Positions 1 through 64,000 of a stretch of DNA of 64,000 nucleotides are shown here, piece by piece. The notes beneath the pieces are model-generated. The model saw only the letters and a list, made by a program, of their open reading frames with translations. It searched no databases and was not told where the DNA came from. Positions within the stretch are counted from its first letter, which is position 1. Every line of letters starts with the position of its first letter. The stretch is from an uncultured Verrucomicrobiae bacterium (GTDB lineage Bacteria > Verrucomicrobiota > Verrucomicrobiia > Limisphaerales > JAFGQR01), in NCBI GenBank assembly GCA_963788655.1, contig CAWBHS010000102.1, positions 1 to 64,000 of the forward strand, given 5' to 3'. The translations under genes were made by a program, and so were the position numbers.

Positions 1-1
1 G

Positions 2-799
2 CATCCGGGGTGGCATCGGCAACGGATCTCCCAAGAACTGGCGGAGCAGTGGCAGTGGCGCAACGCGAGGGGACAACTCAAGGACATGGCCGCCCGGACC
101 CTGCTGCTCAAGCTGCAGGCGCGCGGTTTGGTGAACTTGCCGCCCCGCCGCCGACCACCGGTCCCGCGCCGGCGCGCCCAACGCCCCGCCCCATCGTCGG
201 CACCCCCGCAACCGGTCCAGGTCAGCTTGACCGATTTGGCCCCGCTGAGCGTGGAGGAAGTCAGCCGAGAGCCTGCCGGACGCCGACTCCTGGACCGGGC
301 TCTTCGAGAGTTTCATTATCTGGGCCACGGGGGCACCGTGGGCGAAAATCTGCAATACTGCCTCAAAGACCGAGCCGATCGGCCGCTGGCCTGGGCGGTG
401 TTCGGCGCGCCGGCTTGGAAGTGCCAGGACCGGGACCGGTTCATCGGCTGGAGGGTCGAACAAAGCGAACGCCATCTGGCGCTCATCGCCAATAACACGC
501 GCCTGCTCATCGTGCCCTGGCTCCAGGCGCCGGGATTGGGCAGTTGGTTCTTAAGTCGGATCAGCCGACGAATCCAAGCCGATTGGCAGCGCAAGTATGG
601 ACATTCGGTGGCACTCCTGGAGACCTTCGTCCAAGCGAGCCGTTTCCGCGGCACGGTCTACCAAGCCGCCAATTGGCGCCGGGTGGGTTGGACCAAGGGG
701 CGCACCCGCCAAGACCGCGAACGCACGATCCAGGCGCCGGTTAAAGCGGTTTACGTGTATCCGCTGCAAGCCCATTTCCGGGAGGTCCTCTGCGCATGA
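2..799 (+). CDS. DUF4338 (DruA-like) protein, 5'-partial; Mom/GNAT-like motif; passenger of IS66-like element
   Basis: Frame is open from base 2 (HPGWHRQRISQELAEQWQWRNARGQLKDMAARTLLLKL). Motifs FHYLG, RDRFIGW, NNTRLLI, LETFV and FRGTVYQAANW are typical of DUF4338. Its stop overlaps the next start (ATGA 796-799). Confidence 0.8.
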   Translation, partial: HPGWHRQRISQELAEQWQWRNARGQLKDMAARTLLLKLQARGLVNLPPRRRPPVPRRRAQRPAPSSAPPQPVQVSLTDLAPLSVEEVSREPAGRRLLDRALREFHYLGHGGTVGENLQYCLKDRADRPLAWAVFGAPAWKCQDRDRFIGWRVEQSERHLALIANNTRLLIVPWLQAPGLGSWFLSRISRRIQADWQRKYGHSVALLETFVQASRFRGTVYQAANWRRVGWTKGRTRQDRERTIQAPVKAVYVYPLQAHFREVLCA

Positions 800-2410
800 A
801 AGAGCAGGAGGCCCTGCGTCGTCAACGGCAGCGGACCGAGCAGGCCCTGGCCGCCGCGCAGCAGGCCCTGCAGCAACGCGACGAGCAGTTGCGGCAGACC
901 CGCCAGGAACTGGAGGCGCACCAGCGGAAGCTGGCGGAGGCCCAGGCGATCATCGCCGATCTGAAGCAACAGCTCTTTGGTTCGAAAGCCGAGAAACTCA
1001 AACGCCGAGCAGGAAGCGCAACTGCACAAGCTGGCCAACGACCTCCAAGCGCAGGCCCAGGGTCCGGAGCCGCTGAGCCAGGAGGTGGTGGAGGCGGAGC
1101 AGAAGCAGGAGCGGGACGAACAGCGGCAGCGCAAAAAGAACCGCCGGAAGCGCCGCCATCTGCCGCCGGTCCAACTGGAAAAGCGAACCGAGGTTTTGGA
1201 GCCCCAGGACAAGTTCTGCCCCACCACCGGCCAACCCCGACCGCGCATCGGCCAGGAGGTCACCACCGAATATGAATTCGAGCCGGCCAAGTTGATCATC
1301 AAAGAAACCGTCCGGCCCAAATACGGCGAGTGCGGGAAGGACTGCTGCTCGGGCGTGACCGTGGCGCCCCTGCCGCCGCGCTTGCTGCCGCAAAGCAAGC
1401 TCGGGCTGGGCCTGGCGGTGTTTCTGTTGCTCAGTCGCTTTGACGACCACATCGCCTACTACACGTTGGAACGGAATTTTCGGGAGCGATTGGGCGTGGT
1501 GATCTCGCGCCAGCAAATGGTGCAGTGGGTCGAAAAGATCGCGCATTTGCTCCTGGCGATTTACTGGGCGATCTGGGAGGAACTCAAGTCGGGGAACTAC
1601 CTGCAAGTCGACGAGACGCCCGTCAAAGTGCTCGATCCGGAAGTGCGCGGCAAAGCGGCCACCGGCTATCTTTGGTTTTACTCAGCGCCGCAGGGGGACG
1701 TGCGCTTGGAGTTCTGCGGCGGCCGGGGGCGGGATGGACCCGCCGCCCGGCTCGAGGGATTTGAGGGCACCATCCAAAGCGACGGCTACACCGTCTACGA
1801 GTCGCTGCGGCGAGGGAGTGGCGGGCGCCTGAAACGCATCGGTTGCCTGGGACATGCGCGGCGCCGTTTCTACAAAGCGCTCCAGGAATCACTCCAAGAC
1901 GGGCTCTGGTTTATCCTGAAGATTCGGGAGCTCTATCGCATTGAAGACTCCCTGCGAGAGGCCTCGTTTGAGGAACGGCGCCGCGTCCGCTTGGCTCGCA
2001 CGCCGGCCATCTGGCGAGAGATGAAGCACCGCGCCGAACAGTTGCGCAAAGATCCACGGGTATTGCCGGCCAGCACGCTGGGCAAGGCGGCCCGTTACTT
2101 CCTCAAGGAGTATACCGCGATGGTCGGATATCTGCGCGACGGGCGGTTCGAAATGGATAACAATCTCGTCGAAAACGACGTGAGGCCTTCGGCGCTCGGC
2201 CGCCGCCGGTGGCTATTCATTGGGCATCCGGACGCCGGTTGGCGCAGTGCGGTCATTTACACCATCATCCAGAGCTGCCGGCGGCGAGACATCAATCCCC
2301 AGGAGTACCTGACCGACGGGCTGCGGCGCCTGCCCTCAATGAATGCGGCCGAGGTGAAGGAGTTAACGCCCAGCCGTTGGAAGCCCGTCCAGCCGGCAGC
2401 CACCCCATAG
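796..2410 (+). CDS. IS66-family transposase TnpC (one frameshift near 1000, probably an extra A)
   Basis: Coiled-coil N-terminus ending LFGSKAEKL (796 frame) continues in ORF 977..2410 with LQVDETPV, IQSDGYTVY, CLGHARRRF, MDNNLVENDVRP, GRRRWLF and INPQEYL. Confidence 0.9.
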
Positions 2411-2503
2411 CTTGGTGCTCGGCAGTTCATAGCCCCCGCTGCGCGATCCGTTCGCACCGGCCGGGCTGCCCCTTGGCCACCGTGCGCCGCCACCGCCTAG
2501 TGC

Positions 2504-3958
2504 CAATGCCCTTAAGAAATTCGCATAGCATCCAGATGGTGTATAAGTGTATAAAGTGTTTAATATCAACACTTTATGATTGTACTTTTGAAATGGATAC
2601 CCCATTAAGCTGGGGATGCGAAACAAAGCAACGCTCTCGAACTCGGTTTTTCGACGCCTCTATAGTCGTCTGGTGCCCTCGACACTTATCCGCCGCATCT
2701 TCCGTCACTGTGGGCCCGCTTGTCGCCGCCCACCAACAATTACCGCAGTCGAACTGATCATGGGCTTGGTCTGGCATGTCTTGCAAGGCACGGGCACTTT
2801 CGCCGAGAATATCGGCGTGCTGACCCGCAAGACGATTAGCGATGGGGCCCTCTCGCAGCGGCGTACCGCGCTGCCCTGGCAAATCTTTGAGTCGATCCTG
2901 GAGGCCGCCTTGAGTCCCAAAGCCAAGCCCAAAGAACATCCCGAGGCGTTCTATCAGGGGTTGCGTTTGTGTGGGACCGACGGCAGCAGCTTTTCGGTGG
3001 CCAATACCCCGCAAGTCAAGAAGACCATGACCAAGGCGGTCAGTCGGCGTCGGAAGGCCGCGTTTGCCAAGGTCGGCGTGGTTACGTTGGTCGAACTGGG
3101 CTTGCACAATCCCATTGGGGCCGCCATCGGACCGGCGGGGGAGTCGGAGATGGCGCTGGCCCATTACCTGATCCATGAGTTGCCGGAGATGAGTTTGTGG
3201 CTCAGTGATCGCTACTACGGCGTGCCTAGTCTGGTGCTGAAGATTGCCGAACGGTATCCGGAGGGCGGCCGGGAGTTCCTGCTGCGGGTGCGGCGCAACC
3301 TCAAGGTGCGAGTGGTGGAGGCGTATAAAGACGGGAGCGCGCTGGTCGAAATCAAGCAAGGTAAGAAGACATGCTTGGTGCGCGAGATTGTGGGGCGGGT
3401 CCGACGCGGGCGAGGCAAGTGGAGCACCGTGCGGCTGTGGACCAGCTTGCTGGACTGGAAGAGACACCCCGCTGAGGAGTTGCTGGCGTTGTATGCTCGG
3501 CGCTGGGAGCAAGAGATCTTCTACAAGGAACTGAAGGGCGACATGCGATCGAGTCTTCTCCTGCAAAGTCACACCCAGATAACAGCGGCGCAGGAGATCG
3601 CGGCCTTGAATCTGGCTTACGCGGTTCTGGTGGACGAGCGGATCAAGGCGGCCAAGGTTGGCGAGGTCGCGGTGTTGCGGATCAGCTTCTCGAAGACCCT
3701 GCACTTGGTACGCGGGTTGTGGCATTTCCTGGAGGTCTCTGAAGGAATCCTTACGGCAGACCAGGTGAGGAAGGTAGTCCGGCGAACGCTTCGATTGATC
3801 GCGCAACGGGCGATCCCTAAACGTCGGCAGCGGTCGTGTCCCCGTGAACTCCGTCAGCCCGTGAGTAGTTGGCCCAGGCTGTTGAGAAACACCTATCAAA
3901 GGGGAGCCGCGCAGTATGAAATTACTCCCGCAACTGCATGAATTTCTTACAGGCATTG
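2504..3958 (+). mobile_element. Complete IS4-family insertion sequence (1455 bp)
   Basis: TIRs CAATGCCCTTAAGAAATTC (2504-2522) and GAATTTCTTACAGGCATTG (3940-3958) match at 17/19. Direct repeat CGCCTAGTGC (10 bp) lies at 2494-2503 and 3959-3968. Confidence 0.93.
2616..3941 (+). CDS. IS4-family DDE transposase
   Basis: 441 aa; GTDGSSF (D), LSDRYY (D) and the YREK-type motif YARRWEQEIFYKELK. Confidence 0.92.
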   Translation: MRNKATLSNSVFRRLYSRLVPSTLIRRIFRHCGPACRRPPTITAVELIMGLVWHVLQGTGTFAENIGVLTRKTISDGALSQRRTALPWQIFESILEAALSPKAKPKEHPEAFYQGLRLCGTDGSSFSVANTPQVKKTMTKAVSRRRKAAFAKVGVVTLVELGLHNPIGAAIGPAGESEMALAHYLIHELPEMSLWLSDRYYGVPSLVLKIAERYPEGGREFLLRVRRNLKVRVVEAYKDGSALVEIKQGKKTCLVREIVGRVRRGRGKWSTVRLWTSLLDWKRHPAEELLALYARRWEQEIFYKELKGDMRSSLLLQSHTQITAAQEIAALNLAYAVLVDERIKAAKVGEVAVLRISFSKTLHLVRGLWHFLEVSEGILTADQVRKVVRRTLRLIAQRAIPKRRQRSCPRELRQPVSSWPRLLRNTYQRGAAQYEITPATA

Positions 3959-4082
3959 CGCCTAGTGCCCCCCACGCACCTCCGTTAACGCTTACGTTTC
4001 TTCCGGCGAGACGCCGGAAGCACGCTGCCCAACGTGCTGCCGAAAACCCGCCGGCAGTTTTTTTGAAGCAGCGATCCGAGTG

Positions 4083-6815
4083 TCACGGTTCCATTGTACG
4101 AACCGGCACCAGTCGCACCGGTCCCAGCAGGCCGGAATCCGTCAACGGCCATTTGGCGGCGTTGAACTTCTTGTAGTCAATGTTCACAAAGTTGATGTCG
4201 TGAAAGTTCTGCCACGGAACCTTGCGCCGGTCGAGGTCGCGGATGCGGTTGGCCGAGACGTTGGTAACGTCCACTTCCAACACGTTGTCTTTTGCTTTCA
4301 ATGCCGCCACCGGCACTCGGAAAGGCCGCACGAACAGCGTCCCCAAATCACGCCCATTCAGCCGCACGCGCGCACTCTGGCAAACCAGCCCCAAATCAAG
4401 CCACCATCCGCTGTCGGTCGAGGGCGGGCGATCAAATGTTATCGTGTAACGCGCGGTGCCGGCAAAGCGTTGTGCTTCATCGCCGCCCAATTCCGTCCAG
4501 GAAGCCAATCGCGGCGTCCGCAATTCCAGCGGCATCACGGGACCCCCTTGAACAAATCGAATTTTCCATTCGCCGGGCACTTCCACTGGCTCCCCCGCCG
4601 TCTGATAATAAGGCCAGGAATCGCCTGCCACGGTGGTCTGCTCCAACGCATGAAGAATGATCGACTCGCCCGGCGCCAGTTGAAGATAAACCTGACTGCC
4701 GCCCGCCAGCGACGGACGTAACGCCCCAAGACCAGCCCGGCCACTCGCCGGGTCCATCACTACGATTGAACCGGCTTGAGCAGTCAAAGGAATCCAGCCG
4801 TTGATGGTGGCCTCGCCACGGTTGGCAACGAAATACCAGCGACCATCTGCCGCGCGACGACGAATCACCCGCAGCCCCGGATGATCCACCAACGTCTCAC
4901 GTGGCACTCGCGCGAACGCCAGCGCCGCCGCCAAATCTCCCACAATCACGCGGCCCACCCCCACCTTGGCGATCTTCAAGGCAGAGCCGTCCGCCACCGC
5001 AAACTGCAGCGTTGCCAGTGTCTGCTGGAACTTTTCGCGGCGAGTTTCCAGATTACCCAATCCGGGCACGTCGGCGGGCAATTGCTTTTCAAGAATCACC
5101 GTGGCGCCGTCCTCGGCCAGGTCCAACAAACGCTGCATTGTTTTCAGTGGAATCAACCGGCACTCCGGAACCGCAATCACGCGGTAATGGCCGCCCGGCA
5201 TTTCGATGCCCCCCTCCCCTGCCCTGCCCAACGCCAGTTGCCGGTCAGACACATAGTCGAAGGCGTAGCCTTCATCCCAAAGCCGTTTGGCGGCGCGGCC
5301 GATTGGCTGGCCTTCCAGCCAGTCCCGCGCATGCACGGTCAGGGGCTGGACCAACCCTTTGGGTTGCTGCCAGAAATCATAGATCGGCCAATACAGCAAC
5401 ACATCGTCGTCCGGTTGGCCGGCTTGGAGCACGGACTGACAACGCGCGATGTAAGCCGCCAAGGCCGGAACATCGTGCCATATAGAATTGCGCGGATTCA
5501 TCTCTGTGGACGCGTAAAAGAGCCATCCCGGCCAAGCTGCCTCATCCGGTGAATAGCAAGTGCCATGAAAGGCGACGTGGTTCACGCCGGACAAGAACAA
5601 GTCATCCAGCAAGTATTTCACGTCGGCCAAGGTTTCGGTGAAATGCTCCTGCAACCACGTGCCCGTTTCCGCCGCCACCAATTGCCGCCCCACCGTATGC
5701 GCGGCGGATGAAGCGAACTTGGACACCAACACGCTGCGATCCAGATGGAACATTTCCGTCTCGGGAATGTCGGCCAATGCGTAGAGGTCGAGCAGGTTGC
5801 CCGGCGAACCGTGCGCCTCGTTGCGCGTCAACATTCCCCGCGCGTGCGCCCAATTCACCCACAACGGCAGGGTCGCTTCCGCCATGACGTCGGAAACCGT
5901 CTCGCGGTAATCGCACTTCACGCGGGCGACGTGCTCGTTCGCCTCCTGGCTGAACAACGCCGGCAATTCGGCTTGCAGCCGGTAGCCGCGCCGCTGTTTG
6001 AATTGCGCAAAGAAATCGGGCGCCCAGTCAGAGAGATACTCGTACGAATCATGGTAAACGGCGCGCGGCTTGGGGCCATCGTAGTGCGCGAACGCCTGGG
6101 TGAACCACTCCAAGTAATGGCGCATTGCCTGAGGATAGATCAGGTTCAGCATGGGGCCTTCGCCACCGGGCGCCGCGCGCTTGACCTTTCGACCCGACGG
6201 CTTTTGCGAAACCGCATACACCCGCCAACCCTCGCCTTCGGCGGTCCAATCAACCGTGCCATCAGCCGCGATGTCGCCGGTCAATTCAACCGAATGGCCG
6301 TCGGGTGCAAAGGCCATTAATGCTTGGGTGGTCCGAGGATCAAATTTTTCCTTTAGTCGAGTACCAACGGGAACATCGAAGGTCTTGACGACCACGCGGG
6401 CGTTGGCGTCCTCGTCGGTTACTGTCGGACCGCCGAAGCACCAACCGGTGCCCAGCGTCATATCCACAGCCATCCCCAGCCGCTGCGCTTCCGCAACGGT
6501 GTACCGGAGCATCGCCATCCATTGCGGACTGAGATACGGGATGTATTTGTCCTCCCAACCTTTCGCCCCATAGATCGGGATGATATGGACCCCGCCCCAT
6601 CCAGCCTTCGCGTAGCGTTCGAGTTCCCGCGTGAGGTTGTTGGTGTCCACGGCGCTGCCCATCCACCACCAATAGGACCAAGGTTTACAATCGCGTGCGA
6701 GGGTCGGCCAAGCGAGAGATGACGCGGCTGATGAATCCGCAGCATTTGCGGTCAGTCCGGCGGTCAAGGAGACACTGAGCAGCAGAATTGAGATTAATCG
6801 ACGTTTCATGATCAT
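4083..6815 (-). CDS. Secreted glycoside hydrolase, GH106 (alpha-L-rhamnosidase)-like
   Basis: Signal peptide MIMKRRLISILLL...; KPWSYWWWMGSAVD, DMTLGTGWCFGGP, YHDSYE, NEAHGSPGNLLDLY and a C-terminal SGLLGPVRL. Confidence 0.85.
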   Translation of the reverse strand: MIMKRRLISILLLSVSLTAGLTANAADSSAASSLAWPTLARDCKPWSYWWWMGSAVDTNNLTRELERYAKAGWGGVHIIPIYGAKGWEDKYIPYLSPQWMAMLRYTVAEAQRLGMAVDMTLGTGWCFGGPTVTDEDANARVVVKTFDVPVGTRLKEKFDPRTTQALMAFAPDGHSVELTGDIAADGTVDWTAEGEGWRVYAVSQKPSGRKVKRAAPGGEGPMLNLIYPQAMRHYLEWFTQAFAHYDGPKPRAVYHDSYEYLSDWAPDFFAQFKQRRGYRLQAELPALFSQEANEHVARVKCDYRETVSDVMAEATLPLWVNWAHARGMLTRNEAHGSPGNLLDLYALADIPETEMFHLDRSVLVSKFASSAAHTVGRQLVAAETGTWLQEHFTETLADVKYLLDDLFLSGVNHVAFHGTCYSPDEAAWPGWLFYASTEMNPRNSIWHDVPALAAYIARCQSVLQAGQPDDDVLLYWPIYDFWQQPKGLVQPLTVHARDWLEGQPIGRAAKRLWDEGYAFDYVSDRQLALGRAGEGGIEMPGGHYRVIAVPECRLIPLKTMQRLLDLAEDGATVILEKQLPADVPGLGNLETRREKFQQTLATLQFAVADGSALKIAKVGVGRVIVGDLAAALAFARVPRETLVDHPGLRVIRRRAADGRWYFVANRGEATINGWIPLTAQAGSIVVMDPASGRAGLGALRPSLAGGSQVYLQLAPGESIILHALEQTTVAGDSWPYYQTAGEPVEVPGEWKIRFVQGGPVMPLELRTPRLASWTELGGDEAQRFAGTARYTITFDRPPSTDSGWWLDLGLVCQSARVRLNGRDLGTLFVRPFRVPVAALKAKDNVLEVDVTNVSANRIRDLDRRKVPWQNFHDINFVNIDYKKFNAAKWPLTDSGLLGPVRLVPVRTMEP

Positions 6816-6921
6816 GTCTTTGCGGCCTTCCACCGCGCGGAGACTCTTTCCCAACACGAAGCAGATTGCCTCTCGTATTCTCAAAACCGCCGGCTGGGAA
6901 AGCAATACTTTCCCGGCCAAC

Positions 6922-6946
6922 AAAAAAGGCGCCGTTCCTGGCGCCT
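6922..6946 (-). terminator. Rho-independent terminator of rpsT
   Basis: Minus strand reads AGGCGCC-AGGAAC-GGCGCC-TTTTTT about 30 nt after the rpsT stop. Confidence 0.7.
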
Positions 6947-6974
6947 GGTTAAAAAATTCGGGCGGAGTAACCCG

Positions 6975-7238
6975 CTACTTCATGCCAGCCAATCGCGCAG
7001 CCAGACGGGATTTCTTGCGACTCGCCTTGGCCTTGTGCAACGCGCCACCCTTGGCGGCCTTGTCATAGACCGAACTGACCTGGCGGTAGGCCGTGCTGGC
7101 TTCTTCTTTCTTGCCCTGCGCCACGGCGTCTAAAAATTGTTTCTCGGCGGTTTTCACCCGCGACTTGGCGGCCAAGTTTCTTGTTTGTGCCCGAGCGCTA
7201 CTGCGCATCCGGCGTTCGGCAGACTTTTTATTTGGCAT
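6975..7238 (-). CDS. rpsT: 30S ribosomal protein S20
   Basis: MPNKKSAERRMR...DKAAKGGALHKAKASRKKSRL, 87 aa. Confidence 0.96.
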   Translation of the reverse strand: MPNKKSAERRMRSSARAQTRNLAAKSRVKTAEKQFLDAVAQGKKEEASTAYRQVSSVYDKAAKGGALHKAKASRKKSRLAARLAGMK

Positions 7239-7331
7239 AGTATCGTGTCAATCGTTGCAAAAAAATCAGGGGCAAAACCGTAGCGGAAACGCCCCGCTTG
7301 TCAACGGATTGTTGCGAATATCTTAAGCGGA

Positions 7332-10300
7332 TTACGGAATTTGTCGGGATTGATCCGGTTCCATGACCACCGTCGCACCGGCGCCAGTGGAGGACAAAAA
7401 GCGCTGATAAATGAAGGAAACAACAATCAACACCACGGCCAAGCCGATGAGTGACCCCACCCGATACATGCCGCCCAAACGCCAGAGGTCGTGCAGGAAG
7501 ATCTTGATAATAGTCGCCACCAGCAACCCCATTCCGCTGTAGCGTGCGGCGGCGTTGTTGATCAGAAAGCCCACCGCCAGTAACCCGAAAGCAAACAGCC
7601 CCCACGCCAACGAATAAGTCATATCCTGTCCCAGGTTGCCGGAGAACCGGAAGGTCAAATGGGTGCCGGTACTGAAGAAGTCCGCAATTTCGATGTTCAA
7701 GAGGAGGAACGCGAGCACCGTGCCCATCCCCCACAACCAAGGGGGCACATTTACATTTTCAAGCCGATGACGCGGCGGCGCCAGCAACCGGGCACCGACC
7801 ATCAGACACCCGGCCACGATGCCGTAAGTGTAGAGGAACCAATTGAAAATCGGTTGCCCCGAGCGCGCATGATAGTCGAGCACCGCCGGGTTCAACGCCA
7901 ACCGTGCAAACGCCACCGTCAACAGCACCACCCCCACCCATTTAAGACCGGGATGCGGCACCCGGTGCAGCAACCAAAGCAACGCCACTCCCTCGAGCGC
8001 CCAGCCAATGGTCAGCCACTCATGATCGAATTGGACCGGAAAGACGAGGGTAATGAAAAACAACGTGGCTCCGCCAAACAGAGCCAGCAGGGTGTTCCGC
8101 GTGGTCAGAGCTTGGGGAAGTTTCTTGATCAAATGCACCAAACCCAGCAGGCAGGGAACCGCCAGAAGCGCGGGCAGCACGCCCGGATAATCCGCTGCTG
8201 GCCAGGCTTGTTTCGCTGAATGGTGCAACAGATAAAAGTGCGCGGGCAAGGCCAGGGCCGACACCGTCCAAGGAAGCCATCGTGCTTGCAGCTTCTCGCG
8301 GAACAGGAATGGGAAAACGAAGAATAAGGCCCCAAAGCCCAGATGCCATGCCAGAGCCAGTCCGATTTGATCGGGATCAAACCGCTGCAAATGCCACACG
8401 TATTCCAACAGTAAAACAGAAGCCATTCCAACCGCCGCGAGCGCATCCACCCGATACAATCGCACCACGCCGAGAAACAAAACCACCAGCCCCGCCGCCA
8501 GGCCAAACACCGCCGACGGATTGGCCATGGGCAGACGCAAGACAACCAGCGTAAGCAATAGAAACGGCAGCATCGCTCCCATCGCGGCCATTTGGGCGAA
8601 CATTTGTGGCGGGACATTGGCCATCCCCAAGTCCGGTCCTCTCAGTGACGCTTCACCGTCAGCGGCCTTCCGAGCGACCAGCAGACGCGCGACCCAAATT
8701 CCTGCAACGGTGAAAAAGATGGCAAATCCACCAATGACCGCCAACAAGGCCGGAACCTCGGCCAACTCTGGCGGCACTTGGATGATCCACAGCCCGGTCA
8801 CCAGCATGGTCAAGAGAAAGACCGCCAAGACTGACACCAACGAGGACGTCAGCAACGCCAGGCCGAAAGCCACCAAGTCAATCATCAGCACCACCGGCCA
8901 GATGAGCAACGAAGTTGTCTCCAGTTTGAAAAACGGCACCAGGATCAACAGTAACGCCAGTAAGGGGTAACCATGGGCCCACCACAGCGGAGTCGGCGCG
9001 GGACGAAGCTTCTGGAGGACCACTGGCGCCAGCGAGTGCAGGAGGGCAAAAAGCAGGAAGCACCCCAGCGCGGGAAGCAAGGTCTGCGGCGTCAGGTAAC
9101 GGATCGTCCAGATCATCAACAGCAAGAAGACCCCGCCGCCCGCCGCCAATTGCGCCGGCCGCAAGTTGTCCCGCAACCAGGCAATCGCGAGAAATCCCAG
9201 GTCCACCAGGAACACAAAACCAAACATCAAGCCCACGCTTTGGGCGATTTCCGTATAAGGACTCACCAACAAATACCCGGCAAACGCCAACGCAATACCT
9301 GGCGGGATCAGCGCCGCAACTTCATTCCATTGGTCGGCAGCCGTCGCCCGGTGGGCCAACGCCAAGGCTGCGACAAACAGCAGGGCAAAAAAGAGGAAGA
9401 TGCCCATCGCAACGTAAATCTTCTCCGCCGTGAAGAATTGACCGGACCAAGCCACCTGCATCGTTACGGTCCCCAGCGCCGCCAGCAACGTCAGATAATT
9501 CCAGCGTTTTCGGGTCGCCACGCCCAGCAATCCAACGTCCAGCATCGCCACATAACCGAACAGCAGGAACGGATGATCCTCGCCCCTGGAAAGCAGAACG
9601 GGGGTCAGAAAGCCGCCCACCCAACCCAGCACCGCCACCACCTGGGCCTCCAACCGGATCGCCAACACAAACGCCGCGCCCGTTACCATGGTCATCTGAA
9701 TGAACGCCGTTGCCAGATCAATTTGTTGGTAGTAAGCGTGCGACGCATAAATCGTGGCGTAAAGAATCAGAATCCCACTCGCGCAGAGCGTTTGTACCGT
9801 AACGGGATTGCGCTCCCGCGAAACGAAGTGGCCGCCAATCACCAATCCCAGACCAACCGCGTAACCAATGACCACGCGCACCGCCGGGCTGATCAAGTTA
9901 TTGTCGAAGGCGTGTTTGACGAAGAACGCCATTCCCAGGAACAAAATGAAGCCGCCAATCCAAGCGAAGAGTTTGACGCCCAGAAATTGCTCCCAGTTGA
10001 TCGGCTTCCGCGCGACCGGGCGCAGCCAGGCGTTGCCACCCGGTGTCGGCGATGGCAAGCCTGGAGTGAAGGCGGGTGCCGGAACGTGTGACTGGGGCGG
10101 TGACGCTGGCAACACCGGCGGCGCCGGCACGATGGGCTTCACGCTTGCCGTTGGCTCGGCGGTGGGTTCAGCCGGGGGCGCCGGCGGCGGCGTGGTGCTG
10201 GTTGAAAGCGACGGTGCCGGAACGGCCGGAGCTGCGGGCGCAGGTGAGGTTTCGTGTTTTGGCGCCGGCTGCTCGTCCTGGTGCAATAAGTGCCGGGAAA

Positions 10301-10427
10301 TCCGTTCCAGATTCCACAGTCGATGTTCGATGGCCGTAAACTTGTCGCGAAGTTTCTGTATCGAAAATAGCAGCCAGCCCACCAGCAGGGACAAAATGAG
10401 AATTAAGAAATAAATCATGGTCGCCAC
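7332..10427 (-). CDS. DUF2339 large integral membrane protein
   Basis: Pro-rich linker, then WEQFLGVKLFAWIGG, many TM helices and C-terminal KIFLHDLWRLGGMYRVGSLIGL. Confidence 0.85.
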   Translation of the reverse strand: MATMIYFLILILSLLVGWLLFSIQKLRDKFTAIEHRLWNLERISRHLLHQDEQPAPKHETSPAPAAPAVPAPSLSTSTTPPPAPPAEPTAEPTASVKPIVPAPPVLPASPPQSHVPAPAFTPGLPSPTPGGNAWLRPVARKPINWEQFLGVKLFAWIGGFILFLGMAFFVKHAFDNNLISPAVRVVIGYAVGLGLVIGGHFVSRERNPVTVQTLCASGILILYATIYASHAYYQQIDLATAFIQMTMVTGAAFVLAIRLEAQVVAVLGWVGGFLTPVLLSRGEDHPFLLFGYVAMLDVGLLGVATRKRWNYLTLLAALGTVTMQVAWSGQFFTAEKIYVAMGIFLFFALLFVAALALAHRATAADQWNEVAALIPPGIALAFAGYLLVSPYTEIAQSVGLMFGFVFLVDLGFLAIAWLRDNLRPAQLAAGGGVFLLLMIWTIRYLTPQTLLPALGCFLLFALLHSLAPVVLQKLRPAPTPLWWAHGYPLLALLLILVPFFKLETTSLLIWPVVLMIDLVAFGLALLTSSLVSVLAVFLLTMLVTGLWIIQVPPELAEVPALLAVIGGFAIFFTVAGIWVARLLVARKAADGEASLRGPDLGMANVPPQMFAQMAAMGAMLPFLLLTLVVLRLPMANPSAVFGLAAGLVVLFLGVVRLYRVDALAAVGMASVLLLEYVWHLQRFDPDQIGLALAWHLGFGALFFVFPFLFREKLQARWLPWTVSALALPAHFYLLHHSAKQAWPAADYPGVLPALLAVPCLLGLVHLIKKLPQALTTRNTLLALFGGATLFFITLVFPVQFDHEWLTIGWALEGVALLWLLHRVPHPGLKWVGVVLLTVAFARLALNPAVLDYHARSGQPIFNWFLYTYGIVAGCLMVGARLLAPPRHRLENVNVPPWLWGMGTVLAFLLLNIEIADFFSTGTHLTFRFSGNLGQDMTYSLAWGLFAFGLLAVGFLINNAAARYSGMGLLVATIIKIFLHDLWRLGGMYRVGSLIGLAVVLIVVSFIYQRFLSSTGAGATVVMEPDQSRQIP

Positions 10428-10620
10428 CTCCGGTTTGCAGGAAGCATCCTGCGTGGTTGATCACGTTCCAGCCATGTCGTGTTTTTGTTCACACCCGCGA
10501 CAGTATTCCATCCCCGCCAGCGGATAGTAATCGAAAAAACTGCGGCCCCTATCGACAGCGGCAATAGCCAAACCGAGTCGTTGCGTTCACCCTCCGCCAG
10601 TAACTCCTCCTGAACCTCGC

Positions 10621-10689
10621 GGCGCGGCGCCTTGTCAGAGCGCCGCACTCTGGCGGGCAAGAATAGCCGCGCTGTCGAGACGCCGCTCC
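10621..10689. repeat. Degenerate REP doublet, same family as the RAYT-flanking REPs at 41717 and 42197
   Basis: GGCGCGGCGCCTTGTCAGAGCGCCGC matches GTAGCGGCGCCTCGGCAGAGCGCCGC at 22/26; inverted arm at 10666-10689. Confidence 0.6.
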
Positions 10690-10712
10690 GGTTCAGGGAT
10701 TCAAGCGCTGCC

Positions 10713-11615
10713 TCACGGGCGCGGTTCTGTTTGGCTGGCGTCCTCCATACGGGCGTTGGACGGTTCCTTGTCCGGCGGAGATTCCGCTCCGGTCGCTCCG
10801 GTTGGCAGGATGCCGGGGGCGGGACTTATCGCCTGGTTCGCAAACCCCAAGCGCTTGAGGATCTCCTGCGTCAACACTTCGTAGGCTGCGGCGCCGGCAC
10901 TGTATTTGTCGTAATAAATGATGGGCTGACCGTAACTGGGCGCTTCCGCCAGCCGGGTGGTACGGGGTATGACGGTTTCAAAAACCAGAGCGCCGAAATG
11001 TTCCCGGACTTCACCCACGACCTGGTTCGACAGACGAGTGCGCCCGTCGAACATCGTCATCAGCACGCCCATGATTTTGAGTTGGGGACTGATCCCGCCG
11101 TCCCGCAACTGTTCGAGCAGCCGATGAATCATCGAAATCCCCTCCAAGGCGTAATACTCGCACTGCAAGGGCACCAACAAACCGTCGGCCGCGGCAAACG
11201 CGTTAAGCGTCAGGATGCCGAGCGATGGCGGACAATCGATGACCACCACGTCGTAACGCCCGCCTTGGCGCACCGGGTCCAAGCAATGCCGGGCCCGCTG
11301 CAAATGATGGTCCATACGGGACAGTTCCAGATCCGCGCCGCACAAATCGACTTCGCTGGGGATCATGTCCAAGCGATCATAAGCGGTACGTTGGATTTTC
11401 TCGTCCAAAGTGCCTTCCCCCAGCAGTGGCCGGTAGGCACTGGCGCCGGGCGTCTTTTCCAGGCCCAGCCCGCTGGTGGCGTTGGCCTGCGGGTCCAGAT
11501 CAAACAGCAACACCCGCTGACCCACCGCCGCCAGGCACGCCGCAACGTTGACCGCCGTGGTGGTTTTTCCCACGCCGCCTTTTTGATTGGCAATACTGAT
11601 GACCGGAATCGGCAC
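10713..11615 (-). CDS. ParA/Soj family ATPase
   Basis: ANQKGGVGKTTT deviant Walker A, DLDPQANAT, IDCPPSLG, PLQCEYYALEG, RLAEAPSYG; probable GTG start at 11615. Confidence 0.92.
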   Translation of the reverse strand: MPIPVISIANQKGGVGKTTTAVNVAACLAAVGQRVLLFDLDPQANATSGLGLEKTPGASAYRPLLGEGTLDEKIQRTAYDRLDMIPSEVDLCGADLELSRMDHHLQRARHCLDPVRQGGRYDVVVIDCPPSLGILTLNAFAAADGLLVPLQCEYYALEGISMIHRLLEQLRDGGISPQLKIMGVLMTMFDGRTRLSNQVVGEVREHFGALVFETVIPRTTRLAEAPSYGQPIIYYDKYSAGAAAYEVLTQEILKRLGFANQAISPAPGILPTGATGAESPPDKEPSNARMEDASQTEPRP

Positions 11616-11772
11616 GCCGAGGATTAAATGGAAGCCGACCCAGGACTGCAAGGAAGTTCCCGCGTGACGGCGGGTCGTGGGAGACTCCGTCGCGCCCAGG
11701 CCTTGGTGGACGAATCTCCCGCCGTCGAACAGTTTCGCTGGATTTTATCCGCAGCCCAGGCATCATGGCCCC

Positions 11773-12126
11773 ATGAAATTGATTCTATCGACGCACAATT
11801 TGACGCTCACCAAAGCGATCGAAGACCATATCATCGCGAAGATTGATAAATTGGAACACTTCGACCGTTTTGCGATTGATGCCCGCGTCGGTCTGGAACA
11901 CGACAACCGCAAACCCACCGAACGACAATTCAAATGCTCGATTCGCCTGGCCGTCCCGGGCCCGGATCTCTACGCCGAAGATTACGAAAGTGACCTCTAT
12001 GCGGCGATTGATCTGGTGGCCAAGAAGATCGAACAACAAATCCGCAAGCGCCACGGCAAGTTCCGGGTCCGCAAGCACCAAGCCGCCGCGCGGACGAAGC
12101 GCACCCGCCAGGAAGCCACGCTGTAG
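11773..12126 (+). CDS. hpf: Ribosome hibernation factor HPF/RaiA
   Basis: MKLILSTHNLTLTKAIEDHI...DLYAAIDLVAKKIEQQIRK. Confidence 0.88.
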   Translation: MKLILSTHNLTLTKAIEDHIIAKIDKLEHFDRFAIDARVGLEHDNRKPTERQFKCSIRLAVPGPDLYAEDYESDLYAAIDLVAKKIEQQIRKRHGKFRVRKHQAAARTKRTRQEATL

Positions 12127-12194
12127 CCGGTGGCAGACAACGGTGATGTTCACCGTTGAGAAATCCCAAGGCGGCAGCCGGACTACCGCCAGGC

Positions 12195-12328
12195 GCAACG
12201 CAGGTTTTCAATCTGCTGGATCCCGGACTTGCAGTCCGCCTGGCATTGGCATCTTCCGACGCTGCTGGAGCTTTGGGCGCCCTGCCGAGGGCAATTCGGC
12301 GACACCGCAGAATCCAATTCGGCGCTAC
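12195..12328. repeat. Palindromic REP/MITE-like element, family C (copy 1)
   Basis: GCAACGCAGGTTTTCAATCTGCTG...CTGCCGAGGGCAATTCGGCGACACCGCAGAATCCAATTCGGCGCTAC; homologous to 21508-21635. Confidence 0.7.
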
Positions 12329-12441
12329 ACTTGGCCGCGCCCAGTGGTCGGTCTGACTGAGAGGCTGCGTCGTCCGGTGGCGACTGAATCGACACAGCTT
12401 GCCGGCGAAGCTTCCCCCAATTCTGCCGCCTTTTTTGAACC

Positions 12442-13689
12442 ATGATCATCCTTCGCGCTCGCTACGTGCTTCCGGTGGTTCGGCCGCCCATTGAAAACGG
12501 CGCCGTAGCCATCGAAGGCACCCGCGTCGCCTTCGTCGGCGGCTGGCCTGAGCTGAAGCGCGAGCGATCGGGACCAGTTGTGGATCTCGGCGATTCCGTC
12601 GTAATGCCGGGATTGGTCAACGCCCATTGTCACCTGGATTATACGGACCTGGCTGGCAAAATTCCGCCGCCGCGCAACTTCGCGGACTGGATCAAGGCCA
12701 TCGTGGCACTTAAGGCGCAGATGCTGCCCGATGACTTCCGCCGTTCCTGGCAACAGGGTGCCGCCATGCTTCTCCAGTCCGGCACGACCACGGTGGCGGA
12801 CATTGAGGCGGTGCCGGAATTGCTGCCCGCCATCTGGCAAACCACCCCGTTGCGGGTCATTTCATTTCGCGAGCTCATCTGTCTGAAATCCGGCCCGCCC
12901 GCGAGCGAAACGGTCCAAAACGCGGTGGGTGAAATGAATGCCCTGCCCGGCGCTGAAAAGCGGCTTGGGCTTTCCCCGCACACGCCGTACACCACCACCC
13001 CGGAATTGTTGCAAGCAGCCGCGCGGGCCGCCGAGGCGCACGATTGGCGTCTGGTGATCCACGTGGCGGAATCGGAACCGGAATTTGAAATGTTCATGTA
13101 TCGTCAGGGCGCGCTCTACGAGTGGTTGAAAAGCCAGCGCGACATGTCCGATTGCGGGCATGGCTCGCCCGTGCAACACCTGGCCCGCTGCGGCTGCCTC
13201 AGCCCGCGGCTCCTGGCCGTCCATGCCAACTACCTGGCCCGCGATGACGCCGCCAACCTCGGGCGACACGGCGCGAGCGTGGTACATTGTCCCCTGAGCC
13301 ATGCGTATTTCCGGCACCTGCGTTTTCCGCTTAAGGAACTCACCCGCCATGGCGTGAATGTTTGCCTGGGCACTGATAGCCTGGCCAGCACCGCCGCCGC
13401 CGGCACGCAGTCGCTCGCCTTGGATATGTTTGCCGAAATGCGCGCCCTGCATTCGGCTAAACCGGATTTGGCGCCGGCCACCATTCTCGGAATGGCCACC
13501 GTCAACGGCGCCCAGGCCTTGGGACGGGAAGGGCAGCTCGGGCAACTTTCGGAGGACGCCTTCGCCGATTTGATCGCGATTCCATGGCGCGATCAGACCG
13601 CGAATATCCACGCCGTGGTGCTGCAACATTCCGGGCCGGTTCAGGCTTCCATGATGAATGGGAACTGGGTGATTGAACCATCGTCCTGA
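12442..13689 (+). CDS. Amidohydrolase-family deaminase (MtaD/aminodeoxyfutalosine deaminase-like)
   Basis: MPGLVNAHCHLD, SPHTPY, IHVAES, AVHANY and CLGTDSLAS. Confidence 0.85.
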   Translation: MIILRARYVLPVVRPPIENGAVAIEGTRVAFVGGWPELKRERSGPVVDLGDSVVMPGLVNAHCHLDYTDLAGKIPPPRNFADWIKAIVALKAQMLPDDFRRSWQQGAAMLLQSGTTTVADIEAVPELLPAIWQTTPLRVISFRELICLKSGPPASETVQNAVGEMNALPGAEKRLGLSPHTPYTTTPELLQAAARAAEAHDWRLVIHVAESEPEFEMFMYRQGALYEWLKSQRDMSDCGHGSPVQHLARCGCLSPRLLAVHANYLARDDAANLGRHGASVVHCPLSHAYFRHLRFPLKELTRHGVNVCLGTDSLASTAAAGTQSLALDMFAEMRALHSAKPDLAPATILGMATVNGAQALGREGQLGQLSEDAFADLIAIPWRDQTANIHAVVLQHSGPVQASMMNGNWVIEPSS

Positions 13690-13778
13690 ACGACAATGCA
13701 CCGCCAATCGAATCACTCCCAAAGATCTCAGGGCGCAATTTTAATCTGGGAGCATGGCAAAGATTTTGAACGGCTTCA

Positions 13779-13860
13779 TTTCACCGCAAAGGCACAAAGA
13801 GCGCAAAGCACTTCACCATGTTGACGCATGCTTTGCGTTCTTCGTGCCTTTGCGGTGAAA
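13779..13860. repeat. Long inverted repeat, family F (copy 1)
   Basis: Arms TTTCACCGCAAAGGCACAAAGAGCGCAAAGCA and TGCTTTGCGTTCTTCGTGCCTTTGCGGTGAAA; second copy at 25463-25739. Confidence 0.8.
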
Positions 13861-14066
13861 AAGGCTGTTCGCCTGCAACCATGCCGTTCGAGGTCGATGT
13901 TGGCGTTACCTCGATTGCGGCTCGGCGGCCCGCCGTGCAACGTTCGAAATTGTCTCCAGACTGCTCATAATTCCGGCCGCCCAACGTCTCAATCCTTCAA
14001 CGCTTCGACGAATTTGCGTCTTTTCCGCAAAGCGAACGAGGTGGTTAGCTTGACTTCATTCACTCG

Positions 14067-14792
14067 ATGAACGTTCCTAACCAGAATATCCGCGTTGTGT
14101 TAGTATCCGGTGCTGCCGGCGGTTTGGGACAGGGTTTGCTCCGAGAATTTACCGTGCAAGGTTGGCAAGTGGCGGCCGGTTTCCATCAGACCAAACCCAC
14201 CATCCAATCCGAATCGATTTGGCCCGTCCCACTCGATGTCACGCAACTCGCCTCCGTTCAGGATGCCGTCCGCCAGGTGCTGGACCGATGGGGGCGGTTG
14301 GACGTGCTGATCAATAACGCTGGCATCACCCGTGATCAACCGCTGTGGAAAATGAACACCGCGGATTGGGATCAAGTCCTGGCCGTGAACCTCAAAGGCG
14401 CCGCATTGTGCGCCCAAGCGGTGCTGCCCGTCATGTTCCGCCAGCGCGAGGGTCACATCATCAATCTCAGTTCCTTCAGCGGACGAGCCGGCGCGCGTGG
14501 CCAAGCCAACTATGCCGCGGCCAAAGCCGGCTTGCTCGGCCTGACCCAAGCCCTCGCCAAAGAAGCCGGCCGCCGCAACATCCGCGTGAACGCCGTGCTT
14601 CCCGGCGTGCTGCCCACGGCGCTGACGGCTCAATTGAAATCCGAACAACTGAAGTCGTTCGCCGACGCCAATGTTCTGGGCCGGATCAATTCGATTGCGG
14701 AAGTGGCGCGCTTCACGGCGTTCCTGGCCACGCTTCAAAACGTCTCCGGCCAACTCTTCCAACTTGACAGCCGGATCGCCCGCTGGACGTGA
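14067..14792 (+). CDS. SDR oxidoreductase, FabG-like
   Basis: SGAAGGLG, INNAGITRD and NYAAAK (YxxxK). Confidence 0.88.
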   Translation: MNVPNQNIRVVLVSGAAGGLGQGLLREFTVQGWQVAAGFHQTKPTIQSESIWPVPLDVTQLASVQDAVRQVLDRWGRLDVLINNAGITRDQPLWKMNTADWDQVLAVNLKGAALCAQAVLPVMFRQREGHIINLSSFSGRAGARGQANYAAAKAGLLGLTQALAKEAGRRNIRVNAVLPGVLPTALTAQLKSEQLKSFADANVLGRINSIAEVARFTAFLATLQNVSGQLFQLDSRIARWT

Positions 14793-14833
14793 GCCTTGGA
14801 TATTTCACGCACCGCTCAAAACATGGACAGGCC

Positions 14834-14904
14834 GTAGCCGCCGACGTGAGGAGGCGGACCCGGTGCCCACTTACCGCGCTCCACCTCCTTACGTTGGCGG
14901 CTAC
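14834..14904. repeat. GTAG-REP doublet, family B (intergenic copy)
   Basis: GTAGCCGCCGACGTGAGGAGGCGG...CCACCTCCTTACGTTGGCGGCTAC between convergent genes. Confidence 0.8.
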
Positions 14905-14925
14905 GGTGAGTTCGGGTCATTCGGA

Positions 14926-17900
14926 TTAAGGCCACAACTTGGCGCGGTAAAAGCGTTCAGCGGTCCCATGCCAATCGGAAGCGGTAAAACGGAAGGAACC
15001 TCCGCTCACCGTATTCGTGGACAGCGTAGTCCAATGCACCAAGTCGGACGAGCTTTCCACGATCACCAACTGCCCGTCTGTTCCACCAACGTCGAATCCA
15101 AATCCATCCTCCCCCAGTCCAAAGCTGCCGTCGTTCATAAGGATTTTCGGCGCGGTTTGCGGGAAGGCGGGCAGCCGGCTTTCCACGAACCACTGCGCCT
15201 CCCCCGAGCCCACCACAAAGCCGCGCGCTCGCACAAAAGCATTCTCCGGGATGCCGCCATCCGGGCATTGCCAGCCTCCGGCGACACGGGTGCCGGCGCC
15301 CAGGCTGATCCAATTGAATCCTTCGGTCGAATACTCGAAGGTGGTCTGCCAGACTTCAGGACTGGTCCCCGATCGCTGCCACGTTACGGTCGAACCGTCG
15401 CGCGTTAGGCTCTGGTTGGCGGGTTCAGTGTTTTGGAGTCGCGCCAGAAACTTGCGCAACTGCCCGGCCACCGTATCGAACTGGCCACCTACCAGAACCT
15501 CTCCACCGGCCTGCACAGCCAGCGCATAAACGTAGCAGGACGAATTCACGTTTTCCACTTCGGGATTGAAGGTGGCGTCCAATGTCCCGTCTGCATTGAG
15601 CCGGCCAATTCGCCGGCGCGCCTGGCCGCCCAGGCTCACGAAATATCCACCCGCTAGAATTTTTCCGTCGGTCTGCGCGGACAGTGAATAGACCGGTTCG
15701 TCAGCGCCCGGATTGAATCCCATGTCCAACGTGCCGTCCGCATTCAATCGGGCAATCCGGCTGCGCGGCTCTCCGGCCAACTCGGTGAAATAGCCGCCTA
15801 CCAGAATCCTGCCATCCGGTTGCACTGCCACCGCACGTAGTGAACTGTTGGCATCCGGATCAAACTCGGAGTCCACCGTTCCATTGGCGTTCAACCGGAC
15901 AATACCGCGGCGCAATTGCCCGTCCACTTCGGTGAACGAACCTGCTGCCAAAATTTTCCCGTCAATCTGCAACGCCAGCGAACGCACTTGCGCATTGGCC
16001 GCCGTTTGAAAGTCCGAGTCCAGAGTGCCGTCAGCGTTCAGCCGGGCCAGGGATTGGTGTGGTTGGCCGTTCAAAATGGAAAAGTCACCGCCCACGACAA
16101 TCTTCCCGTCCGGTTGCAACGCCATGTTGTTCACGGCCCCGTCTGTTGAAGTCACCTGAAATCCTTCGTCGAAGGCTCCGTCAGCACTTACGCGGATCAG
16201 ACAAACGGTCTGGTCTTCACTCATTGGGGGAAACCAACCGCCCACGAGAATCTTCCCATCGGGCTGCACGACCAGGGAAAAGACCACTCCGCCGAGTTCT
16301 GGATTAAAGGTGGAATCCATCGCTCCATCAGGATTCAACCGGGCGAGGGCTGCTCGCGGTTGACTGCCCAACGTGGTGAAGGCCCCGCCCACCAGGATCC
16401 GACCGTCGGGCTGCACCGCCAGTGAATACACTATATTATCCGCTCCGGGATCAAATGCCGAATCCAGAACGGTCAGGTCCACGATCAATTGCGCCACCGC
16501 ACTGGTAACGCTGCCGTATTGGTTGGTAACCACCACCGAATACCAGCCCGTCTCGGCAGGTTGCAGGTTCGTCATCTTCAACACTGCCGCCGTAGCTTGG
16601 GCCAGGGGGACACTGTCTTTTAACCATTGGTAATACCGCGGTGCAGTACCTGCGGCACTCACATTAAAAGTGACTGTCTCACCAACGCTACGGTGCTGGC
16701 CCAAAGGCTGAGTGATGATGGCGGGTTCGATCACGGTCAACGTGGCCGCGTCGCTGGTGATGCTGCCCTGCGCGCTGACCACCACCACGCTGTAACTGCC
16801 CTCATCGGCTTTCAGGACGTTGCCCACGCTTAAGGTGGCTGTTTTCGCTCCGTTGATGTTCGCGCCGTCCAGCAATGGCAATCCGTCCTTGCGCCATTGA
16901 TACTCGAGCGGTCCGCTTCCGCTGGCCAGGACGCTGAACGTGGCGGTCGTGCCGGCGTCGTTGGTCCGATTGGCGGGTTGCACCACGACCACCGGCGCTC
17001 CCAGGTAAGCTTCCACAAAATAACTTGATGCGTTCCGCAAACCACCCGCAACGTAGCCTCGCGCGCGGATCGTTCCACCGCTCGGCAATTGAACTCCGGT
17101 CAGCTTCCAGCCATCCGGCACCCGCGAACCGCTGCCCAGGCTGCTCCAGGTGGTGCCATCCGTCGAGAGATCAAAGGACGTTCGCCAGACCTCCGGACTG
17201 GCGCCGCCCCGCAGCCACGTGAGCGCGTCGCCGTCGAACGTCAGGCTTTGGTTGGCAGGCGTTGGGTTGCTCAACCGGACCAGCCGCTGGCGGGTTTGCC
17301 CCGCCACCGTGTTGAAAGCTCCACCCACCAGAATCTTGCCGTCGGCCTGCAACGCCACCGCATAAACATCCGAGGAATACTCATAAACCTTGTAATAATA
17401 TGCCGGCTCCGGACCGAAGCCCGCATCGGGCGTCCCATCGACTTGCAATCGGCCCAGGTACCGGCGCGGTTGCCCTCCCAACTCAGTGAATCCGCCGCCC
17501 ACCAATATTTTTCCGTCGGCCTGCAACGCCAGAGACGTAACCGTGGAATTTGCACCCGGATCAAACTGCAGGTCCAGCGTTCCGTCCGCATTTAGACGGC
17601 CCAAAGAACCGCGCGGTTGTCCACCCAACTGCGTGAATCCGCCACCCACCAGAATCTTCCCATCCCCCTGGACTGCCAATATGCGGACGGGATTGTCAGC
17701 TTCCACGGTGAATGCTGAATCCGACGTGCCGTCTGGATTCAGTAGGGCCAGGTAGTAATGGCCCTGGCCACTTACCATCGAAAAATACCCGCCCACCAAA
17801 ATCTTGCCATCCGTCTGTAATGCCAGCGCATGGATAGAATCGTTGAACTGCGGACTAAACTCGGCATCCAACGTTCCATCGGCGTTGAGCCGAGCCAGCT

Positions 17901-20328
17901 TGCTGCGCGGCTGCCCGAGCATGTTGGAAAACCTGCCGCCGACCAAAATTTTGCCGTCGGCCTGCACGACCACCGACTCCACGTAACCGTCGGCTCTCGG
18001 ATCGAAAGCCTCGTCCAACGTGCCGTCGGCATTCAACCGGCCCAGATAGTTCCGCGGTTGCCCATTCAGCGTGGTGAAGTAACCACCCACCAGAATCCTT
18101 CCGTCGTTTTGCACGGCCAGGGAAATTACTTCTGGCAAGCCTCCGCCCTCCGCGCTGGCATTGAATTGCGCATCCACCGTTCCATCGGCGTTCAGCCGGG
18201 CAACGCGGTTGTGCGGTTCGCCGTTCATTTGGGTGAAGTAGCCACCCACCAAAATCTTCCCGTCCGCCTGCACCGCCAAGGAATAGACCGCATTATTTGC
18301 TGCCGCATCGAAACCAGTATCCAGTTCGGCAAGATTGATGGTGAGCAACGCCGGCGCACTGGTCACGCTGCCATAAATGCTGCTGACGACCACGGTGTAA
18401 TTGCCAATCGCGTGGTCTTGAAGGTTGGTGAGTTCAAGGATGGCGTTAGTGCCTTGCGCGAGCGGCACGCCGTCCTGGTGCCACTGGTAGCTCAATGGTT
18501 CAGACCCCACGGCCGAAACACTGAAGGTCACGCTTTCTCCCGGCTGCTTGGATTGGCTGACTGGTTGCGCGGTAATGGCGGGTTCGATCACCGTGAGTGT
18601 TGCCAGCGCACTGGTCACGCTGCCCCAGCCGTTGGTGACCACCACACTGTAACCGCCCATATCCCCGCCGAGGATGTTGCTCAGGATCAACGTGGACGTT
18701 TGGACGCCACCAATATTGCCCCCATCTGACAAGGCCACGCCGTCCTTGCGCCATTGGTAACCGACCGGTTCGCTCCCATTGGCCCGGACAGTGAAGGTAG
18801 CCGTGGTGCCGGCGGCGTTGGTGCGGTTGGCCGGCGGCGTCAAGACCACGGGCACTCCGGCGTAAGCTTCCACGTACCAGCCCGAGGCGTTATAATAACC
18901 ACCGCGCACCCAACCGCGCGCGCGAACCATCCACCCGGAAGGCAACACAACTTCACTCAGTTGCCAACCCCCTGTAACCCGAAAGCCATTCCCCAGCAAG
19001 GACCAAGTTACGCCGTCACTCGAGCACTCGAACGTCGTTCGCCAAATTTCGGGACCGGAACCGCTCCGCTGCCAGGTCAGGTTCACTCCGTCATACGCCA
19101 GGCTTTGCTCATACGGCTGGGTGTTGCGCAACCGGGCGATTCGGTTGCGTGGTTGCCCGCCCAACATGGTAAAAAGCCCCCCCGCCAGAATCCTGCCGTC
19201 AGTTTGCAGTCCTAGCGCGTCCACCTTAGAACCAGCCCCCAGCTCAAACTGGTCATCCAACGTGCCGTCCGCGAACACCCGCGCCAAGTGACTGCGCGGC
19301 TGCCCGCCCACCTCGGTAAATGTTCCGCCCAGCAGTATCTTACCGTCAGCTTGCACGGCCAGCGTGAACCCCGCAGCGTTGGCTGCGGGATTAAAATCAG
19401 TATCCAACGACCCGTCGGCATTCAACCGGGCGAAGTACCGTTGCGGCTGTCCCGCCAAGGTCGTGAAGTAACCCCCAATCAGCACTTTTCCATCTGCCTG
19501 CACGCTGATCGCAAGCACGGAAACATTGGGCTGTGGATTGAACGCAAAGTCCAAGGTACCATTCGCATTCAAGCGGGCGAGGTACTGGCGCGGTTGCCCA
19601 CCCACCAGGGTAAAACCACCGCACACCAATATCTTTCCGTCAGCCTGCAACGCCAGGGAGTACGCGGGACTGTTCAACACCGGATTGAATTCTGCATCCG
19701 CAGTGCCGTCGGCATTCAAGCGGGCAAGGTATTTGTGCGTCTGGCCTCCCAGGTTGGTGAAGCTGCCGGCGACAAGTATTTTCCCATCCGCCTGCATGAC
19801 CATTGATTTTACGTCACCACTCGCCTGGGGAGTGAAGGCTTCATCCAGCGTGCCGTCCGCAAGCAGCCGGGCGAGGTTGGTGCGCGGCTGCCCGCCCAGT
19901 GCGGTAAAACTGCCGCCGAGCAGTATCTTGCCGTCAGCCTGCAACGCCAGCGAGTTGACCTCGCAGGAGTGGGCGTAGCCTTCCACTCCCGGAACGAAAC
20001 TTGCATCCAAAGTCCCATCCGGATGCAACCGGCCAAGGCGGTTTCGCGGTTGGCCGTTGAGCGTGGTGAAGGTTCCGCCGACCACAATCTTTTCGTCCGG
20101 CTGCACAACCATCGCCAACACCTCGTCGTTGGCGCTTGGATCAAAGTCCGTATCCAGCGCGGCGAGGTTGACTGGCGACTGGGCCTGAACGACCGATACC
20201 AACACCCCCAACAGAACCGCCACGGCCGCCCCCGCGCCGCGGGATGGTCGCGCGAATTGAGATGGTTGCTGCGGAGTTGAAACACGGAGGTTCCCGGCGA
20301 CGACGATATGACTGCCTGGCTCGTTCAT
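14926..20328 (-). CDS. Large surface protein: three Delta-60 (DUF5122) beta-propeller modules separated by Ig-like domain pairs
   Basis: About 20 repeats of V.ALAVQ.DGKILVGG.FT...G..R..LARLN.DGTLD..F.P; Ig repeats (YQWRKDG...G.YSVVVTN..GSVTS); C-terminal VESSSDLVHWT...FYRA domain; hydrophobic N-terminus. Confidence 0.88.
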   Translation of the reverse strand: MNEPGSHIVVAGNLRVSTPQQPSQFARPSRGAGAAVAVLLGVLVSVVQAQSPVNLAALDTDFDPSANDEVLAMVVQPDEKIVVGGTFTTLNGQPRNRLGRLHPDGTLDASFVPGVEGYAHSCEVNSLALQADGKILLGGSFTALGGQPRTNLARLLADGTLDEAFTPQASGDVKSMVMQADGKILVAGSFTNLGGQTHKYLARLNADGTADAEFNPVLNSPAYSLALQADGKILVCGGFTLVGGQPRQYLARLNANGTLDFAFNPQPNVSVLAISVQADGKVLIGGYFTTLAGQPQRYFARLNADGSLDTDFNPAANAAGFTLAVQADGKILLGGTFTEVGGQPRSHLARVFADGTLDDQFELGAGSKVDALGLQTDGRILAGGLFTMLGGQPRNRIARLRNTQPYEQSLAYDGVNLTWQRSGSGPEIWRTTFECSSDGVTWSLLGNGFRVTGGWQLSEVVLPSGWMVRARGWVRGGYYNASGWYVEAYAGVPVVLTPPANRTNAAGTTATFTVRANGSEPVGYQWRKDGVALSDGGNIGGVQTSTLILSNILGGDMGGYSVVVTNGWGSVTSALATLTVIEPAITAQPVSQSKQPGESVTFSVSAVGSEPLSYQWHQDGVPLAQGTNAILELTNLQDHAIGNYTVVVSSIYGSVTSAPALLTINLAELDTGFDAAANNAVYSLAVQADGKILVGGYFTQMNGEPHNRVARLNADGTVDAQFNASAEGGGLPEVISLAVQNDGRILVGGYFTTLNGQPRNYLGRLNADGTLDEAFDPRADGYVESVVVQADGKILVGGRFSNMLGQPRSKLARLNADGTLDAEFSPQFNDSIHALALQTDGKILVGGYFSMVSGQGHYYLALLNPDGTSDSAFTVEADNPVRILAVQGDGKILVGGGFTQLGGQPRGSLGRLNADGTLDLQFDPGANSTVTSLALQADGKILVGGGFTELGGQPRRYLGRLQVDGTPDAGFGPEPAYYYKVYEYSSDVYAVALQADGKILVGGAFNTVAGQTRQRLVRLSNPTPANQSLTFDGDALTWLRGGASPEVWRTSFDLSTDGTTWSSLGSGSRVPDGWKLTGVQLPSGGTIRARGYVAGGLRNASSYFVEAYLGAPVVVVQPANRTNDAGTTATFSVLASGSGPLEYQWRKDGLPLLDGANINGAKTATLSVGNVLKADEGSYSVVVVSAQGSITSDAATLTVIEPAIITQPLGQHRSVGETVTFNVSAAGTAPRYYQWLKDSVPLAQATAAVLKMTNLQPAETGWYSVVVTNQYGSVTSAVAQLIVDLTVLDSAFDPGADNIVYSLAVQPDGRILVGGAFTTLGSQPRAALARLNPDGAMDSTFNPELGGVVFSLVVQPDGKILVGGWFPPMSEDQTVCLIRVSADGAFDEGFQVTSTDGAVNNMALQPDGKIVVGGDFSILNGQPHQSLARLNADGTLDSDFQTAANAQVRSLALQIDGKILAAGSFTEVDGQLRRGIVRLNANGTVDSEFDPDANSSLRAVAVQPDGRILVGGYFTELAGEPRSRIARLNADGTLDMGFNPGADEPVYSLSAQTDGKILAGGYFVSLGGQARRRIGRLNADGTLDATFNPEVENVNSSCYVYALAVQAGGEVLVGGQFDTVAGQLRKFLARLQNTEPANQSLTRDGSTVTWQRSGTSPEVWQTTFEYSTEGFNWISLGAGTRVAGGWQCPDGGIPENAFVRARGFVVGSGEAQWFVESRLPAFPQTAPKILMNDGSFGLGEDGFGFDVGGTDGQLVIVESSSDLVHWTTLSTNTVSGGSFRFTASDWHGTAERFYRAKLWP

Positions 20329-20597
20329 TGGCGATTACTTTCTTCAGTCTTTGACCGGCAATCGTTATGCCGCAAACCGCCATGAAAAGCAATCCTTTTT
20401 GTCTGGGAACGACCCGAGATTTCGTAGATCCGGTTTGGGACATTACCAATTCCGCCAAGGTTCGCTCCCGCCGGCGCCAGTTCCACGGCGCCCTGCGCCC
20501 GTGGCAAAGCGTGACCTGGCAACAAGAAGACGCGCACGAAGTGACGGCCCTGCCCGGGAGGAACCGTCAGGGTTGGGGATGCCCGGCGACGACGTGC

Positions 20598-21089
20598 TTA
20601 CCGCCCCGCTGCCGCCGTGGCTTCGGCTTTTTCTTTGAGGGGGCGGAAGTTGCCTTCCTCGCAGCAGCGCACGAACAGTTCCGTAACCGATTTGAGATCC
20701 TCCCAACGAGCCCGGATGCTTTTGGATTCGCTAACACTGATTTGGTTGTCGGCGGCCGCCGTGGCGATGACGGACAGCAGGTCGGCAAACTCCTGGATGA
20801 TCTGGTTGGTGGCGGGAATCAGGTAATCGGGATGCGGATGGTTGGTCTTTGGATTGCGGATGAAGAATCCGCCCGCGCGTTGGCAAAGCCATTGCACGAT
20901 CCGTTCGTCGCCCGTGGAGCGCAATAAGGCTTCGATGCGGTCGAGCGGATTGACCGCGCCACTGCCGGCTTCCGCGTCCGGCGGCTCGGCCCATTTGTAG
21001 ATCATCGACAGCGAGAGACTCAGATCAGCGGCCACTTGTTTGGCGCTGGTCTTGTGAAAGACTTCCCGCAACAACTCGTGCGATTGCAT
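20598..21089 (-). CDS. Phage regulatory CII-like HTH protein (orphan)
   Basis: MQSHELLREVF...AKQVAADLSLSLSMIYKWAE (HTH), NPLDRIEAL, IVQWLCQRAGGFF and AAADNQISVSESKSIR. Confidence 0.65.
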   Translation of the reverse strand: MQSHELLREVFHKTSAKQVAADLSLSLSMIYKWAEPPDAEAGSGAVNPLDRIEALLRSTGDERIVQWLCQRAGGFFIRNPKTNHPHPDYLIPATNQIIQEFADLLSVIATAAADNQISVSESKSIRARWEDLKSVTELFVRCCEEGNFRPLKEKAEATAAAGR

Positions 21090-21265
21090 GCGGCGAGCCT
21101 GCCGAAACTGCTTGCCAGTAGCAAGCCCGAAGGAAGCCATACGAAGCCCCGGCACGGCGGGCTGCAACGTGGATTAAAAGGTCCAAGGTTGAAGGCTATA
21201 GTCGTTGAAAAGTTGAAGCGGGATAGAACTTGCGCGGCTGATGTGGCAGACGGTTTCTCCGTGGG

Positions 21266-21474
21266 CCGCCGGGTTTTGGCGTGCGGCGGTTCTGCGCCGC
21301 TTTCGCACCGTCGCAGTCCGACCAACATCCGGCCGCCACTCCCTTCACGGAGCCGCGTTCGCCATTCGAAAGCGCCGGCAAGCCGGACGCACTCCAAACG
21401 CTGGCGCGACCTTGCTGCGCGCTCTGCCATACCTCGCGCCAGCGTTTGGAGCGTGGAGTTTGCTCCCGCTTTCG
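21266..21474. repeat. Palindromic element cluster, family D
   Basis: 21367-21408 is the reverse complement of 59937-59978 at 41/42 identity; further arms start at 21271 and 21435. Confidence 0.8.
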
Positions 21475-21507
21475 GGTGTCCAGGAACCCGATTGCTGCCA
21501 ACCAGGT

Positions 21508-21635
21508 GTGGCGCAGATTCTGCCGTATCGCGGATTTGCTGTCCGCAGAGCATGGGTAACTCCGAACGCCGCCGGAGCTGTGGCCACCTTGCCGAGTGCA
21601 ACTCGGCGAAACAGCAGAATAGAATTCTGCGTTAC
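21508..21635. repeat. Palindromic element, family C (copy 2)
   Basis: GTGGCGCAGATTCTGCCGTATCGCGGATTTG...TTGCCGAGTGCAACTCGGCGAAACAGCAGAATAGAATTCTGCGTTAC. Confidence 0.75.
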
Positions 21636-21673
21636 TCCTGGCGACGATTGCAGCGGCGGTCCACACTATCACA

Positions 21674-21712
21674 GATAACTGATCACTCGATTACTGATTA
21701 CTGTTCACTGAT
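21674..21712. repeat. Degenerate heptamer tandem array (ACTGATT-like)
   Basis: ataACTGATC ACTCGATT ACTGATT ACTGTTC ACTGATT; overlaps the TPR gene stop. Confidence 0.6.
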
Positions 21713-24700
21713 TCCTGCCTCCTGAACACGGCGGCCCCCAAGTGCGCCGGATGCAGTTCCAGGACTTTGGCAAACTGCTTCTTCGCCTCGGCAGCCTTCC
21801 CCTGCCCCAGCAACCCCAGGCCAATCAAATAATGGCTGTTGGCCTGCCGCACTCGCTCGGACTGTTTCTCGCCGAACTTGGCGAAGTAATCCGCAGTTTC
21901 GCCGCGGGTGAGTTGGGCTTCGCCCGCCTTCACCAATGCTTCGAACATCGACTGGGCGTCTGACTCGCGATCCAATTTCTGGAGCGCGCGAGCCTGATAG
22001 AAGGAGCTTTCGGAATCGCCGCGTCCACGACCTCGGCGGTTGCCACGATTGCTCGAACCTGCTGCCAGCTCGAACTGCTGCCGAGCTTGCTCCTTTTGGT
22101 CCATCGCTTCGTAGGCCAGCCCCAGATGATAGCGAATCTCCGGCTCATTGCTGTCCGAGCGCGGACGGCCAACCTCCAGGTTGGCCGGATACTCCAGCGC
22201 GGTGGTGAAGTCCTGGAGCGCATCAGCGAATTTCTTTTCCCGCATCCGCTTCTGGCCGCGTGCGAGCAAGGCGTCCGCATAGATGCCATGGATTTCGCTG
22301 CGGCCTTCCCAATTGTGAAATCGGTGCGTCGTAAGCAGTTCGACCGCCCGATCCAATTTGGCGGTGTCGCTCAGCCCGGCCACCGTCAACAGCACGATCT
22401 CGCGCGTGAGCGCGTCATCGCGTTTGGCCACGACATCATGATGGCGCGCGAGCATGTCCAAACGCTTGGCCACCGGAGCGCCGCCGGCTTCGTAAAGCCG
22501 GTCCAGTTCGTAGAAGTAACGCGGCTCGTTCGGGTCCAATTCGACGGCCTTCTCCAGGCTGGCGATGGCTTTGGGCACGTCATACTCATGCTGCGCGTAG
22601 GCGAGGGCGAGGTTGCGGTGGACCAACGGAGCGAGTGTGGTCAGCGGCCTTCTTTTCGAAGCGACTCCAGGCAGGAATCGCTTGCAGCGACATCTCCCAC
22701 GCTTTGATTGCTCGATCAGGCTGATTGTCATAGAGAAGGTCGCCCAGCAAATAGCAAGCAAGGGCATCGGATTCAGTGCCGTTGTTGGAGCAGTGCAAGA
22801 GAGGCAGCGCTTCGTATTGAAATGGGAAATCGAAATCCGCCGACGATTTCCGTGCCATCTCCAGCTCCTCACTGGGAGTGTCGTTACCGGCATTCTCTTG
22901 TCGAGCGCAATAGTCCGCGTAGTAATGGCGGAGCGCACTGGATCGGTCGCGGGGATCCCATAAGATTCCCAATGCGTCCAGGAAGCACCCGGCGTTGATG
23001 TAATCCATCGCCAATTCCAATCGTTGCTGCGGATGAACTATTAAGTGTGCCTCAACCCATCTTTGCAGATTCGTTTCTCCAAGGGCGACAAACCAAAGCG
23101 GTTCTTGGTTCGTAAAAACAATACTTCTGCTCAATACCAGTTCCACGCGCCCCCATGCGTCAAGCGGATCGATGCGCCACCGCGGCAGCAGCCGCTGGGG
23201 CCGCTTCGGCTGGTCGCTCAAGTCGTCGAAGGATGGCTGACTTCAGGTCCAACGATTTCGGGCTTTGATTGTTCAGTGATATCGAGCGTTCGACGTGGTC
23301 GAGTGCGCTTCTGAAATCGCTCCGCTGGCAATCAACTTCCGCCAGTTGCTCTTCACTGGCGGCCCGCCACGCTTCGGACCATGCGGCTCTTTCGAAGGCA
23401 TCTGCGGCAGCATCTAAATCGGCCTTCCAACGCTTTTTAAGCTCCGGCGCCGCAACGCCGCCCGGACGTTCAGCTTGATTCCGCAGAGCAACTCCCAGGT
23501 AATAATACGCCTCGCCATCCTTGGGCCGAATATGGTTCGCCGTGGCACGCGCGATGGCGTTACTCAGGTACTTTGCTGCTTCCGCCCAGCGCCATTGCTT
23601 GCAAAGTTCGATGCCCCTTGCCGTGTTGGCCCGATAATCACCGGGATCGCGACGCAGCATTTCCTCGTAATAAGGCGCCGCCTCGAATGACGGACTGAAC
23701 AGTTGTTCGATGCGCTGGCCGGTGAAGTATAGCTCGTCCGTGGTCGCATAATCTTCGGGTGCTTTGGGCCGCTCGACCGGCTTGGGCATCGGTGTCCCTT
23801 TGGGCTTGGCGGGCCGACCAGACTATAAGCTCGTGAAAATCCTGGTCATTGATTATCAGCTTCAAATCTTCCGGTGGCACGTTGTTCTCCAACGTAACAG
23901 TAGCCGTGAATGGTTTCGCCGGGCTGAGGTCCAGGGTTTGAGTGAAGAGCGCTTTCCATTCCTCCGTAGCAGCCGACGTCAGGAGGCGCTGACTTTCATT
24001 CGTAGCAGATGCTTGAGCCTCCTCACGTCGGCTGCTACGGACTTCCAATCGCACCGTCGCCCCTTTGAATTCCCTCGTTGCGTTCACCGCGATCTTCACC
24101 ACGCGATTGGTTGCCTCCAAGTTCACCGCCACGTCCCGCGTGCGCCGCTTTTACGCCCCCGAGGTTGCGGATCGGATACCACCAATGTTTCCACTCGCGC
24201 GTTTCGCCGGGCTGAATCCAACTGTAGTCCGGTTGGTTGTCCGACCATGCGCCCGCCATCAGTTCGAGATACGGGCCGTCATCATCAGTCAGGATTTGCG
24301 ACCACATTTCGCCTTGGGGACCATTGCCCCACTCGAAAAACTTTTTGCCCGGCGCCACGTTGTGATCCGAAACCTGGATCACGCCGGCCTCCTTGCCGTG
24401 ATCGTAGCCGCCGAACCAGTCGTCCTCGTAGTTCCACGCGAAGAACGACACCGGGTTGGGATGATTCTTCCACCAGGAAATATCCACGCCGCGACGGTAA
24501 TCGGTGCCGCCATAGATTTGGTGCGCGATCGGCCAGTTCGCAAATGCCGGCTTGGCGTGCTGGGCCGCCCATTCGGTCGAGGGCGGGAAGATGACCTGGT
24601 AATTCGTGTTCGCGTGGACGGCGGCGTTGATCCAAAAGAGCATCGGCCACGCGAACGGCGTTCGGTTGAACATTTTGCAGGTCAGTTCGAGATAACTGCG

Positions 24701-25261
24701 GTCCGGATAAAGCGTCATGCCCACGAGCCATTTCATCCGGTGGCGCAACTCGATTTCGCCCACCCAAATCGTGGCACTGCCGTCGGCGTTGGTTTGCGTG
24801 GTGTAATCGACCGGCGAGAAGCTCGTGGCGCGATGATGATGCGGCACGTTCCATTCGACCCCGCCGCTGATCCACGCGCCCAACATCCCGATGAGCGCCG
24901 GCTTGATGACGTGTTGGCGATAGAAGAAATCGTAGCCGTCGGTTTTGTCCACCGCGGAGAAAATCCGCCCGCCCAATTCCGGCAGGACGCAAATCTGGAG
25001 GTAATCATTTTCGAGAAACAGCGCCTTGTAAGTGACGTTGGACTTCACATCCGTGAGCACGTCCTGCACGGGATACGGATAAAACGTGGCCTTCGCGCCC
25101 TGGTACGTGCGTCCCTCGTAAAACCGCGGCACCGGCGACGGCGGCGCCGCCAGGTAGGTTGGGATGACGAGGTTCGTTTCCCAAAGGCGGACGGGAGCAG
25201 GGGCCGAATGGGCAAGCCAAGGAAACAAGGCAACAATCGCCAAGACGAATCTGGATTTCAT
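21691..25261 (-). CDS. Secreted DUF5107 + TPR-repeat protein (frameshifts near 24140, 23790, 23170 and 22640)
   Basis: Signal peptide MKSRFVLAIV; DUF5107 motifs LENDYLQICVLPELGGRI, WISGGVEWN and GPYLELMAG; TPR helices continue through ORFs 23638..24132, 23160..23789, 22586..23221 and 21691..22938. Confidence 0.8.
23966..24038. repeat. GTAG-REP doublet, family B, inside the DUF5107/TPR coding sequence
   Basis: GTAGCAGCCGACGTCAGGAGGC...GCCTCCTCACGTCGGCTGCTAC; read on the minus strand as RSSRREEAQASATNESQRLLTSAAT. Confidence 0.85.
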
Positions 25262-25534
25262 GATGCTGCGATTGCTAACAGGCTTTGCATGCAGCCGCAA
25301 TGTTCAAAACGGGCGAGGGCGAATGGTGTGCAGACATCTTGTCCGCTCTACGCGTTCGGCTTACAACCGAAGGCACGAAGAAAACGTGGAGGTGCCCAGC
25401 GACGAGGATTCACTTGAACCGCGAATGGAAACCAATCAAAACCGGCCGTTCGAATCGCTTACTTCACCGCCAAGGCACGAAGAGCGCAAAGAACGTGGTG
25501 CCTTGGCAAGCATCTTTGCGCTCTTCGTGGCTTA

Positions 25535-25728
25535 GCCGTATCAATTCAGTAGCTGGTGCTGCGATGAGGCAGTTCGGCGTGGTAGGACAGGCGTCTCGCC
25601 TGTCTCGAATAGCCCAAGGCATCCTCACCGTTTGGTGACATAGAAATACTCGCGGCGCCGTGATACAAGTTGTTGGTTTGCACTCGTTCGGGACAGGCGG
25701 GACGCCTGTCCTACTGAATAGTCACGGC
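25535..25728. mobile_element. 194-bp MITE with 18-bp TIRs and TTA target duplication, carrying a family A REP doublet
   Basis: GCCGTATCAATTCAGTAG (25535-25552) vs CTACTGAATAGTCACGGC (25711-25728); TTA at 25532-25534 and 25729-25731. Confidence 0.7.
25582..25714. repeat. GTAG-REP doublet, family A (copy 1)
   Basis: GTAGGACAGGCGTCTCGCCTGTC...GGACAGGCGGGACGCCTGTCCTAC. Confidence 0.85.
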
Positions 25729-25804
25729 TTAGCGGTGAATCAGGCCGTTCGCCCGCAGCCATGACCTTGGATAATGGATTTCACTTGATCCGCGCCTTGC
25801 GTGA

Positions 25805-26080
25805 TCAACGCGAACGAGAGGATGCCTTCGCAGCACGCTCATCCATGATCTCCTTGAACATTTGTTCGGCGTCGGCGTCAGCGTCGGTTACTGGCGAGCC
25901 CGGATCAGCCTCCATTTCCGCAAGCCGCTGAAGGATTTCGCTCTCTTGCGCACGCACCAGGACCGAAGGTTGCTCGATTTCGTCGCGGTGTTCGTCCACC
26001 CAGCGGGTGAATGCCCGCCGCTCCGCCAGCGAAAGGGCGAGCACTTGTGATACTTGTTCACAGGCCGGTGTGAACAACCT
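25805..26080 (-). CDS. Small protein resembling a putative addiction-module (antitoxin) component; start unclear, possibly degraded
   Basis: QVLALSLAERRAFTRWVDEH...QESEILQRLAEMEADP is typical of addiction-module antitoxins. Confidence 0.45.
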   Translation of the reverse strand, partial: RLFTPACEQVSQVLALSLAERRAFTRWVDEHRDEIEQPSVLVRAQESEILQRLAEMEADPGSPVTDADADAEQMFKEIMDERAAKASSRSR

Positions 26081-26129
26081 CCAACAACCTTCGATTGACA
26101 ATCGTCCCCGCCGGTTAAGCATTGAATGC

Positions 26130-28912
26130 ATGTCGCAAAAAACCGCAAAAGCTTCTCGTAAGACCGAACTGGCCGTTCCAGCGGCGCACAATTGGAACAC
26201 GACCGACGACGATGAGATCAATCGCCGCCGCCAGCGCGCCCGCACGGAGTCCTTCGCCATTGCCAACACCGATGCCCGGCATCCCATCTTCTCGAACTTC
26301 CAGGTCAAGTCCGGCAGCGGTTTGAAATATTCCGTCGAAGTCCGCGACCTAGCCCAGCGCCAGTTTGGGTGTGATTGCGTGGATTTTCGCATCAACGGAC
26401 TGGGCACCTGCAAGCACGCCGAGGCGGTGCTGAATTACTTGGAAGCCCGGTACCGGCGCTTGTTTCGCGCCGCCGCGCAAAACGGTTCGAGCCGACTAGA
26501 CATTGTCCCGGACGCGGCGGCGGACACGCTGCGGCTAATGCGCAACGGCAAGGCCCTGCCGCGGTCACTCCAGGAATGGTTCAATGCCGACGGCCAGCTC
26601 CTCGGAGGTTCGCCGGAAGCCGCGGTGGAGCAATTGAGCCGGGTGAATCTGCCCAGCCTCCGGATTTCGCAGGAGGTGGCGCCGTGGCTGGCGGCGCGTC
26701 TTCAAGCGGCCGAACGGAAGGAACTGCGCCGCGAATACGAATTGAAGGTTCAATCCGGCGAATGGCCGCCGCACGAAACGTTGGTGCCGCTGTTCCCCTA
26801 TCAGCGTGAGGGCATGTTGCACCTGGCGTTCACCGAGCGGGCGCTGCTTGCCGATGAAATGGGCCTCGGGCAAGACGATCCAGGCCATTGCCGCGTGCGC
26901 GTTGTTGCACCGGTTGGGCAAGGCGCAACGCGTACTCGTGGTCACCCCGGCGTCGCTCAAGACCGAATGGGAGGAACAAATTCAGCGGTTCACCGATGCG
27001 ACCGTATCAATTGGTTTGACGGGCCGCGCCACCAGCGTTTGCAGGCGTATGCCAATCCGCCGTTCTTCACCATCGTGAATTACGAGCAGATGATGCGCGG
27101 ACGCACTCGACGTGAATGAGCGGCTGCGCCCCGACGTGATTGTGTTGGACGAAGCCCAGCGCATCAAGAATTGGAACACCAAAACCACGCAAGCCATCAA
27201 GCGCCTGCGCAGCCGCTACGCGTTCGTGCTGACCGGCACGCCCATCGAGAACCGCATCGATGAGCTGTATTCGCTGATGGACTTTCTGAATCCCTCGCTG
27301 CTCGGACCGCTGTTCCGGTTCAATCGCGACTTTTACGTGCTCGATGAACGGGGCCGTCCGGCAGGTTACCGCAACCTGGCCCAACTTCATTCCCGGATTC
27401 AACCTTACATGTTGCGCCGCCGCAAAGTGGACGTGGAAACCGAGTTGCCCGACCGCACTGATCGGACCCACTTCGTGCCGTTGAGCGACGAACAACAAAC
27501 GGCTTACGAAGACCATGAAGCCGCCGTGGCGCGCCTGGCGTCCATTGCCAAACGGCGTCCGTTGCGGCAGCAGGAGCAGGACAAACTCATGCGCGAACTG
27601 GCGATGATGCCGGATGGTGTGCGACTCGAACTACATCCTCGATCCGGAATCCCGCGCGTGCCCCAAACTGGAGGAACTGGAGAAGATTCTCGAAGAATGC
27701 CGCGGCAACGGGGACGTGAAGGTCATCATTTTCTCCGAATGGGAACGCATGCTCGAACTGGCGCGGGAGCTTTGCGAGCGGATGAATCTCGGGTTTGCCT
27801 GGCACACCGGCAGCGTGCCGCAACGCCGGCGGCGCGCTGAAATCAACGTCTTTAAAACTGATCCGGAATGCCGCGTTTTTCTCAGCACCGATTCGGGCAG
27901 CACCGGTTTGAATCTCCAGAACGCCAGCGTGGTGATCAATTGTGATCTGCCGTGGAACCCGGCCAAACTGGAGCAGCGCATCGCCCGCGCCTGGCGCAAA
28001 CATCAAACCCGGGCCGTGACGGTCATCAATTTGGTATCCGAGAAGACCATTGAACACCGGATGTTGGGCACCCTGGCCGACAAACGGGCGTTGTCCGACG
28101 GCGTGTTGGATCTCCAAGGCAACCTGGGCGAGATCAAGCTGCGCAGCGGACGGCAGGCATTCCTGGCCAAGCTCAACCAGCTCATGGCGCCGGCGGCGGG
28201 TGCGTCAAGCTCGACCGTTCCCGAGGCCGAACGCCCGGCGCCCCTGCCCGCCGACCGCGCACTGGCGTTTGCGCAGAAAGCCCACCGGCTCATCAATGGC
28301 GCGTTGGTGCGTTGCGAGGAACGTTACCCGCGCGAAGGTGCCCATTCCGTGCTGCTCGCGGTGGTCGATAAGGACGCTGCGCAATGGCGCGAACGTCTGA
28401 CGGAGGTACATCAGGAGTTGTTTGGTGAGGGCAAATCCGATCCGTTGGCGCCGGTGCAGATCGAAGTCATTGACCGGGCCACGCACGAAGCTCTGGAACG
28501 ATTGATGGCCGCCGGCTTGATCAATTCGACCATGCGCGCCAGCCGGCCGCTCTTCCCGGCAGAGGAAAGTTCCGCGTCAGCTCAACCGCTTTCCGATGAA
28601 GAACGCACCCAAGTTGCGGCGCATCGTCAGCAGGCGGCGCGCAAACTCAAAATGGGACGCTTGCTGGGTCAGGGCGATTTATCCGAGGAAGCCCGTCCCG
28701 CGCTACTGGAAGCAATTCATTGCCTCGGCCGGGCGGCGGCGGTCGAAAACCGCCTGCCGGAGCCATCCACGCTGGATGATGCGTTGCGGCCACCGGTTTC
28801 CCAATCGTGGGGCGCCGGGGCATCGGTGCTGCGCGGTTACGCGTCCGACACGAACACGCCCTGGCAAGCGGTGGTGGAGATGCTCGACGCCCAATTGGTC
28901 GCGCAACCGTAG
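26130..28912 (+). CDS. SWIM zinc finger + SNF2/DEAD-box helicase (frameshifts near 26868, 27000, 27100 and 27610)
   Basis: CDCVDFRINGLGTCKH (SWIM), LFPYQREG, LADEMGLG/KTIQA, LDEAQRIKN, LTGTPIEN, STDSGSTGLNLQ and PWNPAKLEQRIAR. Confidence 0.88.
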
Positions 28913-29280
28913 CAATTTGGCTCCGTACAGTTCAATGATGCGCCGGAATTGGCGGTGCTTGGAAATACCAAATTACCGGCAGCCATCCCTGAACCCATGG
29001 AGCCATTCTGCCGCTTGCGTTAGAGCGGAGTGGCCAGCATGTCCTTAATCCCCAATCTGATCCGCGGTGGGATGGTGGCCACTTTCGCCGAGGCCACCAT
29101 CATCGCGGTCCGTCGCAACCATGGTCGGCCCATGAGGCCCCATTTTACGCCTTCCCGCACAACGGCAAGCAATGAACATCCTTTTCCTCATTGATGACCG
29201 CACGGTTCTGAACCTCCGACATACCCAGCCTCATTTTCGATGTTGCGTATCGTCGCCCAAACCCCTAGAAAAGCTCCACT

Positions 29281-30610
29281 ATGAACCATACGAAAGTCTG
29301 CTTTGTTTTACCCATTGCTCTCGCGACCTTGACTCTGTCGGCCGGCGCAGCATTCGCCGCTGACGGTGGAAATGTTTCGCCCCCGCCGGGTTTCACCGCC
29401 TTGTTCAACGGCCAGAATCTTGATGGCTGGTACGGCCTGCCGCATTTCGATCCACGCAAAATCGAGTACATCCCGGAAGAGACTTATGACCAATACCAGA
29501 AGTCCTTCAAGGAACACTGGAAGATCGAAGACGGCGTCCTGATCAACGATGGCCAGGGCCCCTACGCCACCACCAAAAAAGATTACGGCGACATCGAATT
29601 GCTCATCGATTACAAGACCGTAGCCAAGGCGGACAGCGGCATTTACTTGCGCGGCACACCGCAAGTCCAAATCTGGGATTACACGGAAGCCGGCGGCAAA
29701 TGGAATCTGGGCGCCGACAAAGGCTCCGGCGGCTTGTGGAACAACAGCGCCGGCGCACCGGGCAAAGATCCCCTGGTGCTGGCCGATAAACCCTTCGGCG
29801 AATGGAACCACCTGCGCATCCGGCAGGTGGGCGCTCGCACCACCGTCTGGTTGAACGACAAGCTGGTGGTCAACAACGCCATCATGGAAAACTATTGGAA
29901 CCGCAAGCTGCCGCTCTTTGCCAAAGGACCGATCCAGTTGCAGACCCACGGCGGCGAAATTTGTTGGCGCAATATTTTCATTCGCGAGATTCCCTCAGAC
30001 GAAGCCAATCGGCTGTTGCGCGGCAACGATCCGGCCGGCTTTAAGATCGTATTCGACGGCAAGGACTTCAACGGCTGGGCCGGCCCGAGTGGACAATTAC
30101 GAAATCAAAGACGGTGCCATCGTTTGCAAACCGGGCAAAGGCGGGACCATTTACACCAAGGACGAGTATTCGGACTTCGTCGTGCGGCTCGAATTCAAAC
30201 TGCCTTCCGGCGGCAACAACGGCCTGGCTATCCGTTATCCGGGCAACGGCGACACCGCATACGGCGGCATGTGCGAATTACAGGTGCTGGACGACAATTA
30301 CGAAAAGGTCCGCGGCCCCATCGATCCGCGTCAGGCCCATGGTTCGGCTTACGGCATGGTGGCGGCGGCGCGCGGTTACCAACATCCGATTGGCGAATGG
30401 AACTTCCAGGAAGTCACCGTGAAAGGCTCGACGATCAAGGTCGAACTGAACGGCACCGTGATTCTCGATTGCGACCTCAGCAAGGTGACCGACTTCATGG
30501 GTGGCGGTAAACATCCGGGAAAAGACCGCACCTCCGGCCATTTCGGGTTTGCCGGCCACAACGATCCAGTGATGTTCCGCAACGTGTCCATCAAGCGGTT
30601 GAACAATTAA
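29281..30610 (+). CDS. Secreted tandem DUF1080 (3-keto-disaccharide hydrolase) protein, frameshift near 30088
   Basis: Signal peptide; two domains (LFNGQNLDGW...DSGIYLRG...GPIQLQTHG and FDGKDFNGW...GNNGLAIR...GHFGFAGH...FRNV). Confidence 0.88.
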
Positions 30611-30776
30611 ATTGATCCTCAGCGGGGAGCTTCGGGACTCATCGGATTTATCCCTCTACGGAAGGGCGGTGCTGCGGCGCCGCCCTAACTTTTTAATTGC
30701 TCGATTGCCCGGTAGCGAAATGCATGGCCACGATTAGCAGTTGACAACGGACGGCTGATTTCCCAAGCATCCGGAC

Positions 30777-32536
30777 ATGAGGATGCGTGTGCGTGATTGC
30801 TGGCTGTTAACAGTTGGCATGGCATGGATGGCTGCCGGCTTCTCGTCCCAGGCGGCGACGCCGGCTGAAATGCAGACCATTCGCCGGCTGGAAGTTCAAC
30901 CGGTGGCGCCGGCCGCGGCGGCGGTGCGAATCGCCCCGTTGAACGAAGCCCGGGCGCGCCATCGACTGGAGATCGATCCCTCCTTATCCAAGAAGCTGGA
31001 TGCAGCTTCCGCCAATCTAGCCAAGCTGCCGAAGTGGAGTGCGTTTTCCCCGACTTGCGCGCGCAATCGGTGACGTTGGCCGCCGAGGAACTGCGCACCC
31101 CCGCCGCCCTCAAGCCGGGCGGACTCAATACAACGTCGGCACGGTTAACTGAACCGTACTTTCACGTCGAGGGAACCCGGGAACTGGCGCAACGGCTGCG
31201 CTCGCGCACCCTGGCGGTACAGGCGGCCAACGTGGCCCGCGCCAATCAGGTCCAGTTCGAGGTCGCCGCCCACGGGGTGACGTCGGCGCAGGATTTGCGC
31301 AAGGTCAAGTCCGCCACCGTGGCTTTGGATCGCGCCAACTTGCAACTGCTGGCCGAATGGAAAGCGCGCACGCAGGCCCTCCAGCAGCGCCGGGCCTCCA
31401 TGTCGCCGACCGCCGTTAGCGAAGAGTCCGAACAACTTGACCAGATGCGTAACCTCGTCGGCCGCCTGCTGGGCACGGCCGTGGTGTTGGATCACAGCCA
31501 TTTCGACAACCTGCGGATGGTGCCGGCCGAGACGCTCCGGCAGATTTCCACCAACTTTTCACTGTTGGTGGCCGTCGCCTGGGCTGGCGGACCGGGCGAG
31601 CCGACGCAGTTCCTTGGCACGGGGTTCGTCTATCAGAACCACGTGGTCACCTGCGCGCATTTGTTTACGTCCAAGTGGACGCCGCCGCACAAAGATTTCT
31701 CCAAGGTGGTGCTGCACCCTTACCGTGCGAGGCTCGACGGATTTGACCGGGCCACGGTGATTCCAGTGAATCCCGCCGGCTGCGACGTGTTTCCGGAGTT
31801 GGATAGCGCCTGCCTGGAACCTGCGCCGGGGCCGGAGGCCAGTGCCATGCTCGACGCTGCCCACGCGGCGCAAATCAGCACGGCACCGGACAGCAGCACG
31901 GTATCCGCCGGCCCCGTGTACGCGCTCTCGGTCATGCAGGACGGCGCGCGGCTTCGGGCGGAATGGATGCCGCCGGGCCGGATTGTTTTTCCGCCGGAAG
32001 TGCGCCTGCTCCCGCGCCAGCCGGCGAACGCCCAATTCACCTGTGCCACGGTGCCGCTACAAAATTTGAATCCCAGTCAGGTGGACGACCGTTTCACTCG
32101 CACGTTACGGGCCGAGTTGTTCTCGCGGTTGCTCGGATTACTGGGCGAAGACGAATTCTGCGAGGCGATGCAGACCATTGGCGAGAATTACAGCTTGCGA
32201 CGGTTCGCGGACATTTTCCAACTCACCTGCCCGGTCCGGCCCGCCAGCAACTTGAGTCTCTTTTCCGAGGACCCTGTTTTCCACACGAGTGCCAGTCCCC
32301 GCCTGCCCTGTCTGGGCACCGACCTGCCCTCACAACCCGGCGCTTCCGGCTCGCCGGTTTTTCTGCTCGCCGAAGACGCGCAGCCCATGCTGGTTGGATT
32401 TAACCTGGGGCCCAAAGGCGAGCAAAGCAGCTTTCCGACGGCGACCTCGCTGGCCGACTACACGCGAGTGATGCCGATTTATCTGGCGGCGCAAGCGATC
32501 AATGCGTTCATCCGCAAGCAGGCGAATCATCCGTAA
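30777..32536 (+). CDS. Secreted trypsin-like serine protease with long N-terminal region (frameshift near 31045)
   Basis: Signal-like N-terminus in ORF 30777..31073; catalytic motifs GTGFVYQNHVVTCAH, ELDSACL and PGASGSPVF in ORF 31034..32536. Confidence 0.7.
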
Positions 32537-32550
32537 GCCCTGATCCGTTT

Positions 32551-33543
32551 ATGAGAACCTACCTGGTCCCGGCACTGCTGTTGGTCTTCCTCTCGTCCGG
32601 AGGGGCTTTGGCCTACCTGGTGGTGGGCTGCGCCGCGCCGCGCAGCAACACGCGCACCTTGCGGGAAACGGTCAGCCTCACCTTCCGCAACGCCAAAACC
32701 ACCGTGGTCAAAGACCATGCGTTGCTGGCCCTGCCGGCACTGGTGCAGGTGGCCCAGGAGTACGGCGCCGCGCTGGCCAAATACTTCATTCAACAGCAAG
32801 CCGGCCAATACGAGGCCACCGCGACGGCGACGACTTCCTTGAAACTGGAAGCGCTCGAGGTGGGAGGCTTCGGCGGGCTGCCGAAATTGAACAGCGGCGG
32901 TTACTTCATTTTCCTGCGCACCGTCCAGGATGCCGCCCCCGCGCAATCCGGATTGCCACGCTTCGATGCGGCGGCCCGGATCGCACACGCCCAGACGATT
33001 GCCGAAGCCTTGAAGAACCATTGCGAGGATGTCACCGCCGCGGATCTCATCTCCATTCTCGAACAGGGCCGCATCACTGGCGCCAATCCGCAGGAAGAAC
33101 TGGGCGCGCTGGCGTTTTGCGGTGTGGGCCTGGTGCGCCAACGCGAGACGGCGCGCACCCTGGAACTGCAATTGATCGGTTACATTTATCCGGCCTTGAA
33201 GGCCAAGAACGCGGCGTTCAAGGTGCCGTTCACCCGCTGGCACGCCACCGAGAGTAAATTCCATCTCCGCCTGGAGGGACCGCTGGCAGCCGCGCAAGCG
33301 TTCCAAGTGGGCGCGGACTTTGACGTGAACTGGGACCGGGACCAGGCCCTCGCCGGCCAACCGGCGGAATGGCACTTCAGCGATCAAGCGCACGGCCACG
33401 TCTTAAGCCGGTCCCGGCCCGTGACGGTCCCGGCGGTTCAAGACTTCTCGCTGCGAGGCACGCTGACTGAATCCTGCAACCTGAAAAAGATGCTGGAGCA
33501 AGCATCCGAGTTGGCGGCAAAGCTTAAGGCGGAACCGCACTAA
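32551..33543 (+). CDS. Hypothetical membrane-anchored or lipoprotein, co-operonic with the protease
   Basis: 330 aa, hydrophobic N-terminus ending LVVGC, GC-rich codon use, 14 bp after the protease stop. Confidence 0.65.
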   Translation: MRTYLVPALLLVFLSSGGALAYLVVGCAAPRSNTRTLRETVSLTFRNAKTTVVKDHALLALPALVQVAQEYGAALAKYFIQQQAGQYEATATATTSLKLEALEVGGFGGLPKLNSGGYFIFLRTVQDAAPAQSGLPRFDAAARIAHAQTIAEALKNHCEDVTAADLISILEQGRITGANPQEELGALAFCGVGLVRQRETARTLELQLIGYIYPALKAKNAAFKVPFTRWHATESKFHLRLEGPLAAAQAFQVGADFDVNWDRDQALAGQPAEWHFSDQAHGHVLSRSRPVTVPAVQDFSLRGTLTESCNLKKMLEQASELAAKLKAEPH

Positions 33544-33678
33544 AATGCTCCAGTGACATTTACGTTCCCTCTTGGTCGCGCTCGGTTCGGTGAACACCTC
33601 CCCACAAAGCCGCGACCGTAAGCGAGCGAACAAAGTGAACGGTTCAAGAGCTTGCCAAGGTGGAACGATTCAATTGGA

Positions 33679-33830
33679 GTAGCTGCGTTCGTGAGAACGC
33701 GGCTGACTGGCGCGGTGCAACACCGGTTCCAGGCGAAGGCAATCCGGTCACTTTTCGGTGACCGGTGGGACGCTGCCGTGGGTGACGTGTTTCCCTTTAA
33801 AGTCAGCCGCGTTCTCACGAACGCAGCCAC
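33679..33830. repeat. GTAG-REP doublet (30-bp arms, 1 mismatch)
   Basis: GTAGCTGCGTTCGTGAGAACGCGGCTGACT and AGTCAGCCGCGTTCTCACGAACGCAGCCAC. Confidence 0.85.
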
Positions 33831-33993
33831 AGGCACTGCATACATCCGGCTAAGGAGGGCTGTTATCGGGAGTAAATATGTGTCAGCACCGCCCGCCGCA
33901 TAGCATTCAGCAGGGTTCTGTTGCAGGTTGCTTTTTTCTGTTCGGTGACAACGCGGGGGGGTAGGCTGGCCAGTAATCGATTACCCTTGCTCT

Positions 33994-35262
33994 ATGAAGC
34001 TTACTTCGTTGATAGCCGGTTCAAGAATCAGGCGCTGTTTTGTGGCCGTGTCGATCGCCCTCTTGCTGCTGGTAACCCAATTCATTTCGGCCGCCGAACC
34101 GTCCATTGTCGTGGTGATAAATGAGCCCGCGGCAAGGCAAGTCCCGGTGCCGGCTTCGTTCACGGTGGACCTCAAAGAATTGGGCAATGGTCAAGGCATG
34201 TCCCGCGCCTGGCAACTGGAGCCATTGTCCCCGCCCAGCGCCAACTCATCCGACACCATCCCGGTGCAATTCGAGCCCACATCGCCCGGTTCAACCCAGG
34301 GAACCTTGTGGTTCGTATGGCCGCCTTCGGCAACCACAGAACGCCGGTTCCGACTCGTGGCGGCGGCCAAAGAAACCACGCCAGCCTTCACGATCATGTC
34401 GGATACAGCGCACGGTTTTTACGACGTTCGCGAAGGCAAGCGGCGCGTGCTGCGGTACAATCACGGCACGGTCCCGGCACCTGCCGGCGTTGACACCAAT
34501 TATGCCCGCGGCGATTACATCATGCCGTTGTTCGGTCCCAATGGCGAAGTGCTCACGGACGATTATCCGCCGGACCATCCGCACCATCGCGGCGTCGGTT
34601 GGTCATGGCCGGTCACACGGTGGGGCAAGGAGGTGCGCGACATCTGGGCGGTGCAAGGAGTGTGGGCCCGGCCGGTGGCCATGCGCAAGCTCGAGGCGGG
34701 ACCGGTGTGCGCAGTGTTGGACGCCGAGAGCGTTTGGAAATGGGGCAACACCACGCCGATTGTTCGCGAAGATGCGCTGATCCGCGTCTTCCGCTGGACT
34801 GGTAAGAGCCGGATTGTGGACGTGGAACTACGGCTGTTGGCTTTGCAGGATGGGGTGGCGATTGGCGGGCGTCCGCATGGCGGCTACGGCGGCTTTGGCT
34901 TGCGCGCCATGCCGGCCCAGCAGCGGGTCATTACGGCATTCACCGATCCGCCTGAACGAATTCCGCGCCGATGCTGGCTCGATTATTCGGGCGTGTTCGC
35001 CGGTGGAAACCGATCGTCCGGGCTCGCGATTTTCGAGCACATTGCGAATCTGTATTATCCCAATGCCCTTCTCCAATACCCGGAATTGAACTACGTCATG
35101 CCCGCCTTTCCAGGGGAGCGGGAGGTGCCACTTTCGAAGGACCAGCCATTGGTTCTCAAGCACCGTCTTTGGATTCACGCGGGCATGGCAGACGAACAAA
35201 TGCTGGCGGCCAATTGGGCGGCTTATGCGCATCCGCCGCAGGTGCGTTTGGAGAAGCAATGA
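33994..35262 (+). CDS. Secreted DUF6807/'PmoA-family' carbohydrate-associated protein
   Basis: YIMPLFGPNGEVLTDDYPPDHPHHRGVGWSW and GYGGFGLR; signal peptide. Confidence 0.75.
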   Translation: MKLTSLIAGSRIRRCFVAVSIALLLLVTQFISAAEPSIVVVINEPAARQVPVPASFTVDLKELGNGQGMSRAWQLEPLSPPSANSSDTIPVQFEPTSPGSTQGTLWFVWPPSATTERRFRLVAAAKETTPAFTIMSDTAHGFYDVREGKRRVLRYNHGTVPAPAGVDTNYARGDYIMPLFGPNGEVLTDDYPPDHPHHRGVGWSWPVTRWGKEVRDIWAVQGVWARPVAMRKLEAGPVCAVLDAESVWKWGNTTPIVREDALIRVFRWTGKSRIVDVELRLLALQDGVAIGGRPHGGYGGFGLRAMPAQQRVITAFTDPPERIPRRCWLDYSGVFAGGNRSSGLAIFEHIANLYYPNALLQYPELNYVMPAFPGEREVPLSKDQPLVLKHRLWIHAGMADEQMLAANWAAYAHPPQVRLEKQ

Positions 35263-35296
35263 ATCGGACAACATCGATGATCCAATCGCCAGGAAC

Positions 35297-35438
35297 GGGG
35301 AGCACAGGCGCCTCGCCTGTCGGTTGGTGCGCCCCGCGCCAACCGCGAATGGAACGGCGCGTCCAATTTGCTGCTGGCGACGACTGCGACCTCAACGGCG
35401 AGGCGCCGTTGATAACGCCCGAGGCGGGCCCGCTACCC
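35297..35438 (+). repeat. Palindromic element, family E (copy 1)
   Basis: GGGGAGCACAGGCGCCTCGCCTGT...GGCGAGGCGCC...GCCCGAGGCGGGCCCGCTACCC; inverted copy at 55776-55918. Confidence 0.8.
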
Positions 35439-35494
35439 ACTTTAAAATGCGATTCTTGACTGCGCGTCTGAACAACAACTCAACACTATCAACC

Positions 35495-36868
35495 ATGAAA
35501 AACACTGACTCCCTGACACGCCGGGCCTTCATCGAAAAGGCCGCCACCATTACCGCCGTTGGCTTTGCCGCACCACGTCTGGTTGCGGCCGCTGAATCCG
35601 GCACGCCGGCCGCATCCGCGAACCAAACCAACGCGAAACCGAACAGCCGCATTCACGTCGGGTTGATCGGCTGCGGGGGCATGGGGCGGAGCAACCTGAA
35701 CGAGTGCGCCAAGTATCCGGACGTGGTCGTGACCGCAGCCTGCGACGTCTGGCAAGCCCGGCGCGACGCGGTGTGCGCGCAATTCAAGGACACCTGCAAA
35801 CCGTACGCCGACTTTCGCGAGATGCTGCAACAACCGGATCTCGACGGCGTCATCATTGCCACCCCACCGCATTGGCACGCGTTGATCGCCATCATGGCGT
35901 GCGAGGCCGGCAAAGACATTTATTTGCAGAAACCCATGACGCTGCACCTCGGCGAGAGCCTGGCCGTGCGCAATGCTGTGAAGAAACACCAACGCATCAG
36001 CCAGATCGGCACGCAGATTCATGCCACGGAAAACTACCGGCGCGTGGTCGAATACATCCGCGCTGGCAACCTGGGCAAGATCGGCACCGTGCGGACATTC
36101 AACGTCATGAACCAAACACCCGATGGCGTGGGAACCAGCCCGGTTACGGAACCGCCCAAAGGATTCAACTGGGAAATGTGGTGCGGACCGGCGCCATTGG
36201 GGAAGTTCAATCCCATGTTGGTGGCCGATGCTTACAACCATTGTTCCTGGATGGACTACAGCGGCGGTTGGACCCCCGGCATGGCGCCGCACATCATTGA
36301 TCTGCCGGTTTGGGCGCAGGACCTGGGGTATCCGCTGGTAACCAGTTCCGCCGGCGGACGGTACATTTTGAACGATGACGGCGATGCCTACGATCAACAC
36401 GAGGTGTTGTGGCAATATCCCAACTTCACGATGACCTGGATGTCCTCGTTGACCAACAGTTACGGCTTCGACCTGGAAGGCGAGCCCATGCCCAAACGCC
36501 GGTTGGGGATCTATTTCCACGGCAGCAACGGGACGATGTATGCCAACTACGGCATGTACAAAATTGTCCCTGAGGGCCAGCGCATGGATGGGATGCAACC
36601 CCCGCCCAAGTCGATCCCGCCATCGCCGGGGCACGAACGCGAATGGCTCGAGGGGATCACTTCGCGGAAGCAACCCAGTGCCAGCGTGTTCTATCACACC
36701 AAGGTGGACGTGCCGATCGTGCTCAGCCTGCTCTCTTTGAAACTGAAACGTTCGATTCGCTTTGATCCGAAAAAAGAAGAAATCGTGGACGACCGCGAAG
36801 CCGCCAAATTGGCGGTGCCCCAATACCGGTCGCCGTGGAAATTCCCAAAGCAATACCTCAAGGCTTGA
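35495..36868 (+). CDS. Tat-exported Gfo/Idh/MocA oxidoreductase
   Basis: LTRRAFI twin-arginine motif, GLIGCGGMG, IATPPHWH and YLQKPM. Confidence 0.9.
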   Translation: MKNTDSLTRRAFIEKAATITAVGFAAPRLVAAAESGTPAASANQTNAKPNSRIHVGLIGCGGMGRSNLNECAKYPDVVVTAACDVWQARRDAVCAQFKDTCKPYADFREMLQQPDLDGVIIATPPHWHALIAIMACEAGKDIYLQKPMTLHLGESLAVRNAVKKHQRISQIGTQIHATENYRRVVEYIRAGNLGKIGTVRTFNVMNQTPDGVGTSPVTEPPKGFNWEMWCGPAPLGKFNPMLVADAYNHCSWMDYSGGWTPGMAPHIIDLPVWAQDLGYPLVTSSAGGRYILNDDGDAYDQHEVLWQYPNFTMTWMSSLTNSYGFDLEGEPMPKRRLGIYFHGSNGTMYANYGMYKIVPEGQRMDGMQPPPKSIPPSPGHEREWLEGITSRKQPSASVFYHTKVDVPIVLSLLSLKLKRSIRFDPKKEEIVDDREAAKLAVPQYRSPWKFPKQYLKA

Positions 36869-37186
36869 GGGGAGCGACGGCTTGTTCCGTTAACAAACCG
36901 AAGACTTATGGACTTGCGAAATGGGAAACTTCGAAGCGCCCATCCGCTGGGACAGTGGTGTTGATGAGCTTCATGGCCATGGGTGGCACGGCGTTGTTCA
37001 ATTGAAGAGAACGTCTGGCCGGCAAATGGCGCCGGTCCAGTGGAACGCGTCGCCGTTGTGCGGCGTCGTCGGAGGCACACCAAACATTGGAACGTAACCC
37101 TGGTTCAAAAACAGTGGATTTTCGCATGGCAGCCCGGCCAGGGTTTTGCTTTGATTCTCTGCTGTTTGCTGGTAAGAAATCGCGCC

Positions 37187-37717
37187 ATGGACCTCTTTGA
37201 AACAATAAAGTCCCGCCGCTCCGTGCGCGTATTTCAGCCCAAGGAAGTCGAGCCGGAGAAACTGAACACCATTCTGGGCGTGATGATGCAGGCGCCGTCG
37301 GCGGGCAATTTGCAGGCCTTCCAGGTGTATGTGATTCGCGATGCCGAACAGAAGCAGGCCCTGGCCACCGCCGCGCTCAACCAGGATTTTATCGCCCGGG
37401 CGCCGGTGGTGCTGATCTTCTGTGCCGACCGCCACCGCTCGGGACAGCACTATCGCCAGCGGGGCGAAGACCTGTACAGCGTCCAGGACGCGACCATTGC
37501 CACGGCGTATGCGCAGTTGGCGGCTACGGCGTTTGGACTGGGTACGTGTTGGGTCGGCACGTTCGACGATGCCAAGTTGGCCAAGGTCGTCGGCATCGAT
37601 GAAGGACACTATCCCATCGCCATGTTGCCGCTGGGGTACCCCGCCGAGGAACCGAAGCAAACGACGCGGCGTTCGGCCGGTGAACTGGTGCGCGACCGGC
37701 CGGTGCGGAATACTTAG
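37187..37717 (+). CDS. Nitroreductase family protein
   Basis: IKSRRSVR, APSAGNLQ, GLGTCWVG and LPLGYP. Confidence 0.9.
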   Translation: MDLFETIKSRRSVRVFQPKEVEPEKLNTILGVMMQAPSAGNLQAFQVYVIRDAEQKQALATAALNQDFIARAPVVLIFCADRHRSGQHYRQRGEDLYSVQDATIATAYAQLAATAFGLGTCWVGTFDDAKLAKVVGIDEGHYPIAMLPLGYPAEEPKQTTRRSAGELVRDRPVRNT

Positions 37718-38020
37718 CCCGGTAATAGAGCCCCGTTCGAAGTTCCGCACGATGCCGAAAGCAAGGACCAAGGGCTAATACCCAAAGATCAAGTATCCAA
37801 ACACCAAACCGAGGGCGATCAGCCGGTGGTTCTCCACCCGAATGAACGTTCCCAGGCACCTCCTCGGTGGCATGGTTGACACCCAGCAATTTGTGGGCAT
37901 GGTAGCGGTGGCGTGGTTAATCTGACAAAAGAACGGCATCAAACATTTTGAAGTGTCTCCGGGAACGGAGAGTGGGAAGGATTCGGAACGCAACCGAGCA
38001 AGGGAGCAGGTTAGAATTGC

Positions 38021-41000
38021 ATGGCGAAGTCACCCATCAATGTACTGTTGGTCGAGGATAACCTTGAATTCGCGAAGCGCTTGGAATCCAGTCTGAAAGC
38101 GCTTCCCGGCCAGCCATTGCGATTGGCGGCCTGTGGGCAATTGGCCGAAGCGCGGAAAGTGCTGGCGTCCAGCCAAACGGTGGACGCCGTGTTGCTGAAT
38201 CTGAATCTGCCCGATAGCCAGGGGCTGGAGACGTTGCGCCAGGTCCGGGAGCAGGCGCCGGGACTGCCCGTGGTGGTGGTGACCGCTTCCGAAGATGAAG
38301 CGCTGGCGCTCGAGGCCTTGCGGGCAGGGGCCCAGGACTATTTGTTCGAAACGGAAGCCAATGCCCGAACCGTAACCCGCTCGGTGGGGTATGCGATCGA
38401 GCGCGGACGCGGGGAACAGGCCTTGCGGGAAAGCGAACAGCGTTTCAAACGGCTGCTTCAATCCACCACCGACTATATCTTCTCGGTGACGGTGGCAAAC
38501 GGGCGGGCGACCTCCACGTGCCATGGGCCGGGGTGTTTTGGCGTAACCGGTTATTCGCTCGAGGAGTTTGAAGCTGACCCGTATCTCTGGTACCGGCTGA
38601 TCCACGAGGCCGACCGCTCCCGGGTGACCGCTTTGGTTGCGCGGATTCTCGCCGGGGAAACCGTGCCCCAGTTTGAACATCGTATTCTGCACCGGGACGG
38701 TTCCGTCCGGTGGATTCGCAACACCTCCGTGCTGCACAAAGACGCGCAAGGCCGGTTGATCGGTTATGACGGATTGATCACCGATATTACCGAGCGCAAA
38801 CGGGCGGAGCGCCTGTTAACGTTCGAGCATTCGGTCAACCGGGAACTGACGCGCACGGACACGTTGCCCGAGGTGTTGGCTCGCGTCTTTCCGGTGTTGT
38901 GCGACGGCCAACCATGGGAGTTGGGCGCTTATTGGATTGCGGATGCTCAAGCCGGCGTGCTGCGCTTCTCGGGCATCGGTTATGACGCCACCGGGCAGAT
39001 GAACCAACTCCTGGAGTTGGACCGCTCGTTTACGTTTGCGCCCGGCGCCGGATTGTTGGGCCGGGTGTGGGCTCAAGGAGAACCGAGTTGGATTGCGGAT
39101 TTGGCCAAGGAAACCGACTGCCCGCGGGCCGGGTTCGTCGGCCAGTTGGGACTGCATGGCGCCTGTGCGTTCCCCGTCGCGTGGGGCAAGGAACGGTTTG
39201 GGATCCTCGAATTGTTCTGCCGGCGAATCATCGCTTCCGACGAACCATTGATGCTGGCGCTGGGAGGGGTGGGCAGTCAGATCGGGCAATTCATCGATCG
39301 CCGGCGGTCGCAAGAGGCGCTGGCCGCGGAGCGAAATCTGTTGCGGACGCTGATCGATAATCTGCCGGATTATGTTTACGTGAAAGATACCGAGAGCCGG
39401 TTCCTGATCAACAATCTGGCCCATCTGTGCGTGTTGGGCGCGCCGCTCAAACAGCAGGTGGTTGGTAAATCCGACCTGGATTTCTTCCCGCGGGAACAGG
39501 CACTGCAATTTCTGGCTGACGACCAAGCGGTACTCAGTTCCGGCCAGCCCCTGATCAATCACGAAGAACAGGTGGTCGATGCCGATGGTAAACCACATTG
39601 GGTTCTGGCCACCAAGGTGCCGCTGCGCGACCACCAGGGCCAGGTCATGGGCTTGGTGGGGATCAGTCGCGACATTACCGGACGCAAGCAGGCCGAGGAT
39701 GAAAAGCGCCTGACCGAAACCCGGCTGCAGGCCATTCTCGACAACTCGCCCGCGGTCATTTACCTCAAGGACACCCGGGGGCGCTACTTGCTGATCAATC
39801 ATCGCTACGAAGAGCTCTTTCGGATCCGACGGGAAGACATCGTTGGCAAGACCGATTACGAGGTGTTCCCCAAGGAAGCCGCCGACTTGTTTCGAGCCAA
39901 CGACCAGCGGGTCTTGCAGGCTCAGGGGCCACTCAAGTTCGAGGAAGTGGCCCCGCATGACGACGTGCCGCACACCTATATTTCGGTGAAATTTCCCCTC
40001 GTGGATGTGGCCGGCAAACCGTACGGCGTCTGCGGCATTTCCACCGATATTACGGATCGTAAGCAGGCCGAGCAAGCCCTGGCCGAAAGCCAGGAACGCC
40101 TCGAATTGGTGATCCAGGGCAGCAATGACGGCATCTGGGATTGGAGCATTGCCGCCAACCGCGTTTATTATTCGCCGCGTTGGAAAAGCATGCTGGGTTA
40201 CACCGACGACGAGATTGAAAATACGTTCTCCAGTTGGGAAATGCTCTTGCATCCCGAGGATCGCACGCGGGCGTTGGCCGCCGTGCAAAGCTATTTCGCC
40301 GGCCAATCGACGGCCTTCGAACTCGAACATCGCCTGCGGCACAAGGACGGCACGTACCGGTGGATTCTGGCTCGCGGCGTGGCTCTGCGCGATGCCGAGG
40401 GACGACCCTTGCGCATGGCCGGTTCGCACGTGGACCTCACCGAGCACAAACAGAAAGAGGAACAACTGCGTCAGGCTTACGAGGAGCTGTCGAAGAACCA
40501 GGAGCGACTGCGGCAAACCCTCGACCGGCTCCGCGGGGCGCACCGCGAATTGAAGAGCGCCCAGCAGCAATTGATCCAGGCGGAAAAACTGAAGTCGATC
40601 GGCAAGCTGGCCGCCGGCGTCGCGCACGAAGTCAAGAATCCGCTGCAAACCATCCTGATGGGCATCACGTTCCTGAACAACAACCTGGCCGGCAAGGAGG
40701 CCACGGTCACGATGGTGCTGAGCGAATTGCGGACCGCCGTGGAACGGGCGGACAGCATCATCCACGAATTACTGCAATTGAGCGCTGCCACGCGCATCAC
40801 CGTTAAGACCGTCGAGTTCAACACCGTGGTCGAGCGGGCGTTGGCGATGATGCATCTGATGTTTGATGAGACGCACGTCCAGGTCGTCCGCGAACTGGCC
40901 AGCGGTTTGCCCGAGCTTCAATTGGACCCGTCCCGGATGGAGCAGGTGTTCACCAATCTGTTCATGAACGCCATCCATGCCATGCCCGGCGGCGGCGTGC

Positions 41001-41347
41001 TCACGGTGCGCACGCGGTTCCGGCGCTGGCCGAAGAACCCACCTTCCGAAGCGGTCCCGAGTCCCTTCAAGCCAGGCGATCTGCTGGTGATTGCCGAGGT
41101 GCAGGACAATGGCACCGGGATTGCCGCGGAAGTGCTGCCGATGATCTTCGAACCGTTCTTCACCACCAAACCCATGGGCGTGGGCACCGGGCTGGGTCTG
41201 GCGGTCATCAAGAACATCATCGACTTGCACGGCGGGACCATTGAAGTTACAAACGTTCCGGAAGGTGGCGTTTGCGTCACCCTCGCGCTGAAAGTTCAGC
41301 AGGGGACAACATTTTATGAGCAAGAAGCGGATTTTACTCGTGGATGA
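38021..41347 (+). CDS. Cytoplasmic hybrid sensor kinase (REC-PAS-GAF-PAS-PAS-PAS-HisKA-HATPase)
   Basis: LLVEDN receiver; PAS/PAC repeats ending DITERK; AGVAHEVKNPL, NLFMNAIHAM, DNGTG and FFTTKPMGVGTGLGL. Confidence 0.92.
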   Translation: MAKSPINVLLVEDNLEFAKRLESSLKALPGQPLRLAACGQLAEARKVLASSQTVDAVLLNLNLPDSQGLETLRQVREQAPGLPVVVVTASEDEALALEALRAGAQDYLFETEANARTVTRSVGYAIERGRGEQALRESEQRFKRLLQSTTDYIFSVTVANGRATSTCHGPGCFGVTGYSLEEFEADPYLWYRLIHEADRSRVTALVARILAGETVPQFEHRILHRDGSVRWIRNTSVLHKDAQGRLIGYDGLITDITERKRAERLLTFEHSVNRELTRTDTLPEVLARVFPVLCDGQPWELGAYWIADAQAGVLRFSGIGYDATGQMNQLLELDRSFTFAPGAGLLGRVWAQGEPSWIADLAKETDCPRAGFVGQLGLHGACAFPVAWGKERFGILELFCRRIIASDEPLMLALGGVGSQIGQFIDRRRSQEALAAERNLLRTLIDNLPDYVYVKDTESRFLINNLAHLCVLGAPLKQQVVGKSDLDFFPREQALQFLADDQAVLSSGQPLINHEEQVVDADGKPHWVLATKVPLRDHQGQVMGLVGISRDITGRKQAEDEKRLTETRLQAILDNSPAVIYLKDTRGRYLLINHRYEELFRIRREDIVGKTDYEVFPKEAADLFRANDQRVLQAQGPLKFEEVAPHDDVPHTYISVKFPLVDVAGKPYGVCGISTDITDRKQAEQALAESQERLELVIQGSNDGIWDWSIAANRVYYSPRWKSMLGYTDDEIENTFSSWEMLLHPEDRTRALAAVQSYFAGQSTAFELEHRLRHKDGTYRWILARGVALRDAEGRPLRMAGSHVDLTEHKQKEEQLRQAYEELSKNQERLRQTLDRLRGAHRELKSAQQQLIQAEKLKSIGKLAAGVAHEVKNPLQTILMGITFLNNNLAGKEATVTMVLSELRTAVERADSIIHELLQLSAATRITVKTVEFNTVVERALAMMHLMFDETHVQVVRELASGLPELQLDPSRMEQVFTNLFMNAIHAMPGGGVLTVRTRFRRWPKNPPSEAVPSPFKPGDLLVIAEVQDNGTGIAAEVLPMIFEPFFTTKPMGVGTGLGLAVIKNIIDLHGGTIEVTNVPEGGVCVTLALKVQQGTTFYEQEADFTRG

Positions 41348-41702
41348 TGAAGTCGGATTTACACGGCTGTTGAAGCTCAACCTCGAACAAACCGACCAAT
41401 ACGAGGTTCAGGTGGAAAACACCGCCATGGGTGCCTTGAACCACGCCGTCGATTTTCAGCCGCATTTGATCCTGCTGGACGTGATCATGCCCGCCATGGA
41501 CGGGGGCGAATTGGCGACCCGCCTGAGCACCAAAGCGAAACTCAAAGGTGTGCCAATTGTGTTTTTGACGGCTGCGGTGAAGAAGGAGGAAGTCAGTTCC
41601 CACGGCGGCGAGATTGGCGGTTATCCGTTCATTGCGAAGCCGGTTGATCTGCCGCAGGTGATTGCCTGCATCGAAAGCCACTTGGGCCAGAAACCGGTGT
41701 GA
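41316..41702 (+). CDS. Single-domain response regulator
   Basis: ILLVDDE, LLDVIMPAMDG, FLTA and IAKP. Confidence 0.92.
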   Translation: MSKKRILLVDDEVGFTRLLKLNLEQTDQYEVQVENTAMGALNHAVDFQPHLILLDVIMPAMDGGELATRLSTKAKLKGVPIVFLTAAVKKEEVSSHGGEIGGYPFIAKPVDLPQVIACIESHLGQKPV

Positions 41703-41716
41703 CGCCACAGTTCATC

Positions 41717-41742
41717 GTAGCGGCGCCTCGGCAGAACGCCGC
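41717..41742 (+). repeat. GTAG-REP flanking the RAYT
   Basis: GTAGCGGCGCCTCGGCAGAACGCCGC, an imperfect hairpin with a GTAG foot. Confidence 0.8.
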
Positions 41743-41749
41743 ACTCTTC

Positions 41750-42175
41750 ACTCCTTGGAAGCTATGGCCCTACTGGGACTTTCCTCCCGTTCCCGCACAT
41801 ATAGATCTCAAAACTCCTTCCAGAAATCCTCGATCAGCGGGTGCATCCACGGGCAGCCGGGCACCATTGCGCCCAAATAAGGCCACTCGTGTGGATGGTT
41901 CACCAAACCTGCGCGCCGGGGATTATCGAGCACGTAGAAGCACGTCCGTTCAAACGCCCCACGCAAACGGTTTTTCTCCCGTAGCACGCTGTCATGCGAT
42001 TGCTTTTGCAACTCGAATTCCGCCCCAGCAGACGAGCGACGAGCGAGTTCTGCTGCCAGATGCTTTCGGATAAAACGACTGGCCAGACGCTGGTCGCTTC
42101 GGACACGCATTCCCATCCAGACTACGTGCAGATGATCCGGCATACGCACATAAACCGGACAGAAGAGGCTCTGCC
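41750..42175 (-). pseudogene. Truncated REP-associated tyrosine transposase (RAYT/TnpA-REP, Y1 HUH)
   Basis: LFCPVYVRMPDHLHVVW (HUH), LQKQSHDSVLR and YVLDNPRRAGLV...EWPY. The N-terminus is replaced by a REP, and a TGA at 41808-41810 may be premature. Confidence 0.75.
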
Positions 42176-42222
42176 GCCGCTACGCCGCCATGAACCGTAG
42201 CGGCGCCTCGGCAGAGCGCCGC
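42168..42222. repeat. Truncated inverted REP plus full REP flanking the RAYT
   Basis: GCTCTGCCGCCGCTAC (42168-42183) and GTAGCGGCGCCTCGGCAGAGCGCCGC (42197-42222). Confidence 0.8.
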
Positions 42223-42427
42223 CAATTAATGCGGTTTTCTCCCTCAAAAGCCTCGACGGAATCGCATTCTCCACCGACGGGCAATTCCCCGGTTCGTAGC
42301 ATTGGAGCAAGACTTTCTTGATCACACCTTTACCCGGCGCAAATCCACTCGAGTGTAACTGGCTCCTGACCCAAGCGTGACTTTCTTCTGGGAGGTTCGC
42401 CCGTGAAGTGGAGTTAGAGGCCGCTTG

Positions 42428-42823
42428 TCAGCAGATCGTCGGCACATGGGGATAGCCACGGATCTTACCGTCGGTCGTCACGAGCGTCAGGCGCTCCAGC
42501 CGTGCGGTTGCGATGAGCAAGCGATCTGCCGGGTCGTGGTGAATGGGCGGTGGCAGGCTGTAAGCCTCGGCCATGATTTCTGCGGTGATGGGCAGACAAG
42601 GCCACTCGGTTCGCTTCAACAAAGCAGCCCACCAGAGGCGCCAGTGTTGTTTAAGCACGATCTTCCGGCGTTCCTGCAAGCAGGCCAGTTCCGCCACGGA
42701 GATCGCCGAGACAACGACCTCCCCCGCCGGTGCTGCGTCAATCAGCGCCAGTGTAGCCGGGGTGAGGTCGGGCGTTTTCTCCGCAGTGAACAGGACAGCG
42801 CAAGTATCGAGGAGAAATGGCAT
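42428..42823 (-). CDS. vapC: VapC PIN-domain toxin
   Basis: FLLDTCA, VSAISVAEL, HHDPADRLLIATA and LVTTD. Confidence 0.9.
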   Translation of the reverse strand: MPFLLDTCAVLFTAEKTPDLTPATLALIDAAPAGEVVVSAISVAELACLQERRKIVLKQHWRLWWAALLKRTEWPCLPITAEIMAEAYSLPPPIHHDPADRLLIATARLERLTLVTTDGKIRGYPHVPTIC

Positions 42824-42830
42824 GGCAGCA

Positions 42831-43079
42831 TCACTTAAGCATCTCCCAGTCTTCCTCGGGAATTGCTGGCCCCGTGAGGTCGCCTTTAATTCGAACCGTG
42901 CCTTTCATGCAACCTACGACGTGGCGCTTGGATTTCCGCGGAGTGGGTTTGCGGATTGGTTCGACGCGGGCCAGCGGCACGTTGCGACGGCAGACGATTA
43001 CCTCTCCCCCCTGTTCCACCAACGCGAGGAACTCAGAAACCCGGTCTTTGAATTCAGCGATGTTAACCGTTCTGCTCAT
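42831..43079 (-). CDS. Phd/YefM-family antitoxin
   Basis: MSRTVNIAEFKDRVSEFLALVEQGGEVIVCRRNVPLARVEP. Confidence 0.88.
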   Translation of the reverse strand: MSRTVNIAEFKDRVSEFLALVEQGGEVIVCRRNVPLARVEPIRKPTPRKSKRHVVGCMKGTVRIKGDLTGPAIPEEDWEMLK

Positions 43080-43115
43080 GGCCAGAAAGATGGCCATGTT
43101 CCAGGCTAAATGCAA
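43077..43115 (-). promoter_or_regulatory. TA promoter with palindromic operator
   Basis: Minus strand TTGCAT-17 nt-CATCTT-7 nt-ATG; inverted repeat CATGGCCA-N6-TGGCCATG (43077-43098) covers the -10 and start codon. Confidence 0.55.
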
Positions 43116-43214
43116 GACTTGATTGGAGGGCACTTGGGGCGCGGCCAGCGTTTTCACAGCGGTCTCCTCACATTACGATTGCTTCATCGGCTCGCATACC
43201 ACTAGGTTTCGCGC

Positions 43215-44741
43215 ATGAAAAATCTCCGGTCTATTTTTACCATCGCCACGGTTGCCGCCACGCTATGGTTGAGCAGCAGCCTGGCGCACGCCTTGAATCT
43301 GCCGCGCATTTTCTCCGACAACATGGTACTCCAGCGGGACGCGCCCGTAAAGGTGCGGGGGTGGGCCGATCCTGGACAGAACGTGACCGTTGCTTTTGCG
43401 GGGCAAACCAAAAAGGCCCAGGCCGGCGCGGACGGTAAATGGATGGTCACTCTCGACCCGTTGGCCGCGAATGCCGAAGCCGGCGAGATGGTGGTTGCAG
43501 TGGCGGGGCAAACGATTGCCATCAAGAATATCCTCGTGGGCGAAGTCTGGATTTGTTCCGGGCAATCCAACATGGAGTTCACTCTGGGCGCCACCCACAA
43601 TGCGAAGGAAGTCATCGCTACTGCCAATCTGCCGTTGATCCGGCAGTTCAAAGTGCCGCACGTTACGCAGACCAAGCCGCAGCGAGATCTCCCGGGAGAC
43701 TGGGCCGTGTGCTCGCCGCAAACTGCGCCGAATTTCACGGGAGTAGGCTTCCACTTCGGACTGCAATTGTTCAAAAAACTCAACGTGCCGATCGGGCTCA
43801 TTAATTCGTCCTGGGGCGGCACCCGCATCGAGCCGTGGACCGATCGGGAGGGCTTCAAAGTGTCGCCCAAGTTGAAAGATATTTCCGCTTTCGTGGCCAG
43901 TGCGGACGAGGTCCATCGCCGGAACGTAGCCGCCTGGCTGGACCAGATCGAACCCTGGCTCAAACAGAGCCGTGCCGCACTCGACCACGGCGAAGACATT
44001 CCCGCGTTACCCGGCCAGATGCCGGAGCATCCGCTCAAGAATCCCGGGCGCCCCACGTCCATTTACAACGCCATGATTGCGCCGCTGATCGGTTATGGCA
44101 TCCGTGGCGCTATTTGGTATCAGGGCGAAAGCAATAATGGCGAGGGCAGGTTGTATTTTGAGAAGATGAAAGCGCTGATCGGTTCCTGGCGGCGGCTCTG
44201 GGCGCAGGGAGACTTTCCGTTCCTCTATGTGCAGCTTGCGCCGTATCGGTATAACAATCCCGCGGCCCTCCCGGCCATTTGGGAAGCGCAACTCGCGTCC
44301 TTGTCGATCCCCAACACCGGCATGGCCGTGATCACCGATATTGGCAACGTGTCCGACATTCACCCCCGCAATAAGGAAGAAGTCGGCCGGCGGCTCTCAC
44401 TGTGGGCGCTGGCAAAAACTTACGGTGTGGACGGGCTGGAGTATTCCGGGCCGCTGTACAAATCGATGAAAGTGGAAGGAAACCAAGCCGTGCTGACGTT
44501 CGATCACGCCGAGGGCTTGAAGTCGCTGGATGGGAAGCCGCTCTCCTGGTTTACCGTTGCCGGCGACGACAAAAACTTCGTCGAAGCCAAGTCAGAGATT
44601 GTGGGCAACACCGTCGTGGTGAGCAGCGACGCGGTGAAAAGTCCGGTTGCCGTTCGTTTTGGTTGGAACGAAACCGCTGAGCCGAACTTGGCCAACGGCG
44701 CGGGTCTGCCCGCTTCGCCGTTTCGCACGGACCCGTGGTAA
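43215..44741 (+). CDS. Sialate O-acetylesterase (SASA) family protein
   Basis: FSDNMVLQR, GEVWICSGQSNM, WGGTRIEPW, WYQGESN and DIHPRNK. Confidence 0.92.
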   Translation: MKNLRSIFTIATVAATLWLSSSLAHALNLPRIFSDNMVLQRDAPVKVRGWADPGQNVTVAFAGQTKKAQAGADGKWMVTLDPLAANAEAGEMVVAVAGQTIAIKNILVGEVWICSGQSNMEFTLGATHNAKEVIATANLPLIRQFKVPHVTQTKPQRDLPGDWAVCSPQTAPNFTGVGFHFGLQLFKKLNVPIGLINSSWGGTRIEPWTDREGFKVSPKLKDISAFVASADEVHRRNVAAWLDQIEPWLKQSRAALDHGEDIPALPGQMPEHPLKNPGRPTSIYNAMIAPLIGYGIRGAIWYQGESNNGEGRLYFEKMKALIGSWRRLWAQGDFPFLYVQLAPYRYNNPAALPAIWEAQLASLSIPNTGMAVITDIGNVSDIHPRNKEEVGRRLSLWALAKTYGVDGLEYSGPLYKSMKVEGNQAVLTFDHAEGLKSLDGKPLSWFTVAGDDKNFVEAKSEIVGNTVVVSSDAVKSPVAVRFGWNETAEPNLANGAGLPASPFRTDPW

Positions 44742-44778
44742 GCGAAAGGACTACGCGAACCGTGCTCACTTGGGTTGC

Positions 44779-46365
44779 CTGTTGAACCGGGGTCGCAGAA
44801 TATTCCGCAGGCCGACCGTTCTGGGCTTTGGCCTTGGTCTGGTTGCGGCCACTTTAGCCAACGCTCAAACGACCTGGCCGTTGCATGCTACCGGACAGGA
44901 CAGCCGGATTGACCTCACGTGGACTGCCGCCAAACTCGACGATGCGGATGGCTTCCAAATTTATCGCTCGGCGCAGTCCAACGGCCCATTTTCGCTGCTC
45001 ACCACGAAGCCGCACCATCCCACTGTGTTCAGCGACTTCCTCGGTAAAAACAACCAGACGTTTCATTATCGGATAGTGGCGTTGCGCCGGGGAGCCCCCA
45101 CCAGCACCTCAGCCGTAGCCACTGCCACGTCGCGGGCCATGACCGACGAGGAACTGGTCGAATCAGTGCAGCGCGCCACGTTCCGCTATTTCTGGGATTA
45201 CGGCCATCCAATCAGCGGTTTAGCCCGCGAACGCAAAGGCAGCCGCGACACTTGCACCAGCGGGGGAACCGGCTTTGGCTTGATGGCCATTGTGGTGGGT
45301 GCCGAACGCGTCTGGATCCAGCGTGATGATGCCGCGTTGCGTTTGCTCAAGATGGTGCGTTTTCTCGAAGACAAGGCGACCCGCTATCACGGCGCTTGGT
45401 CGCATTGGTTGAATGGGCGCACCGGGCGAATCATTCCGTTCTCGAAATACGACGATGGGGCGGACTTGGTGGAAACGTCCTATCTCGTCCAGGGCCTGCT
45501 CACTGTCCGCCAATACTTCAATCGCGAGAACGCCGTGGAACGGGATCTGCGCGAGCGTTGCACCCGCCTATGGCGCGAAGTGGAGTGGGACTGGTTTTTG
45601 CGGGAACCGAACAACCGTCGTCTGTTTTGGCATTGGTCGCCGAATTTTGGTTGGCAGATGAACCATCCGATTGGCGGCCATTTCAATGAGTGCATGATTA
45701 CCTACCTCCTGGCCATCGCCTCTCCGACGCATCCCATCCCGCCGGAATGCTATTACCAGGGTTGGACCGGCGATCCACCCACCGGTTACGTGAATGGCCG
45801 GACCTATTACGGTTTCAAACAATGGGTCGGCTGGCCGATGGGGGGGCCGCTGTTCTTCACGCACTATTCCTTTTTAGGATTTGATCCGCGTCACTGGCGT
45901 GACCGTTACTGCAATTACTTCGAGAACAACCGGAACATCTGCCGCATCCAACGGGCCTATTGCGCCGACAATCCGAAGCAACATCGCGGTTACAGCGAAC
46001 TAACGTGGGGCCTGACCGCCAGCGACACGCCCGGCGGCTACCTGGCCCACGAACCGCGTCGTGACACCGGCACCATCACCCCTACCGCGGCGCTTTCCGC
46101 CATGCCGTATGTGCCGCAGGAGTCCCTCGCCACGCTCAAATACTTCTACCACCAAGATGGCCGCCAGTTGTGGGGTGAGTTCGGATTCAAAGATGCCTTC
46201 AATCTCGACAAGGATTGGTTCGCCGACAGTTACCTGGCCATTGACCAAGGTCCGACCATTATCATGATCGAGAACCATCGCACCGGCCTCTGCTGGCGTC
46301 TCTTCATGGCCAACGAGGAAATCCCACGTGCCCTCAAGGCCGTTGGATGGATTAAGGAGCCGTGA
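44779..46365 (+). CDS. Glucoamylase-family/GH144 (beta-1,2-glucanase-like) hydrolase with N-terminal FN3-like domain; start uncertain
   Basis: FRYFWDYGHPISGLARER, SGGTGFG, DGADLVETS, GGPLFFTHYS and YLAIDQGP. Confidence 0.82.
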   Translation: MLNRGRRIFRRPTVLGFGLGLVAATLANAQTTWPLHATGQDSRIDLTWTAAKLDDADGFQIYRSAQSNGPFSLLTTKPHHPTVFSDFLGKNNQTFHYRIVALRRGAPTSTSAVATATSRAMTDEELVESVQRATFRYFWDYGHPISGLARERKGSRDTCTSGGTGFGLMAIVVGAERVWIQRDDAALRLLKMVRFLEDKATRYHGAWSHWLNGRTGRIIPFSKYDDGADLVETSYLVQGLLTVRQYFNRENAVERDLRERCTRLWREVEWDWFLREPNNRRLFWHWSPNFGWQMNHPIGGHFNECMITYLLAIASPTHPIPPECYYQGWTGDPPTGYVNGRTYYGFKQWVGWPMGGPLFFTHYSFLGFDPRHWRDRYCNYFENNRNICRIQRAYCADNPKQHRGYSELTWGLTASDTPGGYLAHEPRRDTGTITPTAALSAMPYVPQESLATLKYFYHQDGRQLWGEFGFKDAFNLDKDWFADSYLAIDQGPTIIMIENHRTGLCWRLFMANEEIPRALKAVGWIKEP

Positions 46366-46380
46366 ACACGAACCGGAAGC

Positions 46381-47160
46381 CTACTCGACGACCACCGTGG
46401 CATCTTCGACCAAGACCGGATATTGGTAGTTGTAGCCGAAATCCTTGTCGGTGGCGAGTTTGCCGGTTACCAGCACAGTGTCGCCGACCTTCGCTTGCCC
46501 CGAGGTTGTGACCGTAAGATCGTTGGTTCCTGCCGCGCCAGTGCCGTCCTCGAGGTGAAGCCAGTTCTTCCCCATGATATTGGCGTTGAACTTGACCACC
46601 TTGCCGCGCACCTTGATCTCCTTGCCTTTGAGGTCAGCCTTGGCGGCGAAAATTTCCGCCACTGTATTGCCGCCTTCTGCTTTCTTGAGGCCGGAAAAGT
46701 CCAGCGTGGCTTGACTGGCAGCGCCGGTGATTGGCGGATGTCCCTTGGGCAATTGGGCGGGCATCGCACTCGCAGCCGGCTCGCCGTGGCCCACCGTCAC
46801 GCGATCAACAAAGTAAACCACGTCGAAATCACGGTTCAGTGTGCTGCTGTGGAACTTTTCCATGGGCATTCCCGGTGGAACCGTTACGGCATCGCCCACC
46901 TTGACTTTAAACTGTGGAGCCGCCGCCCAGATGCTTTGCTTGCCAGTGTCCACGTTGACATAGGTGTAACCCCCGGAATTCATCGTCTCGACCACTTTGC
47001 CGGCGTAAATCGTTCCCGAGGTGGCCGAGGTGGCGGGTGCGGGATTGGTGGCAGCGGGCGTGGCATCGGCCCGAGGTGTGGAAGCGGTTTCGCGGCTGCA
47101 CCCGACCAAGCTAAGGGCCAGAATCAGGCAACCGGTTGGTATCACAATATGCTTGTTCAT
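46381..47160 (-). CDS. NrfJ-related lipoprotein with OB-fold domains
   Basis: Lipobox LVGC; GKVVETMNSGGYTY, FHSSTLNRDFD, LPKGHPPI and IMGKNWLHLEDG. Confidence 0.75.
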   Translation of the reverse strand: MNKHIVIPTGCLILALSLVGCSRETASTPRADATPAATNPAPATSATSGTIYAGKVVETMNSGGYTYVNVDTGKQSIWAAAPQFKVKVGDAVTVPPGMPMEKFHSSTLNRDFDVVYFVDRVTVGHGEPAASAMPAQLPKGHPPITGAASQATLDFSGLKKAEGGNTVAEIFAAKADLKGKEIKVRGKVVKFNANIMGKNWLHLEDGTGAAGTNDLTVTTSGQAKVGDTVLVTGKLATDKDFGYNYQYPVLVEDATVVVE

Positions 47161-47437
47161 TCGTAATTTATTTGCGTCTCTGCGCACGAATCAAGTCACA
47201 GGGAATCGGCCTGCGGCTCGCGCGCGAAAGCTTAACCTAGCAAACCCCAATGGTGTCTCAAGTCGCATTTCAGCAAAAGATTTACCAAGTTGGAGATGGA
47301 CCAGGGAGTGCCAGCCAACCTGGGTTCCCACCGGCAAATCGCTCGACTGGCGATTGGTATTGCTCGTGGCCTTTAAAACTTGCACCGCCGCGCGCGAATC
47401 GCCGTTCCTGAGCGCACGATCCTGTCTATTCGATCCC

Positions 47438-48445
47438 TTAGTCCTTCACATATCCCTTGGCGTGAAACCAATCCACCGCGTCGGCAAAGGCCTGTCGGGG
47501 CGCCGTCTGCGGCAACCCCAATTCCCGGATGGCTTTGGCCGGATTGAAATACATTTTATAGCGCGCCATGCGCACCCCGGCTAAAGGCGCTTTCGGTGGG
47601 CGACCGGTGAACCTGGCGATGAACTCATCCACGTATGCCGCGGTCAGCGCCACGTGATAGGGCATTTGCATGCGGGGCGCCGGCAGACCAGTGATTTCCG
47701 CCAACGTATCGAAGGCTTGTTTCATGGTCCAATTGCCGTCGGCGTGGCCGAGGATATACCGTTCGCCGACGCGACCCTTTTCGGCCGCCAGGATATGGCC
47801 TTGCGCGACATCTCGCACGTGAACCCAGTTCAACCCCGTGTCCAGGTAGGCCGGCATTTGGCGGTTTAAGAAATCCACGATCACTTTGCCCGTCGGGGTC
47901 GGTTTGACGTCCCGCGGACCAATGGGCGCGCTGGGATTCACGATGACCACGGGGGCGCCCCCGGCGACGAGTTCGCGCGCTACCCATTCGGCTTTCCACT
48001 TGGACAATTTGTAGTGGTTGCTCATTTGCGCTTCACTGACCGGTGCCTGTTCGTCAGTGGGGGCGGCCGGTCCATTCCCCGACTTCGGCAATCCGATGCA
48101 ACCCACCGTGCTGGTATAGACAATGCGCGAACACCCCGCTGCCTTCGCCGCCTCAATCACGTTCCGCGTCCCCTCGACATTGGCGGCATACATCGGGGCG
48201 TAATCCTTCAGCCAGAGATGGTAGCTGGCCGCGACGTGAAAGCACCAATCGCACCCGCGCATCGCCGTTTCCAGCTCGGAACGATCCGCCAGATCGCCGG
48301 ACACACGCTCGCAGTCTGCGCCCTGCAGTCCGCGCACGTCGCTGTGGGCGCGCAGCAGGGCCTTCACCTGATGACCTTGCGCGCACAATTCCTGAACCAA
48401 GTTGGCGCCAATGAATCCCGAAGCGCCGGTAACAAAGCATTTCAT
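47438..48445 (-). CDS. hpnA: NAD-dependent epimerase/dehydratase, hopanoid-associated HpnA-like
   Basis: VTGASGFIG, FHVAASY, YKLSK, PIGPRDVKPTPTG and DTGLNWVHV. Confidence 0.75.
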   Translation of the reverse strand: MKCFVTGASGFIGANLVQELCAQGHQVKALLRAHSDVRGLQGADCERVSGDLADRSELETAMRGCDWCFHVAASYHLWLKDYAPMYAANVEGTRNVIEAAKAAGCSRIVYTSTVGCIGLPKSGNGPAAPTDEQAPVSEAQMSNHYKLSKWKAEWVARELVAGGAPVVIVNPSAPIGPRDVKPTPTGKVIVDFLNRQMPAYLDTGLNWVHVRDVAQGHILAAEKGRVGERYILGHADGNWTMKQAFDTLAEITGLPAPRMQMPYHVALTAAYVDEFIARFTGRPPKAPLAGVRMARYKMYFNPAKAIRELGLPQTAPRQAFADAVDWFHAKGYVKD

Positions 48446-48618
48446 AACTTGAACCCGTTGCTGCGGCTTAAGATACGGACCTTTCCAACCGATGGAAATC
48501 CTGGAACTCGACGAAAATTAAGTGCAGGCGAGTTCTGCTGCCCAAGTCGGCAAAACATCCAACCGGCTGGGGGCAATTGACCGGGCCGCGGGGCGGCTTC
48601 GTTTGAGTGAAGTGGGTA

Positions 48619-49035
48619 ATGGCTATGCTGAACAAAATCTGTTCACGGAGGAAATTGACGCGGCGGGAACTGCGGAATTTGAACATCGAAATCGGCTTCT
48701 TCGAGGGGCTGGTTCGCCGTGATCCCACCTATTGCGAAGCTTTACAGGTGCTGGGAGTTGACTATTCGCGACGCGGTGATTTTTCCAAAGCGGTGCATAT
48801 TCACGAACAACTGGCGGACCAGCTTCCCACCGATCCCATCGTGCTTTACAACTTGGCTTGCTGTTATTCCCAGACCCGACAACTCCGCCGCGCCGCTGAT
48901 GCACTCGACCGTGCCATCGCCCTTGGCTACAAGAATTTCCGCACGCTTGCCAAAGATCCGGACCTGGCCAATCTGCGCAAGCACGCCGTGTTCAAACGCG
49001 TGCGCGCCCGCATCGTCGCCGTCACAGGAAAATAG
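48619..49035 (+). CDS. Small TPR protein
   Basis: IEIGFFEGLVRRDP, DPIVLYNLACCYS and DPDLANLR; start uncertain. Confidence 0.75.
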   Translation: MAMLNKICSRRKLTRRELRNLNIEIGFFEGLVRRDPTYCEALQVLGVDYSRRGDFSKAVHIHEQLADQLPTDPIVLYNLACCYSQTRQLRRAADALDRAIALGYKNFRTLAKDPDLANLRKHAVFKRVRARIVAVTGK

Positions 49036-49232
49036 GACCAGGGGTCAGTCCCGATAATCAACAATTTGGGGTGGTGGTTTACCTTTCGTCGATGATCAGC
49101 TCTTGGATTGTGAAATACGAGTGTTAGAGCCCTCTGGTAAGTTTTTGGTTTGTTGATTACCGGGGCTGCCCCCATGGTGACTGATGGAGTTTGCGGTTGC
49201 GTTGTGCGCCCTTCAAAATTTAACTGCCAGCG

Positions 49233-49535
49233 ATGGCTGACAGTCTTGAAATCCCAGGGGAACCGGATGGGCCGGTTGAGCTGCCGATTGACGGCATGCT
49301 CGATTTGCACACGTTCCGGCCCCGAGATGTGAAAGAAGTAGTTACCGCTTATCTCGACGAATGCCGGAAGCGGGGTATTATCAAGGTCCGCATCGTCCAC
49401 GGCAAAGGTATCGGTAATCTGAGGCGCACGGTACATGCGCTCCTCGAACGCCGGCCGGACGTGGAATCGTTCGCGCTGGCCAGTGAAGGCTTCGGCGGCT
49501 GGGGCGCGACCATCGTTCGATTGCGTCCCTCGTAA
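49233..49535 (+). CDS. Smr/MutS2 C-terminal domain protein
   Basis: LDLHTF, VRIVHGKGIG and GGWGATIV. Confidence 0.9.
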   Translation: MADSLEIPGEPDGPVELPIDGMLDLHTFRPRDVKEVVTAYLDECRKRGIIKVRIVHGKGIGNLRRTVHALLERRPDVESFALASEGFGGWGATIVRLRPS

Positions 49536-49548
49536 TCCACCTCGGCGG

Positions 49549-50320
49549 ATGAAAGCAAAAGCAAATAAACGTTCCGTCCCATCCGCCTCGCCGCGAGGCC
49601 TGTTCGACCAAATGGCCGAACCCTTGGTCAAACCGGCAGCGGTTCAATCCGAAGAAAACTTGGCATCCGAGGGGCGCTACACCGAAGCGATCCGATATTT
49701 GTCGCGGGTGGACAAAGTTCTGGCGCGGCTGATCAAGCGGGTTGGGCCTTGTACCTTGGAAATCGAGAAACAAGTTAAACCTTACGAAGCGTTGGTCGAA
49801 GCGATCGTTTATCAGCAACTCCATGCCAAAGCCGCCGCGGCGATTCTGGGGCGCGTCAAACAGCTTTTTTCCACACGACGGTTTCCGCGTCCGGACGATT
49901 TTCTCGGAGTTCCTGAGGACCATTTGCGCGCGGCCGGTCTGTCGCGCGGCAAGATCGCGGCCATTGTGGATCTGTCGGCCAAAGTGCTTGCCGGAGTGGT
50001 ACCGACCGCCCGCGCCATTCGTCGCATGAGTGACGAAGAAATCATTCAACGGTTGGTCGCCGTACGCGGGATTGGGCGATGGACGGTCGAAATGCTATTG
50101 CTGTTCAGCCTGGGGCGTCCCGATGTTTTGCCTGGCACGGATTACGGGGTGCGTCAGGGATTTGCCATCACCTACAATCAGCCGGAATTGCCTTCTCCCG
50201 GAGACCTCATCAAACATGGCGAACGTTGGAAACCGCACCGATCGGTGGCCGCCTGGGTACTTATGGCGGGCGGTGGAATTGGCTCGGCGGCAACCTCCAT
50301 TGCCAAAAGGAAAGGCATGA
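49549..50320 (+). CDS. DNA-3-methyladenine glycosylase II (AlkA-like), frameshift near 50256
   Basis: IVYQQL, GLSRGK, RGIGRWTVEM (HhH), RPDVLP.TDYGVR; WKPHRSVAAW continues as YLWRAVE in another frame. Confidence 0.85.
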
Positions 50321-50404
50321 ATTCAGAGAATTTCCCAGATTTCATCAAGATTTCTCTATTTTGTGGTAGGAATTCAGATGGTTTTTCGGCTATTCTCCCT
50401 TCCT

Positions 50405-50647
50405 ATGGCCAGAATCTACCCTATAAACAGGCCGACAAGTTCCGAACCACCGGCTCCGGAGCACGCCACCGTGGGGGAAGTGGAAAAAATGTTTGGCATC
50501 AGCCGTCGTATTTGTAATCAAAAAATTCGGGACGGCACCTTCCAAAGCATCGTATTCAGTGAAGCAGGTTCGCGTAAAAACGTGCGCTTGATCTATTTGG
50601 ACTCCGTTCGGCGTTATCTTCGCCGCCAACAATCCGCTAACCGGTAA
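50405..50647 (+). CDS. Small excisionase/AlpA-like winged-HTH protein
   Basis: 80 aa; VGEVEKMFGISRRICNQKIRDGTFQS...VRLIYLDSVRRYL; AT-richer than flanks. Confidence 0.55.
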   Translation: MARIYPINRPTSSEPPAPEHATVGEVEKMFGISRRICNQKIRDGTFQSIVFSEAGSRKNVRLIYLDSVRRYLRRQQSANR

Positions 50648-50767
50648 CTCCCGATTTTTTCTGAATTATCTTCGGTCTAAGCTGTCTGATAAACTGGATA
50701 TGTAGTTAGAATAAGGTTATTTGCGCGCAACTCCTTTCCGGGCTCCTCACCCAATTAGTTGTGTCGT

Positions 50768-50796
50768 TGTGAATAACTTACCCCTAAATGTTGTGG
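50768..50796. promoter_or_regulatory. Candidate DnaA box plus NrdR-box-like site upstream of smc
   Basis: TGTGAATAA (reverse complement TTATTCACA) at 50768-50776; CCCCTAAATGTTGTGG at 50781-50796. Confidence 0.35.
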
Positions 50797-50860
50797 TTTG
50801 GACTTTACTTTAGGGCGTAGGTGCGGTTGTATTCAGCCGGTTTGGTTTATTGAATTAGAC

Positions 50861-53800
50861 ATGTACCTGAAGAATTTAACGGTCTTAGGATTTAAGTCCT
50901 TCGCGGACAAGACTTCGCTTAATTTTCAGCCGGGCGTGACGGCGATTGTGGGGCCCAATGGCTGCGGCAAGTCCAACGTGTCGGATGCCATCCGATGGGT
51001 TTTGGGCGAGCAGTCCGCCAAAGCGATGCGTGGTGGGGAGATGGCCGACGTCATATTCAATGGCACCGATGGCCGCAAACCGCTGGGAATGAGCGAGGTG
51101 TCGTTGACAATTGGCGGGGTCGATTCGGAGCATCTGATGGCTGCCGGTGTCGAGGTGGCTTACAACGAAGTAACGGTGACGCGCCGGATTTTCCGCGACG
51201 GCAGCAGCGAGTATTTCATGAACAAAACGCCCTGCCGCTTGAAGGACATCCAACAATTGTTCATGGGCACAGGCGTGGGCCGGACTAGTTACAGCATCAT
51301 GGCCCAGGGCAATATTACCCAATTATTGTCCAGCAAACCGGAAGACCGTCGTTTGGTGTTCGAGGAAGCGGCCGGGATCACCAAGTTTAAGGCCCAAAAA
51401 CGGGAAGCTTTGCGCAAGCTCGAGGCCACCGACCAGAATCTATTGCGCGTGCAGGATCTGATCAAGGAAGTCAAACGCCAGATTATCTCGTTGCAACGCC
51501 AGGCCGGCAAGGCTCGTCGCTATAAGCAATTCATGCTCGAATTGCAGCATCTGGACACCCAACTTGCCCGGCACGAATTCGATGTGCTGCAATCCGAGAT
51601 TCATCAGCGGAACGAAGCGTTGCAACAACATCGGGATGAAATCGAGCAATCTGCCGAACTCGTGATGCGCAGCGAGAACGAGATCGGCCAATTGCGTTCC
51701 CGGTTGTCGGAACTGGAACATGAAATCAGCCAGTACCAGCAACGCGGCGTGGAGTTGAAAGCGGAAATCGAGCGCCACGAGAGCCGCATTCAATTCAACG
51801 AGGAACGCATCCGCGAAACCGAGGCGCAGCACGGCAGTGCGCTCAACGAAATTGCCCAGGCCGAAGAACGATGCCGCACCGCGCAGCAGGAACTCGCCAG
51901 TGTGACCGAGCGATTGGCGGCGGCTCAGGTCGCCCTGGAAGAGCAGCGGCAAACCCTCAACGCGAAACGTGAAGCGGTCCAGCAGGTGGAAAACGAGCTG
52001 CGCGACAAGCAGGAGGCTTTGCGCCAGGCCCAGGCCGCCGCGTTTGCGACTGCCCAGCAACTCAGCCGCGCGCGCAATGAAATCAACGCGCTGGACCTCC
52101 AGAAGCAAGGCAACGTGGTGCGGCTCGAAAAGCTGTCCGCCGAAAAAATTCAGTTGGAGGAAGAACGCGCCCGGCTCGAAGAGCGGTTGCAGGAGTTTGC
52201 ATCCAACGCCGAGGTGCAGAAACTCAGTGTGCAAACCCAACGCGGCACGCTTGAGGAACGCCAACAACGGTTGCGCGAAATCCAGCAGCACATCAACCAG
52301 GTGGGCCAGGAGTTGGATATCGTCCTGCACCAGCAATCCGAGAAACGTTCCCGTCTCAATGTGCTGGAACAATTGCAGTCCGAGCACGAGGGCTTCAGCG
52401 CCGGCACGCTGGCGGCGCTCAAACAGACGGAGGCGGTGCTGGGTTCGCTGGCGGATCGCATTCAGGTGCCGGACGAATACATCAAGGCAATCGAAGCCGC
52501 GCTGGGCCATCATTTGCAGGTGGTCATCACGCAGGAGCCGGAAGCGGCGCAGCAAATTCTGGCCGGCCTGAACGCCGGCAAGCAGGGCCGCGCCAGCATT
52601 ACTTCATTGGCGCTGTTCAATGGCGAAGTGTCCGGAGCGTTGCCGATCACCGAAGTGGATTCGCCCGAAGCAATACCCATGACCGCGTCCACCGAGGAAA
52701 CAAGCTCCGCCGATGCCGACGCCATGGCGGCTGTCGAAACGGCCGTTGATGAAACGGCGCCGCAAATACCAATGGTGCGCGCGGCCTCAGTGGTCAAAGC
52801 GGATCACACGGTGCGCCCGTTGATTTCGCGTCTGCTGGGCATGACCCGCATTGTGCCCGACCTTGCCGTGGCCACCGAGGCTTGGCGTGAGACTCATGGC
52901 GCGTTCCATTACGTCACGTTTTCCGGCGAACTGCTAAGCCGCCACGGCATCTATACGGGTGGTTCCTCCAACGGCGTGGCCCAGGCGCCAACATCCATTC
53001 TGGGACGGAAGAACCAGATTGCCGAATTGCAGGCGCAGCTCCAGCAGTTGCAGGAAGCGATTGCCGAAACCAGCCGCCGCAAAGGTGCGCTTCAAAGCGA
53101 GTACACGGAATTGCAAGCCAGTTTGCACGAAGCACAGACCGAGTTGCGCGCCCAGGAAGTCGCCATTGCCACCCACGAAGGCGAGTTCCATGCGCTCCAG
53201 AATTCGCAGCGCGTCTTGCACCAGAAGATTGATACGGTGGTCTATGAAATTCAGAGCCTGGCCGCGCAGGAAGAGGCAGGCGGACAAAAGCGCGCCGGCT
53301 TGGCCGCGCAATTGTTGGAACTCGAAAACGCGGAACAGACGGGGCAACAGACCGTGGCCGAATTAACCGCTGACGTGGAAAACCTGCGGCAGCAGCGCGA
53401 GACGCTGAACGCGGATCTCACTGAAACCAAAGTTGCAGTAGCCACGCAGGAACAACTCTGCGCCGCCCTTGAACAACAACAAACCCCGCTGCAAAACCGC
53501 ATCCAGGAACTCACCCAATTAGCCGAACAACGTCGGAATGAGATCGGTACGTTCGCCACGCGCAAGACCCAGTGCGAACAGGAGATTGGTGAGTCCCGTC
53601 GCCGCATGGTTGATCTCGAGCACGAGCGCGAACAGACCAGCCTCCAGACCGCCGAATTGATCACGCAAAAGGACAGCCTGGAAGCCGACATCGCAGGCCG
53701 CGAAGAGGGCCTGCGCGAATTGCGGCGGCGCGTGGACGAATTACAGCAAGTCCGCAGCGCGGTGGAAGTGGAACTGGCGCAAAAGAACATGGCGGTGCAG

Positions 53801-54724
53801 AACCTGCGCGAGCGCATCCAGCAAAAATACCAGGTCAACCTGGATGAGGTCCGCAGCGAGTGCATTACCATCACCTACGCTGAGGGCGGGCCGCCGAAGG
53901 TGGAAACGCTCACACCCGAGGAGATGTCCACCGCCGGCGTGTCCACCGACTGGAACGCCGTAGCCGAGCAGGTCGCGGGGTTGCAGCGGCGCATCGATGA
54001 AATGGGACCGGTTAATTTGGTGGCCATCGAGGAATACGAAGAAACCGAGCAGCGATATCAATTTCTGACCCGGCAGAACGACGACTTGGTGCAGGCCAAG
54101 GCGCATTTGCACGAAGTCATCAACCGCATCAATACGCAAACGCGCGAAATGTTTACGGAGACGTTTAACCGGATTCGGGACAATTTCCGGAACATGTTCA
54201 CCGAGATCTTCGGCGGCGGGAAGGCCGACCTGATGTTGACAAATGAGGGCGACGTGTTGGAAAGCGGTATCGACATCATGGCCCGTCCGCCCGGCAAACA
54301 GCTTCAAAGCATCACGCTGCTCTCCGGCGGGGAGCAGACCATGACCGCCGTGGCGTTGCTCTTCTCGATCTACCAGGTCAAACCCAGTCCGTTCTGCGTG
54401 CTGGACGAATTGGATGCGCCACTCGACGAATCGAACATCAACCGGTTCATCCGCATTCTCCAGCGGTTTCTCGAACAATCGCAGTTCATCATCATCACCC
54501 ACAACAAGCGCACCATCGGCATGGCCGACGTGCTCTACGGCGTCACGATGCAGGAACAGGGCGTCAGCCGGATTGTCAGTGTTAAATTCCACAAAGCCGA
54601 AGATCAGGTGACCGATCACAAGCCCGAATCCATCGAGACTCCCATTGAGGGCAAGCGGGTCGAAGACGAAGAAGACACGCTCCATTCGAAAGAAGAGACT
54701 CTGGAAATGGTGATGGCCAAGTAA
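50861..54724 (+). CDS. smc: Chromosome segregation protein SMC
   Basis: GFKSFAD, VGPNGCGKSN, long coiled coils and hinge, LLSGGE and LDELDAPLD. Confidence 0.96.
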   Translation: MYLKNLTVLGFKSFADKTSLNFQPGVTAIVGPNGCGKSNVSDAIRWVLGEQSAKAMRGGEMADVIFNGTDGRKPLGMSEVSLTIGGVDSEHLMAAGVEVAYNEVTVTRRIFRDGSSEYFMNKTPCRLKDIQQLFMGTGVGRTSYSIMAQGNITQLLSSKPEDRRLVFEEAAGITKFKAQKREALRKLEATDQNLLRVQDLIKEVKRQIISLQRQAGKARRYKQFMLELQHLDTQLARHEFDVLQSEIHQRNEALQQHRDEIEQSAELVMRSENEIGQLRSRLSELEHEISQYQQRGVELKAEIERHESRIQFNEERIRETEAQHGSALNEIAQAEERCRTAQQELASVTERLAAAQVALEEQRQTLNAKREAVQQVENELRDKQEALRQAQAAAFATAQQLSRARNEINALDLQKQGNVVRLEKLSAEKIQLEEERARLEERLQEFASNAEVQKLSVQTQRGTLEERQQRLREIQQHINQVGQELDIVLHQQSEKRSRLNVLEQLQSEHEGFSAGTLAALKQTEAVLGSLADRIQVPDEYIKAIEAALGHHLQVVITQEPEAAQQILAGLNAGKQGRASITSLALFNGEVSGALPITEVDSPEAIPMTASTEETSSADADAMAAVETAVDETAPQIPMVRAASVVKADHTVRPLISRLLGMTRIVPDLAVATEAWRETHGAFHYVTFSGELLSRHGIYTGGSSNGVAQAPTSILGRKNQIAELQAQLQQLQEAIAETSRRKGALQSEYTELQASLHEAQTELRAQEVAIATHEGEFHALQNSQRVLHQKIDTVVYEIQSLAAQEEAGGQKRAGLAAQLLELENAEQTGQQTVAELTADVENLRQQRETLNADLTETKVAVATQEQLCAALEQQQTPLQNRIQELTQLAEQRRNEIGTFATRKTQCEQEIGESRRRMVDLEHEREQTSLQTAELITQKDSLEADIAGREEGLRELRRRVDELQQVRSAVEVELAQKNMAVQNLRERIQQKYQVNLDEVRSECITITYAEGGPPKVETLTPEEMSTAGVSTDWNAVAEQVAGLQRRIDEMGPVNLVAIEEYEETEQRYQFLTRQNDDLVQAKAHLHEVINRINTQTREMFTETFNRIRDNFRNMFTEIFGGGKADLMLTNEGDVLESGIDIMARPPGKQLQSITLLSGGEQTMTAVALLFSIYQVKPSPFCVLDELDAPLDESNINRFIRILQRFLEQSQFIIITHNKRTIGMADVLYGVTMQEQGVSRIVSVKFHKAEDQVTDHKPESIETPIEGKRVEDEEDTLHSKEETLEMVMAK

Positions 54725-54819
54725 CGTGCTGCCGCCGTCTCGCCGGCAGAAAAAAACACGGAGTCCACGTTCGAAGCGGTACCGTGACGGCCACCGCCCA
54801 GAATGGTTACGGACGCAGT

Positions 54820-55713
54820 TCAAGGCGCACGCGAACCAGCCAGTGGACTGGGTGAAGCGGGACTATTCCACCGTTCGCCGGCTTGCAGGATTTGATACGA
54901 CTGCTTCAATCGCTCACAGGTTTGGCGGAATTCGTCGGGCGTGGCGGTGTTGAATTCAAACAGGTCGTAATGGCACGGGATCACGCAGCGGGCGCCAACG
55001 TCATGAGCCAGTTGCGCCGCTTCCCGCCCCCAGAGATTTCCGGCCACCCGCCGTTCGAAAGCGCGGCCGTTGATGGGCAGCAGCGCCAAGTCAATCGAGA
55101 ATTGGCGCAAGTGTTTCACCAAGCCGTCATACCAAACCGTATCGCCGCTGTGATAAACGGTCCAAGGACCAAAGCGCACCACGTACCCCAGAAACTTGCA
55201 GCGCCCTTTCTCGTCGCGCTCGACGGCTTCGTGGGCTGCCGGCACGCCCGTAATGTGAAACGGCCCGAGCGCAATAGTGGTGCCCGCATCTACCCCGACC
55301 GGCCAATTCACCGGACAATCCAATCGCTCCGCCACGAACAACCGGTTCGCCTCGGGAATGACGAATCGCAAGCGCGGATTGATCGCCCGCATCGGTTGGA
55401 GCGTTTCCGCGTCGAGGTGATCGGTGTGATTGTGGCTCGAGGTGACCACGTTCACGAACGCCAATTGCTCCGGGGCAATGACGCGTTCGGTCATGCGAAC
55501 GTGGGGCTTATCGGTGTCCGCGTACTTGCGCGTCAAGGAATCCGACAGATACGGATCGAGCAACAGGTAGTGGGTGTGCCAATGGACAAGGAAGCCGCTT
55601 TGCCCCAGCCACCAGACGTGAAACCGTCGCCGGTCCACCCGAGCGGCGGCAATGTCTTGCAGTAAAGCACCGTTGGCTTGGAGGGGCTGGATCATGTGAG
55701 TGAGCAGGTACAT
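54820..55713 (-). CDS. MBL-fold metallohydrolase (UlaG-like)
   Basis: WWLGQSGF, LLDPYLS, SSHNHTDHLD, YHSGDT and IPCHYD; start at 55713 or 55695. Confidence 0.88.
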   Translation of the reverse strand: MYLLTHMIQPLQANGALLQDIAAARVDRRRFHVWWLGQSGFLVHWHTHYLLLDPYLSDSLTRKYADTDKPHVRMTERVIAPEQLAFVNVVTSSHNHTDHLDAETLQPMRAINPRLRFVIPEANRLFVAERLDCPVNWPVGVDAGTTIALGPFHITGVPAAHEAVERDEKGRCKFLGYVVRFGPWTVYHSGDTVWYDGLVKHLRQFSIDLALLPINGRAFERRVAGNLWGREAAQLAHDVGARCVIPCHYDLFEFNTATPDEFRQTCERLKQSYQILQAGERWNSPASPSPLAGSRAP

Positions 55714-55775
55714 TTTACGGACAACTATCTTCTGGTGTGTTATTAGCGCGATTCGCCTGTGCTCGCCCTTTGAAC

Positions 55776-55918
55776 GGGGGGCGCGCCCGCCCCGGGCGCT
55801 GTCCATGGCGCCTCGCCATGGACTCACACACGAACGCCAACCACTCGTTCGAGTGCGCCGTTCCATTCGTGTTCGGCGCGAGGCGCACCGAACAACAGGC
55901 GAGGCGCCTGTGCTCCCC
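55776..55918 (-). repeat. Palindromic element, family E (copy 2, inverted), inside an operon
   Basis: Ends ...ACAGGCGAGGCGCCTGTGCTCCCC, the reverse complement of the start of the 35297 copy. Confidence 0.8.
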
Positions 55919-55935
55919 GCGCAAGTGGGTCACGG

Positions 55936-56985
55936 TCATAATTCGTTCCGCACTTGTTGCACACCGGCCACCAGATGGCGCAGTTTGGCCTTCGCCGCCC
56001 AGCGGGCGGTCTGGCTGAGCCCGCAATCGGGCGCCAAAACCAGCCGCTCGGCGGGGGCGTGTTGCAAACAGGCGCGCACGCGGCGGGCCACTTCGTCCAC
56101 CGATTCGATATAGTAGCTCTTTACATCGATGATGCCGACCGCCACGTCCTTCTGTTGTGCGATGGTGCCGATAAGTTCCAGTTCGGCGAATTCGCGGCTG
56201 GCCATTTCAACGTGGATTTCGTCCACCTGCATATCCAGGAACGCCGGGAACATCGGCGCATACCGGCGCAAACCGACGGCGTGTCCTTTGTAATTGCCGA
56301 AGCACAAATGCGTGCTGAGCCGGCAGCGGCCCACCAGCGGCGCCACGGTGCGATTGAAAATATCAACGAACCGGTGCGGATCTTCGCGGTGGGCGTAACA
56401 GCTCATGGACGGTTCGTCCACGGTGATCTCGCGACAACCAGCGGCCACCAAACCCTCCAGTTCGCGTTGGACAAGCGGCAACAACGCCTCCGTCAACGCC
56501 CAACGATCCGGGTAGGTGGCATTGGGAACCAGCCGGCCACTGAGCGTGTACGGGCCGGGAACACTGGCCTTGAGGGTGGGCGTCGAATCACTCGCTAAGC
56601 CCTGAGCATTGGCCAGGCGTTGCAGGCGATTGAAATCCTCAACCGTGCCCAAACCTCTCGGCGCGGCCAAGGTGCCGGTGACTTGGTGGCGTCCGCGTTG
56701 ATCATGCGCGGGCGGACCGAAGCGGCGGGGCGGCGCGGATTCGAGGGAAATACCTTCAATGAAACCGTAAAATGAAAGGTTGAAATCCAGCCGGGTCTGT
56801 TCGCCGTCGGTGATGACATCCAATCCGGCGGCCAGTTGATCCTGGACCGCCACCGTGACGGCGTCGTCGATCATTTCCTCCCGATCGGCAGCGCCGAATT
56901 GGTCGAGGTGTTGACAGGCGAATTCCAGCCACGCCGGGAACGGGTAACTGCCGATGACAGTGGTACGCAAGGGGCGTTCTTTCAT
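55936..56985 (-). CDS. Cobalamin-independent methionine synthase II (single-barrel MetE-like) family protein
   Basis: TTVIGSYP, LDVITDGEQTR, HLCFGN and PDCGL zinc ligands. Confidence 0.88.
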   Translation of the reverse strand: MKERPLRTTVIGSYPFPAWLEFACQHLDQFGAADREEMIDDAVTVAVQDQLAAGLDVITDGEQTRLDFNLSFYGFIEGISLESAPPRRFGPPAHDQRGRHQVTGTLAAPRGLGTVEDFNRLQRLANAQGLASDSTPTLKASVPGPYTLSGRLVPNATYPDRWALTEALLPLVQRELEGLVAAGCREITVDEPSMSCYAHREDPHRFVDIFNRTVAPLVGRCRLSTHLCFGNYKGHAVGLRRYAPMFPAFLDMQVDEIHVEMASREFAELELIGTIAQQKDVAVGIIDVKSYYIESVDEVARRVRACLQHAPAERLVLAPDCGLSQTARWAAKAKLRHLVAGVQQVRNEL

Positions 56986-57779
56986 GAGCTGACCAATCCG
57001 AGGTTTTGATACAATCGCGCCAGCCGCCGCGCGTGTTCATCGTAGGCCGATTCAAATAGCTGGGTCGCTTTGGCCGCGCCCACCACGGCGCTGGCGGTCA
57101 AGACGAGGGGCGGTTTGCCGGCCCGCACCAATCGTTCGGCGACTTCGGCTTTGAGGGCGTTGATGAGCAGACAACCGCCCACCGTCGAGCCAGGCGAAAC
57201 CTTCGTCTCCAAGCCATCGATCTTCACCATGGCATCGCCCACCGGCGCCCCGGTATCCAAGACCAAGTCCGCAAAGTCGGCCAACTTCTTGCCGTCCCGA
57301 TGCTGGCTGCGGCTGGCGTCCGCGTGCGCCCGGCTCACGATGGCCACGACTTTGATTCCGCGTTGCCGGAAGCACTCAGCCATCTCGATGGGCACCACGT
57401 TGCAACCGCTGGACGAAACCACCAATGCCGAGTCGCGGTCGGACAAATCGAAGTTGCGCAGGATGCGCTCCGCCAAGCCACTGACGTTTTCGAGGAACAT
57501 GGCCTGGCGCTGGCCGTTGGGCCCGACGACCAGGTTGTGGAAGCTGAGCGACAATTCGACAATCGGATTGAAACCGGGAAAGGAGCCGTAGCGTGGCCAC
57601 ATTTCTTCGACCAGAATCCGGCTGTGTCCGGAGCCAAACAAATGCACCATCCGCCCGGCCAAAATGGTTTCACTGAACCAATCCGCCGCGGTTTGAATGG
57701 CCGGCAGTTGCTGCTCCACCTGCGCGAACAGACCGCGGCAGGCATTGAGATATTCTTCGCTGGGACGCATCGAGTTCAT
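56982..57779 (-). CDS. SIS-domain sugar isomerase-like protein
   Basis: HLFGSGHS, VSSSGCN, LDTGAPVGDA and PGSTVGG. Confidence 0.85.
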   Translation of the reverse strand: MNSMRPSEEYLNACRGLFAQVEQQLPAIQTAADWFSETILAGRMVHLFGSGHSRILVEEMWPRYGSFPGFNPIVELSLSFHNLVVGPNGQRQAMFLENVSGLAERILRNFDLSDRDSALVVSSSGCNVVPIEMAECFRQRGIKVVAIVSRAHADASRSQHRDGKKLADFADLVLDTGAPVGDAMVKIDGLETKVSPGSTVGGCLLINALKAEVAERLVRAGKPPLVLTASAVVGAAKATQLFESAYDEHARRLARLYQNLGLVSS

Positions 57780-57786
57780 AAATGCC

Positions 57787-58593
57787 TCATTCTTTTCCTT
57801 CGCTGACGGACCACCCGGCGTCCACCGTCAGCGTGTCGCCGGTGATCATGGCGGCGTCATCACTCATCAGGAAGACGGCCGCGCGCGCGATGGCCTCCGG
57901 TTCGATCAATCCTTCGGCCAGCGGTTGTTTGGTTTTCATGAGATGGAGGATCGTTTCATCCTGTTGAGCCCGCTGGCTCATCGGCGTGCGCACCAGCGCC
58001 GGCGCGAGGGCGTTGACACGGATCTTCAGCGGTGCGTAATAGGCGGCCATGCTCCGGGTCAAGCCGAGGATGGCGGCCTTGCTGGTGGCGTAGGCATGGG
58101 TGGCAAAATGTCGGGCCGACGGCGCAAATCCCAACACGCTGGACATGTTCACGATGGCGCCGCGTAATCCCTGCGCATCCGGAGCTTGCGCGAGCATCTG
58201 CTTGAGCGCGGCTCGGCACATATAAAACGTGCTTTGGAGATTGGTGTCCATAGTTCGGAGCCAGCCTTCGTCGGAACACTCGTGGACCGGACCATCTCCG
58301 AACTTGCGACCGCTGATGCCCACGACGTTGAACAACGCATCCAGGCGCTCGAATCGTTTGAGGCATTCGGCTACCGCGGCATCGACGGCGTTGGATTGAG
58401 TCAAATCGGCAGGTGCAAACTCGCAGTCGCCGCCCATCGTCAAAATCCTCTTCCGCAAGTCCTGTCCCGCTTCAGCCGTCAAGCCAGTGACAAACACTCG
58501 CGCCCCTTCGCTCACCGCCAACTCCGCCGTGGCCGCGGCGATGCCCGTGGTGCCGGTGATCAGGATCGTTTTGTTCTGGAGCTTGCCGGGCAT
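57787..58593 (-). CDS. SDR oxidoreductase
   Basis: ITGTTGIA, FNVVGISGR, YATSK and VDAGW. Confidence 0.88.
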   Translation of the reverse strand: MPGKLQNKTILITGTTGIAAATAELAVSEGARVFVTGLTAEAGQDLRKRILTMGGDCEFAPADLTQSNAVDAAVAECLKRFERLDALFNVVGISGRKFGDGPVHECSDEGWLRTMDTNLQSTFYMCRAALKQMLAQAPDAQGLRGAIVNMSSVLGFAPSARHFATHAYATSKAAILGLTRSMAAYYAPLKIRVNALAPALVRTPMSQRAQQDETILHLMKTKQPLAEGLIEPEAIARAAVFLMSDDAAMITGDTLTVDAGWSVSEGKE

Positions 58594-58595
58594 GG

Positions 58596-59639
58596 TCAGC
58601 TTGTTTTCACCCGCACCCATTTACGCGAGCGCATGGAGCGATAACCGGCGTCCAAAATGCAATTAACCATGTAACCGTCGTCGTACGTCTCGCGTGGGAT
58701 GTGCCGCTCCCGTACGCACTCGACAAAATGTTTCATCTCCGCCTGGTACCCATAAGCGAAGGCCTCCTCCGGTAGCGGCCGGGTCCAGCCAAAATCCAGG
58801 TCAGCCTTTTCTACCACATAGCCCGCCGAACGCCGCGTGAACGTGGTCATTGGCGTACCGCGCGTAACATCGGTGAAGATGGAGCCTTCGGAACCGTGGA
58901 CTTCATTGCGCAGGTCCAAACCGCCCTTGGTGGTCCAGGAGAGTTCGCAATGCGCAATGCCGCCCCCGGCCAATCGCATCACCAGCAATGCGTTGTCTTC
59001 GCCCTGGGTTTTCTGCTGATGCACCAGCGTGTCGCCCCAGGCCATGACTTCCACCACCGGATCATCTTTGCCAAAGAAATAGCGCGCGGCTTCGACGCAA
59101 TGGCAGCCCAGGTCGTTGAGCGCGCCACCGCCGGTATTCTCGATGTTCCAGAAATGGGCGCTGTGCGGCCCACTGTGCGATTCGCGTGAGCGCACCCAAA
59201 GCACCCGGCCCACGCCGCCGCGCTCGATCATCGCCCGCGCCTTCACGATGGCCGGCGCGAACACTTCGGTTTCGGCATAACCGTGCAGCATGCCCGAATG
59301 GTGCGCGGCGTCCCGCATCTGGCGGGCTTCGTCCGGATTGCGCGCGAGCGGTTTGGTGCAGACCTGGTGCCGCTTGGCCTGCGATAACGCCAGGCTGACC
59401 GGCAGATGGGCTTCGTTGGGGAGGGCGATGACGTATAAATCAATATCGCTGCGGGCAATCAATCCTTTCAAATCGGTGGTCGCCTCAGGAATGTTCCAAC
59501 GGCGCGCGAACGCCCGGGCACGTTTGAGCGACCGCGAGTAAGCGACCGTCACCTGCTGGCCGTTCACATTGGCCAGACCTTGGAGGTAAAACTCCGCCAC
59601 AAAACCCGAGCCCAGCATGGCGATATTGATGGTTTTCAT
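58596..59639 (-). CDS. Gfo/Idh/MocA oxidoreductase
   Basis: MLGSGFVA, IALPNEAH, CTKPLAR and GGGALNDLGCH. Confidence 0.9.
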   Translation of the reverse strand: MKTINIAMLGSGFVAEFYLQGLANVNGQQVTVAYSRSLKRARAFARRWNIPEATTDLKGLIARSDIDLYVIALPNEAHLPVSLALSQAKRHQVCTKPLARNPDEARQMRDAAHHSGMLHGYAETEVFAPAIVKARAMIERGGVGRVLWVRSRESHSGPHSAHFWNIENTGGGALNDLGCHCVEAARYFFGKDDPVVEVMAWGDTLVHQQKTQGEDNALLVMRLAGGGIAHCELSWTTKGGLDLRNEVHGSEGSIFTDVTRGTPMTTFTRRSAGYVVEKADLDFGWTRPLPEEAFAYGYQAEMKHFVECVRERHIPRETYDDGYMVNCILDAGYRSMRSRKWVRVKTS

Positions 59640-59767
59640 CGTGTGCGCCCGGACGTTAGCAAACTCGGCTCGTTTGAGAAAGGCTTTTGCAAGAGGTTAG
59701 AAAAATTGTTTTTATGGGACGATTGGCAATTAGAAACCTGGAGAGGTGCGGGCGCAACTCAGGCATG

Positions 59768-60234
59768 GTAGGACAGCCGTCCCGGCTATCCCGAACTCGC
59801 AAGCAACGCACCTTGGTCAATGATCCCAGCTCGCAAATAGGAACGTCACACAAACTCCGAAACCGGCGGGACTCCTGTCCTCCGGCTTTGCCGCGTTTGC
59901 GCTTCCTCGTTGCGCTTTGAGCGTCGCGCAGTCCGTCGCGCCAGCGTTTGGAGTGCATCCGGCTTGCCGGCGCTTTCGTCGTGAAAAGAACGGTCAAATT
60001 CATAAGCGCGTGCGGCATTGGTTTGATCGGCTGTTGATCAAACGAAAGCGGGAGCAAGCTCGCCGCACTCCAAACGCTACGCGCGGTTCGAGCACCACGC
60101 TCCTACTGCAAGCTGTGTAGGACAGCCGTCCCGGCTGTCTCGAATGTTCCAAGGCGCGCCACTGGTTACGGGATCGTTCAAACTGATGCGAAAGCTCTTC
60201 GGGTGATTCGGGACCGGCGGGACGCCTGTCCTAC
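59768..60234. repeat. Cluster of three REP doublets: family A (59768-59883), family D (59937-60083), family A (60117-60234)
   Basis: GTAGGACAGCCGTCCCGGCT...CGGCGGGAC(G/T)CCTGTCCT(A/C)C occurs twice, flanking CGCGCCAGCGTTTGGAGTGC...GCACTCCAAACGCTACGCG. Confidence 0.85.
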
Positions 60235-60312
60235 CGGCATAACGTAGCACTCGGGCCATGCTCTCCCGCCGCCTTTCCTCGACATCCGAAGTCCCTTTGG
60301 TAGGTTTGCGTC

Positions 60313-61515
60313 ATGAGTTTTGTGGCTGAATTTGATCGCCTGCCGCTGGCTTCGTGGTTGCGACGTTCGCACGAAGCAACGCCGGCAGCGGTGCGGAACG
60401 TGCTTGGGAAATCGAGTCGTTCGCTGACTGACTTTGCTCAGTTGCTATCCCCGGCGGCCGGCGAATCGTTGGATGCTTTGTGCCAGCAGTCTCTGGCGAT
60501 AACCCGCCAACGTTTCGGTAAGGTCATCCGGCTGTTTGCACCGCTTTACCTGTCCAACGAGTGCATTAATAATTGCAAGTATTGCGGCTTTTCGCGCGAC
60601 AATCCCATTCTGCGAGTCACGCTATCCATTGAGGAAGTGCTCCGCGAGGCGCGCGCGCTCAAAGCGCAAGGGTTTCGGAACATTTTATTGGTGGCCGGGG
60701 AGCATCCGAAATTTGTCTCGCATGATTACCTCGCGGCGTGCGTCCAGGCGCTGCACGCCGAAGTGCCCGGCATTTCCCTCGAAGTCGGTCCGATGGAAAC
60801 GGAGGACTATCGAAGTCTGACCGCCAGCGGCGCGGAAGGACTGGTGGTCTATCAGGAAACATACGACCGGGCCTTGTATGCCGAATTGCACGTTTCCGGG
60901 CCGAAACGCAATTTCAACTGGCGCCTGGAAACACCCGAGCGCGCCTACGAGGCCGGGTTCCGCCGCTTGGGCTTGGGCGCGTTGTACGGGCTGAGCGACT
61001 GGCGAAGCGAATCTCTGGCGGTCGCGGCTCACGCGGCGTATTTGTTGCGCAATTGCTGGAAGGCTTCGTTGACCATCTCGCTGCCACGCATGCGTCCGTG
61101 CGCCGGCGAGTTCCAACCGCTGACGCACATCAATGACCGCGAACTGACGCAATTGGTCTGCGCCTTTCGGCTCACGTTTCCCGACGTTGGGCTGGTGCTG
61201 TCCACGCGCGAACCGGCCCGCCTGCGCAACGGTTTGATCCCGCTCGGCATCACGCTCATGAGCGCGGGCAGCCACACTGAGCCGGGCGGTTACACTGGCG
61301 CGGGACGCGAGCATCTGCACCACACCGAACGCGGCCGCATCGTGGACTTGATTCCGGCCTCGAGTGAATGGGCGCCCAGTCCACGGCCTGCGAACAGCGC
61401 CACCCGCCAGTTTGATATTGCCGACGAACGTTCCGCGGCGGAAGTGGCGGAAGTCATTCGGCACCTGGGGTACGAGCCGGTGTGGAAGGATTGGGATGCG
61501 GCGCTTGCCGGTTGA
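60313..61515 (+). CDS. thiH: 2-iminoacetate synthase (radical SAM)
   Basis: FAPLYLSNECINNCKYCGF, YQETY, ISLPRMRP, LSTRE, QFDIADERS and PVWKDWD; followed by thiS. Confidence 0.92.
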   Translation: MSFVAEFDRLPLASWLRRSHEATPAAVRNVLGKSSRSLTDFAQLLSPAAGESLDALCQQSLAITRQRFGKVIRLFAPLYLSNECINNCKYCGFSRDNPILRVTLSIEEVLREARALKAQGFRNILLVAGEHPKFVSHDYLAACVQALHAEVPGISLEVGPMETEDYRSLTASGAEGLVVYQETYDRALYAELHVSGPKRNFNWRLETPERAYEAGFRRLGLGALYGLSDWRSESLAVAAHAAYLLRNCWKASLTISLPRMRPCAGEFQPLTHINDRELTQLVCAFRLTFPDVGLVLSTREPARLRNGLIPLGITLMSAGSHTEPGGYTGAGREHLHHTERGRIVDLIPASSEWAPSPRPANSATRQFDIADERSAAEVAEVIRHLGYEPVWKDWDAALAG

Positions 61516-61563
61516 TGTTCGATGGACGGTCAGAATGGCGGGTCGGTTAGAAACGAAACAACA

Positions 61564-61773
61564 ATGAATGAGTCAACAGTGATTGCCAATGGACAGTCCG
61601 TAGCGGCGGAGTTGCCCTGCACGATCGAGGAATTTCTGGTGGCGAACCAGATGCTGCCGCGCAGCGTGGTCGTCGAGCACAACGGGGAAGCGGTCGCACC
61701 TTCTGAATTCAAGCAACGCAAGCTCGCCGCCGGCGACCGCTTGGAAATCGTCAAGATCGTGGCCGGCGGGTAA
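61564..61773 (+). CDS. thiS: Sulfur carrier protein ThiS
   Basis: VVVEHNGE...GDRLEIVKIVAGG (C-terminal GG). Confidence 0.92.
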   Translation: MNESTVIANGQSVAAELPCTIEEFLVANQMLPRSVVVEHNGEAVAPSEFKQRKLAAGDRLEIVKIVAGG

Positions 61774-61823
61774 CGGTGTTCTGGTTCGTATTCGCGCGCA
61801 AAGGGACTGGTTCGCAATCAAAC

Positions 61824-62105
61824 GGTGGGGCGTGCAGTCCTCTGCGCGCCGCGATAGGAAAGAACCACACAATGGGAACAAGACGGCGCGCACGGAGTGA
61901 TGCTCGGGTGGCATTTCTGTATTGATGAGAGCTTGGGATTGACTACGCATAGTGACATTCAATCGGCTCGTTCTCCCTCACCCTACCCTCTCCCCAAGGA
62001 GAGGGAACAGAGGGAGGTGCCACTACGGAAACCAAGGGACATCGTGTTTTCAGAAGACCGGTCATCGATTCTCCCTCTCCCTGGGGGAGAGGGCCGGGGT
62101 GAAGG
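61824..62105. repeat. Two further palindromic doublets (61824-61905 and 61975-62105)
   Basis: GGTGGGGCGTGCAGTCCTCTGCGCGCCG / CGGCGCGCACGGAGTGATGC, and CCCTCACCCTACCCTCTCCCCAAGGAGAGGG / CCCTCTCCCTGGGGGAGAGGGCCGGGGTGAAGG. Confidence 0.7.
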
Positions 62106-62183
62106 AAAACAAAACCATCGATTATTCCAAAGTGTCTTCCATCCAGGCGACTGCACAGCAAGTATTACCAAATGCTTCGGCTA

Positions 62184-63998
62184 CTACCGGCTCGCTTTCG
62201 CCGAAGCCGTCGGCACCAGTGCCATAGAGGCGCATTTGATGCGGTTCATGTCGTTGAAGCCACAGTTCATCCCGGCGGTGGTCAACACGCGGCCCGGCGC
62301 CATTTGCACCTGCTTTTCCAAGCCCCCATTGGGTTCGATGCCGGCGCGAAACATCTTTTCCGTTCCCAAAGCGCCATTCGCCAACAAGGGCCGCCCCCAC
62401 AAGGCAAACGTTTTCACATCCCACTCAGGCGCGATCCGACCGCCAAAGCCGGTGGCTACATAACCTTCGGGCAGCGTGATCTGCGCTTCGAGATGCGCGT
62501 CCGGTTCCCAGCCACCGCGCAATTCTTCCGCCGGACCGAGCGTGCCGTCGGGCAGCAGCGGGCGGATCTGCATCCAGATCGTGGTGATGTTGTCTTCGTG
62601 CGCCCGGGCGCCCAGGCCGGTCACCACGTAGTTCGGCGGGGCCGTCAGTTCCGCTTCGACGCGTTGATCGAATTCCACTTGCCGGTCCTGAAGCACGACA
62701 GTCGCCGGCTGCGCCGGACTGATTGGCGGGTCGTTGAAGGCCATTTGTGTTGGCCCCAAATCGAAAACCATGGCGTGGTCCACGTAGGCGGTGGCGCGTT
62801 CCAAATCCCGCCAGCGGAAGAAACCAAATCCAATCGTGGCCTGGTCTGCCTCGGCGATCCAGCGGTGTTGGAAACGCGACCAGCGGCCATCCGTCCAATA
62901 CCATTGGCTGGTGTTTTGTCCGGCGAAATTGGTACCGCCGGCGGAATCGGCGAACAAGCGCACCCGCGTATCGCCGCGCGGGCCGTTCACGACGGAGGTG
63001 TGCGCACGAACCCACAGCGCATACACGTGTCCGGGCACGGTGGGAACGGTCTGGTAGATCATGGATTCCGCAAACACCTGTTCCCGACTTTGCTCCGAGA
63101 GCTGCGACCAGCCGGCCATTTTCTTGCCGAACGGCGGCGAAATCTTGTGTTCTTCGCGCGTCGCGTAAATCCCGTCGGCCGGCACCACAGTCCAGCCGTT
63201 CAAGTCCTCTTCGAAGTCTCCGTTGACCAGCGGGACCATTGTCCGGTAGCGCATTGGATTCTTGGCAGGCAGCGCGGGCAGTTGCCGACCGGCAATGGGC
63301 ACGAAGAAATCCGGTTGTTTCGGATAGGCGCGCGGGATGGCGGGAAAGGGGCCGTTGGGAATCTGCAAGCGATAGAGCGGCGTGCGCCAGGTCAGCCCAG
63401 CTTGGCCGGTCGCTTCGAGGCGGAAATCGTATTCATGACCGGGCCACAGTTTGGGAATGGTCAACTCATTCGTGCCCGGCTCCACATGAAACACTTCGTA
63501 TTCCTGCGGGCGGCGCCGGCTGATCTCGACTTTCACCGGGCACGGCCAGGAAACGGACCAGCTCAGTCGCATGATGCGATTGGTGACCGGGAATTCGGCT
63601 TTGAGATTGTGAATGGCCGGCAGACCACCCGGATGTGGTTCGCCGTAAACGATGGCTTGCATGTCGGTCAACCGGGGACGAGCGGCGGCCAGTCCTTCCG
63701 GAATCGCGCCGCGATGTTCGGTCCAGCCAAGTACACCCGCCCGATACCGTTTCCCTGGCTCCACCGGTAACTCATCTGCGCCAAACAAAAAGTGAGCGGT
63801 ATGCGGACCATTCGTCGGGCCGCACGACAGGCACCGTTTGGGACCGGCGACCAACCGCGGCGTTGCTTCGTCCGTCCACACGCCCAGAAACAGATCGCAA
63901 CAATTCATCGGCACCGGTGAGGCGGTGATGGTTATCAAGCGTACATTGGGTGTGCGCGGCTCAAAGACGACGCCCGCCTGATTGTAAACCCAGCCCTG
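62184..63998 (-). CDS. Multidomain hypothetical protein (FN3-like, CBM-like NGDFE domain, C-terminal lectin-like repeats), 5'-partial
   Basis: Frame is open to the window end; LVNGDFEEDLNGW; three repeats resembling VVTGLGAR / VATGFGGR / VLTTAGMN. Confidence 0.65.
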   Translation of the reverse strand, partial: QGWVYNQAGVVFEPRTPNVRLITITASPVPMNCCDLFLGVWTDEATPRLVAGPKRCLSCGPTNGPHTAHFLFGADELPVEPGKRYRAGVLGWTEHRGAIPEGLAAARPRLTDMQAIVYGEPHPGGLPAIHNLKAEFPVTNRIMRLSWSVSWPCPVKVEISRRRPQEYEVFHVEPGTNELTIPKLWPGHEYDFRLEATGQAGLTWRTPLYRLQIPNGPFPAIPRAYPKQPDFFVPIAGRQLPALPAKNPMRYRTMVPLVNGDFEEDLNGWTVVPADGIYATREEHKISPPFGKKMAGWSQLSEQSREQVFAESMIYQTVPTVPGHVYALWVRAHTSVVNGPRGDTRVRLFADSAGGTNFAGQNTSQWYWTDGRWSRFQHRWIAEADQATIGFGFFRWRDLERATAYVDHAMVFDLGPTQMAFNDPPISPAQPATVVLQDRQVEFDQRVEAELTAPPNYVVTGLGARAHEDNITTIWMQIRPLLPDGTLGPAEELRGGWEPDAHLEAQITLPEGYVATGFGGRIAPEWDVKTFALWGRPLLANGALGTEKMFRAGIEPNGGLEKQVQMAPGRVLTTAGMNCGFNDMNRIKCASMALVPTASAKASR

Positions 63999-64000
63999 AT

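Follow-up and report, generated by a model that had tools for sequence, protein, structure and literature searches.

How one gene comes to keep conserved ends around a middle part of low GC content and divergent sequence is the question raised by a DUF5107-TPR gene in the window, the whole stretch of 64,000 nucleotides from an uncultured Verrucomicrobiae bacterium that was analysed here. The low-GC segment lies directly downstream of a REP element inserted in frame. The original prediction, made from the sequence alone, held that the segment may have been produced by targeted hypermutation linked to the REP and resembling the action of a DGR, with segmental recombination named as an alternative. 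The answer depends on whether the segment is real, on how its variation is distributed among relatives of the gene, and on whether the REP has any part in it.

The low-GC segment and its gene

The five hand counts of GC given in the original prediction (26, 29, 30, 40 and 41 of 60) are exact, and the drop is borne out by computed GC3, which is 0.59 over 22625-23965 (428 codons) and 0.74 over the gene's remaining 708 codons (Fisher p=2.7e-7), with total GC at 56.3% and 60.1%, respectively. In a changepoint scan the best low segment is 24051-22663 (GC3 0.58 vs 0.75, log-likelihood ratio 18.1, against a maximum of 10.4 in 200 permutations), and of the genome's 591 intact long ORFs only 4 have an internal GC3 drop this strong. 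Two of the other four strongest drops of the genome are at the C-terminal tip of an Rhs protein and in the C-terminal portion of a restriction-modification methyltransferase; Rhs tips and the C-terminal parts of such methyltransferases are swapped modules. The strongest internal drop of the genome scan is found in an esterase-glycoside hydrolase-like fusion ORF (C21:33868-36408), with a low-GC3 stretch of 0.40-0.48. The segment had been described as beginning at the REP. The best-fitting start, 24051, and the REP are indeed 10 bases apart; this start is, however, placed no more closely than 24385-23675, an interval that also contains the end of the DUF5107 domain at ~24143. The described lack of stop codons holds along the coding path in the frameshift-aware alignment, which shows only the four breaks of Table 1 and no further out-of-frame stretch that could cause the low GC3. 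At fourfold sites both A and T rise in the window's module (A 0.18, T 0.21), compared with A 0.047 and T 0.07 in the flanks.

The gene is split into five pieces because of four +1 frameshifts. Its product belongs to the DUF5107-TPR family, in that Pfam finds PF17128 followed by TPR repeats, and is probably an exported protein, judging by the N-terminal residues. The domain and fold are those of known DUF5107 (PF17128) TPR proteins such as BDI_1685 (PDB 5cd6). In the model of an intact relative (L133, mean pLDDT 86), strands extend to about residue 460 and helices lie beyond; the DUF5107 part of the relative's model is a galactose-mutarotase-like beta-sandwich with Foldseek matches to 5cd6, 3mwx and 4bze. 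Apart from 5cd6 and galactose-mutarotase-like folds, the Foldseek matches are mostly to generic TPR proteins.

Table 1. Features of the DUF5107-TPR gene and of its immediate surroundings in the window.
Feature	Position	Strand	Basis and remarks
DUF5107-TPR gene	21691..25261	-	~1190 codons; six-frame reading, Pfam, tblastn of orthologues, frameshift-aware alignment
Signal-peptide-like N-terminus	25200..25261	-	By reading the sequence alone
DUF5107 domain	24143..25190	-	Pfam E 1e-61; conserved backbone, 94% to nearest orthologues, GC3 0.76
+1 frameshift 1	24135..24145 (~24139)	-	Frameshift-aware alignment; probable assembly error
Small beta-sandwich (second variable module)	23800..24141	-	Secondary structure of relative's model, tree, identities
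GTAG-type REP doublet	23963..24041	.	In frame, in a loop; old insertion, site common to L026, L126 and L127
+1 frameshift 2	23805..23820 (~23811)	-	Frameshift-aware alignment; probable assembly error
Conserved anchor (first TPR helices)	23490..23799	-	79% to close orthologues, GC3 0.65
Hypervariable middle TPR module	22700..23489	-	Singleton allele, GC3 0.55-0.56; right limit uncertain, 22780-22626
~17-residue insertion marking the insert allele class	23424..23476	-	Alignment, insert lengths
+1 frameshift 3	23165..23180 (~23171)	-	Frameshift-aware alignment; probable assembly error
+1 frameshift 4	22622..22635 (~22630)	-	Frameshift-aware alignment; probable assembly error
C-terminal TPR region (backbone)	21691..22625	-	65-69% to nearest, GC3 0.75
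Heptamer run (ACTGATT-like)	21668..21712	+	Dispersed repeat of the genome
GGAG-type REP doublet and further palindrome	21367..21620	.	Behind the gene; no link to module found

Allele classes of the middle module

Relatives were sampled as 80 genome loci, 80 metagenome loci, 80 proteins and 32 further stretches. Full or nearly full genes were kept (67, then 112, 182 and 210 rows), and partial genes of fewer than 850 residues, genes with X, L077 and exact duplicates were dropped. The nearest related loci carry the titles Verrucomicrobiota or Limisphaerales. Identity of the window to 14 close orthologues is 86% in DUF5107, 79% over 23799-23490, 24-40% over 23489-22626 and 61% in the C-terminus. 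The segment is thus divergent over ~23490-22700, but the predicted divergence does not extend over the stretch in front of it; still further upstream, 23965-23800 is as variable in the window as in any of the 14 orthologues (38% vs 35%). The claim that the protein has been diversified locally is supported.

Pairs of relatives show such divergence as well. L029 and L047 are 98% identical in DUF5107 and 83% in the C-terminus, with 31-42% in the middle depending on the alignment; the values are 97%, 82% and 35% for L022 and L024, and 94%, 81% and 34% for L027 and L133, and each of the latter two pairs shares its gene order. DNA similarity is lost over the same two tracts in all three pairs, while the flanks and neighbouring genes are 79-94% identical. 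The limits of the tracts recur in the three pairs, with the right limit varying between motifs.

We defined close pairs as those at least 88% identical in DUF5107 and at least 78% in the C-terminus, and module classes by single linkage at 55%. Module identity is bimodal among the 136 close pairs inside the clade, which are not independent of one another and come from a protein sample partly drawn with a divergent allele as query: 96 are below 50%, one is at 50-60% and 39 are at 60% or more. Outside the clade the family differs in showing no module switching, none of 42 close pairs being below 60% in the module. The 53 close homologues fall into 18 module classes, namely a common class of 26, five small classes and 12 singletons, one of which is the window. 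Mean identity over 23450-22910 is 0.28-0.46 inside the clade, compared with 0.39-0.52 in 25 distant family members, and the flanks of the clade are far more conserved. Greater diversity of the middle TPR part between close relatives than over the remaining family points to a putative binding site for a partner, substrate or phage.

Divergent modules fit the family profile poorly (0.41-1.10 bits per column, against a mean of 1.95 for ordinary distant members) and keep 54-76% of its conserved columns (median of 88% for ordinary distant members). At positions where the common class has acquired new residues, they retain the old ones of the family. Of the 29 columns by which the common class is distinguished, the window keeps the family-wide residue at 13 and has that of the common class at 5, which argues that its module is not a mutated common allele. 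The minority classes also have the lower GC3: the shift of the module is -0.129 in 11 divergent alleles and -0.024 in 9 common alleles (p=0.003; L132 and P0065, kin of L031 and L211, omitted), and the anchor between the two tracts is shifted in the same direction (-0.074 in divergent vs -0.013 in common alleles, p=0.03). Over all 68 first sequences the GC3 shift is only weakly related to best module identity (Spearman 0.17, p=0.16), and the contrast is confined to the clade.

Conflict between module and flank phylogenies, and rates within classes

The starred groups of the module tree are the common class (99), L024 with P0073 (100) and the core of the insert-bearing alleles (96-99). Three sister pairs of the backbone are rejected by the module tree (AU p 8.4e-6, 3.6e-9 and 3.5e-4). 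The same sisters are grouped by the DUF5107 and C-terminal trees, which for their part reject the module clades (p 1e-4, 5.9e-5, 7e-11 and 5e-49); all these values are for groups chosen once the identity tables or the other tree had been seen, and for trees obtained by quick searches. A quick mixture-model tree retains the starred groups. The window's own branch is unstarred, and its tie to the insert class is the ~17-residue insertion together with the motif FPFQ.E.

The small beta-sandwich gives a further view of the window's gene. A distinct beta-sandwich is common to 9 of 11 insert-type proteins, the exceptions being P0008 and the window. In the window this part is of the common, REP-bearing type (61-64% identical to L126 and L127, 35% to L022). 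As it has no insert-type beta-sandwich, the window's gene would itself be recombinant, combining the common REP-bearing beta-sandwich with a singleton insert-type TPR module.

Carriers of one and the same divergent allele can be close throughout the gene, as are L133 and P0003 (97-99% across the gene) and L132 and P0053 (99-100%). In L029 and P0011, the module is 82% and the C-terminus 80% identical. Between L031 and L132 the module has a pS of 0.27, against 0.15-0.25 elsewhere, and a dN/dS of 0.32; between P0065 and L211 the module has a dN/dS of 0.15 and a synonymous distance like that of the flanks. These comparisons of coding sequence show a module that, within a class, evolves at the rate of its flanks and under purifying selection. 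Exchange is also seen inside the common class, where L126 and L127 differ by a swap (pS 0.60 vs 0.20-0.34).

Origin of the divergent modules

The number of classes, the conflict between module and flank trees and the recurring tract limits favour the alternative named in the original prediction, segmental recombination; to these the evidence adds a normal rate within classes and lower GC3 in minority classes. We consider it probable that the gene is a mosaic, in which old allele classes of the module have been exchanged by homologous recombination at conserved flanks. The middle TPR module, and separately the small beta-sandwich, would persist across genera as many old and very different allele classes. 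Homologous recombination in the end of DUF5107, in the first TPR helices and in the FP..E and LLYDNQP motifs would be what moves the module, or its flanks, between lineages, with the result that close relatives come to have unrelated middles. Selection for variety, exerted by a changing binding partner, substrate or phage, may keep the classes. Poor fit to the family profile indicates that import from an ordinary homologue is insufficient and that faster evolution is also required; the long branches and lower GC3 of divergent alleles, and the lack of a donor in the searches below, likewise tell against exchange as the whole explanation. Rare classes may evolve faster and drift towards AT because they are held in few copies and seldom recombine with a like copy. 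Bacterial mutation is AT-biased, and GC3 is linked to recombination in bacteria.

The best placed of the other explanations, which we nevertheless regard as improbable, is acceleration specific to lineages with little exchange, the module having lost constraint or come under positive selection and drifted to AT, and the groupings in the trees being long-branch artefacts. The end branches of divergent modules are indeed ~1.0, compared with 0.006-0.08 in DUF5107, the poor profile fit is in keeping with it, and in some pairs of the insert class the module is faster than the C-terminus (66% vs 82% in P0065/L211 and 61% vs 82% in L022/P0004). However, synonymous sites of L022 and L024 are saturated in the module (pS 0.70) and not in the flanks (0.26), the insertion and motif are common to at least four backbones, and the short-branched common class, too, is scattered over the flank trees. 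Module identities that are bimodal rather than graded, and dN/dS of 0.15-0.32 within classes, likewise speak against it.

Sources for the window's module were sought among sequences in and beyond its genome. A donor or close relative was not found, the best match being 36% identical in a search of longer proteins and 44-45% among the aligned set. This result counts against the mosaic reading, as do the window's unstarred branch, the shifted GC3 of the anchor and the best start of the low segment beside the REP. Paralogues were rejected as donors, as the two other DUF5107-TPR subfamilies are only 19-35% identical to the module. In a search of the window's own genome and 5 others for stand-alone module cassettes, all but one of 13 matches fall within DUF5107-TPR genes or pieces of them, the exception being a weak match (E 9e-5) in a 494-residue frame. 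The 14 neighbourhoods read from ORF starts have no evident neighbour gene or element in common. One paralogous DUF5107-TPR gene, on C74 at ~41200-44200 (L124), itself has a middle very divergent from two sampled orthologues, with GC3 of 0.60-0.61 vs 0.69-0.71; its subfamily, of three sequences only, has a comparable dip (85-91% in DUF5107, 44-48% in the module).

Many singleton alleles and no donor pool are also what would be expected if new module alleles were made by episodes of local hypermutation without a template, and recombination merely spread them. Bursts of AT-ward substitutions and indels in the motif-bounded module would then build up a pool of singletons, spread across genera as a putative specificity code for partners or phages. 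Both this account of the origin of alleles and such a code seem to us quite unlikely. The joint rise of A and T at fourfold sites, the AT shift of the conserved anchor and a segment identity lower inside the clade than in the sample of the remaining family fit the account, but close carriers of an allele show no excess change, divergent alleles keep old family residues and not those of their sisters, and the neighbourhoods share no gene or element.

An artefact of assembly or decay of a pseudogene in the window's genome alone is hardly more credible, in spite of the frameshifts. There are four in 3.6 kb of the gene, compared with 16 in 66.7 kb sampled elsewhere (0.24 per kb; 11 of them +1, clustered in 8 of 56 loci), and the assembly that contains the window (115 contigs, 86% complete) has 5.6% contamination. 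Next door, a SWIM/SNF2 helicase gene (window 26130-28912) has at least four frame changes. Such clustering, with the four changes in the SNF2 gene, points to patchy sequencing indels, and the four +1 frameshifts are probably assembly errors; some long-read data are biased to insertions. Indels of this kind would not, however, account for an AT shift at silent sites. The same pattern is found in intact orthologues of independent assemblies, the coding path is free of stops, and the segment is still predicted to fold as helices (pLDDT 77 for 180 residues of the module, 23170-22631).

The in-frame REP and the search for a DGR

The in-frame REP itself is real (-31.7 kcal/mol, z -7.9). It is a doublet of the GTAG type, with two inverted GTAG-tagged palindromes and many copies in the genome, where its arm pattern has 255 matches. 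L026, L126 and L127 carry the identical REP, inserted at the same base, and all three have the common module and ordinary GC3. A census of 18 genes (the state of L031 taken from a protein alignment), nine with common and nine with divergent alleles, found the doublet in 6 and 2, respectively; two more divergent alleles have one arm, and the divergent segment occurs with no REP in five (L022, L029, L047, L129 and L133). The one-sided drop that would be expected in other REP-containing genes is not seen, the mean GC3 change over 22 in-ORF hits being -0.002, with 10 of the 22 negative. Of 14 other in-ORF doublets, two have a downstream GC3 drop of at least 0.15, compared with 2.1% of 5000 random sites. 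One of these is in what its motifs suggest to be a frameshifted HsdR read out of frame, and the other in a probable methyltransferase with a low-GC C-terminal part, identified by its motifs and by weak methyltransferase matches. There are 12 Y1 transposase matches in the genome, one of which has a single arm of the window's REP family within 900 bases. On the mosaic reading, the REP would be no more than a passenger, carried in a loop that tolerates insertions. Different REP families (GTAG and GGAG) are inserted in frame at this same loop, at 24041-23963 of the window and in L024, L025, L027 and L028, which suggests a site that is tolerant of insertion or perhaps favoured for it.

In the assembly, which is 86% complete, neither blastn (best E 0.23) nor a scan of 60-base windows with adenines as wildcards (0 candidates) brought up a template for the window's module. 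The genome does hold a DGR of the HRDC type on C26 at ~23200-27700 (L123 171-4640), with an FGE/C-type lectin target, an HRDC gene, a frameshifted reverse transcriptase and a template, and 28 of its 46 template-target mismatches are at template adenines. This template matches four other places, none of them in the window; those on C78, C39 and C55 are weaker and may represent remote targets. The absence of a template for the module in these searches, the rise of A at fourfold sites and the FGE targets of the C26 DGR speak against a DGR-like origin of the segment. The genome has 13 matches to reverse transcriptases in all, of which the C26 and C43 loci were covered by reading their ORFs and C50 by a repeat search. 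Some are multi-copy with equal scores and lengths (C39, two on C60, C68 and C107; and C46, C99 and C44), and these reverse transcriptases of 441-505 residues probably belong to recently spread group II introns, as judged by length and copy number.

Mutation targeted to the sequence behind the REP, by HUH/RAYT nicking or a DGR-like system, is largely refuted and the least likely explanation: the best start of the low segment beside the REP, the Y1 transposases and DGR of the genome and the two dropping doublets speak for it, but among orthologues the REP occurs without the divergent segment and the segment without the REP, other in-frame REPs bring no drop on average, the two doublets lie in an out-of-frame HsdR and a methyltransferase C-terminal part, close carriers of one divergent allele show no more difference in the module than in its flanks, and A rises from 0.05 to 0.18 with no template found.

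Relation to known systems

Exchange of modules is in itself well known, and what appears to be new is its occurrence in DUF5107-TPR proteins. The literature searched, on mosaic TPR genes and Verrucomicrobia REPs (main texts, mostly open-access), contains no description of polymorphism or exchange of DUF5107 modules. The nearest parallel is given by the target recognition domains of restriction-modification systems (Type III mod and Type I hsdS), alleles of which are described as exchanged by recombination in the flanks (PMC3575425). Very different alleles of one internal domain, conserved flanks and flank recombination are the points of likeness with the systems outlined there. Unlike those domains, the module lies in the TPR solenoid of a probably exported protein, has classes that span genera, and showed no movement from one paralogue to another or from site to site within the gene. 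DGRs, as they are characterized in PMC5758913, are similar in producing local variation within a coding gene, and this genome has one; their change is adenine-specific, whereas here it is not, no template was found, and the tract is ~800 bases long, in mid-gene and with indels. The target is also different, being a helical TPR region and not a lectin or Ig fold near the 3' end (PMC5758913).

The REP itself has close counterparts in the in-frame intragenic GTAG REPs of Verrucomicrobia described for Opitutus terrae (PMC3733652). From that description the two agree in being in-frame doublets of 20-30 residues in a tolerant loop, and we see no difference of note. The portion of the Opitutus terrae account drawn on here reports no effect of a GTAG REP on flanking mutation (PMC3733652), and none was found in the present comparison. 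The analysis as a whole removes a tempting case of REP-linked hypermutation. Read as a mosaic gene, the locus would instead mark the DUF5107-TPR protein as one under long-lasting pressure to vary, and it provides natural chimeras of this protein for testing.

Other repeats and neighbouring genes

The heptamer array and further palindromes reported at the end of the gene do exist (Table 1). The heptamer run is absent from the first 110 bases past the stop in the 14 orthologues, and no link to the module was found. It has 11 regex matches on 7 contigs, and similar ACTGATT-like arrays are dispersed over the window, C39, C4, C18, C31, C58 and C97, one on C39 having ~19 units. On the other side of the gene, at 25530-25735, is a 203-base element around a GTAGGACAG REP doublet. 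Of 223 candidate copies 40 were scored, and all 40 match over the full length (84-100%); the element looks to have spread recently as a unit. Immediately behind the DUF5107-TPR gene, at 20598-21089, is a gene for a phage CII-like (CP76) regulator, and beyond it, at 14926-20328, an intact gene encodes an exported protein of 1800 residues with 49-residue repeats and Ig-like domains.
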